Assembly (NCBI GenBank): GCA_010909165.1 | Contig: MU008193.1 | Location: 124,001-188,000 of the forward strand | Origin: Anthoceros angustus | Lineage: Eukaryota; Plantae; Anthocerotophyta | Reading direction: 5' to 3' | Length of the DNA: 64,000 nt | Shown: positions 1 to 64,000 of the stretch, one piece after another | Layout: each line of letters begins with the position of its first letter | Numbering within the stretch: the first letter of the stretch is position 1 | Notes under the pieces: generated by a model | What the model was told of the DNA's origin: nothing | The model's database searches: none | Seen by the model: the letters and a program-made list of their open reading frames with translations, nothing else | Translations under genes and position numbers: made by a program

Positions 1-11500: not shown

Positions 11501-14403
11501 GCAACCGGGCATTCGGGAACCAAGGGAGGGCTCATGGATGAACCTGACCAGCCCTGAGGAGGCATGCCCAGAGTCGAGGGTCCTGACTTTGTCCGGACTC
11601 GAGGAAAAGGCCGGATCCCGAGGTCCGCCTCAAGGAAGTCCGACTTAGGGATCCAGACTCAGTGACGAGTCCGGCCCCGAGGTCCGACCCTGTGGAAGGG
11701 TTGGGTCCAAGACCGACCAGAGGCCGGCCCCGAGGACCTGACTCAAAGAAGGCCTGTGAGACCGGACTCAGAGGGAAGACTGACCTAGAGGTCCGGACCC
11801 GGAGGAGGAAGGGTCCCGAGGTCCAAACTCGGGAGTGGGGAGAGAGCCACCACCACCAACCCCAGATCCAACCCTTGAGGGCCCATGCAGGGCCCGCCAG
11901 AGAGAAGAGGGAGGACGAGGAAGACTTGGTGATCGCGCCACGGTGGCGCCCCTGCACCCTGAAGAGGAAGGGTCCCGCGATCATCCGATTGCGCGCCGCA
12001 CAGTGGCTCGGCTTTGGGCCGTGCCAAGAAGGAATGAGGGCTATCCCACCCCACCACCGACGGCGATAGGCGGAATAGGCAGGTAGTAGGCGGCCGAAAT
12101 GCCCCTAATAGAGGTGTAATAAAGGCGCCGACCTTCGCGAGTATAAGAGGGCTAAGGCCCAATAAATCATCTTCTTGGTGTTGATGCTGCTCTGCGCACC
12201 TTTGTGTCTTCTGCTAACGTGAGTCCCGAGTCACCGAAAGGTACCACCCGGGAGATTGACTGTGGTCCCGTGACGACCTAACGTGTTGTGGTGCAGGAAG
12301 GGTGATCGGTGACTGCTCGCCCGAGCCGCGCCCAAAGACCGAACGGACCGAACGCGGTGAGCCGGAGGAACTCCGGAGGCGGCAGAGCCCGGACGAGAGC
12401 CCGCAACGACGGAGGAGGTCGGGGCTGTAACCAGCGTCTTTCTAAGGCGAGGGGTGTGGCGTGAGGGGAGAGAGAAGAGGGATGTGTGAGGCGGATGTGA
12501 GCGATCTGAGAGCGACAGGTCCCGAGGTCCAAACTCGGGAGTGGGGAGAGAGCCACCATCACCAACCCCAAGATCCAACCCTTGAGGGCCCATCGCAGGG
12601 CCAGAGAGAAGAGGGAGGACGAGGAAGACTTGGTGATCGTGCCGCCACCGGGCGCAATGCACCCTGAAGAGGAAGGGTCCGCCTCGCGGATCATCCGATT
12701 GGTGCACTGATGGGCTTGGCCGCCGTGCCAAGAAGGAATGAGGGGGCTATCCCACCACCGACGGCGATAGTGAATAGGCAGGGTAGTAGGCGGTTAGGTA
12801 CACCGAAATGGCCCTCATAATAGAGGTGTAATAAAGGCGCCGACCTTCGCGTAGTATAAGAGGGCTAAGGCCTCAATAAATCATCTTTCTTGGTGTTGAT
12901 GCTGCTCTGCGCACCTTTGTGTGTCTTCTGCTAACGTGAGTCCCGAGTCACCGAAAGGTGCACGGCTACCGGGAGATTGACTGTGGTCCCGTGACGGACC
13001 TAACGGTTGTGGTGTGCAGGAAGGGTGATCGTGACCCGTGCTCGCCCGAGCCGCGCCCAAAGACCGAACGGACTGAACGCGAGCCGGAGGAACTCCGGAG
13101 GGCGGCAGAGCCCGGACGAGAGGCCCGAACGACGAGGAGGTCCGGACTGTAACCGCGGCTTTTTTCTAAGACCGAGGAGTGTAGCGTGAGGGGAGAGAGG
13201 AAAGGATCGATGTGTGAGTGATGTGAACGATACGGACGCGAACGGGTCTCAAACGCTTGGCCATACCAGACGGTGAACGTTGTGAGTAGTTAGGAGTATG
13301 TGTGTTGAGGCGAGCAGTCTAAGGCGGTAGGAATCACTGAAGCAACAGTAATATCATTCCCTTGGGAGCGGACTTCTTCCTACAACGACACGGATTGTGC
13401 GCGCTACCGGCCATCACATCAAGTCGCGCCACATATACGGAGTAATTTATTTATATATAAGGTTAGTACGGACCTATAGTTTACTTTACTACATAAATTA
13501 ACCCCAATTTTTACTACGGGTGTAAAACATATAAACCTAGATCACCGGTTAATAAACCAAGGTTTGTTAACTAGTGTTAATTAACCATGATTTATTAACT
13601 GGTATTATTTAACCTATGGTTTGTTAATTGGGGTCTCTTTTAAAACGTCCGTAGTAAAATACCATGTAGTAAAACATCCATAGTAAAATGCCATGTAGTA
13701 AAACGTCCGTAGTAAAATGACATGTAGTAAACCGACTGTAATAAACACCTATAGTAAAACTTTGTAGTAAAAGCTTTGCAGGAAACCACTTGTAGTGCAT
13801 ACTACAAGGGTTTCCAGTTGCTTTAAACTAGAAAAAGGCGTAGTATAAGAGGGCTAAGGCCCGAATAAATCATCTTTCTTGGTGTTGATGCCGGCGCACC
13901 TTTGTGTGTCTTCTGCTAACGTGAGTCCCGAGTCAGCAGGCGTACCCGGGAGATTGATCGGTCCCGTGACGGACCTAACGTGTGGTGTGTGCGGGGAAGG
14001 GTGATCTCGGCTCGTCCGAGCCGCGCCCAAAGACCGAACGGACGAACGCGGTGAGCCGGAGGAACTCCGGAGGGCGGCAGAGCCCGGACGGAGAGGCCCG
14101 AACGACGAGGAGGTCCTGACTGTAACCCGCAAGGCTTTTCTAAGACCGAGGAGTGTAGCGTGAGGGGAGAGGAAGGATGTGTGAGTGACGGATGTGAACG
14201 ATACGGACGCGAACGGGTCTCAAACGCTTGGCCATACCGGCCAGACGGTGAACGCTAGAGTAGTTAGGAGTATGTGTTGAGACCGAACGAGGCCATAGGA
14301 ATCACCAAACTAAACGGAGCCTATCATTCCCTTTGGGAACGGACTTCTTCCTACAACGACACGGATTGTGCGCGCTACCGGCCATCACGAAAGTCGCGCC
14401 ACA
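2511..14403 (+). mobile_element. GC-rich nested insert, probably LTR-retrotransposon-derived, built from shuffled partial copies of one coding unit and one terminal unit
   Basis: Starts TGTC and ends ACA, with TATAA next to both ends (one base off on the left). Repeated modules: CCAAGGTGGATCACCTTGGTGATAATCT (~3623, 4369, 5521); GAGCAAGCACGGCCGAGCCGTGAGGAGGCG (~6881, 7343, 8820, 10589); GTATAAGA(A)GGGCTAAGGCC (~10343, 12141, 12854, 13842). Frameshifted coiled-coil-like frames are present; no RT or integrase motif was seen. Confidence 0.6.
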
Positions 14404-14790
14404 TATAATGGAGTAATTTATTTATATATAAGGTTACGGACCTATAGTTTACTTTACTACATAAATTAACCCCATTTTTACTACGGGTGTAAAACGTATA
14501 AACCTAGATCACGGTTAATAAACCAAGGTTTGTTAACTAGTGTTAATTAACCATGATTTATTAACTGGTATTATTTAACCTATGGTTTGTTAATTGGGGT
14601 CTCTTTTAAAACGTCTGTAAAATACCATGTAAAACATCCATAGTAAAATGCCATGTAGTAAAACGTCCGTAGTAAAATGCCATGTAGTAAAATATCGTAA
14701 TAAACACCTATAGTAAAACTTTGTAGTAAAAGCTAGAAACCACTTGTAGTGCATACTACAAGGGTTTCGCTGTTTTAAACTAGAAAAAGG
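12830..14790 (+). repeat. ~1-kb tandem duplication spanning the end of the nested insert and the CACTA subterminal region
   Basis: 12850-13835 is near-identical to 13840-14790, including GTCGCGCCACATATA...GGAGTAATTTATTTATATATAAGG at ~13425 and ~14393. Confidence 0.85.
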
Positions 14791-14810
14791 CGAGTAAAAC
14801 ATCCGTAGTA
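13640..14810 (+). repeat. CACTA subterminal-type short repeats (GTAGTAAAA core, ~17-bp spacing), two blocks
   Basis: Repeated CATGTAGTAAAA/CCGTAGTAAAA at 13650-13780 and 14610-14735. The same core recurs at ~2443 and 18960-19270, near both element ends. Confidence 0.75.
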
Positions 14811-15389
14811 TAAGTAGCTTAGAGTTTAGGGTGTTTGGGAGTATGTTGACAAAAATGGCACGAATCTACTATCCGGACGGATCACGCAACTATTCTACAC
14901 TCTAGTCTTTAGCTCATCCCTACATTCCACTAGGTGCAATTCTCATCTCCACCATGCGCAACTCTAATGCATGGCCCCAAGAATAATCCAACTTCCAAAA
15001 AGGATGCCATTAGCAAATTCGAACAAGCATAGACAAAGAGGTTGTCTCGCAACACGAACCAAGACTCTCACCTAAAGTGTGCTTATGCATCCTCGCTCTC
15101 GGCATCCTTCGCCAATTTGCGGGAAGATAATCCTCACCATCCACCCATCATCGCAACATTTAGCTTCATGATGGCTTCCATGATCTTCCGTCGCATTCAT
15201 CGATTAGGTATCCCGCCTCCTTCAACATGTCCCACACCACAATAGCCTTCTCCTTCTCCCCATTTGCCCCAACTGCGGACCCAACTCTGGTTCCGGTTTT
15301 GGACTCCTCAAAAACACTCTCGACAGACAAGACCCATGATTGCTACCTCGGCCTTTATCTCATCCAGCTTGGTTCCCTCATGCTTTGCT

Positions 15390-15803
15390 CTAAACCTCTG
15401 CGAAACCCCTTGACCACCATATCCAAAGCAAGAATATGTATTGCTTCCTACCTCCTTCATCCCGCTCATGGCGCGCTTTCTTGACTAGGGCCACAACTCC
15501 GCTTATCTTGTCTTGCTCCTCCTTCAAAAACACATCCCAATACTCTTGCTTCACACCTTCGGGACATCTTGGGGTTAGACTTCTTCCCCAAAAATAACGG
15601 GCCTCCTTTCTAACATTGTTCCTCCAATACTTCAAATTAGTGCTCAAAAACTGCAAGACAATAGGCTGAAACTCCCATGGCCCAGTCATAGTTTGCCTGA
15701 TACACGTCTCAACATGAAGCTGGGTGGCGTCTGTTTGTTTCCAAAAGGGATATATGAGTGGATTGCATATGTACCGGACCGCAAAATGGACTCTATCCTT
15801 CAT
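15390..15803 (-). pseudogene. Degenerate transposon-internal ORF, possibly En/Spm (Ptta/TnpA-like)
   Basis: 137-aa frame (...KYWRNNVRKEARYFW...CPEGVKQEYWDVFLKEEQ) inside the CACTA boundaries. The family resemblance is weak and from memory only. Confidence 0.35.
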
Positions 15804-18800
15804 GGGTATGAATGAGGGACTCTCTTGGTATATAAACCCTGAAAAACACGAGGAGTTGCAGCAAGATTAGTACTATGACACCAGTAAAGTTAGAGTTTAA
15901 TCTAGCCTAATTCGGTCTTCAAAACAGCTTAGCACAATGACAACGTTAAGTTTGATGGTCGTGAACGTGGTCATTATCATGGTATTTCAAAACACAGCTT
16001 GAGCAACAAGGCTTGAAAGCGACAAGGCGTGAAACGGGATGAAATTTAATTCCCGCACACACGGCCACCATTACGATCTTACAATAAAAACCATAACAAG
16101 AGCTACAAACTAGCGTGCTTACCAAAGTGCGAGATGTGAAGGAAGCACGCCGTGACATATCGTGAACCCTCTTCCGCTTTGGGCCTCTCTTTCCCTTCAC
16201 CTCCACATCGCGGCATTGGTGGAATGGTATGCATCGTCTTCTACATCACGACATTCGGTTGGAAGGGTGTCCACATTTTCCTCCACATTGCGGCATTCCC
16301 CAATGAAGCCACACATCCGGATATTCAGCATTCAACTGTTAGAATTGGCGTGCAGATGCATCTTGACGAGGTTCTCGTGGTTGTGACCTTCACATGGCGA
16401 ACGAAATTCGCCCACGTTGGTTTTTAGGATGCGGTACACGGCATTCGCGCCATGTGCTTCGTTCTCAAAGTTCGGTGGAGCATCAGTCTCCAGCCCCCCA
16501 TCATTCTCAATCAAGGCATCGTGGTTGCCGACGAGGGTAACCTCTATTGTCGCATCCTGCGAAACCAGTTGTGTTGCTTGTGATTCCGACGCGCCGAACC
16601 CATCTGCACGTGAAATCAGACATCGTCCGTAACGCCCCGGGGCATAGATCCGGCTTGTTTGCTTCACTTTGCGGCGCCCTTCTTCGTCGATGTCTGAATC
16701 GGACTCGGCGTCTTCCCCCTCGAAACGCGGACGCTCCTCGTCCACGGCATCCTCATCAGAAACCTTGTCCGCATACCATGCCTCCTGCCCCACATCATCA
16801 TTCAAGCTCGAGCACTCGGCGGCCTTTGCCTTAGCGGTGGCGGCCACGGGTTTTGGGCCGCGACTGGAACATGTGAGAACCCACGGCCACGCTTGCTCGC
16901 GCCATCTTGGCTACTCCACGCTCTTCCATGGCCATCGCAACCTAAACCTCGCCATCAAGGACACCCTGGGATGCATCCCTTTTTCCCATTGCCCGTTCGC
17001 GCCGCGAGCGAGCCTCCTTGAAGCCCGTTTCTTTGTGAGCTCTACATCCTCGCTCCCTCAGACATAGACATCTTCCGTGATTCTTTAACCTTCCGCCAGT
17101 GCCCTTTAATCTCTCGGGGTTGGTCGAGTAAATTGGCAGCCACATCCGAGTTCTTGTCAAGCGCAACCAACTTTGGGTCCGGACCGGTCATCCCTCCACA
17201 GCTTGCCTCCACGGCATCTCGGCAACCATTGCCACCGTCGCCGGTCGAGTGTCCTTGTTCGCCTCTGCGCGCCTTTCGATCTTCTGCGATTTTGGCATCC
17301 GGACCCATGGTTGGTTGTGATTAACAAGAGCAATGGAAAGAACGGCATGCCCATACTTGAAGCTTGAAATGGAAGAACGCGCATCGCTATAAAACTTGCA
17401 TCCTTACCCTAAGTCCTAAAGTCTCCAAAAGAGGGTGATGTGGCTTCAATCCCTAAATCTGCGTTTACGCCAAGTGCCCTCGCTGTAACCCGCAATTGTA
17501 GCTGGCCTGTTATCTCTACCAACGTGGTACTGACATCAACTGAGTAGACCCCGCCCCGACGCGGTTCGCTGCCGTTTAGGGTTTTTGGGGTTTTTGGCGG
17601 GAACGTGGTCGCAACAGGTGAGTTCGCCAGATACCATCCCTACATCCACCGCTTTCTTGCCGTTTGAATTCCGTTTGCTTGTATTTATACTGTATGTAGT
17701 TTTATATTGTCCTTGAGCCATGGGAAAAGGGCATGATCCTCGTTCCTCGCATTCTCAGCAGGCCGAACACAGTAAAATGGGATATTCCATGGTAAAAATG
17801 GGATATTCCATGGAAACCCCGAGACCCAAGGAAAGGAAATCCACTTATAAGGCCTTTGAAGGAAACTCTTTTAATGGAGCCATTGTATGTGTATGCGTGA
17901 GCTTTGACCACGATCGGTGTATTTGACCACTCGAGTTCTCTAAGAAGCACGCTACTGCATAGACCACGTGTCGGCATGCCGTTCAATGTAGCATTGAAAC
18001 GCCTGCCTAATCAAGACACGTGGCGATGAGCCATTGGCGGTCCAAGCCATAAGAAGGGCCACCGCCTCCCTTCGCATCGTTGGGTGTAAGTTAACCTGCG
18101 GCGATTGATTGGCGTCTGCGAACTCAAGTTTGGAGCGAATTACGGTGAGCATGTCCCAATTTCCCTTCACATGGCGACAATTTTGTTGATTCCGGTTGGC
18201 ATGGATGCACCCTCTTGCGTATCTACATGTGTACGGGGTTGTTTTGAGGCGCTGAAGGCGACCATATGCGAGGGCGAGGACTTGCATGCCATGGCCATGA
18301 GTCGAGGATATGCTTGTGCCTCGGCCATGAGCCGCGGCACATCCGATGCCTCGCCATGTCTTTAACCATGGCCGCCTTGGTGTCGCATGTCTCGCAACCC
18401 GATCGCGACTCCCCAAAACCTAATCGCCATTAGTCCTGATATATGTGAATGCTTTTCCAGGGTTTTCCAGGTTTTGTGGTTGTGATTAATAAGAATCGAT
18501 GGCCGCAGCGCCTGAAGCAGGATCTCCCGGAGATGGATGGCCGGAATACACTGCTCAGTGCGAGGCCACCATCCGCGCCACCTTTGATCACGCATGGGCG
18601 GTTCGAGGTCAACTACCCCCACGCGACACCATCGTGAGCGCAGATGACGCCCATAGAATTGTTCAGGCTGTCCCCAAAGAGTTTCGAGTTCGCATGTGGT
18701 TCATGGTAGTGGGCGTTGCCTTTCGGAGATAGATTCAATGCCGGAATTGATGCATCGTGGGCGGGATACTCACATGGGTGGATGACGGCCATGCGCCTTC

Positions 18801-19331
18801 TATGGGATGCCATAAAGGCGCGTTTTGGCCCAAACCTCCATTAGTGTGAGCATATATAGGGTGTGCAAATTAGGGTTTGTGGCAACCCCTAAAAATTCGC
18901 AAAAAAAGCCATGCTGTAATGCTTTTGATAACTTAGTAAAAGACAGCCCGTTGTAAATCCACGCATGTAGTAAAAAAATATAGCTGGATAGTAAATAAGA
19001 GTCTTAGGAAAAGGTAAACTTTTTTGAAACACTTCTAAACTGAAAAACTAACCCACCAAGAAACTCTAGGTAGTAAATTCCATACTTGCGTAGTAAAGTT
19101 TTCTATCTTGTTGTGATCCAAAATTGCCTTCAGATAAGAGACTTTCGCCCTGCTGCGTAATCGTATTGAGTCGCGAAACCCAACCGTAGTAAAACACCGC
19201 AACCCATGTTGTAAAGTCTAGTTGTATACTTGAGAATAATTCGGCAAAAATCGTAGTAAACGAACAGGTGCTCCGCTCTCTCATCTCTCTAAAAAACAGA
19301 CGTTTGTAAAGGGCATGGTTTCCTAGTAGTG

Positions 19332-20400
19332 TAGTGGCTGCACAGAGCATATGACTCCTAGAAGAGATTGGTTTCTCACGTATGATCCTTTATAGGAGAA
19401 GAAACCAGTTCATATTGGTGACAACTTCACCATTCTGGGTGTTGCTACAGACATTGTACAAATCCATATACAAATCCAGATACAAGACGTTATTGCCATG
19501 TAAAAGATGTATTACATGTCCCTGGCCTTTCTCAAAATTTGCTATTTGCACATCAGGCCACGTTGAAGGTTGGCAACTCCATTACCTTTTCTAGTCAAGG
19601 TTGTAAAGTAAAGTTGCAAGAATCTTATGGCCAAAGCTTGCAATTTGTATGTCGTCCTGTTGGATGCCTTTATTCTATAGCTCGCAGTCTAGCTCCTTAG
19701 ACTGTTGGTCAATCGGATACTGTAACTTTGCCTTCAGGTCCTCCTTCATTCAACCTAGTCACAGATAACAAGCTAAGTCAACATACCACATTGGGGCATT
19801 TGAGGTTAACTTATCCCCACGTTTAGGGCTTACATAAAATGCAGAAGCACCAGATGGTTATAGCTTTATAACCTCCGCTGTCTAACTTGTCTTTCTGCAC
19901 TGGTTGCCTTGTTGGCAAACAACACAAGCAACCCTATCCAAGGTTAGCTTCTACTACATCTCACCCACTTGAGGTTGTTCATGCTGACTTATGTGGCCAC
20001 ATGCAAACACCTTCCCTTGCTGGCATATTGTATATGTTTGTTATTCTAGATGACTCTAGCCACTTTACTACCCTCTACTTTCTCACTCATAAGTCAGAGG
20101 CCTTTCCTAGTTTTAAAACATTTCAGGCCTTCGCTGAAAATCAAACTGGCCAGAAAATTAATTTTTTTCGGTCAGACAATTTAAAGGAACTAACTTCTCA
20201 AGGTTTTGAAGCCCATTCGATCAAATGTGGCATTCAACATCAGAAGATTGTGCGTTATCCACATCAACAATTGGGCAAGGCGGAGCACCGCTGTACGCAG
20301 CTCTTTGGTTACAGCTCATCTTCCACATTCCTTATGCGCTGATGCTGTAGCCACAGTTTGTTATGTGCAAGTACCTTTTGCTCGGTTATGTTCTTTGAAT
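19332..20400 (+). mobile_element. Ty1/Copia pol remnant: C-terminal protease, GAG-pre-integrase and integrase core
   Basis: SGCTEHMTPRRDWF...HIGDN follows the TSD. ORF 19887..20342 gives CTGCLVGKQHK...LEVVHADLCG...ILDDSSHFT...FRSDN. It contains stops and is truncated. Confidence 0.92.
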
Positions 20401-20559
20401 TAGTCTCTTTGATCACGATGATGATGATTTCAGAGAGAGTCTCGCGCGATGACCACACACGAGGGAGGTCGGCGCGCTCAGGTAGATTGGGACGACTTTT
20501 ACTACATTAGGACTACTTTTTACCAGAATAAATTCACCACAATCATGAAGGTTTACTTC

Positions 20560-21000
20560 AGTCAGCACGGATGAAACAACGGCACATTGGCCAGAAGCCC
20601 GTCCTCTCTATAGTATGATGGAAGAAGAGGGCATTGCTGTTCCCAATGCTGTGACATGTACCATTGTTTGCCTCCTGCAAGCATGTGCAATTGTGGGCTA
20701 GCCCAGAGCTTTGGGGAAGGAAAGGAGCTTCATGCGCAAATTGTGGATCTGAACGAGGACAAATATCAACCTAGCTGATGAATTTCACTCAGAGACTGTT
20801 TGACGGACTTGTCCAAAACGATGCACCCAGAAGGACACTGGCTTGAAGGTGAAGTGTTCATAGCCCACGGTTTGATAAACATGTACTTCAAGTGTGGGGG
20901 CATATATGAATGAAGCACAGCAGGTTTTTGAGGCCTTGCCCGATCGAGAGGAACGTGTTTTCCTGGAATGTCCTGATTGCAGGATACAGCAGCCTAGGTA
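20560..21000 (+). pseudogene. Degraded PLS-class PPR fragment
   Basis: Broken PPR-like codons (LLQACA, EGEVFIAHGLINMYFKCG, AQQVFEAL, NVFSWNVLIAGY). Paralogous blocks lie at 22400-22830 and 25950-26230. Confidence 0.7.
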
Positions 21001-21349
21001 TCTGATCGTGTGTCGGATATCTCATGTAATGCTTTTTTGTAGTGACTGGGTTTTATTCTAGGAAGATCAAAACGTGATTACGTACATGGTAAACGAAAGC
21101 CACACAAAACGTTCATCAAGTCAGTCTTGGTGCCAATCATGGGGAACCTTGGACAGCAGCTTGCACATAGAAGTGTCCAATTGGACATGTATGATACTGA
21201 TCTGATAATTCTGACCTCCGCTGCTGATATCCTTATAATTATTATCTGATAATTAGGGACACACCTACACCCAGTACCCTTCACGTGCCTGTCGTGTGTT
21301 TTGCCGATAAGATTCGGTTAGGGGACAAGGCAGTCCGCAGTCCGAGAGT

Positions 21350-21430
21350 ATGTGGGCTCCATGCTCTACTGCGTTGGCGGGGGAGAGCAGGGGAGTCTGC
21401 TGGCCTACGACCTGGAGCAGGGCAGCTGAT
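21350..21430 (+). pseudogene. Fragment of an F-box paralog
   Basis: Translates VGSMLYCVGGGEQGSLLAYDLEQGS, versus VGSVLYCVAGSGNLLAYDLERGS in the F-box gene at 23111-24301. Confidence 0.7.
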
Positions 21431-21499
21431 TTGCTGATATCAAGTTCACAGAGTTCACCGGGGCAACCAAGATTGCGTGTCCCACAGGACGAGACGGGT

Positions 21500-21960
21500 C
21501 CCAGCAGGCACCCGCTTACGTACTGATGGCCAATGTCTCCGCAGATGCAGGTGGGTGGACGGATGTAGATAGGATTGAAACAAAGAGAATGGTCGCAGGA
21601 GCTAATAAGAATTAAACCTGCAGTGGCGACCATTAGGTGAATAAGGAAGTACATCATCTGTTTCTGGTGGGCGAAAGGAGAGAGGACATTGCGCCAAAGC
21701 TAGAGAGCACGACCACACTTCTGAAGCAGGAAGGAGGCCACTTACCTCACACAAAGATGGTGCAGAAGCCAGTGTCCGAAAAGGAAAAGAAAGATGTGCG
21801 TTGTGGGCATGCTGAGAAACTAGCTCTGGCGTTTGGTCTGTTGAACAGTCCGAATGGGCACCTCTGGTGGTAATGAACAATCTATACGCATGTGCAGTGT
21901 GACTGCCACAGTTCCGTGTGCATAGATTCGCAGCTGGTTGTTGTACTCGTGAGGGTCGAC
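21500..21960 (+). pseudogene. Relic E2-DYW:KP segment
   Basis: QAPAYVLMANVSADAGGWTDVDRIETKRMVAGANK...LKQEGGHLPHTK...CGHAEKLALAFGLLNSP, with frameshifts; homologous to the C-termini of the PPR array. Confidence 0.9.
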
Positions 21961-22269
21961 TATAAGAATAATGGAGGACTAGCCCCTGCTCAACTGTGTA
22001 CGCCAGAGAATGGGTATTGCTTTCGGTGAATGTGCTTGCTTAACTCCAGCGCTGTCCAAAAGGAAGCATGAACATAGATGGCTAACACTGCTCCACATCG
22101 GATCATAACATAGATGATCAAAATCGAATAAACTTTTCTGTGTCTGAAGGAATTTTTGGGATTCGATTTGTGGATCCAACAACACTTGCTACAGCATGTG
22201 GGCCGCAGACCATGGCCCATGCGCATGAGCTACAGCATGTGGGCCCCAGATAATGGCCCATAGTTCATG

Positions 22270-22830
22270 ATACATGTATGTTCATGCTCCCGTTCGTAAT
22301 TGCAGTTTTCCTACGCCGTCCTAGTTCTCGCTCATAGGCTGAAGCCGATGCGTCGGCGAGGACTATAGTGGAGATTCAAATTGGTGTGTGTACAGGGATC
22401 GTACGAGGAGGGCATTGCTGTTCTCAAAGCTTTGACAAGTGTTTTCCTCCTGCAAGCATGTCCAAGTGTAGGCTAGCCCAGCTTTGGATCCGGAGAAGGA
22501 AAGGAGGTTCATGCACTAATTAGAGAATAAGGACATGAAGCTGATGTATTCATGCAAACACTTTGATAAACATATATGTATGTGAAGATTTTGCAGCTCG
22601 GAGGCTGCTTGGCGACTGTTTGACAGACTGGACCAAACAGATGCACAGACTGTGCAAAGGACAGTGGCTTGAAGGTGATGTGTTCATAGCCCGCAGTTGG
22701 ATAAACATGTACTCCTTCATGAAGTGTGGGAGCAAGGATGAAGCACAGCAGGTTTTAGAGGCCTTGCCGGAGAGAAACGTGTTTTCCTGGAATTAATGCA
22801 TGCCGAATACAGCAGCCTAGACATCGGATC
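22270..22830 (+). pseudogene. PPR relic: array-type 5' leader joined to a degraded PLS fragment
   Basis: CCTACGCCGTCC...GATGCGTCGGCGAGGACT...CAAATTGGTGTGTGTACAGGGAT is the array leader, followed by a block paralogous to 20630-21000. Confidence 0.75.
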
Positions 22831-23110
22831 GTGTATTGTGGCCGCCCGCTTTTCCAGCCAGGAGCCCTAGAGGACGTAAGTCATACATAGTATTTACTCC
22901 AAAGCCACCTGAAATCGTATTAGCGTGGACAGCAGCTTGGACACTAAGACACTGATCTGATAATTGGTGTGGCTGTGGATACTGACGTATGCTGCTCAAA
23001 TCCCTAGGGACATGGCTGGCCTACACTGCGCAGTACCCTTCATCTGCCTGTCGTCTCTTTTACTCAGCAGACAAGATCGGGTAACACTGCTTCTAGCTGC
23101 CGACTTTATT

Positions 23111-24301
23111 CTAGTACTCCAGCCAAGGATCCAGGCGGTAAATGCTCTTGCTCTTAAACTGCGTGTAGGGACAGGGGGGAAGCCACCTCCAAACCGGAGG
23201 CTTCCGTCGCAAATCGACAGCCACGAGCCTCTCCAGTTTTTCGTGCATGATGTATACTTCCGAATCTTGGCCGACCATGACCTTGATGCGCGAGGCAGCG
23301 TCGAACAGGAATTGGTTCTCCCCCAAGCATAATCCCCTGAAGTTAGCGACATACATGGTAGAGGGCATGGCGTCCACCTCAGTCCACATCATGCGCGCGA
23401 AATCCAGCTCCCAGATCTGCACACTGGAACCGCTAATACCTCTTCTCTTCGTTTCCGTATCTCTGGCCCGCGCATTGGAACACAGCGCCACGCACAGCAG
23501 CCGCTCCTGCACGTTGATGACGTTGCAGTACAAGATCGTGAAGAAGTCAGGCTTGGCCACTTCCAACGAGCTCCAGCTACCCCGCTCCAGGTCGTAGGCC
23601 AGCAGATTGCCACTTCCGGCAACGCAGTAGAGCACGGAGCCCACAAACGCGCCCTCATCCGCCTGGTAGCTCACGAAATCGTTTCCGGGCAAGACCGACA
23701 TCGTCTCGCTCCAGCTTCTCAGGGCGGAATCGAAGACGTAGGTCTGGACTGGATTATTAAAGTCGTCATACCTCGGCGTATCGTCCATCGCCACCACCTT
23801 GAAGCAGCCCGCCTGGGCGTCCTGGAACACGCCCAACACATCTTGGATCAGCAGGCCCCCCGGGAGTTTGGGCAGGCGGGTCCAAGAACCCGCCACCGGG
23901 TTGCCCAAAGTGACAATAGTCGGGGTCATCAGCCATGGCGCCGGGTCGTTGGCAGACACCAGCACGCCGCCGCCCGCCGACACCGCGGGGAGCGGGCCCT
24001 TCCCCATCTCTAGCAGCCATGGCGGGAGGTCGAGCTGGTACCAGCGGTCCAAGGCGCGGTCGTAGGCGCAGCAGGCCATGTCCTAGTCGCAAAACCCTAG
24101 GATGCACACCATCCAATCCCGCTCTGCACCTCGGGCTTCCAGCCGCTGCTGGAACAACCACGGCGATGCCACGGCCGCATCCCACCTTTTGCACACCGCG
24201 CGCGACCGCACTAGGGTAGGCAGGGGCAGCCGAGCCTGGATGTTGGCAACCACGTCTTCAGGCAGCTGGCTCCACAGATCGTTCTCCGCAATGGCATCCA
24301 T
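23111..24301 (-). CDS. Intronless F-box protein (F-box + kelch/FBA-like C-terminus), one in-frame TAG at 24083-24085
   Basis: The N-terminus LWSQLPEDVVANIQARLPLPTLVRSRAVCKRW is an F-box motif. ORFs 24083..24301 and 23111..24079 share a frame (…TGC GAC TAG GAC ATG…), giving 396 codons. Confidence 0.85.
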
Positions 24302-24699
24302 CTCGCAGCTCTCTCTCTCGCTTTGCTCAAACGCATGACCTGTCCAACTTGCGCAGCCGCTGGAAGACGAAGAAGACGAACCTCAACCTGTGCAGCCACT
24401 ACATCTCTCGCTTTTGACGTCCGTTACGGATGCAACCATGACATATCTAGAAAGATTATTTAGAGGACTGATGTTTAGTTCAACAAAGATGCCCATGTGT
24501 ATGTGTGAGAGGTGTGGCTCTTCCCTTGAGCGGGCAGGTCACTACACATACATAGCCTTAATCCTTGGATGTTATTTTTGTTTTTGAAAAATAATAAAAA
24601 AATTAAAATAAAACAGAAATCCTAAACTATCACGCTAGCCCGGAGACTTGTAAAGCATTAATAGTTACTAAAGGAGAAACAACAAGCCACCATCCTCAC

Positions 24700-25103
24700 C
24701 AAGGTGTCATTTTGACCCCGTCCCAAGCTCGGTCCCGGTCCCGGCATGTGTTAAAAAAACCATGGGACCGGAGGTTCTTCAGGAGTCCGGTCCCCACCCT
24801 CGGTCCCCGAAAAGATAGGGGACCGAGGGTTCATAAAAGGTCCGTTTAAAATTAATAAATTATTTAATTTTATATCCAAAGATTTATATTTATTATAAAT
24901 ACATGGACCCATCTTATAATTAATATGATCATAAAGAATTTTACTAGATATTTTTATTTTTATATTATTATTATAAATTATTTATTTAATATTTATTATA
25001 TTTAGTGACCAAGGGTCGCAAAAGGCACGGCCCTCGCCGTCCGGACCGAAAGGTAGCTAAGAAGGGTCCGGATGAGCTAGTACTCGGTCAAAATGACACC
25101 CTG
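24700..25103. mobile_element. hAT-type MITE, 404 bp
   Basis: 18-bp TIRs CA(A/G)GGTGTCATTTTGACC, perfect 8-bp TSD ATCCTCAC (24692-24699, 25104-25111), AT-rich core, and GGTCCC/GGGACC subterminal motifs. Confidence 0.92.
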
Positions 25104-25949
25104 ATCCTCACTTTTAAAAAAAATGCACTTACTGAAAATGCACATAGGAAGGCACTTTGATTTGATGCCCAGACAATTGGACATGTAAATGAGAACAGAT
25201 TTTCTTTTTTTTGGTTTGATATAATCTCCATAATGTTAAAGCCCAAAAGTGTAACAACACATCATGATTAGAAAGTTGTGAGATCGAAGACCAAAGCCCA
25301 AGTGAACCACGGACTGAAGGTGAAGTAGTGTTCAAATAGGCTAGAGAATGAGACTATATAAGTCAGCATCTTAGAAAGTATAAGGTAAGCTAAAAAAGCT
25401 AAGTAAATAAGTAAGCTAAATAAGATAATTATCAAGCTAGCAAGTAAGTAAACTAGAGAGAACTTTTGAGGTTCTATAGATTTTCTCTTAACAAAGATAT
25501 TTCTCAATTTCTAACATGGTATAAATTGAGAAGTTAGAAGTCTCTTTCATAGTGGGCTGAGAGCCAAGCTTAAGGGTGAATCATTCTCAGAGCATGGTTT
25601 TAGAGACCTCTGTAGGGTTCTTGAAGGGTCCTAAACACTAACTTGCGTGGGACACTTGTGCCTTGCCTTCATATTGCCTAGTTGTTATGATTAGCTACCT
25701 TCAGTGCCTGTAATTTCAAGCATGTGTGCAATTGTGTGAAGCTTAGTATTAGTCATCATGGTGCAAGGAGCTTTAGTCCTGTGTTAAGTAGCATGGCTTC
25801 ATCAAGCATGCATGCTACATATCAAGTGGACTAGACGTTTGATGAGAAAATAATTTATAGTTTGGAAGCAAAATTTAAAAATGTTTCCCATCAAATTGAC
25901 ACATTTTTTAATCAAGTTCATAGAAACTAGACTCTTAGCTTGCTAGCCG

Positions 25950-26650
25950 ATGTGGAGAAAGGAAGGAGGTTCATGCACAAATTAGAGAACGAGGACATAA
26001 ATACATCGATGAAGCCGATGTATTCATGTATAAGCAGCGAGTTCAACAAGCATATAATAAGTCAAGATGTGGTAGATTAGAGGGTGCTCAGCGAGTGTCT
26101 ATTCAAATAGTGGGTTGAGGTGATGTGCTCATAGCCCGCAGTTTGATAGCCATGTACTCCTTCAAAGTGTAGGAGCATGGATGAAGCACACCAGGTTTTT
26201 GAGGCTTGCCGGAGAGAACATACATTAGTCTAGGCATATGACATGGATGTGATAATTCATCTAGTATTCGTTTTTGTAGTGATTAGGTTTTATTCGAGGT
26301 GGGAGGTAAGTCTTCCATAACATTCACTCTAAAGTCACCTTGGTGGTCGTGCCAATCATGGCGAAGGTTGGACACCAGCAGCTTGGACACTACACTACCG
26401 ATTTGATAATTCTGATCTCTGCTGCTCAAATCCTTAGGACACATGTGGTTAGCCTTCCGCTGTCGTGTGTGTTTGCCGATAAGATTCTGCTAGAGTACAA
26501 GGTTGTCCGTTCCTATTTAACCTCGCTTGATCCAGCTGCTGGTATCCAGCCAAGGATCGAGGCGGTAGAGGCTCTTGCCCACAAACGGCTTGTAGGGGCA
26601 GGGGGAAGCCCTCTACGGTTTTTTGTGCTGGCCTCTTTTGATGGAGAAAA
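25950..26650. pseudogene. Third degraded PPR fragment (+) followed by a copy of the F-box 3' end (-)
   Basis: 25955-26230 matches 22490-22790. 26540-26640 (ATCCAGCCAAGGATCGAGGCGGTAGAGGCTCTTG) matches the F-box C-terminus at 23115-23200. Confidence 0.75.
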
Positions 26651-26819
26651 GGAGTCGTCCAAAACTCTGGAGTGTGCACTAAGGGCATGAGCTGAACCCT
26701 TGTCCGAACCCCGGGACAGAAGAACACATGTATGGGCGCGCCTCCCAAAGCATGTGGGCCTCACGTCATGCCCATTACACATACACACATGTAGATATGT
26801 ACAATCGTCTTATCCGACT

Positions 26820-27200
26820 CGCCTTTGGCACTTGCAGTTGGCCGTCGGTGCTGGCTCCAGGGTAAGGACGAAGCGTCGGCGAGGACTACTCCTCACCCAA
26901 CAAATTGGTGTGTGTACAAGGGCTCTACCAAGAGTTCCCGCTCACCTCGCCTCACGGAGTGCAAGCAAGCAAGCCTCAAGGTACTGCAGTGTAAGGAGCC
27001 CAGCATTTCCACTTCCACTTCCGATTCCGAGAAATTTTGTGGGTGGGGACGGGACGACTCCGCAGCTGGTTGTTGCAGTTGTAAGTCTGCCCAATGCTCA
27101 ACTGTGTTCGACACAATGTGGGCATGGCTTTCACGGTGAATGTGCTTGCTTAACTACAGCGCTGTTCAAAGGCAAGCATGAACATCGATTGCTAACACTG
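26820..27200 (+). pseudogene. Collapsed PPR-DYW gene: 5' leader fused directly to the last DYW codons and 3' flank
   Basis: The leader (…GAGAAATTTTGTGGGTGGGGACGGG) is followed within ~10 nt by CGCAGCTGGTTGTTGCAGTTGTAAG (AAGCCSCK) and an array-type 3' flank. Confidence 0.85.
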
Positions 27201-27641
27201 CTCCACCTCGGATCGTAACAGAGATGGGTCACCAAAATCGAATGGATCACTCTCTTTTTGAAGGAATTTTAGGCCTATTTGCTTATTTGCTTTGTGAACC
27301 CTTAACCAAGACCAGTTCACTCACAGGTTTCTGTCCAAAACTCTCCGGGGGAATATCACCATAAAAAAAAAATGGTTGGTTTGTACTAGGTATTGAGGTA
27401 TGTATGCTGTGCTGCATGAGCTACAGGATGTGGGCCCCACATCATGTCCATGGGCCATGAGGCCATGAGGCCATGATGCATATATGTTCACGCTCCCAGT
27501 TTGTATCGCAGTTGGCCTACGCCGTCCCAGTTCAAGCTCTCCAACGAAGTGGTGTGTGTACGGGGATCCTAGGAGGAGGCATTGTTGTTCGCAACTGGAG
27601 TTGGCGTACGCCGTCCCGGTGCTCGCTCAAGGGTGAAGGCG

Positions 27642-30134
27642 ATGCGTCGGCGGGGACTGTTGCTCACTCCTCAGATTGGTTTGTGTACAAGGATTCTACG
27701 AGGGGTTCCCGCTCACCTAGCCTCAGGGAGTGAATTCCCAGCAAACAAGCAAGCCTCCAGGTGCAGCAGTGTAAGGAGCCCAGCACTTCCACCTCCGAGA
27801 GATTGTGTGCGTGGGGAAGGGTTATCCGGCCATGGTGGTCGCCAGGAGCAGGAGGAGAAGCAGGAGCAGCAGCACAGGTGGCAACAATTTTTTCTGGACC
27901 CTACCATGTGGTGGGACAACAGACGAGATAAGAAGAGCTCCCGTTCGCCTGACTTCCGGCGTAAGGGCTCCGGGGAGGTGCTGTGGCTGAACAACATGTT
28001 TAAGCCAGCTTGGGTTGATGAGCAGCTCGTTTCCTTGGATATGCAGATGGGTCATGGTGCCCCCTCGCCTCCTGAGTATAGCTGTCAGGGTAAACCTGAG
28101 CCTGGCAGGCGGGCAAGATCCGAAATGGGCGTCGTTACGGCTGTAACCGTGAGCAGGTTATGTCAGCAGGGGAAGCTCTCTGAGGCCGTTGGAGCCCTGG
28201 AGTATCTGGTGCTGACAGACTCTGCTATTTCTCAGTCTCTGTTGCACACTGTGCTGAAACTGTGTGCGGCTAAGAAGGATCTGTTTATGGGGCGACGAGT
28301 TCATGACCTCGCTGTCAAACTCGGGCACGAGTCGGATGCTTTCTTGGGGAACCATATCTTGCGCATGTATGCATGTGGAGGTAGTCTGCACGAGGCGATG
28401 GATGTGTTCAGCAGGGTGGTCAAACCAAATGCCTTCATGTGGTCTTCCATAATCTCCGCTTATGCTAAGCATGGGAAACCTAGGGAGGCTATACAACTGT
28501 ACCATGAGATGCGTAGGTCAGGAGTGAAGGCGGATGGCCATGTTTTTGTAGCTGCCCTTCAAGCTTGTGCATTTGCCGCTGACTTGGAATCTGGCAAAAA
28601 AGTGCACTGTGATGTTGTGCACAGTGGCACTGCCCCTGACGTGTTTGTCGGCAACTGCCTTGTGGAGATGTATACAAAGTGTGGTGAAATGAAAGATGCT
28701 CGCCAGGTTTTTGACAGCATGGCCTCAAAGAATGTGGTGACATGGACAACCCTGATTGCTGGGTATGCAAAATGTGGTGAACTGAAATATGCACGCCAGG
28801 TTTTTGACAGCATGGCCTCAAAGGATGTGGTGACATGGAATGCCCTGATTGCTGGGTATGCAAAATGTGGTGAACTGAAATATGCACGCCAGGTTTTTGA
28901 CAGCATGAACACAAAGAATGTGGTGACATGGAATGCCCTGATAGCTGGGTATGCACAGCAAGGGCTAGGACATGAGGCGCTTGTTCTGTATGGACAAATG
29001 GAGCAGGAGGGCCTCATTTTGGCTGACCATGTTACTTTTGCTTGCCTTCTGAAGGCCTGTGCAAGCACTGGTGCCTTACAGAAGGGCAGGCAGCTGCACT
29101 CACAGATTGTGGAAAGAGGACTGCTGGATGACGTAGTGTTGGGCACCTGCCTGGTGGACATGTATGCAAAATGTGGTGAACTGAAAGATGCACGCCAGGT
29201 TTTTGACATGGCCAAAGGATGTGGTGACATGGAATGCCCTGATATCTGGGTATGGTACTTGTGATGAAGGTCACAAGGCACTAGCTTGTTTTGAGGAGAT
29301 GTTAGTTGCCGGTATTCAGCCTGATGGTGCTACTTTTACTTGCCTTCTAGTAGCATGCAGTCATGAGGACTGGTCCATGAGGGTCGCAAGCACTTTGATT
29401 CCATGGCTGAACAGCATGGCATCAAACCCACTATTGAGCATCACAACTGTATGGTTGATCTTCTTGGGCGTGCGGGCCATTTAGATGAGGCAGAGAAGAT
29501 GCTTTTATCATGTGAGGGCCAAAGTGATGTCGTGGGGTTGATGTCTTTGCTAAATTCTTGCAAAAGTCATGGGGATATAGAAAGGGCGATGAGGTGTTTT
29601 GAAAGCATTGTTAGATTGGACCCCCAGCAGGCCCCCGCTTACGTACTTATGGCCAATGTCTATGCAGACGCAGGTAGGTGGACAGATGTAGATAGAATTG
29701 AAGCACAGAGAGTGGTAGCAGGAGCTAATAAGAAACCTGCAGTGGCGACCATCGAGGTGAATAAGGAGGTACATAGATTTTTGGTAGGAGAGAGGAGAGA
29801 GGATATTGCGCTCAAGGTAGGGAGCACGAACACTCGGCTGAAGCAGGAAGGAGGGCATTTGCCTCACACAGAGTTGGTGCTGAAGCCAGTGTCTGAAAAG
29901 GAGAAGGAAGAGGTGCTTTGTGGGCATGCTGAGAAGCTAGCTCTGGCGTTTGGTCTGTTGAACACTCCGAGTGGGACACCTCTGGTGGTGACGAAGAATC
30001 TGCGCATGTGCAGTGACTGCCACAGTTCCACGGAGATTATGTCAAGGCTTGAACAGAGAGACATTGTTGTAAGGGATGGGTACCGTGTGCATCGATTCGC
30101 AGCTGGTTGTTGCAGTTGTAAGGGTCGACCGTGA
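27642..30134 (+). CDS. PPR-A: transit-like leader, PDF motif, PLS PPR array (incl. two SS motifs), P2-L2-S2-E1-E2, DYW:KP ending GRP; frameshifts at ~29210 and ~29370
   Basis: ORFs 27582..29264, 29188..29484 and 29403..30134 give KKPAVATIEV, CGHAEKLALAFG, RMCSDCH and GCCSCKGRP*. The true start may lie upstream of 27642. Confidence 0.92.
27879..28028 (+). other. OSB-type PDF motif in PPR-A (also B 30805-30954, C 33615-33764, D 37072-37221, E ~39507-39650)
   Basis: WQQFFLDPTMWWDNRRDKKSSRSPDFRRKGSGEVLWLNNMFKPAWVDEQL matches the recalled OSB PDF pattern WQxFFxxPxxWWDNRxxKxxxxxPDFKxKxxGExLWL…PxW. Confidence 0.85.
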
Positions 30135-30474
30135 GAAAAATGGAGGACTACCCAAAGTTCAACTGTGTAGGTATGCCAGAGACTAGGTCTTTCTTTCGGG
30201 GGTGAATGAGCTTGCCGAACTCCATCGCTGTCCAAAGGGAAGCATGAACACAGTTGGCTAACGCTGCTCCACCTCGGATCAGAACAGAGATGATCAAAAC
30301 CGAATGAATCTCTTTCTGAAGGAATTTTAGGCCTGTCTGATTTGTGAACACTTCACAAGCCAGTTTCTGTCCAAAACTTCGGAACCGGAAATTTTTCCTT
30401 TGAGGGTACACGAGAAAGAAATCGTTTCCGCGAGTCCACATCTAGGTATGGGCTGAATACGTGGGCCCCACATC

Positions 30475-32971
30475 ATGTCCACGGGCCTTGCCACATCTCT
30501 GTCCACGCTCCTCGTTGCACTTACAGTTGGCCTACGCCGTCCCAGTTCTCGCTCCAGGCTGAAGGCGATGCGTCGGCGTGGACTGTTGTGGACCCAACAG
30601 ATTGGAGTGTGTTCAGGGATTCTACAAGGAGCTCCTGCTCACCTCACCGCAGGGATTCAACCCCCGGCAAACAAGCAGGCATCCAGGTGCAGCAGTGTAA
30701 GGAGCCCAGCATTTCCACTTCCGAGAACGTGTGTGGGTGTGGACGGGTTATCCAGCGATGATCGTCTCCAGGAGCAGTACCAAGAGCAGGAACAGCAGCA
30801 CTTGTGGCAACAATTTTTCTTGGAACCTACCATGTGGTGGGACAACAGACGAGATAAGATGAGCTCCCATTGGCCTGACTTCCGGCGCAAAGGATCCGGC
30901 GAAGTGCTGTGGCTAAACAACATGTTTAAGCCAGCTTGGGTTGATGAGCAGCTTGTTTCCTTGGATGTGCAGATGAGTCATGGTGCCTCTACTTCCAACT
31001 CAAGGTCCCCAGATAAGCATGAGCCTGGCAGGCGTGCACCAGCGGAAATGAGCGCCGTGACGGCTAGAACCGTGAGCATGTTATGTCAGCAGGGGAAGCT
31101 TTCTGAGGCCGTTGGAGCCCTGGAATATCTAGCGCAGACAGACTCTGCCATTTCTTTGTCTCTGTTTTACACTGTGCTAAAACTATGTACAGCTAAGAAG
31201 GATTTGGTTGTGGGGCGACGAGTTCATGATGTGACTGCCAAACTTGGGTATGAGTCGAGTGCATACTTGGGGAACCATATCCTGCGCATGTATGCATGTG
31301 GAGGGAGTCTGCAGGAGGCCATGAATGTGTTCACCAGGGTGGGCAAACCGAATGTCTTCATGTGGTTTTCCATAATCTCGGCACATGCTAAGCATGGGAA
31401 ACCCAAGGAGGCCATACAACTATACCATGAGATGCGTAGGTCAGGAGTGAAGGCTAATTGTCATGTCTTTGTAGCTGCCCTTCAGGCTTGCACATTTGCT
31501 GCCGATTTGGAATCTGGCAGAGAAGTGCACTGTGATGTGTTGCACAGTGGCGTTCCTCCTGACTTGTTTGTTGGCAACTGCCTGGTGGACATGTATGCAA
31601 AATGTGGCGACCTGAAAGATGCACGCCAGGTTTTTGACAGCATGGTCACAAAGGATGTGGTGACATGGACGGCGCTGATTGCTGGGTATGCACAGCAAGG
31701 GCTCGGACATGAGGCGTTGAATCTGTCTGGGCAAATGGAGCAAGAGGGGCTGGTTTTGGCTGACTATGTTACTTTTGCTTGCCTTCTGAAGGCCTGTGGA
31801 AGCACTGGTGCCCTACAGAAAGGCAGGCAGCTGCACTCGCAGATTGTCAAAAGAGGATTGCTTGATAAGATTGTGGTGGGCACCTGCCTGTGGAAGCACT
31901 GGTGCCCTACAGAAAGGCAGGCAGCTGCACTCGCAGATTGTCAAAAGAGGATTGCTTGATAAGATTGTGGTGGGCACCTCCCTTGTGGACATGTATGCAA
32001 AATGTGGTGAAGTGAAAGATGCACGCCAGGTTTTTGACAGCATGGTCACAAAGGATGTGGTGACATGGAATGCCCTGATATCTGGGTACGGGACTTGTGA
32101 TGAAGGTCACAAGGCCCTAGCTTGTTTTGAGGAGATGTTAGCTGCCGGTATTCAGCCTGATGATGCTACTTTTGCTTGCCTTCTAGTAGCATGCAGTCAC
32201 GAGGGACTGGTCGATGAGGGTCGCAAGCACTTTGCTTCCATGGCTGAACAGCATGGCATCAGACCTACTATTGAGCATCACATTTGTATGATTGATCTTC
32301 TTGGGCGGGCAGGCCATTTAGATGAGGCCGAGAAGATGCTATTTTCATGTAAGGGCGAAAGTGATGTTGTGGGGTTGATGTCTTTGCTGAATGCTTGCAA
32401 AATTCATGGGGATACAGAGAGGGCAGTGTGGTGTTTTGAAAGCATTGTTAGGCTAGACCCCCAGCAGGCGCCGGCATATGTGCTTATGGCTAATGCCTAT
32501 GCAGATGCAGGTAGGTGGACAGATGTAGATAGGATTGAAACACAGAGAATGGCAGCACGAGCTAACAAGAAACCTGCAGTTACGACCATTGAGGTGAATA
32601 ATGAGGTCCATAGATTTCTGGTGGGAGAAAGGAGAGAGGATATTGCCCTTAAGGTAGAGAGCACGAATGCACGTCTCAAGCAGGAAGGAGGCCACGTACC
32701 TCACACAAAGTTGGTGCTGAAGCCACTGTCTGAGAAGGAAAAGGAAGATGTGCTTTGTGGGCATGCTGAGAAACTAGCTCTGGCATTTGGTCTGTTGAAC
32801 ACTCCGAGTGGGACACCTCTGGTGGTGACGAAGAATCTGCGCATGTGCAGTGACTGCCACAGTTCCACGGAGATCATGTCAAGGCTTGAACAAAGAAACA
32901 TCGTCGTAAGGGATGGGTACCGTGTGCATCGATTCGAAGCTGGTTGTTGCAGTTGTAAGGGTCGACCGTGA
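30475..32971 (+). CDS. PPR-B: PDF-PLS-E-DYW:KP(GRP); frame broken only by a 94-bp tandem duplication at ~31795-31980
   Basis: ORF 30475..31959 (ATG start, R/S-rich leader) and ORF 31796..32971 ending EAGCCSCKGRP*. Confidence 0.93.
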
Positions 32972-33383
32972 GCATAATGGAGGACTATCCAGTGCTAAAC
33001 TGTTTCCGACAGAGAATGGGTGTTGTTTCGGGGTGAATGTGCTTGCTTAACGCCATCCCTTTCCAAATGTAAATGCGTATGAAGAAACTTAGATGGCTAA
33101 CACTGCTCCACGTTGGATCATAACAGAGATGATCAAAATCTAATGAATCCTTCTCTTCCTGAAGGAAGTTTTCGACGAGAACAGCTTGCACATGGCTTTC
33201 TGTGCAGACCTTCGACCTGGGTGTCTAACGAAACACTGTTTGCGCTATGCTTCTACCACTTTCATATGGGCCCCACGTCATGCCCATGATACATCCAATA
33301 TGTTCACAACTTCACATCCCGCGCACCCTGTTGGCAGTTGCAGTTGGCCGAAGCCGTCCTAATTCTTGTTCCAGACTACGGCG

Positions 33384-36300
33384 ATGCGTCGACGGGGATC
33401 ATTGTGGACCCAACAAATTGGTGAGTTTACAAGGATACTACGAGGAATTCCCGCTTACCTCACCTCAGGGAGTCATTCCCCGGCAAACAAGCAAGCCTTC
33501 AGGTGCAGCAGTGTTAGGAGCCAAGCACTTCCACTTTCGAGAAATTGTGTGGGTGTGGACGGGTTATCCAGCCATGGTTGTCGCCAGGGGCAGGAGCAGG
33601 AGCAGCAGTACTTGTGGCAACAATTTTTTCTGGACCCTACCATGTGGTGGGACAACAGACGAGATAAGAAGAGCTCCGGTTCCCCTGACTTCCGGCGTAA
33701 GGGGTCCGGCGAGGTGCTGTGGTTAAGCGACATGTTCAAGCCAGCTTGGGTGGATGAGCAGCTCGTTTCTTTAGATATGCAGATGGGTCATGGTGCCTCT
33801 CCTTCCGGGTCCAGCTCTCCGTATAAGCCTGAAGCTGGCAGGCGTGCAGGATCGGAAATGGAAGCCGTAACGGCTGTGACCGTGAGCACGTTATGTCAGC
33901 AGGGGAAGCTTTCTGAGGCCGTTGGAGCCCTGGAATTTCTGGCGCATACAGACTCTGCTATTTCTGTGTCCCTGTTTTGCACTGTGCTGAAACTGTGTAC
34001 AGCTAAGAAAGATTTGGTTTTGGGGCAACGAGTTCATGATCTCAGTGTCAAACTTCGGTACGAGTCGAATGCGTACTTGGGGAACCATCTCTTGCGCATG
34101 TATGCATGTGGAGGTAGGCTAGAGGAGGCCATGGATGTGCTGACCAGGGTGAGCAAACCAGATGCCTTCATGTGGTCTTCCATTATCTCCGCGTATGCTA
34201 AGCATGGGAAACCTGAGGTGGCCATACAATTGTACCATGAGATGCGTAGGTCAGGAGTGAAGGCAGATGCTCACGTCTTTGTAGCTGTCCTTCAAGCTTG
34301 TGCATTTGCGGCCGACTTAGAATCTGGCAGAAAGGTGCACTGTGACGTGTTGCACAGTGGCATTCCTCCTGACTTGTTTGTTAGCACCTGCCTTGTGGAC
34401 ATGTATGCAAAATGTGGTGAACTGAAAGGTGCAAGCAAGGTTTTTGACAGCATGCCAATAAAGAATGTGGCGACATGGAATGCCCTGATAGCTGGGTATT
34501 CCCAGCAAGGGCTCGGACATGAGGCCCTTGTTGTGTATGGACAAATGGAGCAGGAGGGCCTGCTTTTGGCTAACCATGTTACTTATGTCTGCCTTCTGAA
34601 TGCCTGTGGAAGCACTGGTGCTTTACAGAAGGGTAGACAGCTGCACTCATTGCTTGTCGAAAAAGCATTGCTCGATAACGTAGTGGTGAGCACCTCCCTG
34701 GTGGACATGTATGCAAAATGTGGTGAAGTGAAAGATGCACGCCAGGTTTTTGACAGCATGGTCACAAAGGATGTGGTGACATGGAATGCCCTAATATCCG
34801 GGTATGGTAATTGTGATGAAGGTCACAAGGCACTAGCTTGTTTTGAGGAGATGTTAGGTGCTGGTATTCAGCCTGATGGTGCTACTTTTGCTTGCGTTCT
34901 AGTAGCATGCAGTCATGAGGGACTGGTAGATGAGGGTCGCAAGCACTTTTATTCCATGACTGAACAGCATGGCATTAGACCTACTATTGAGCATCACAAT
35001 TGTACCATGAGATGCGTAGGTCAGGAGTGAAGGCAGATGCTCACGTCTTTGTAGCTGCCCTTCAAGCTTGTGCATTTGCGCCGACTTGGAATCTGGCAGA
35101 AAGTGCACTGTGATGTTGCACAGTGGCATTCTTCCTGACTTGTTTGTTGGCACCTGTCTTGTGGACATGTATGCAAAATGTGGTGAACTGAAAGATGCAA
35201 GCCAGGTTTTTGCCAGCATGCCATCAAAGAATGTGGTGACATGGAATGCCCTGATAGCTGGCTATTCCCAACAAGGTCTTGGACATGAAGCACTTGTTGT
35301 GTACGGACAAATGGAGCAGGAGGGCCTGCTTTTGGCTAACCATGTTACTTTTGCTTGCCTTCTTAGGGCCTGTGGAAGCACTGGTGCCTTACAGAAGGGC
35401 AGGCAGCTGCACTCATTGTTGGAAAGGACTGCTGATAACGTAGTGGTGGGCACCTGCCTGGTGGACATGTATGCAAAATGTGGTGAACTGGAAGATGCAC
35501 GCCAGGTTTTGACAGCATGCACAAAGGATGTGGTGACATGGAATGCCCTGATATCTGGGTATGGTACTTGTGATGAAGGTCACAAGGCACTAGCTTGTTT
35601 TGAGGAGATGTTAGTTGCCGGTATTCAGCCTGATGGTGCTACTTTACTTGCCTTCTAGTAGCATGCAGTCATGAGGGACTGGTAGATGAGGGTCGCAAGC
35701 ACTTTTATTCCATGACTGAACAGCATGGCATTAGACCTACTATTGAGCATCACAATTGTATGATTGATCTTCTTGGGCGTGCGGGCCATTTAGATGAGGC
35801 ACAGAAGATGCTTTTGTCCTGTGACAGCCAAAGTGATGTCGTGGGATATATCTCTTTGCTGAATGCTTGCAAAATTCATGGGGATATAGAGAGGGGGATG
35901 TGGTGTTTTGAAAGCATTGTTAGGCTGGACCCTCAGCAGGCGCCTGCATATGTGCTTATGGCCAATATCTACGCAGATGCAGGTAGGTGGACGGATGTAG
36001 ATAGGATTGAAGCACAGAGAATGGTAGGAGGAGCTAACAAGAAACCTGCAGTGGCGACCATTGAGGTGAATAAGGAGGTACATAGATTTCTGGTGGGGGA
36101 AAGGAGAGAGGATATTGCCCTCAAGCTAGAGAGCACGAATGCACGTCTCAAGCAAGAAGGAGGCCACGTACCTCACACAAAGTTGGTGTTGAAGCCACTG
36201 TCTGAGAAAGAAAAGGAAGATGTGCTTTGTGGGCATGCTGAGAAACTAGCTCTGGCGTTTGGTCTCTTGAACACCTGAGTGGGACACCTCTGGTGGTAAC

Positions 36301-36442
36301 GAAGAATCTACGCATGTGCAGTGACTGCCACAGTTCCACGGAGATCATGTCAAGGCTTGAACAGAGAGACATTGTTGTAAGGGATGGGTACCGTGTGCAT
36401 CGATTCGCAGCTGGTTGTTGCAGTTGTAAGGGTCGACCGTGA
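33384..36442 (+). CDS. PPR-C: PDF-PLS-E-DYW:KP(GRP) with a ~770-bp internal tandem duplication and several frameshifts
   Basis: ORFs 33366..35030, 35068..35658 and 35712..36278. GGT CGA CCG TGA lies at 36431-36442. Confidence 0.88.
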
Positions 36443-36779
36443 GAAAAACGAAGGACTGCCCAGTGTCACTGCGTGTGCTGGAGAATAGGTTTTGCTTTCC
36501 GGGTGAATGTGCTTGCCATAGCTGACAAACGGAAGCAAGAACAAACGTAGATGGCAAACACGGCTTCCTTGGTCAGAAATCAAAGATAGTTGATCAAATG
36601 AATCTCGCTCTTTCTGAAAAATGTTTTTGGCCGATGTGATTTGTGGCCAACAACAACAAACAGATCTGTTTCTGTCCAAATCGTCGAATCCATGGAAGTT
36701 GTTTTCCCTTTTTCTGCCCCCCACAGCATGCCGAAATTCATCTACATATTCATGTCCATAAACATATGTCTAAGCCGGA

Positions 36780-38916
36780 TGTGGAGCTCCCAGTTGGCTC
36801 TTGCAGTTGGCCTACGCCGTCCCGGTTCCCCCTCCAGGTTAAGGGGATGCGTCGCCGAGGACTATAGTGGACCCAGCAAATTGGTGTCTCTACAGGGATT
36901 CTACGAGGAGTACATGCTCACCTCACCTCAGGGAGTCAATCCCCGGCAAGCAAGCAAGCCTTCAGGTGCAGCAGTATAAGGAGCCCAGCATATTCACTTC
37001 CGAGAAATTGTGTGGGTGGGGACGGGTTATCCAGCGATGGCCGTCGTCAGGAGCAGGTGCAGCAGCACTTGTGGCAACAATTTTTCCTGGACCCTACCTT
37101 GTGGTGGGACTGCAGACGAGATAACAAGAGCTCCTGCTCGCCTGACTTCCGGTGCAAGGGGTCCGGCGAGGGGCTATGGGTAAAGAGCCTCTTCAAGCCA
37201 GCTTGGGTTGATGAGCAGCTTGTTTCCTTGGATATGCAGATGGGTCATGGTGCCTCTCCTTCCGAGTCCTTTTCTCCGGGTAAGCCTGAACCTGGTAGGC
37301 GTGCTGGGTCAGAAATGGGCGTCGTTACGGCTGTAACCGTGAGCAGGTTATGTCAGCAGGGGAAGCTTGCTGAGGCCGTTGGAGCCCTGGAATATCTGGC
37401 CCAGACAGACAGTGCCATTTCTCAGTCTCTGTTTTACAGTGTTCTGAAACTGTGTACAGCAAAGAAGGATCTGGTTGTGGGGCGACGAGTCCATGACCTC
37501 ACTGTCAAACTCGGGTACGAGTCGGATGCTTTCTTGGGGAACCATATCTTGCGCATGTATGCATGTCGAGGTAGGCTGCAGGACGCCATGGATGTGTTCA
37601 CCAGGGTAGGCAAACCAGATTCCTTCATGTGGTCTTCCATAATCTCTGCATATGCTAAGCATGGGAAACCTAACGAGGCCATACAACTGTACCATGAGAT
37701 GCGGAGGTCAGGAGTGAAGGCGGATGGTCATGTCTTTGTAGCTGCCCTTCAGCTTGTGCGTTTGCGGCCGATTTAGAATCTGGCAGAAAAGTCCACTGTG
37801 ATGTATTGCACAGTGGCATGGCGCCTGACTTGTTTGTTGGCAACTGCCTGGTGGACATGTATGCAAAATGTGGCCAACTGAAAGATGCACGCCAGGTTTT
37901 GACAGCATGAACCAAAGGATGTGGTGACATGGAATGCTGATTGCTGGGTATGCAAAATGTGGTGAACTGGAAGGTGCACGTCGGGTTTTCGACTGCATGA
38001 ACTCAAAGGATGTGGTGACATGGAATGCTCTGATAGCTGGGTATGCAGCAAGGCTTGGACATGAGGCGCTTGTTCTGTATGGACAAATGGAGATGGAGGG
38101 CCTCATTTTGGCTGACCATGTTACGTTTGCTTGCCTTCTGAAGGCCTGTGCAAGCACTGGTGCCCTACAGAAAGGCAGGCAGCTGCACTCACAGATTGTG
38201 GGAAGAGGACTGCAGGATACTGTTGTGCTAGGCAGCTGCCTGGTGGACATGTATGCAAAATGTGGCGAACTCGAAGATGCACGGCAGGTTTTTGACAGCA
38301 TGGCCTCAAGGGATGTGGTGACATGGAATGCCCTGATTGCTGGGTATGCACAGCAAGGACATGAGGCGCTTGTTCTGTATGGACAAATGGAGCAGGAGGG
38401 CCTCATTTTGGCTGACCATGTTACTTTTGCTTGCCTTCTGAAGGCCTGTGCAAGCACTGGTGCCTTACAGAAGGGCAGGCAGCTGCACTCACAGAGAATG
38501 GTAGCAGGAGCTAACAAGAAACCTGCAGTGGCGACCATTGAGGTGAATAAGCAGGTACATAGATTTCTGGTGGGAGAAAGGAGAGGATATTGCGCTCAAG
38601 GTAGAGAGCACGAATGCACGTCTGAAGCAGGAAGGAGGCCACGTACCTCACACAAAGTTGGTGTTGAAGCCACTGTCTGAGAAGGAAAAGGAAGATGTGC
38701 TTTGTGGGCATGCTGAGAAGCTAGCTCTGGCGTTTGGTCTCTTGAACACCTGAGTGGGACACCTCTGGTGGTAACGAAGAATCTACGCATGTGCAGTGAC
38801 TGCCACAGTTCCACGGAGATCATGTCAAGGCTTGAACAGAGAGACATTGTTGTAAGGGATGGGTACCGTGTGCATCGATTCGCAGCTGGTTGTTGCAGTT
38901 GTAAGGTCGACCGTGA
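36780..38916 (+). pseudogene. PPR-D: PDF-PLS fused directly to the DYW:KP N-terminus; P2-L2-S2-E1 and most of E2 deleted; frameshifted
   Basis: ORF 37012..37776 (PDF + PPR). ORF 37934..38680 reads GRQLHSQ|RMVAGANKKP. A GRP-type end lies at ~38905-38916. Confidence 0.85.
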
Positions 38917-39219
38917 GAAAACGAAGGACTGCCCAGTGTCACTGCGTGTGCTGGAGAATATTTTGCTTTCCGGGTGAATGTGCTTGCCATCTGACAAACG
39001 GAAGCAAGAACAAACGTAGATGGCAAACACTTCCTTGGTCAGAAATCAGATAGTTGATCAAATGAATCTCGCTCTTTCTGAAAATGTTTTGGCCGATGTG
39101 ATTTGACAACAACAACAAACAGATCTGTTTCTGTCCAAATCGTCGAATCCATGGAAGTTGTTTTCCCTTTTTCTGACAGCATGCCGAAATTCATCTACAT
39201 ATTCATGTCCATAAACATA

Positions 39220-41953
39220 TGTCTAAGCCGGATGTGGAGCTCCCAGTTGGCTCTTGCAGTTGGCCTAGCCGTCCCGGTTCCTCCAGGTTAAGGGGATGCG
39301 TCGCCAGGAGCAGGAGCACTTGTGGACCCAACAAATTGGTGTGTACAGGGATTCTACGAGGAGCTGCTCACCTCACCTCAGGAGTCAACCCTGGCAAACA
39401 AGCCTCCAGGTGCAGCAGTGTAAGGAGCCCAGCACTTCCACTTCCGAGAAATGTGTGGTGGGGACGGGTTTCCAGCGATGGTCGTCGCCAGGAGCAGGAG
39501 CACTTGTGGCAACAATTTTTCTGGACCCTACCATGTGGTGGGGACAACAGACGAGATAAAGAGCTCCCGTTCGCCTGACTTCCGGCGTAAGGGGTCCGGC
39601 GAGGCTGTGGTTAAACAACATGTTTAAGCCAGCTTGGGTTGATGAGCAGCTCGTTTCCTTGGATATGCAGATGGGTCATGGTGCCTCCTTCCGAGTCCTC
39701 TCCGGATAAGCCTGAACCTGGTAGGCGTGCAGGATCGGAAATGGGCGTCGTAACGGCTGGAACCGTGAGCATGTTATGTCAGCAGGGAAGCTTTCTGAGG
39801 CCGTTGGAGCCCTGGAATCTCTGGCGCAGACAGACTGCCATTTCTCAGTCTCTGTTTTACACTGTGCTAAAACTGTGTACAGCTAAGAAGGATTTGGTTG
39901 TGGGGCGACGAGTTCATGATCTCACTGTCAAACTTGGGTACGAGTCGAATGCATACTTGGGGAACCATATCTTGCGCATGTATGCATGTGGAGGTAGGCT
40001 GCAGGAGGCCATGGATGTGTTCACCAGGGTAGGCAAACCAGATTCCTTCATGTGGTCTTCCATAATCTCTGCATATGCTAAGCATGGGAAACCTAACGAG
40101 GCCATACAACTGTACCATGAGATGCGGAGGTCAGGAGTGAAGGCGGATGGTCATGTCTTTGTAGCTGCCCTTCAGCTTGTGCGTTTGCGGCCGATTTAGA
40201 ATCTGGCAGAAAAGTCCACTGTGATGTATTGCACAGTGGCATGGCGCCTGACTTGTTTATTAGCAATTGCCTGGTGGACATGTATGCAAAATGTGGCCAA
40301 CCGAAAGAGGCACGCCAGGTTTTTGACAGCATGACCACAAAGGATGTGGTGACATGGAATGCCTTGATTGCTGGGTATGCAAAATGTGGTGAACTGGAAG
40401 GTGCACGTCGGGTTTTCGACTGCATGAACTCAAAGGATGTGGTCACATGGAATGCTCTGATAGCTGGGTATGCACAGCAAGGGCTTGGACATGAGGCGCT
40501 TGTTCTGTATGGACAAATGGAGATGGAGGGCCTCATTTTGGCTGACCATGTTACGTTTGCTTGCCTTCTGAAGGCCTGTGCAAGCACTGGTGCCCTACAG
40601 AAGGGCAGGCAGCTGCACTCACAGATTGTGAAGAGGACTGCTGGATACTGTTGTGGGCACTGCCTGGTGGACATGTATGCAAAATGTGGCGAACTCGAAG
40701 ATGCACGGCAGGTTTTTGACAGCATGGCCTCAAGGGATGTGGTGACATGGACGGCGCTGATTGCTGGGTATGCTGACCAAGGGCTCGGACATGAGGCACT
40801 CGTTCTGTATGGACAAATGGAGAAAGAGGGGCTGGCTTTGGCTAACCATGTTACTTTTCCTTGCCTTCTGAACGCCTGTGCAAGCACTGCTGCCTTACAG
40901 AAGGGCAAGCAGCTGCACTCTCAGATTGTGGAAAGAGGACTGATGGGTGAAATTCTGGTGGGCACCTGCCTGGTGGACATGTATTCAAAATGTGGCGAAC
41001 TGGAAGATGCACGCCAGGTGTTTGACAGCATGGCCACAAAGGACGTGGTTACATGGACGGCCCTGATATCTGGGTATGGTACTTGTGATGAAGGTCGCAG
41101 AGCACTAGCCTGTTTTGAGGAGATGTTAGCTGCTGGGATTAAGCCTGATGGTGCTACTTTTGCTTGCCTTCTAGTAGCCTGCAGTCATGAGGGACTGGTG
41201 GACGAGGGTCGCAAGCACTTTGATTCCATGGCTGAACAGCATGGAATCAAACCTACTACTGAGCATCACAATTGTATGATTGATCTTCTTGGGCGTGCGG
41301 GCCATTTAGATGAGGCACAGAAGATGCTATTGTCATGTGAGGGCCAAAGCAATGTCGTGGGGCTGATCTCTTTACTGAATGCTTGCAAAATCCATGGGGA
41401 TATAGAGAGGGCGATGTGGTGCTTTGAAAGCGTTGTTAGGATAGACCCCCAGCAGGCTCCTGCATATGTGCTTATGGCCAATGCCTATGCAGATGCAGGT
41501 AGGTGGACGGATGTAGATAGGATTGAAACACAGAGAATGGCAGCAGGAGCAAACAAGAAACCTGCAGTGGCGACCATTGAGGTGAATAAGGAGATACATA
41601 GATTTCTGGTAGGAGAAAGGAGAGAGGATATTGCACTTATGGTAAAGAGCACGAACACACGTCTGAAGCAGGAAGGAGGGCACGTACCTCTCACAGAATT
41701 GGTGTTAAAGCCAGTGTGTGAGAAAGAAAAGGAAGATGTGCTTTGTGGGCATGCTGAGAAGCTAGCTCTGGCATTTGGTCTCTTGAACAGTCCAAGTGGG
41801 ACACCTCTGGTGGTAACGAAGAATCTACGCATGTGCAGCGACTGCCACAGTTCCACGGAGATCATGTCAAGGCTTGAACAGAGAGACATTGTTGTAAGGG
41901 ATGGGTACCGTGTGCATCGATTCACAGCTGGCTGTTGCAGTTGTAAGGGTTGA
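39220..41953 (+). CDS. PPR-E: PDF-PLS-E-DYW:KP; 5' third indel-rich, last 574 codons open, ends CKG*
   Basis: ORF 40229..41953 retains HAEKLA and CSDC. The terminus is GGT TGA CCG TGA. The 5' region is a near-copy of PPR-D. Confidence 0.88.
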
Positions 41954-43338
41954 CCGTGAAGGACTGCCCTGTTTCTCAAGAGAAACATACTTGAGATGTT
42001 TTCTGTCGGTGGGTCACGATCCTCGCTGAGGATGCTGGAGCCCCAGTTGTTGTCGACCACTATCTCACTCGCCGCTTCCCTATCACTCGGTCTGTCAGGT
42101 AAGGTTGTCCTTTGTCCCCGCTCCTCTTTTCCATCGCCTCTGATTTCCTCAGTTGGCGCTTGAACACTGACCCTGACATTGAGGGCTTGCCCATTCCCCC
42201 GTGATCACCAGGTGTCCCGGCACGAGCCAAGGTGTCTGCCCACGCTGATGATTTTTTGCGCTTCTCCTTTCTGAAGCCTCCCTCCAAGCTACCCTTCGCC
42301 GCCTAGATGCTTTCGCTTCTCTTTCTGGTCTCTCAGTGAAACTTATCCAAGAGCATGCTGATCCCCCCGAACGCCTCTGCCCTCCCACCTTGTGTCCCAT
42401 ATTCCTTGCCAGAAAATCTGTTCCATGTTTCTCTTGGTGTTCCCCTGCAGCCCAAGATGAGAATGCGGAGATATGTCAACTATCTACAACTTGACTTGAC
42501 TTGATGGATGTGGCCGTAAGCATAGAAAAGGATTTTCATACAGAGATCTAGCTATGAAACGGTGATTGCTGCCCTGCCAAACCCTTCAACGTATTCACAG
42601 TAAAATTGAACTGAGTGTGGTACTCGGTCCAAGGCTGTCAGACTCGTCTGGCAAGGCCACGGGCTGGCAGCAGAAGAACGTCTCTGTGGAGACCCCTCTG
42701 TCGAACTTCGCGGATTTGCGACACATTCACGTTGAAGGCTGCCTGCCGTCAGTTTCTCAGGTAGATGTCTCAAAACGGATCTGGAGCTGCTGTCTGCGAC
42801 CTGCTCCAGCTGCGAGTAGAATTGTCAATAGTCTGCCTTCAGGATCCGGGGGGATTCTTGGCTCTGTGTATGTTTGTTCTGTGCATGGATGGGATCAGAG
42901 CAATTTACTTCATTCCAAGCCTCTTTCCCGGCTTGGAGTCGGGGAGAAATCGAAGATTGACAATTTTGGGCAGCAACAAGCCATGCTCCCAAAGTGATTC
43001 GAACAGCTCCAAGACCATGCGGCAAGCAATTAGGACCACGGAGCCAAAAAATGCGGCACAAATTTAGTTCACGGACCGAAGATGGTAATTTTCAGGACAC
43101 AAGATGTCGGTAGTTGCGAAGAGAAAACAAAAGCAGTTCAAACTTCTCAAAAAGTTCCAAGCAACCAGCAGAGGTTGCAGTTACATCCGTCCGATCACAA
43201 CTGTAGCAAGAGAAAACATTAACCGACTCAGTTTATGTACAATTTATCCTGTCCTCAGGACGGGCTCTCCCTCCTCAGTACAGAGATTCGCAAAGCACGA
43301 GATCGCATCGCCCTTCTCGAGATATCGTTGTAAATTCT

Positions 43339-44989
43339 TCACTTCCCACCCCTGAGCATGCGCAGGAAGGACATGTCGAAGCTGGTACTCTCCCGGCGAC
43401 GTCCAGGAAGGATGAGTGCTGCCCTCTGTCGACGCTCCCTGCCCTCTCTTATCTGCTCAACGTCCACATTGAACGCCGCAGCTGCCACCTCCTCCGGCAG
43501 TCGGCGGTACACAGAGGACCTGCCTGCAAGAGCCTCAACCAAGGGCCTGCAATTTCACGGATCAAATTCAGTGAGTAAAGGTTTATCGAATGCACTGAGT
43601 AAAGGTAAGACAACTCTGCAACTCTCGAGGAGAAAGTTGTAGCATGCAGCGTACTGGTCAGTGAGATGGAAGGCGATCCATTCAAAACCCTCCTCTCCCG
43701 CCTGAATGCCGTGCGGGTAGAAGCGCGGGACGATGTACGCGTCGCCTTCCCTGATATCTTGGCTCGCCAATTGCTCTCCGTTGTTGCCAGCGATTTCCAA
43801 TCGTGCGCGACCCCTCAGGACGTGCAGGATGGCATGGCCGTTGAGATTCCACTGGGGAGCAAGGATCGCGTTCTGCGACAGCACATACCAGGACTCCGTG
43901 CACTCACGATCAATTTCAAGAACATGATGAGCGCGATCGAAATGTGATCGCTTGCACCACCCCACATTATCATGAATCGTTTTGCGAACTTACTTACCTT
44001 TTCAAGACGGCCATACGAGGCACCAAGGTTCACGTTCCTCAGGATGGGAAGCTTGAACCTGTTCGCGCTGTTGTAGAGACCGGCATCGCGAACGCGCACG
44101 TCAGCCGAACCCTCCCGAATGTTGTAGACGAATTCCCCGTTGGCAATGTGCTCGCGCAAATGACTCAGACTCTCCCGCTGCCGTCCCTGAAGCGCGTTTG
44201 TCTCCTCGATCCTCACATCGCGCTCCACCTGAACGATGGCCACTCCCCGCTGGTTGTCGAGGATCGCATCCACCTCCCTCTCTTCAACGTCCCAAGCATC
44301 GGCCAAGAAATCTCGCCTGAACCCGTGCAGCACTCCGCGGTACTCCTGCTGGCCTTCTCCACGCCCTCTCCGCCCGTGCTCCCTCTCCCGCTCGCTTCCT
44401 CCCTCCCGGCTTCCACCGATCAAGAAGAAGCTCTGCAAATCGCAAACCAAGCCACGTCGGTCAGCAAACAAGCGCAACCTCGGATGACCAACTTCCGACA
44501 ACAAACACGCGGAAATCCACACAAATCCAGCTCAGAAAACCATACTCTAGCCTCGCCGGCCTCCTGTCCCTCCGACGTCTCAGCAAGGCCGATGATGCGC
44601 AGCTCGCTGCTGCCGGAATTGTACCACCAGTGCGCAACGCCGCGGGGAAAGGCAACAATGTCACCGCGTCTCACACGTCTCACGCCGGACGCCTCTCCTA
44701 GAGAATACCCGGTGAGAATCCCGGCATAACCCTCGCCATCTTCCACATACCCGATGGCAGCGGAATCGGAGTACTTCGGCAGAACAAGCCCGCGCTGGCG
44801 GACCGTGATCCTGGCTGCGGCCACATTGGCGTCCCTTAGCGCCCGGATGTCGGACCAGGACTCCACCCGGCCGCCGTCGGTGCTCAGGATCTCCCTCGGC
44901 TCCTCGAGTTGCAGCTCGTGCCTCTCCGCTGCGACGACGCAGGCGAAGGCCAGAACCAGGGCGAGAGCCCACTTCACGAATAAACCCAT
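43339..44989 (-). CDS. 11S-globulin/legumin-like bicupin 1 with signal peptide; 4 exons (44989-44546, 44432-43998, 43872-43655, 43546-43339), 434 aa
   Basis: GT-AG introns give an intact frame. Motifs DGGRVESW, LPKYSDSAAIGYV, GDIVAFPRGVAHWWYN, GFRRDFLADAW, ILAPQWNLNGH and GDAYIVPRFY; hydrophobic N-terminus MGLFVKWALALVLAFACVVAA. Confidence 0.92.
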
Positions 44990-45307
44990 ATCGCTCAGCA
45001 AGGATGAGTAACCACCAGGATAGCAAATGAGACGGAACAGACGCGGAACAGGGACTGCGAATGACGGATACCTGGTTGGGAATCGGTTGGTTATAAGGCG
45101 GAGGGGGAATGTGACGTAAATGGCAAGGACTGGGCGGCCGGGTTGGAGTTGGAGTGGAACTGGCCGTGAGCGTCCAAATTGGAGGGAAGTGGTAGTAGGG
45201 TGGCAGATTGTGAGAGTCTGGATGGCCGCCGACACATTAGCGGTGTCTTGTCGCCACGCCAGATGCCTGCCACTTGTGGCTGATAAGTGCGGCACGAGCA
45301 GGGTGTG

Positions 45308-45582
45308 AGGCAAGGCTTGCGGAAACGGAAGCCGTGGAGAATAATCTGGAGATGGACGTGACGCGGGACCAGATGCATCGCCTCCCGCTTGCATGCCGCA
45401 TGCAAACGGCATATTCTGCGTCTCTTGGGACGCTGGAACGAACGAGTGGGAAGGCAAGGCTTGCGGAAACGGAAGCCGTGGAGAATAATCTGGAGATGGA
45501 CGTGACGCGGGACCAGATGCATGCCTCCCGCCTGCATGCCGCATATTCTGCGTCTCTTGGGACGGTGGAACGAGTGGGATTG
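45308..45582. promoter_or_regulatory. Two-copy direct repeat (144-bp period) in the shared intergenic region, with RY (CATGCA/TGCATG) and ACGT-core motifs
   Basis: AGGCAAGGCTTGCGGAAACGG starts at 45308 and 45452. Each copy has GGACGTGACGC and TGCATGCC, and copy 1 also has GCATGCAAAC. A TTATAA lies at ~45091, upstream of gene 1. Confidence 0.65.
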
Positions 45583-45789
45583 TGACGAACTGGCAGTGAT
45601 GCGCGAGTGGGAGCTGCAGTCCGGAAGTTGGGAACTGTGTGTAGACTGGTCAATTCAGATTTGCAGCTGCCATATCCGAACTGCTCCTGAGAGTACAAAT
45701 GCGGCTTCCCCCCGCTGCATTTTTCATCCTGGCACTCGGTGTCTGGTTTTGTCTGGGATTGTTGATAAGCGATCTGCAGTGGTGTCGCG

Positions 45790-47830
45790 ATGAATCGCTC
45801 TCTGTTCTGGGTTTTGGGCTTTCTCCTGGTCGCGTCCTTGGCGACCGGCGAGCGTGAAGAGCTTCGGTTGGGAGAGCCCGAGGAGGTGCTCCGCACCGAT
45901 GGAGGTCGGGTCGAGCAATGGCAACCCGACAACCAGGCTCTGAGAGACGCTAACGTTGCATCCGCCAGAATCATTCTCAAGCAACGTGGTCTGTTCCTGC
46001 CCAAGTACTCTGATTCCGCGGCCGTCGGATATGTCGAAGAAGGTGAGAGGACAGCAAAAGGTTGCTGCTTCTGACGTTTCTTCAGCAGCATACATGTTTA
46101 TTGTTGATTTTGATCTGATTCGTGGTCGAGCTGAAAGTTTGTCGATGGCGATGGCGCCTGCATGTGCAGGTGAGGGCATTGTGGGCGTTCTGAGCGGGTA
46201 CGCTGAAAGCCCGAGAATCCGTCGGGTGAGGCGCGGCGATGTCATCGCCCTACCTCGGGGAGTGGCTTCATGGTGGTACAACAGCGGCAAAGAGGAGCTC
46301 CGCGTCCTTGGCTTTGCCGATACGTCCGCATCAGAGAACGGGGAATACAACGTAAGCGCTTGTGGTGGACGGACATTCATGTTTTGGACACGGACTCGCA
46401 CAAGAGTGGAGATGGGTTCGCAAATTTGGTGGGTGTCGGCTTCTGTATGTGAAAGTGTGTGTTGGTTGCGCAGGCGTTCTATCTGGCCGGTGGAGGCCGA
46501 GGTGAAGGGAAGAGGAGGTTGAACCGAGGGAAAGGCGGCGAGAGCGAACGGGAACGGGAGGAACGCGAGCGCCGGGAACGGGAGGAGCGCGAGCGCCGGG
46601 AACGGGAGGAGCGCGAGCGCCGGGAACGGGAGGAGCGTGAACGCCGGGAACGGGAGGAGCGCGAACGGGAACGGGAACGTGATGGCCGACGGGGATCCCG
46701 GGAGGAACGCGAACGGGAGGAACGCGAACGGGAGGAACGCGAGCGACGCGAACGGGAGGAGCGGGAACGGGAGCATGAGCGCGAACGGGAACGGGAGGAG
46801 CGTGAACGGGAACGGCGGCGAAGGGAGCGTGAAGATCGCAAGCGCGGAGGGCGTGGACGGGAGCAGGAGGAGTATGGCTCGATCCTCCAAGGTTTTAGGA
46901 GGGAGTTTTTGGCTGAGGCTTGGGATCTGGACGAGGCCAAAGTGGATAAACTGCTGGACAGCCAGAGAGGCTCGGCTATCGTCTTGGTTGATCGCGAAAT
47001 CAGGGTGCCCGAGTTCGAGCAGGAGTTGAACAGGGAAGAGGGTCGTAGCATTTCCCGATCCGCCGAGAGGGCCGATGCTCATCTCCGCGAGTACCTGGCC
47101 AGCGGAGAGTTCGTGTTCAACGTTCGCGAGGGATCTGCTGATGTGCGCGTCCGCGATGCTGGTTTCTACAACAGCGTCAACAGGTTCAAGCTGCCCGTCC
47201 TCAGGGCTCTCGACTTGGGTCTCACTTACGGCCGTCTGGAGAATGTATGTTACGCTTTTTCCAGGTATCTTTTCTGCAGATTTTGCATGCTGTTGTGATT
47301 ACTCACAGATCCGAGTTGGGGTTTCTGCAGAAAGCAATTCTGGCTCCTCAATGGTCGCCCACGGGACATGAGGTGGTGCACTTCTTGAGGGGTAGTGGCA
47401 ACCTGCAGGTGGTGAGTCACAGTGGGGAGCAGCTTGTGGATAGGGAAGTGCGGGAAGGTGAGGCGTATGTGATTCCCCGTTTCCATGCACACGGCGTCCA
47501 GGCTGGCAACGAGGGTTTGGAATGGATCAGCTTCTACACCACCGACCAGTGAGTGATACTAAAGTTCGCTCTGCTCATGGCTTTTTCGCTTAATATCGTT
47601 TGGTTGATTTATTTATTGGACATTGCATGTGCAGGCCTCTCGTAGAAGCTCTTGCAGGCAGTACATCTGTGTTGCGCAGGCTTCCGGAGGAAGTGGCAGC
47701 AGCAGCCTTCAACATCGATGTTGCTCAGGTGCGTGAAGCAAGAGAGTCTCGGAGGGAGGTGGAGCCGCTTCTTCTGCCAGCTGGGAAGAGTCGCCACGAG
47801 AGGGAGCATCCCTCGCTCGCCACTTTCTGA
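45790..47830 (+). CDS. 11S-globulin/legumin-like bicupin 2 with signal peptide and ~100-aa Arg/Glu tract; 5 exons (45790-46042, 46170-46351, 46474-47244, 47331-47548, 47635-47830), 539 aa
   Basis: GT-AG introns give an intact frame. It has the same cupin motifs as gene 1, and exon 4 is 218 nt like the equivalent exon of gene 1. Confidence 0.92.
46540..46838 (+). repeat. Coding low-complexity repeat (GAACGGGAGGAGCGCGAGCGCCGG-like units) encoding (R/E)n
   Basis: Visible 24-bp-type units; translation EREREERERREREER… within exon 3 of bicupin 2. Confidence 0.95.
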
Positions 47831-48499
47831 AAACCTGCAGAAACGTGTTTCGACTCAGAAGTTCAGACATGCGTGCTCCACTTGTACAAATTGCCAAGGC
47901 ACTGAAGTTTTAGACGTGTTTTAGGGTTTGGGAAGAGACAGTTTTGATGTGCAAACTTGCAGCGGAGAGTGTTCTTTGATTAGCTAAGAGAATGCTAGCG
48001 GTAAAAGGATGCTAGCCTTTGCATGTAAATAGACTGCTTTTGCGTGAAGCACTGAAATAAAGTTTTGCGTTCTGGTCTTTCAAATTGTCGTAGACTTTTA
48101 CACATGCCCTGATAATCAAACCTCGTTCTCTTGGTGCTCCATGTATCGATCGACAGGTATATCCCTTTGTAGAAGTTGTGCAAATCAGCCGCAAAATGTT
48201 TTTGACAATACCTAAAACTGCCGGCTTGTCGACAGTGCTGCCAGAGTCTACTCGAATGGTATGAGGAAAACTAGATGACTGCATACCGATTTATATTTGA
48301 TTAAGATTCGTATTTGAATTTTTTTAATTAATAAATAATGATTAATTAATAGATACTAATGAATGATATTCTAAGAGCGTCCAGTTTAACACCATTAGCT
48401 CTTAGATTTGATGGTTTTCTTTGTTCTTAATTACTTGTGATAAAGTTCTTAGCCCCATTTCGGTTGTATGTTCATGTTAATGTATGCGAATATATCCGT

Positions 48500-51400
48500 C
48501 ATGTGTTCTGTTGGCAAATATAACAGCTTAAATTTATCAATCTTCTACCACTTATCTAATAATTAGACTTCTATTTGCTTTGTTCTCGCATGGAACTTTC
48601 GAGCTTTTGATTGCCACAATATAGCAGCCTTCGTATTTGTTGTTTGCAAGTCCCATAGTTGTAAAAGTTGCCAAAGGCCATCCTTAAGCGAGGGTGAGTG
48701 AGCAATACTCGGCTTCAAATGAACTAAGTGCCATTAGCTGTTGTCACTTGCTACTCCAACTTTAAATGTAGTTGCTTGTGCTTTTCTTGTCATTAGCATT
48801 TCCTGCCCAGTCGGCATAGCTATAGCCTTGCTTGGTTAGTGACAAGTACAGGAGTCATGTGTCGGGAGTTAAGTATCTAAAGACTTGCTAAGCTGCTTTC
48901 GGGTGGGCTTGCATCAGAGTTGCTAAGAACTAAGATACTGCTCCGACTGAAAATGCGAGATCTAGTCTAGTGCAAACCATAAGATATATCAAGCTCTCGA
49001 TGAAGTCTAGTGCAAACCATAAGATATATCAAGCTCTCGATGGTGGAGGAGTATGGTAGCTCTTCATTGTTAACAATGGTTACTTGATATTGTTGATCTT
49101 CTTCTTTAGTGAGATTCAAGTTAGCTTGTGGAGATAGGCTTACACTCTAACATACTGTACTTAGTTGGGATTTCCTGAATTTACTTAGGCTCATGAATAA
49201 AAATACTTCTAGTTTCCCTATGTCTTAAAATTTGAATGCCCAGACAAAATGAGAGTTCTTGACAAGTTGTCATAGAGAAGCTCCTTGCAAGCATTAATCT
49301 AGTGTCTTCTAAGATAACCTAAGAGTTGGACATAAGACTATGTTGTCGACGTAAACTCCTAGCACAATGAAATGATTATTGCATCACTTAAGATAGATAT
49401 TGCTATCTGCGTTTAATCTAGTGAAGCCCAAAGCCCAAAGCCCAAAGAAAGTGATATTTTAAATTAGATGTAAATTTCAAGTCTTTGGGCTTTACTAGAT
49501 TAAACGAATTCTATTAAATTGTTCGAACATATTTTAAATTAAACGATTTGCTAATTAAACGAACAGATTATAATTATTTAAAATTTGCAGGCTTTTACTT
49601 TGCTTTATTCTTAACATGTATACCCTCTAGTATTTCCATTTAGATAGTGTGGTCCAGGTCGCCATATAAGAAAGCTGTCTTAATATCTACTTGCATCAGC
49701 TCATAGTCGTGGTGAGAAGCTAAGGGCATAAGAATCCTTGATGAAGTTATTTTTAGCATGGGGCTAAGGATCTCATCATAGTCAAAACCATATTTTTGTG
49801 AGTATCATTTTGCCACTAATCTAGCTTTGTATTTCTCTATTCTACCATCAGCATTTAATTTAATTTTAGAAGTCCACTTATAACCTACTAGTTTCCTATC
49901 TTTAGGTAAGGAAGTTAGTGTCCAAGTTTTGTTAGCTTTTAAGGAGTCAAGTTTGGACCTTATTGCTTTCTTCCATTTTTCTTTTTTTGCGTAGGTAATA
50001 GCCCCGTGGTAGTTGGCTGGGACAAACTGATGTATTGCTACATTAAGACAATATGTATTGTGTTTTTAGTGTTCCTCCAGTTAGTAGGAGAATTTCTATT
50101 TATCTTACCTGCATTAGGTAGTCAAGGGCTTCTGCCCGTTCAAGTCTTCTTGAGATCATGTGGTGGAGAGTCATTGAGGTAAGCATCTTACGGGTCAAAT
50201 GAGTCTTCGTTTTGGTCATATCGAAAATAGGGTTGTCAATTTGAAAGTCCCGGCTTGCGCGAGGTGTGCCTCGAAATGGACGGAAGCTAGGGCCTTTGTC
50301 GCGTGAAGGAGAGCCACCAGCATCCGTGCCATCGGGTTGTCCTCCATGGTGAGCTCAAGGGCGCGCTCCCATTTGCTAATCACCAGCACGGGGGCTTGCT
50401 AAGGGAGATGCGCCGCAGGCAGTGCCTTGAAATGAAGCGCGCCTGATGGCGTTGGGGCTGGTGAGCTCCTATGTACCCGCCCGATGGATTTCCGTCCGTG
50501 CTGGTCACCTGCAACTATGTGTGGCACTACATGCGCGTCTGCGCATGTAGGTCTTGTGGGCATCTGCTGCTGCTCGTGAGGACGCGGGCGGTGTGGCTCC
50601 AGACTAGCCTACAGGCATGGAGGATTTGCTAGAGTCGGCACCCTCCGCGCTGGGAGCGCCTTCGAGCTCTGGATTCCCCCTGCGAGCCAAGGGTGGTTGC
50701 TAAGGCTAACAACCGTGGGCTCGGGAGCTGGTGAGGAGGCGTTGTCCGCCCCATCAAAGTCGCCGAAGACAATGTCATCGGAGGCTATCGCTGCACGGTG
50801 AGGTGGAGCGCCGAGCTTGGGTACTAGTGTGGCTGGAGAGAGGGGAGCTCTTGGCTAAGCGTGAGGCGGGGGCTGAGGCTGAAGGGCCATGGAGGGGAGG
50901 AGCTGTGAGGTTGACAGAGGCCTCATCAGCATCACTGGTGTCCAAGGATGCAGGGTGCACTCCCACTATGCTGCTGGCCTGCATATCTTCAAGAAAGGTA
51001 ACATCCCGCTAATGGGTGACCTTGTGCATTTGTGGATATATCAATTTGTATCCCTTGAAGCCGTCAGTGAAGCCCATGAACAAATGTTTGTGGCTCTCAC
51101 GTGAGCTTGGTCCTCACGACTTAAAAGGTGTGTGCATAGACCGATGCGCCAAAGACTTTTAGGGCCGAGAGATCGGGTAAGGCTCCCATCCAAGGTGCCC
51201 TAAGGTAAGAAAGATTATTATGTACACAGCGTGTGCCATGTCTTCCGTCCAGTAGCTTTTGGGGAGTTGATTAGCATGGATAGGCCGCAGTTCTGAACTA
51301 TCCTATTCATTCTTTCTGATACTCCGTTTTGCTGGGAGGTGTAGGGGGTGGTGACTTGGCGATTGATGTGGTGTGCTTGGCAGAACTGTAGGAACTGATG

Positions 51401-51900
51401 GGAACCGTATTCACCTCCTTCGTTGAAACGGATACATAGGAGGGATGCACCTGTCTGTTTTTCTGCCCATATTTTGTAGTCCTTGAAATAGGTCAGGGCC
51501 TGCGACTTGTGTTTTAAGAAGTATATGACCGTAAAACGGGTTAAATCATCAATGATCAGCATGAAATAAAGGTACGCAAACAACAATCATTTGAATGGTC
51601 CACGTTCAGAGCTTGCAATGCCATCGTGAGGATATGCCACTGCATTGGTAGCCGGAAAGGTTCAGCAGTGATTGCTGGCAAGACATATGCATTCATGTTT
51701 GAGCCTCGGACATTGCGGCAGATTGTGGTATTGGACGTGCACGCAGCTCTTGCGGGGGGATTGTAGGGTTTTTTCAAGATGGACATACATGTGTAATAGC
51801 ATGAGGCATTAGGCAATTTGGGAACTTGTGTTCTGTGAAACGGGACTTGCAAGTTTGACATGCCTAGTGATGGCTTTTCTATGTTTCCCTAAACATTACG
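48500..51900 (-). mobile_element. Degenerate Ty1/Copia element (integrase, RT, RNase H remnants)
   Basis: ORF 51218..51586 gives IIDDLTRFTVIYFLKHKS…TTPYTSQQNGVSERMNR. The minus strand at ~49650-49695 gives QVDIKTAFLYGDL, and at ~48700-48750 gives MALSSFEAEY. Confidence 0.9.
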
Positions 51901-53552
51901 ATGTATGTACCAAGCTTGGTGATATCATTTTGTGTTCACAAAAAATTTTGACCTCATAATAGTCATTTGTGTAATATCATGTGGACCAGGTGCGGTGGTA
52001 ATCAAGTATGCCGTTATTTTATAACACCAATATCACGAGAACTTGCTGCGTGATATATGGTGCGTTAAAAAGCCATATGTTTTGTAGTAGTGTCCGCTCC
52101 AAGACCACCATTGACTGCCTCAAAGAACCCTGAATCTGCTGTGTTGGCCAGGTCATTCGAACCTCTAGCTGTTTTGCGTAGATGATGACGAGGAGAAGTT
52201 GCATGTCGTTTCCCTATTCGCTGCATCTCCTCCTTCCACTTCTCCCTTAGGACTTCCGCTCCATCTCCGAGCATGCACTGGGCCGCCGCCACATATGCCG
52301 GATCCACAAGCCTAGCAACACCACTAAGAAAGGATGGATTCACTGCCGCCTCAACCGTGTTTGCGCCAGCTACAAGCGACGCAATGACAAGTTCCCATGT
52401 CCTTGCATCTGGCTGGGCATGAAAAGACAATATTCATACTGCCACTTGAAGTGGTCGGGCTATATGATCCACTTCTGCACGTGAAAACCACTCCTAAGGA
52501 CACTCTAGCACTAGCCCGATGTTATTCTCCGCAATGATAGCAATCTCCTTCTGGTCCACTCAAAAGGCTTCCCACCACTTGTACTCTTCAGCAATCACCC
52601 ATGGACGCAAATCTTTTAACCCTTCCTGCAAATGGGCCATTGGGCAGGGTGCCGGCCGTCCTCCTCATAGGTTGCTTTTTATAAAATAAATATTTAGCGG
52701 TTCAAGAATTTTGCAACTTGGGATAATTGCTCAAGTGATAGGAAAAAAAGTGTAGTAGCAAGTAGGTCTGCAGTTTGAAACCTTTACCATCTTAATAACA
52801 CAACTTTGTTGATTTTAAGGACGCTTGCATGGGCGCATGGGCATTTACCAACTTTGTTCATTTTAAGGACGCTGCCATTGCCTTAAAGCCGAAGTGGTTA
52901 CATTGAGTGCCAGAAGGTTGAAGACCCCGACTGAGCTTTTGGATGAGGGTCAGCATACCCTAAATGTTGTGTGGCAGTCGACACCGTCCGAAGCTCAACC
53001 CAAGAATTATACTAATGAATACTAGCAAGCATTAGAGGAGAATGACAGCTTTGAAGCGGAAGATATGGACCGTCTTTGAAATTTAGCGGTGGTCCTTGAC
53101 TCAGTATCAGGGCAAGGCATGGACGAGTCGCTAGGCCGCCCTCTTGAATGACTATTGTTGATGTTGATGACCACTTCCTCCTTTAGCAGTTGTTTGTTGC
53201 AAGGTTTTCACGAGTACTAAAATGAGACTCTCGCAAGTACACGCATGATTTTTATTGTGTTTCACCACTTGAAAAGTAAATGTTTTCGGTTGTAATAAAC
53301 AGATGCAAATGGCAGCCCACTGTGCATTCTACAAAAACACAGATGGGCCCGCGCCCTACAGTGCTCTAGTTCTGGGGTGAGAAATTAAAAGTGCGTCTTT
53401 TATTTAAAGTATGGACTCGGAAAGGGTGTGCCCATTATCAAAGCTTGGCAAATATGCTATCGCAGGAAGGGTGTAAAATGTGACAAGGGGGTGTTGTTTC
53501 GACCGAAGGGGGTTACTATATTCCCCCCCTTCAAAAATTATCATGTTTAAAG

Positions 53553-53965
53553 TCAAGCTTTCAAAATATCTGCCAACATGTCTCCTGTTGGACAATACTC
53601 TAGCTTCACCTCCTTTGATTTGACCTTCTCTCTCACAAAGTGATGTTTCACTTGGATGTGCTTGGCTCCAACATGAAAAGTTGATGTCTTAGTTAAGAAG
53701 ATGCAATCTTGATTATCGTTGAAGATTGTTGTTGCTTCCTTTCGCTTGAATCTCATCTCATCTAGCAAGTTACGCAACCATATTGCCTCCATGACTGCAA
53801 TGCCATATATTCTACTTCAGTACAGGATAGAGCCACAGTAGGCTGTTTCTTACTATTCCAAGAAATGGCTTCCCCATTCAACACAAACACATATCCAGTG
53901 GTAGACTTGCGACTATTAACATCTCCTACCCAGTCTGAATCACAATATCCTAACACTCGGACTTC
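53553..53965 (-). mobile_element. Ty1/Copia RNase H fragment
   Basis: GYCDSDWVGDVNSRKSTTGYVF…SWNSKKQPTVALSCTEVEYMAL…AKHIQVKHHFVREKV…EYCPTGDMLADIL. Confidence 0.95.
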
Positions 53966-55374
53966 CTACCGATATGGTAAGATTAAGGATTATGCATTAC
54001 CCTTATAGTAATCTATCTTTACTTAACTTACATTACTTGTTAGGGTTATTTATGAACAGACACAATCATGATGCATTTAAATCATTTTTTACCTTATTAA
54101 TTGATAAATTATTTTAAGTATGTTTGCTTAGACTCTAATGCTTTGGCTCTCCCAGTAAATTTACATGGTATAAGAGCCATGCTAATAATATTGATCCGAT
54201 CGTATAGAAATGTCGAGATCGGGTAGCTCAAATGGACAGGGTCGTCAAAGAGGCAATTATAATAGTAGACGAGATTCTCCCCCAAAATCACTTAAGTTGC
54301 CTGTTGACACTGTCCTAGACTTTTTTGAGCAAGACTACCCGATCATCTGGCTAAGAAGATTTGCTAAAAATTTTCTGGAAAAGGCCGCGATCACAAGCTG
54401 TTGCAATCCGATAGACACCCGAGAACAAAGTCTTTATTCAAAGCCCGAGCTGTTCAGAGAGGGCAGAATCCAAACTTGTTTTATTCCCAATCGGTTGCCG
54501 CAGATTGTCCTCTCGTGACTTCCAAACTTGCACATTTTAGAAAGAACTCCAATTCAACCTCTTCCAACAGCGTGCAAAGTACAATAGATAAATCACTCGT
54601 TGTCGTAACAAGAGCAGAGAAGACACTTTTACTCATCTTTTCAAGACATGACTTGATTAAAGATCTTCTTGTTGATACTGATTTGCCCGCTATCAGTTGT
54701 ACAATCTCTACTGATACATTGACTATTCAATTGGATATCAACAAGATAGTGCAAAAATTGGTGAATTTGGAGTTCAACGTGCAACATTTTATTCGAGATC
54801 CAATATTGTTGAGATCACCTCAAATGCATTAACTGCTTCCGCTGTAGGGAGAGCCACCGTTGCCTAGCATCGCAGCAAGCTGGAGCAAGCAAGCATCCTA
54901 ATATGAATCGACGCAAAGTTGAGTTGTGACCTTTGAGATTCTCCTTGCACAGGACTATGATCGGCCCAACTGTCTTCTGTGTCCCTTCACGAACAGTTGA
55001 ACAAACGGTTAGGTTATTCGTCGTGGACTGCACCGTTTAACTAAACCTAGTATAACGTTTCAGGCCAACTAACGTTTCAGCCTAAAACTATCCTGTTGTA
55101 ATGTAGTAGCTAACTGTAAGGACATGGAAAGTTTGATGGAGAGGTCAACTCGGATAGGCTAGACAATCTTCGTTCTTCCTCCCCAAGTTGACCCATCCAA
55201 TCAAACCTTCCCTACATTATGATCAGTTAGTCCATTATCGTACCATAAGAAACAAACCCTATGATTGCAAAACTTATGTGTATGGTTATAGTCATAGTTG
55301 TAACTATCTTGTAAGAGTTCGCATGTCCACAGGGTCCTTATAGTCATAGCTGTAACTGTCTTGTAAGAGTTCGC

Positions 55375-56466
55375 ATGTCCACAGGGTCCTTATCCCTATA
55401 CATGGATGCATTATCTAACCAATTTCAGCAACTCAGTTTAAGCACCCAAAATACATCTAGCATAATGTCAAGAACGACAATAGGGCCAATGTTTACCTCT
55501 GAGTTGAAAGAAAAGGATCGTTTCAATGGTACGAAGTATTCAGTATCCACTTTGCTGGCTCAGGGAGTCTAGAGTATCGTTGATGGATCACGTAAGAGAC
55601 CTGATCCCAATGCAATTCCGACCCCCATAATAGTAGAGATAGCACAATAGGAACAACATAACAGTATCTCCATAGCTTTGCTTGTTGAAGGACTTGATGC
55701 TGACCTTGTGCCTGATGTATACTAGAGTACCTAATTGAAGCCGCCGCCATCTGGAATCAATTAGAAACAACATATCAGGTAATGAATATGATGACACTCT
55801 ATGCTGTAAGGCAGGAGTTTTATGGTTTGAAAATGCGAGAAGGAGAAAAGGTCGCAACATACACGAGCAAATTCCGCCATTTGAGAGCTCAGATCACATC
55901 ATTGACAAGAGTTCAAATGCCAAAACTGGATGTTGTTGCTCTGAGTCAACTTCTGACGAGTTTACCTCCTTCATATTAGTCCTTTGTGACTAGCCAGAAT
56001 GGTCCGACTAGCCAACACCTCTGCCGCTTTTGCAAGTCCAAGCACAACTACTCTTGAGGAAGTAATTGGTGCTTTCTTCCTGGAAGAGCAGACTGTTCTC
56101 TTCGAATGCTCCTAAGAGCAAAACAAAGAAAGTGTCAGCTGTTAATTTCAAATTGCAAAAAGGAAAAGGGAGAGGAAAGTTTGTTCCCTCCCAAAGATTA
56201 GATTCTTCTCCATCTACATCCTCTAAACGACCAGGGAACTGTAACTGGTATGATTTGCTGGCCATTGGGCACGAGAATTTAAAAAGAAGAAGTCAGGAGA
56301 GCCTCAACAGACTCCCAAAAACATAATAAGCGTGGTAATATGAAACAAGCATTCAATTGACACTAAAGCTTCAGTGAAGATACTGACTGTGTGTGTTGCC
56401 CGTTCTGTATCTGGAGACAATAACTGGTACTTGGATTCTGGTGCCACCTCGCACATTTGCAACAGC
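55375..56466 (+). mobile_element. Ty1/Copia gag-protease remnant, truncated by a CACTA end
   Basis: DRFNGTKY, LKMREGEKVATY…LLTSLPPSY, then NWYLDSGATSHICNS at 56422-56466. Confidence 0.88.
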
Positions 56467-56930
56467 CACTACTAGGAAAAGTGTATGTTAAATATGTTAA
56501 ATATGTTAAATATGTTAAATATGTTAAATATGTTAAATATGTTAAATATGTTAAATATGTTAAATATGTTAAATATGTTAAATATGTTAAATATGTTAAA
56601 TATGTTAAATATGTTAAATATGTTAAATATGTTAAATATGTTAAATATGTTAAATATGTTAAATATGTTAAATATGTTAAATATGTTAAATATGTTAAAT
56701 ATATTGAATATATTGAATATATTGAATATATTAACTATATTAACTATATTAACTATATTAACTATATTAACTATATTAACTATATTAACTATATTAACTA
56801 TATTAACTATATTAACTATATTAACTATATTAACTATATTAACTATATTAACTATATTAACTATATTAATTATATTAAATATATTAAATATGTTAAATAT
56901 ATTAATATAAATAGTGAGGAAACATAATGA
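56467..56930 (+). mobile_element. CACTA-type terminus followed by a 9-bp tandem array
   Basis: CACTACTAGGAAA is identical to the first 13 nt of the TIR at 19331 (rc). It is followed by ~24 x ATATGTTAA, 3 x ATATATTGA and ~16 x CTATATTAA. Confidence 0.8.
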
Positions 56931-57466
56931 GTTCAAGGACTAAAAACTCTCCTCATCCTATACATGAAACCATCTCCCAAGCAATAGTGAATACAATCAA
57001 CGTTTCCTCGACAACTGTGATTGTAGGTGAGATTGTCCAAATTTTAAGTTTTAAGATAGTAAGAGTAATGTATAATTTAATTTTTACATCCCCATAAAAT
57101 ATAGCATGTCACTTTAAAATTTTCAATGGATTTCCTATTTTTTGTTTAGGTCTAGTAGTGTATATTTTTATAGTGTAATATATATAAAGTGCTATTTTAG
57201 AACTACCATCTTAAGTTCTTGATTGGTATACTCTTGTATATAAGGGCTCTTAGAGCTATGTTTTAGGGTATCTACTGAGTACTATCTTTTTTTCTATAGG
57301 AGTCCATACTTCTCTCATTATCATATTTTACAACAATCTATATTTATTATGTAAGAGTTTCATTTATTTTGATCATTATTGTACACATCATAGGAGACCA
57401 TATTAACACCTAGTGGAGGTGCTTTGCCCTGTTGCTGAGAAGTATTGGCAAGACCATATTGCAATT

Positions 57467-58331
57467 ATGACGAGAGCAGCTAGAGAGCCCAAGGAGATGT
57501 CCCTTCCAAGAGGTAATCTAACTTGTGCATTCGCTATGGACGTTTTACAATCTCTCTCACACTTGTGTTTAATTGTCTACCAGCATCAATTATAAGATAT
57601 GTAAAAGAGATATTGCCACCTGACATGCGGGCTGACAAGGAAACAAAGGAACTACTAGTGCAGGGCTGCGAAGGTAGAATCATCATTCCCTACTTTTTGG
57701 AAAAGGTTTTTATGCCTTTTTGTTCAAATTTATCCTTGCGAGTGCTTCATTCTTGCTATCAATGAGTATTATCTCTCACGTTCCCTAAGTCAAGCCACCC
57801 GCTGATTTTGCTCTTTCCTTTCAGAATTCATACACATGGTGTCTTCCGAGGCTAATGAGATATGCAACCAAGAAGGGAAGAATACCATAACTACGACTCA
57901 TCTGTTGGAAGCTCTCAAGGTAGGATCATTAGTACCCGCAATCAAATTGTGGTTAAATCCAGCAGTTCGTCAAATTGTCCACAACATCATGTGACTGTTT
58001 GGGCCTGTAGAATCTAGGATTCGAGGAGTACATCCAAAAGGTCGAGCAGGCTCGCCAGCAATCTAGGACGGAGATCTTAGTGAGTAGTTTCTTGCCAATT
58101 CATGCAATGTTGCTTATGAGAAGTGATAGTTTGATTGATAAAAATGTATTGATATTTTGCAATATCCACTCCAATGGCTTTCAGAGTCTCCGAAAACCTC
58201 GAGCTAAAAGGGAAAAGGATAAGTGTGCGGATGGCATGACAGAAGAGGAAGCTTTGGAATTACAGCAGCGCATGTTTGCAGAGTCTAGGGCACGCATGAA
58301 TAGTAGAGGAGCTACTCCATTAAAACCATAG
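57467..58331 (+). CDS. DR1: Dr1/NC2beta-like histone-fold TBP-associated repressor; 5 exons (57467-57512, 57584-57673, 57825-57919, 58011-58079, 58185-58331), 148 aa
   Basis: Spliced frame …EMSLPRASIIRYVKEILPPDMRADKETKELLVQGCEEFIHMVSSEANEICNQEGKNTITTTHLLEALKNLGFEEYI…MTEEEALELQQRMFAESRARMN. All introns are GT-AG and in phase. Confidence 0.92.
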
Positions 58332-59540
58332 AGTTACAAAGATGACATGTCCTAACAACATACGAACATAGGCTACCATAACATCATAAGCACATAGGCT
58401 AGTGTAACATTTCTTTTGGGTACTCGTTACCCTAAAACCCTAATCTCTCCATTATTAATCATAATCGTTATCATAATAGTAAGATAAATTGTATAGAACT
58501 CTCTATAATGATGATCGTTTCCGGTGACTAATCGGACACATAATGTGTGAAAGTATCAACAGTAGGGGAATGAATCGTTTCGGGATACCCTAATTATTCA
58601 CCTTATACTTGACCTTTGGCAGTTTCGGGATCTGCTCAGCTCTAATGTCAAATCCTTCTCAAGTTTCTCATTTATTGCCAGCTAATTGTCCAGCTTCTCG
58701 CTCAGTTTCTCCATGTCGTCACAAATATCCAAAGGTGGAATGTGCTTGGACCACGTCCTCCTGAAGTAAAATTTAGTACTACAAAAATAACCCTCCATAT
58801 TCTCGTAGTCTTGCGAGTAGGAGTAGGACAAGAGTGTCCACCATGTGTTGTGCTCTTGTTTTTTTTCTTTTTTTGTATTGCCTTCATTCAAAGCATAAAT
58901 GCCGATATGTACAACAAAGGCCTCTGTCGGGACTTGAGGAATCATTGACATACCATGCCTAATTTTATCAAAATAACCCGGACAAATTGAAAGGCTTTAT
59001 GAAAGGTGGCTAATCTTATTAGGAGAGAGATTAAAATGCAGGATTAATGCTAAGGGTAAAAGGTGAACATAAAGATACTGCTCTATGCAATGGGACCAGA
59101 TAGTTAGCGCAAGAGCTTACAGTTTTGGAAAAAGAACAGTTTATCAACAAGCAGTTATTTGGGATCTTAACATTATGGACGATTCACTCAGAGCTTAAGG
59201 GCTAACGTAGACGTTTAGCAGCATTTAGGAACATGCTATACAGTTGCCTTGCATACTTAGCTAAGCATTCTTTTGATAGTTCGGGCCCTTGGAGCTTTGT
59301 GTGTGCAGATCTTGCAGCTCATAGATCTCCTAGTTATGTAAATTGAATATTAAACTAAAGCGTGACTTAAGTAATTGAATCATGTGAATTATGTTGCAAT
59401 CCTGTGCGTTTGTATGATGTTTGTATCAAAACAAATTACATGAGTATTTTTAGAACATAGCTAGATCAGCAAAGAACATCATTTTAAGGTGGGGAAGAAG
59501 TGACCCAAGACTACAAAAAAATGTTTTTTCCACTCAAACT

Positions 59541-59875
59541 GAGGGAGAGGGCCAATAAATTTTGGTTCCCTCGTCAATCTTGTATGCTATGAGCCACCAT
59601 TAAGAGTGGATGATGACCCATGTAATAAGCACGGCATGGTGTCAATCTATTTAACATGAGTAGCCATGATGCGTACGACGAGGAGGAAGCGCTCAAGGAA
59701 AAGCATCAAATAAGCATAAGAATGTGATCACCCACTCATACTAAGGGAGAGGGCCAACAAAGTTTGGTTCCCTCATCAATCTTGTATGTTGTGAACCACC
59801 ATTAAGAGTGGATGATGACAGGTAGCCTTGATGCGTACGACGGGGAGGAAGCGCTCAAGGGAAAGCATCAGTTGT
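59541..59875. repeat. Imperfect tandem duplication (~200-bp period)
   Basis: GGGAGAGGGCCAA…TTTGGTTCCCTC…CCACCATTAAGAGTGGATGATGAC…GGAGGAAGCGCTCAAGG occurs at ~59541 and ~59744. Confidence 0.85.
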
Positions 59876-60174
59876 GCACTTATAAGAATATACACGTATA
59901 TCAGTATAGGGGCTAGCCTCCCCACTAGAAATACAAATATAAATAAAATATACATATAAGAAGCTTTGTTGAATCTAAGATATTCAGAAGTAAGACTCTT
60001 TAAGGCGTGACACCTCAATGCTGTGCTCTCAACTTTGACAACCCACAAGGACACTTCACATCTCACCTTTGTTGGCCAAAACAAGGCATGCAAAACCAAC
60101 ACCAACAGGCACCATGTAGATATAAATACAGCCCAGAACAATGAAGAGTCGAGAGGGTAGAATCACCCAACATT

Positions 60175-61430
60175 GGGCTGCTCAGTAGATGGAACAACCT
60201 GTGGGGATTGTTACCTTGTGCTATGCTCCGTTTTTATCTTTCTTTAGAGGCACAACTGTGGCAGCAACATACTGTGAATTTGATTTCCGAATCAGTCCTA
60301 CTGCCAACAACTCCTTGCACCTCTTGTCTACCATGTCCCACTCTAGCGGGCTCAATCTGTGGCATCTTCGGAAGATGGGCTCCTGGGTGGTAGTCACAAT
60401 TTTGAACTTGATCTGATCATATCTTGATCCCAGCTTGTTCCAGCTGAACGCAAAAGCCCCCCAGTTTTGATCCAGCATATCTCTTATCTTCGTTTGATCC
60501 TCCTTACTGATGTCACCTTTGACCTTCCAGATGTGCACCTCCTTGGTCACTATCTTTCTCTTCACCTCTGTGGCAACTACACTAGTGCACGTTTGCAGAT
60601 TCGGCTCACCAACGCTATTCTCCTCATCTGCAGCAGGCCATGTGGTGACCACATGGGTACTCAGACCCCCTCGAAAAGGAGTGTTTTTTTTGTTTTGTGT
60701 TTAAGTTGTGAGAATCGTGTGGAGTTGGAATGTGAAGTAGGTTAGCAAATAAGAAAAGTCTACTAGAGCCTAGTAGGAGGAAGAGAGTCTAGTCCTGATC
60801 CCGGATGTAACCTTGAGGGTTGGCTGCTCGAGATGGAACAACTGTGGGGATTGTTACCTTGTGCTATGCTGCTTTTATCTTTCTTTAGAGGCACAACTGT
60901 GGCAGCAACATACCGTGAATTTGATTTCGAATCCCTCACCGCCAACAACTCCTTGCACCTCTTGTCTACCATGTCCCACTCTAGCGGCTCAATCATGGCA
61001 TCTTCTAAGATGGGCTCGGTGGTAGTCACAATTTTGAACTTGATCCGATCATATCTTGATCCCAGCTTGTTCCAAATAACGCAAAGCCCCAGCTTTGATC
61101 CAGACATATCTTATCTTCGCTTTGATCCTCCCATCGATGTCACCTTTGACGGATGTGCACCTCCTTGGTCACTATCTTTCTCTTCACCTCTGTGGCAACT
61201 ACACTAGTGCACGCGTATTGCTCACCAACGCTATTCTCCTCATCTGCAGCAGCCATGTGGTGACCACATGTACCCCCTCGAAAAGGAGTGTTTTTTTTTT
61301 TTGTGTTTAAGTTGTGAGAATCGTGGAGTTGGAATGTGAAGTAGGTTAGCAAATAAGAAAAGTCTACTAGAGCCTAGTAGGAGGAAGAGAGTCTAGTCCC
61401 GATCCCGGATGTAACCTTGGAGGGTTGGTC
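60175..61430 (-). mobile_element. Ty3/Gypsy RT N-terminal fragment, tandemly duplicated (~630-650-bp unit)
   Basis: EPIFRRCHRLSPLEWDMVDKRCKELLAVGLIRKSNSQYVAATVVPLKKDK. The second copy (60830-61430) has many small deletions. Confidence 0.85.
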
Positions 61431-64000
61431 GCCGACCTGCTAACGCGGTTGCTAACAGGACTGCTATGTGACAACAACCGACGGAGCTGCTATGGTAGCA
61501 ACTAAGTCGGAGTTATTTTCCGATAAATTCGGAAACCTATTTGGGCGAAATCACAGGAAATACCCGAACGGGAAGTCAGGGGGGAACATGGAGGTACTTG
61601 ATCCATGCCTTGACCTGCACCGGATCCTACCTATGGGTTGGACTCTTATGGAGGAGACTTTCACCGACCCATCCGATTCAAGAGCTCACCGAGGAGGAGT
61701 ACTGGCTATGTTGAGCACAAGAGAGGGAGGAGTCCAGCTCGAGGAGGTGGAGATTTTGTGGGAGAGTTTGCCCAACCAGCCAAGAGGGAGGAGAGCAAGA
61801 GGAGCATGGGGCCTAGGAGGCCTAGGAGAGATAATAGGGTAAGTGAAATAGTCAGAGGCCCATGTGCTATAGATAGATCAGAATCTTATCTTCTCATAGT
61901 GGATGTAATTAAGAGATAGGCCTCAGGATTGGTAGGCTAAGACCGATTGGTATTTTTGGCAAGCCAAGCTACTTTTGTGGGTCGATCTTGGGTATAAGAG
62001 GCGCCCTCTTGATGAAATGTAAGCAATGTTGGTTTAAGGTCTTGGTGTTTGGAATGAGCACGGGGTTTGGGGGTACCATCCAAAGGTAAGTCTAGACATG
62101 CTTTGTCACAGAGAAGCTAAGAAGACCACTGTTGCCTAGATGTGTGGCCGATCCGCAAGGGTGGTGGAAAGCAAGGGAGGGAGCCTTGAGGTCTCCTTGG
62201 AGGGAGTTTCCAAGGTCAAGAGGAAGGGGTTGTGAAGCCGGGAGGCTGTCCACTCTTCCTCATTCCCTTCAGCTAGTCTAGTACTCACCTTGTGTTTTGA
62301 GTTTGTGTGTTGGAGGTGGTGTTTGGGAGAAGAGAGGCGGGAGCCTGTGTGAGGAGAAGACAAGGCGGGAGCCTGTGTGTGGAGGAGAAGTCAAGGAAAA
62401 GTCAAGTGAGTTGGAGGCCGTGGGCTTGTGTGTTTGGAAAATGAGAGGAAAAGTGAACTGTGAGAGAAGTGGAGAATGGACATGGAGAGTTGCTGATTGG
62501 CTGTTTGAGAGGAGTAAGAAGGACTGGAGAAGTCTGTAAGTGATGTTTGTGTTGCTGAAGAGAGTGAGTGGAGGTTGAAGATCCCGTGAGTGGATGAGAC
62601 GGAATGATTAAGGTAGAACAAGTATTTTGAGAGTTGGTGAAGTGCTGTAAGGGCCTGGATGAGAACCTTGTAAGGACTGGAGAGGTCTGAGCTGGAAAGT
62701 GGAGATTGAATGGGGCGTGAGGTGTGAGAACAAGGAGAGTTGAAGAGAGTTGCTGGGAAACTTGGAGAGTGTGGGGAGGATCATGAGGCACCTCAAGGGG
62801 CTGTGAGAGCTGGAGAGGTCTGTATGGAGCTTGGAAGGTGAGTGAAAAGGCTGGAGGAGAGACAAGGAAGTCTCAAGAAGTGCAAGAGAAAGGGGTAGTT
62901 TGTGTGAGCAACCCTTTAAGTGAGTTGTCCTAGGTTTAGGTTTAGAGATTAGGGTTAGGGCTGCTTAGGTTGTCCATAAATAGTGTGTGAAAAGGTGACA
63001 CGTGGCTAACTCGATTGGTGGATCTAACTTTGTGGATAGATAAGAGAGAGGGTGTCCAACCTTATCCACTTGGATCCCAAGTGGGTCCCACCTTCTATTA
63101 ATAGCCGACTGATCCCAAGGTGGACCCCACTCGCTAAAATAGAGGGTGGTTGCTAAGATAGCAACCGGCCGTGCTGCTAAGGTAGCAGCGTGGCTAAGAT
63201 AGCCATGTGTCCGAGTGTTGTTAGGATAGTAGCTGTCTCAGAATCGCTAGATGTTTTGGTGTGTCCGTGTTTGGTTGGATTGGCTATGTTTTGGTTGTCT
63301 TGACACGAAATCACTCCCTTGGGTACGAATCTCAAGTCTACAACGATAAAGAGGGTAAATGTGGCCTCTTTGTGACCACTTGGTTTAGAAAATCACTCCA
63401 CATTTTGGCGCCGTTGCCGGGGAGTGTCATTGTTGTCAAGACCTTAGAGTAGACTAACCTTGTCTAGTAGTGTATTAGGAGTCTTGAGTGTGATACATGG
63501 ATGCTACCCATTGAGTCTGAAAGTTCCGACTCCAGCCGTGAAGAGAAGACTCCAGCAAGAAGACAACGTCAAGCCGTGGAGCGAGGCTAAGGGTCGCATC
63601 GAGAGCCGAGGAGAGCACAGCAGCAACGACTGAGGAGCCAAGAAGCAAGCAACAGTCGCCTAGGACCGATGACCATCCTTGTCTTCGACCTCCGTCGAAC
63701 TTGTGCACCGTGAACTCAAAGAACTTTTGGACAGTATGCTAAGAGATCCTGCTAGACCAACAATCGCGTTGCGATAGTGACGACGTCATGGCGACTTCAG
63801 CCTTTTGCAATAACTACAGCCCATACCCACCGTATGGAGAGAAGAAGGTATGAAGATCCGACGAGTTTGTTGAACGCTTTGAGCAACTAACCATTGCAAA
63901 TCGTGAACTGGGATCCGCAAGGGTGGTGGAAAGCAAGGGAGGGAGCCTTGAGGTCTCCTTGGAGGGAGTTTCAAGGTCAAGAGGAAGGGGTTGTGAGCCG
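61430..64000 (+). mobile_element. Athila-like Gypsy: LTR end, tRNA-Asp PBS, start of gag, then a second LTR-internal copy
   Basis: …CTCCACA (63402) TTT TGGCGCCGTTGCCGGGGA (63406-63423). A gag-like EDPxEFVERFEQL lies at ~63855-63900, and 63912-64000 repeats 62151-62240. The LTR 5' boundary was not determined. Confidence 0.8.

Follow-up and report, generated by a model that had tools for sequence, protein, structure and literature searches.

The tandem array in the window (i.e. the whole 64,000-nucleotide stretch of Anthoceros angustus DNA that was analysed) is probably best explained as a decaying set of genes in which a PDF motif, known from the plant OSB proteins, is fused to PPR editing factors and most likely provides an accessory grip on single-stranded nucleic acid. 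Such PDF-PPR fusions are real, of old origin and widespread in seed-free plants, and they are apparently new to the literature.

Organization of the array

The array (~27.6–42.0 kb, + strand) contains five copies (A–E) of a PLS-PPR/E/DYW:KP gene (Table 1). As an earlier note on this DNA had described, each copy carries a Trp-rich block of ~55 amino acids between an R/S-rich leader, which opens with MRRRG, and the first PPR. The block lies ~75 residues past the putative start; tblastn and regex scans found it on the + strand in all copies, beginning at the positions listed in Table 1 for A–D and at 39507 in E. Among copies A–D, the blocks are 81–92% identical across 62 residues.

PPR, E_motif and DYW_deaminase were matched in the array ORFs by Pfam, and the C-terminal parts of the genes encode an E motif and a DYW deaminase with a KP pair, HAE, CSDCH and a GRP end. 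The zinc-ligand motifs HAEK and CSDCH were found in copies A, B and E. All components of a PLS-class PPR editing factor (i.e. PPR tract, E motif and DYW deaminase with HxE and CxxC) are thus present, split across ORF pieces in every copy. The hallmarks of the DYW:KP subclass are found in copies A and B (KKPAV, HAE and GRP end), and copy E ends in CKG followed by a stop.

Table 1. Features of the array and of its upstream flank (positions in the window)
Feature	Position	Strand	Basis
Older decayed PPR/DYW:KP fragment with internal stops, upstream of the array	20594–21966	+	tblastn
Leader-only remnant without PDF block, 5' edge of the array	26856–27065	+	tblastn, 56% identity to copy B leader residues 27–95; within ORF 26700–27218
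Copy A: leader, PDF, PLS-PPR, E, DYW:KP, GRP end; broken	27642–30134	+	ORFs 27582–29264 and 29403–30134 in the same frame; DNA alignment with B, C and E; Pfam
PDF domain, copy A (53 aa from first Trp)	27879–28037	+	OSB profile matches; model pLDDT 93.6; fits OSB1–4 PDF segments
Copy B: architecture as copy A; sole break a 94-bp tandem duplication	30475–32971	+	ORFs; duplication comparison
PDF domain, copy B	30805–30963	+	block scans; alignment
Copy C: leader, PDF, PPR to the equivalent of copy B residue 580, then restart at ~residue 313	33366–36439	+	ORFs; tblastn
PDF domain, copy C	33615–33773	+	block scans; alignment
Copy D: leader stop, frame change, C-terminal PPR/E mostly deleted	36835–38905	+	
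PDF domain, copy D; Arg or Asn replaced by Cys at several sites	37072–37230	+	block scans; alignment
Copy E: leader and PDF block broken; PPR/E/DYW:KP in one ORF, 40229–41953	39219–41956	+	ORFs; Pfam

Breaks and decay of the copies

The array is decaying, and each copy is disrupted as assembled: none of the five has one ORF spanning the block to the DYW:KP domain, and the reading frame from the start codon over PDF and PPR to the terminus of DYW is interrupted in all of them. A reading of the array as a set of working genes is thus not supported. The narrower observation, that block and PPR motifs share one ORF, stands for copies A–D (A, 27582–29264; B, 30475–31959; C, 33366–35030; D, 37012–37776), but no copy's ORF reaches the DYW:KP domain, and in copy E the leader and PDF block (39507 to ~39650) are spread over three frames with stops.

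The breaks differ among copies. In DNA alignment with B, C and E, copy A has lost 5 bp near 29210 and 1 bp at 29366; the ~52 codons in between are frameshifted and include a stop at 29262–29264. Copy C has at least three frame changes and its DYW end lies in a different frame; its restart at ~residue 313 is an internal duplication or a hybrid. Copy D has an in-frame stop inside the leader, a frame change at ~37752 and a PDF block under relaxed constraint. The C-terminus of copy E reads CKG, stop, P, which indicates that the Arg codon of GRP has become a stop. Reads over copies A and B come as short contigs, thousands in number, of a family with very many copies, and the depth over the intergenic parts is ~0. 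Some of these contigs carry an extra G behind 29366, the site of the 1-bp deletion in copy A.

The only defect of copy B is a 94-bp tandem duplication (units 31792–31885 and 31886–31979, 100% identical), and omission of one unit in silico yields a single 800-aa ORF ending in CKGRP. This clean ORF, the perfect identity of the two units and the strong constraint on the PDF block of copy B would fit a working gene whose break is an assembly artefact. We regard this as doubtful, because the breaks in the other copies (i.e. the 5-bp deletion, segmental rearrangements and stops) are unlike sequencing-error patterns. As all copies in the window are broken, the array itself gives no evidence of present function.

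Identity of the Trp-rich block

PDF is described as the ssDNA-binding motif of the OSB proteins of plants (Zaegel et al. 2006, cited in PMC6963530 and PMC4166229); OSB2 is also known as PTAC9. A HMMER profile search with the block against 1.84 billion proteins matched 584 proteins, 157 of them at E ≤ 1e-10, and the matches include named OSB proteins (e.g. Populus OSB1-like, E 6e-24; Euphorbia OSB3, E 6e-22). At the sequence level, the resemblance to the PDF family exceeds chance by far. The OSB OB fold is present in 80 of the best 150 of the 584 matches. Copies A–C keep the invariant columns D18, R20, D30 and W50 of a 144-sequence PDF alignment, as well as its near-invariant columns W6, P13, W16, K23, P29, F31, L40, W41 and P48. 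The block is 37–43% identical to the PDFs of Arabidopsis OSB1–4 and shares with them the signature W..P..WWDNR..K...PDF.(H/R)K...LW...P.W over ~50–60 residues. No Pfam model matches the block in the array ORFs, and a word-indexed search with the copy A block region gave no match, whereas the exhaustive HMMER search did find relatives.

The predicted PDF unit (~60 residues) consists of a helix, a small beta element and a second helix, and the AlphaFold model of the block has a pLDDT of 93.6. In Swiss-Prot, the sole Foldseek matches are the PDF segments of Arabidopsis OSB1–4 (TM 0.74–0.89, rmsd 0.9–1.2 Å, both sides predicted), and a fold comparison with AFDB clusters agrees with this result. 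No related solved structure was found in the PDB by sequence search, Foldseek or a wide VIA-align search (best Z 3.3). The HMM and structure searches against OSB proteins that the earlier note had proposed thus bear out its identification: as judged by profile matches and predicted fold, the block genuinely belongs to the PDF-motif family known from plant OSB proteins.

The surrounding architecture is different. In OSBs the PDF motif lies C-terminal to an SSB-like OB fold, whereas the array proteins have a single PDF at the N-terminus, ahead of the PPR tract and the deaminase domain. By Pfam, the array proteins lack an OB fold, and the SSB OB fold (PF00436) has no match in any ORF of the window; PPR motifs come after the block instead. 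The array proteins are not OSB proteins, and the PDF module is the only feature common to both.

Fold, tether and constraint

In the model, the linker between the PDF unit and the PPR helices has a pLDDT <50 and is flanked on both sides by confidently predicted structure. The PDF motif thus forms a unit that folds independently and is joined by a disordered tether of ~25 residues to the N-terminal end of the PPR solenoid. An intron separating the block from the PPR tract was ruled out, given the one common ORF in copies A–D and in intact relatives.

Among copies A, B and C, dN/dS is 0.10–0.13 in the PDF block (54 codons, non-independent pairs), 0.71–0.85 in the leader and 0.28–0.41 in the PPR part. 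The block is the N-terminal part under strongest constraint in these copies, and was under strong purifying selection during their divergence. Its location shortly after the putative start, behind a presequence-like leader, could mean that it belongs to a cleaved targeting peptide or a neutral leader and plays no part in the mature protein. We consider this highly improbable, because the block is a confidently folded domain in the model, its dN/dS is a fraction of that of the leader, and PPR proteins of lycophytes, ferns and Sphagnum alike have conserved the PDF motif.

Distribution and origin of PDF-PPR proteins

Co-occurrence of PDF and PPR in other plants, a check that had been suggested together with the original observation, was seen in 85 proteins from Diphasiastrum, Selaginella, ferns and Sphagnum. 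All 58 matches of a search with a Diphasiastrum PDF region were PDF-PPRs, the PDF motif is present in 30 of 120 PPR relatives, and a Pteridium transcript ORF contains both PDF and PPR. An intact PDF-PPR-DYW:KP protein of 753 residues (P0103), 43–50% identical, was found on a Logan contig from another organism. The array shares with the PDF-PPRs of Diphasiastrum complanatum, Selaginella, Adiantum, Ceratopteris, Pteridium and Sphagnum the order N-terminal PDF (one to three copies, as in OSBs), linker and PLS-PPR tract. By contrast, an E motif or a canonical DYW:PG domain forms the C-terminus of most of those proteins, and a KP/GRP end like that of the array occurs only in P0103. A DYW domain is present in 18 of the 85 proteins (17 canonical DYW:PG and one KP). 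This rules out a DYW:KP-specific link of the PDF motif, and the special tie to U-to-C editing that had been put forward for the array is not upheld.

In the phylogenetic tree, PPR-linked PDFs group together and apart from OSB PDFs, and the topology test does not reject a single clade of PPR-linked PDFs (p-AU 0.76). The joint clustering of PPR-linked PDFs from several plant lineages rules out that an OSB fragment was captured recently. PDF-PPRs form an ancient subfamily that is rich in members in lycophytes, ferns and Sphagnum and comprises E-type, DYW:PG and more rarely DYW:KP proteins; among the proteins seen, the fusion is apparently restricted to seed-free plants. PDF units also occur in varied other architectures (i.e. 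OB-fold proteins, multi-PDF proteins and one dinoflagellate protein).

Possible roles of the PDF unit

PPR tracts bind RNA with their N-terminus toward the RNA 5' end, which would place the PDF unit upstream of the recognised sequence. The most likely function of the unit is that of an accessory grip on single-stranded nucleic acid, independent of sequence, which would (i) increase affinity or dwell time and (ii) hold the target unfolded. We rate the chance that its partner is RNA 5' of the PPR footprint at somewhat below even; nucleoid ssDNA is a clearly less probable partner, and other roles take up the rest.

If the OSB-like ssDNA preference were kept, the editor would be anchored to single-stranded organellar DNA (e.g. 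transcription bubbles, R-loops or replication intermediates), resulting in editing on nascent RNA. OSB1 and OSB2 are reported to favour ssDNA over dsDNA or RNA (PMC4166229), which favours such a nucleoid tether over an RNA grip, and the PDF motif is reported to suffice for binding of ssDNA (PMC6963530, PMC4166229). Copies A–C keep every conserved residue of the motif, the predicted flexible tether would permit binding in trans, and the number of PDF copies in PDF-PPRs fits avidity for a polymer. However, the separate clustering of PPR-linked PDFs implies that their specificity may have shifted, and we consider anchoring to the nucleoid rather unlikely. Still less probable is the broader view that the PDF motif brings PPR-DYW editors, KP-type included, onto organellar ssDNA at R-loops and transcription bubbles and makes editing nucleoid-coupled in seed-free plants; in the extreme case, ssDNA as well as RNA would be presented to the deaminase/transaminase fold. 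The PDF motif might also let the protein associate with itself or dock to OSB or to other partners in the editosome, and so replace helper proteins in seed-free plants. Its occurrence in many architectures, as is often seen with adaptor modules, and the tetrameric state given for AtOSB2 in PMC6963530 are consistent with protein contacts. Yet ssDNA binding is the only published activity assigned to the motif, and base stacking would be in keeping with the aromatic and basic residues that it conserves, so that a role as a protein-contact module seems improbable.

The usual description of a PPR editing factor comprises a targeting peptide, the PPR tract and E/DYW domains. A module at the front end that is conserved, maintained by selection, folded separately and putatively able to bind single strands would add a functional part to these proteins. 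PDF-PPR genes number dozens per genome in lycophytes and ferns, and the PDF unit could explain how editors find or hold their targets in hyper-editing, seed-free plants; it may also be a useful addition to designer PPR editors. With PPR proteins, multi-PDF proteins and a protein from a dinoflagellate, the PDF motif has a wider range than was known. The array locus itself carries the more modest message of a decaying tandem array.

Relation to known editing factors

In hornworts, lycophytes and ferns, the PLS-class PPR-DYW:KP proteins are candidates for U-to-C editing (PMC11845758, PMC9478123). In the DYW:KP subclass, KP replaces PG, Ala or Cys follows the zinc His and the C-terminal triplet is variable; the activity of natural KP proteins is stated as unknown (PMC11845758). 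The array genes resemble this group in their PLS/SS-type PPR tract and E motif and in a DYW-type deaminase domain that has the KP pair, the HAE zinc motif, CSDCH and GRP instead of DYW at the terminus. They differ in that the array copies are disrupted and have an additional N-terminal PDF motif, of which the KP papers and the editing-factor survey that were consulted make no mention.

Our literature search found no paper describing a fusion of PDF and PPR. In a 2026 kingdom-wide survey of editing-factor domain fusions, the term 'single-stranded' is absent and the fusion passages name no PDF or OSB domain. Within these sources, the suggestion that a PDF-PPR-deaminase architecture had not been described is therefore sustained. 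Other PPR fusions with accessory domains are known, e.g. PPR-SMR, and also RRM-PPR and MORF-PPR (the latter two in PMC3858433 and PMC13386178). They resemble the array proteins in combining a PPR tract with a second nucleic-acid-related or helper domain, and the array fusion differs from them in the identity of that domain and in its N-terminal position. The PDF-PPRs of the seed-free plants compared above are annotated in databases merely as hypothetical or PPR proteins.

Array organization and gene content

The five copies (A–E) form a tandem array of plus-strand genes with a period of ~2.4–3.5 kb. A tblastn search of the window with the N-terminal 170 aa of copy A gives five matches (at 27699, 30625, 33441, 36904 and 39366), and the Trp-rich block that separates the R/S-rich leader from the first PPR motif is 81–92% identical among copies A–D across 62 aa. 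Pfam places PPR motifs 3' of the block within the same ORFs and identifies the C-terminal pieces as E_motif plus DYW_deaminase, while no Pfam model matches the block in the array ORFs. The C-terminal domains carry the KP pair, the zinc histidine context HAE, CSDCH and a GRP terminus, and the KP pair, HAE, CSDCH and a GRP-type end are the published marks of the DYW:KP class (PMC11845758). The Trp-rich block on a PPR-DYW:KP array that the earlier note had described is thus confirmed.

Neither the block nor PPR motifs follow the leader-only remnant, which represents the upstream edge of the array. Farther upstream, an integrase-like ORF (19887–20342) is followed just downstream by a degenerate DYW:KP fragment interrupted by stops (21490–21966). 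This fragment resembles an older member of the array that was disrupted close to a retroelement.

Coordinates of array features in the window
Feature	Position (nt)	Strand	Remark
Leader-only remnant	26856–27065		tblastn match at 26934 with copy A N-terminal 170 aa
Copy A, ORF 1	27582–29264	+	same frame as ORF 2
Copy A, ORF 2	29403–30134	+	same frame as ORF 1
Trp-rich block start, copy A	27879	+	
Trp-rich block start, copy B	30805	+	
Trp-rich block start, copy C	33615	+	
Trp-rich block start, copy D	37072	+	
Trp-rich block start, copy E	39507	+	

Identity of the Trp-rich block

A profile built from four blocks and scored against 1.84 billion representative proteins yields 584 matches at E ≤ 1e-3 (157 at E ≤ 1e-10), including proteins named 'protein OSB1, mitochondrial-like' in Populus (E 6e-24) and 'organellar single-stranded DNA binding protein 3' in Euphorbia (E 6e-22). 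Among the best 150 of the 584 matches, 80 have an OSB-type OB fold, 13 have PPR motifs and 57 have neither. The consensus of 144 aligned PDF segments is the classical LW...F.NP..WWDNR..K..P..PDFKHK.TGE.LWL.....P.WV...L, and the blocks in the window keep all invariant and near-invariant positions of this alignment.

An AlphaFold2 model of the block, built with the 144-segment alignment, has a pLDDT of 93.6 and consists of a helix (residues 2–11), short strands and a second helix (51–61). Its sole matches among Swiss-Prot models are the PDF segments of Arabidopsis OSB1, OSB2, OSB3 and OSB4 (TM 0.74–0.89 by query, rmsd 0.9–1.2 Å, 37–43% identity); since no solved structure resembling the block was found, this comparison sets prediction against prediction. 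OSB-like plant proteins are also matched among the AFDB clusters. Sequence, the architecture of the matching proteins and predicted fold together identify the block as the OSB PDF motif, which bears out the OSB-type assignment made in the earlier note. The array genes are PPR editing factors with an extra N-terminal OSB-type domain.

The block as a folded domain

Pairwise dN/dS ratios among copies A, B and C (Nei–Gojobori; small counts, non-independent pairs) are 0.10–0.13 in the 54-codon PDF block, 0.71–0.85 in the leader and 0.28–0.41 in the first 140 PPR codons; the contrast between block and leader is large despite the small counts. Copy D is relaxed (0.31–0.45). In a second model, covering the block and first PPRs and built on 28 homologues, residues 1–63 form a confident PDF unit, residues 64–87 a disordered linker (pLDDT <50), and confident PPR helices start at residue 93. 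These ratios and this layout indicate that the block behaves as a domain folding on its own, joined to the PPR helices by a flexible tether. Purifying selection and the folded-unit model effectively exclude the block being a transit peptide or mere presequence.

State of the five copies

A single ORF from start to DYW end is present in none of the five copies. In copy A, two deletions (5 bp near 29210, 1 bp at 29366) lie between the two ORFs and leave ~52 codons out of frame, including a stop. Copy B carries a 94-bp tandem duplication with 100% identical units (31792–31885 and 31886–31979). Copy C extends to the position matching B residue 580, then begins again near residue 313, with at least three frame changes; copy D has a leader stop, a frame change at ~37752 and a large internal deletion. 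In copy E, the PDF block is scattered across three frames with stops, and a 574-aa PPR-E-DYW ORF ends CKG-stop-P (41948–41956), the Arg codon of GRP now being a stop. The locus in its present state is most likely a set of pseudogenes.

Removal in silico of one 94-bp unit from copy B restores a single 800-aa ORF ending CKGRP, and copy B would be the sole candidate for a working gene in the array only if the duplication were an artefact. We regard this as improbable. In-frame tandem repeats measuring either 93 bp (equal to one S-type PPR motif of 31 aa) or 300 bp occur within the PPR tracts (28670–28955, 40282–40474, 37948–38495 and 40375–41078), which implies that tract length shifts through slippage or unequal crossing-over; the out-of-frame duplication of copy B probably arose in this way too.

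Public sequencing runs give, over 27500–33400, thousands of 70–100-nt contigs from a highly multi-copy family. These runs carry four different organism labels, and in them the coding stretches of A and B reach an enormous summed word depth, against almost none in the spacers. Some of these contigs have an extra G behind 29366, the site of the 1-bp deletion in copy A. An exact 348-nt piece across the A–B spacer (30113–30460) occurs in one run, labelled, with a query, as RNA.

Distribution and origin of the PDF-PPR fusion

Of the 120 top-ranking PPR relatives of the N-terminal ORF of copy B, 30 carry N-terminal PDF units. The PDF region taken from a single Diphasiastrum protein gave 58 matches, all of them Diphasiastrum PDF-PPR proteins, and further carriers belong to Selaginella, Ceratopteris, Adiantum, Sphagnum and Pteridium. 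The co-occurrence that the earlier note had proposed looking for in other plants is thus found, by database matches, in lycophytes and ferns, and also in Sphagnum. A transcript-derived ORF of Pteridium places the fusion on an mRNA, and some PDF-PPR proteins have two or three PDF units.

The same note had tied the fusion to DYW:KP editors, which is not borne out. A DYW domain is present in 18 of the 85 PDF-PPR proteins gathered, and 17 of these 18 are canonical (HSE, mostly PG, ending DYW), so the fusion is not special to U-to-C candidates. The only KP/GRP type is P0103, encoded intact by a single ORF of 753 aa on a contig from a different organism; it shares 43% identity with copy A across 509 aa, with its parts in the same order.

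On trees of PDF segments the PPR-linked units cluster (7 label changes versus 47.7 with shuffled labels), and constraining them to a single clade yields a tree that is not rejected and in fact scores better (p-AU 0.76). These 61 alignment columns are compatible with, and no proof of, one old PDF-PPR fusion.

A link between the OSB PDF motif and PPR proteins was not found in the searchable literature, which misses many subscription papers. A 2026 kingdom-wide survey of editing-factor fusions reports PPR proteins fused to MORF, RRM and zinc-finger domains; the term 'single-stranded' is absent from it and its fusion passages name no PDF or OSB domain. The apparent novelty claimed earlier for a PDF-PPR-deaminase architecture therefore holds, in the sense of not found rather than proven absent.

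Possible role of the PDF unit

PPR tracts bind RNA in parallel, with N-terminal motifs 5' and the DYW domain positioned on the base to be edited, so a PDF unit tethered at the N-terminus would contact nucleic acid 5' of the footprint. We tentatively favour, at somewhat below even odds, an accessory role in which the unit grips single-stranded RNA irrespective of its sequence, which may raise affinity or hold the target open. Its main rival, anchoring of the editor to nucleoid ssDNA, seems rather unlikely but is a serious alternative given the reported preference of OSB1 and OSB2 for ssDNA over dsDNA or RNA, the PDF motif being reported as sufficient or responsible for ssDNA binding by OSB1 (PMC6963530, PMC4166229). 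A protein-contact role is less likely still and would be a surprise. The functions suggested in the earlier note go beyond what these data imply.

PDF units also occur in other settings. The database proteins P0009 (Cladocopium sp. Y103, eukprot), P0002, P0003 and P0010 have 7–9 PDF units without an OB fold or PPR motifs. A kinesin-motor protein model from Coptis chinensis (P0051, 1526 aa) carries three PDF units close to the N-terminus; it may represent a genuine fusion or the merging of gene models.
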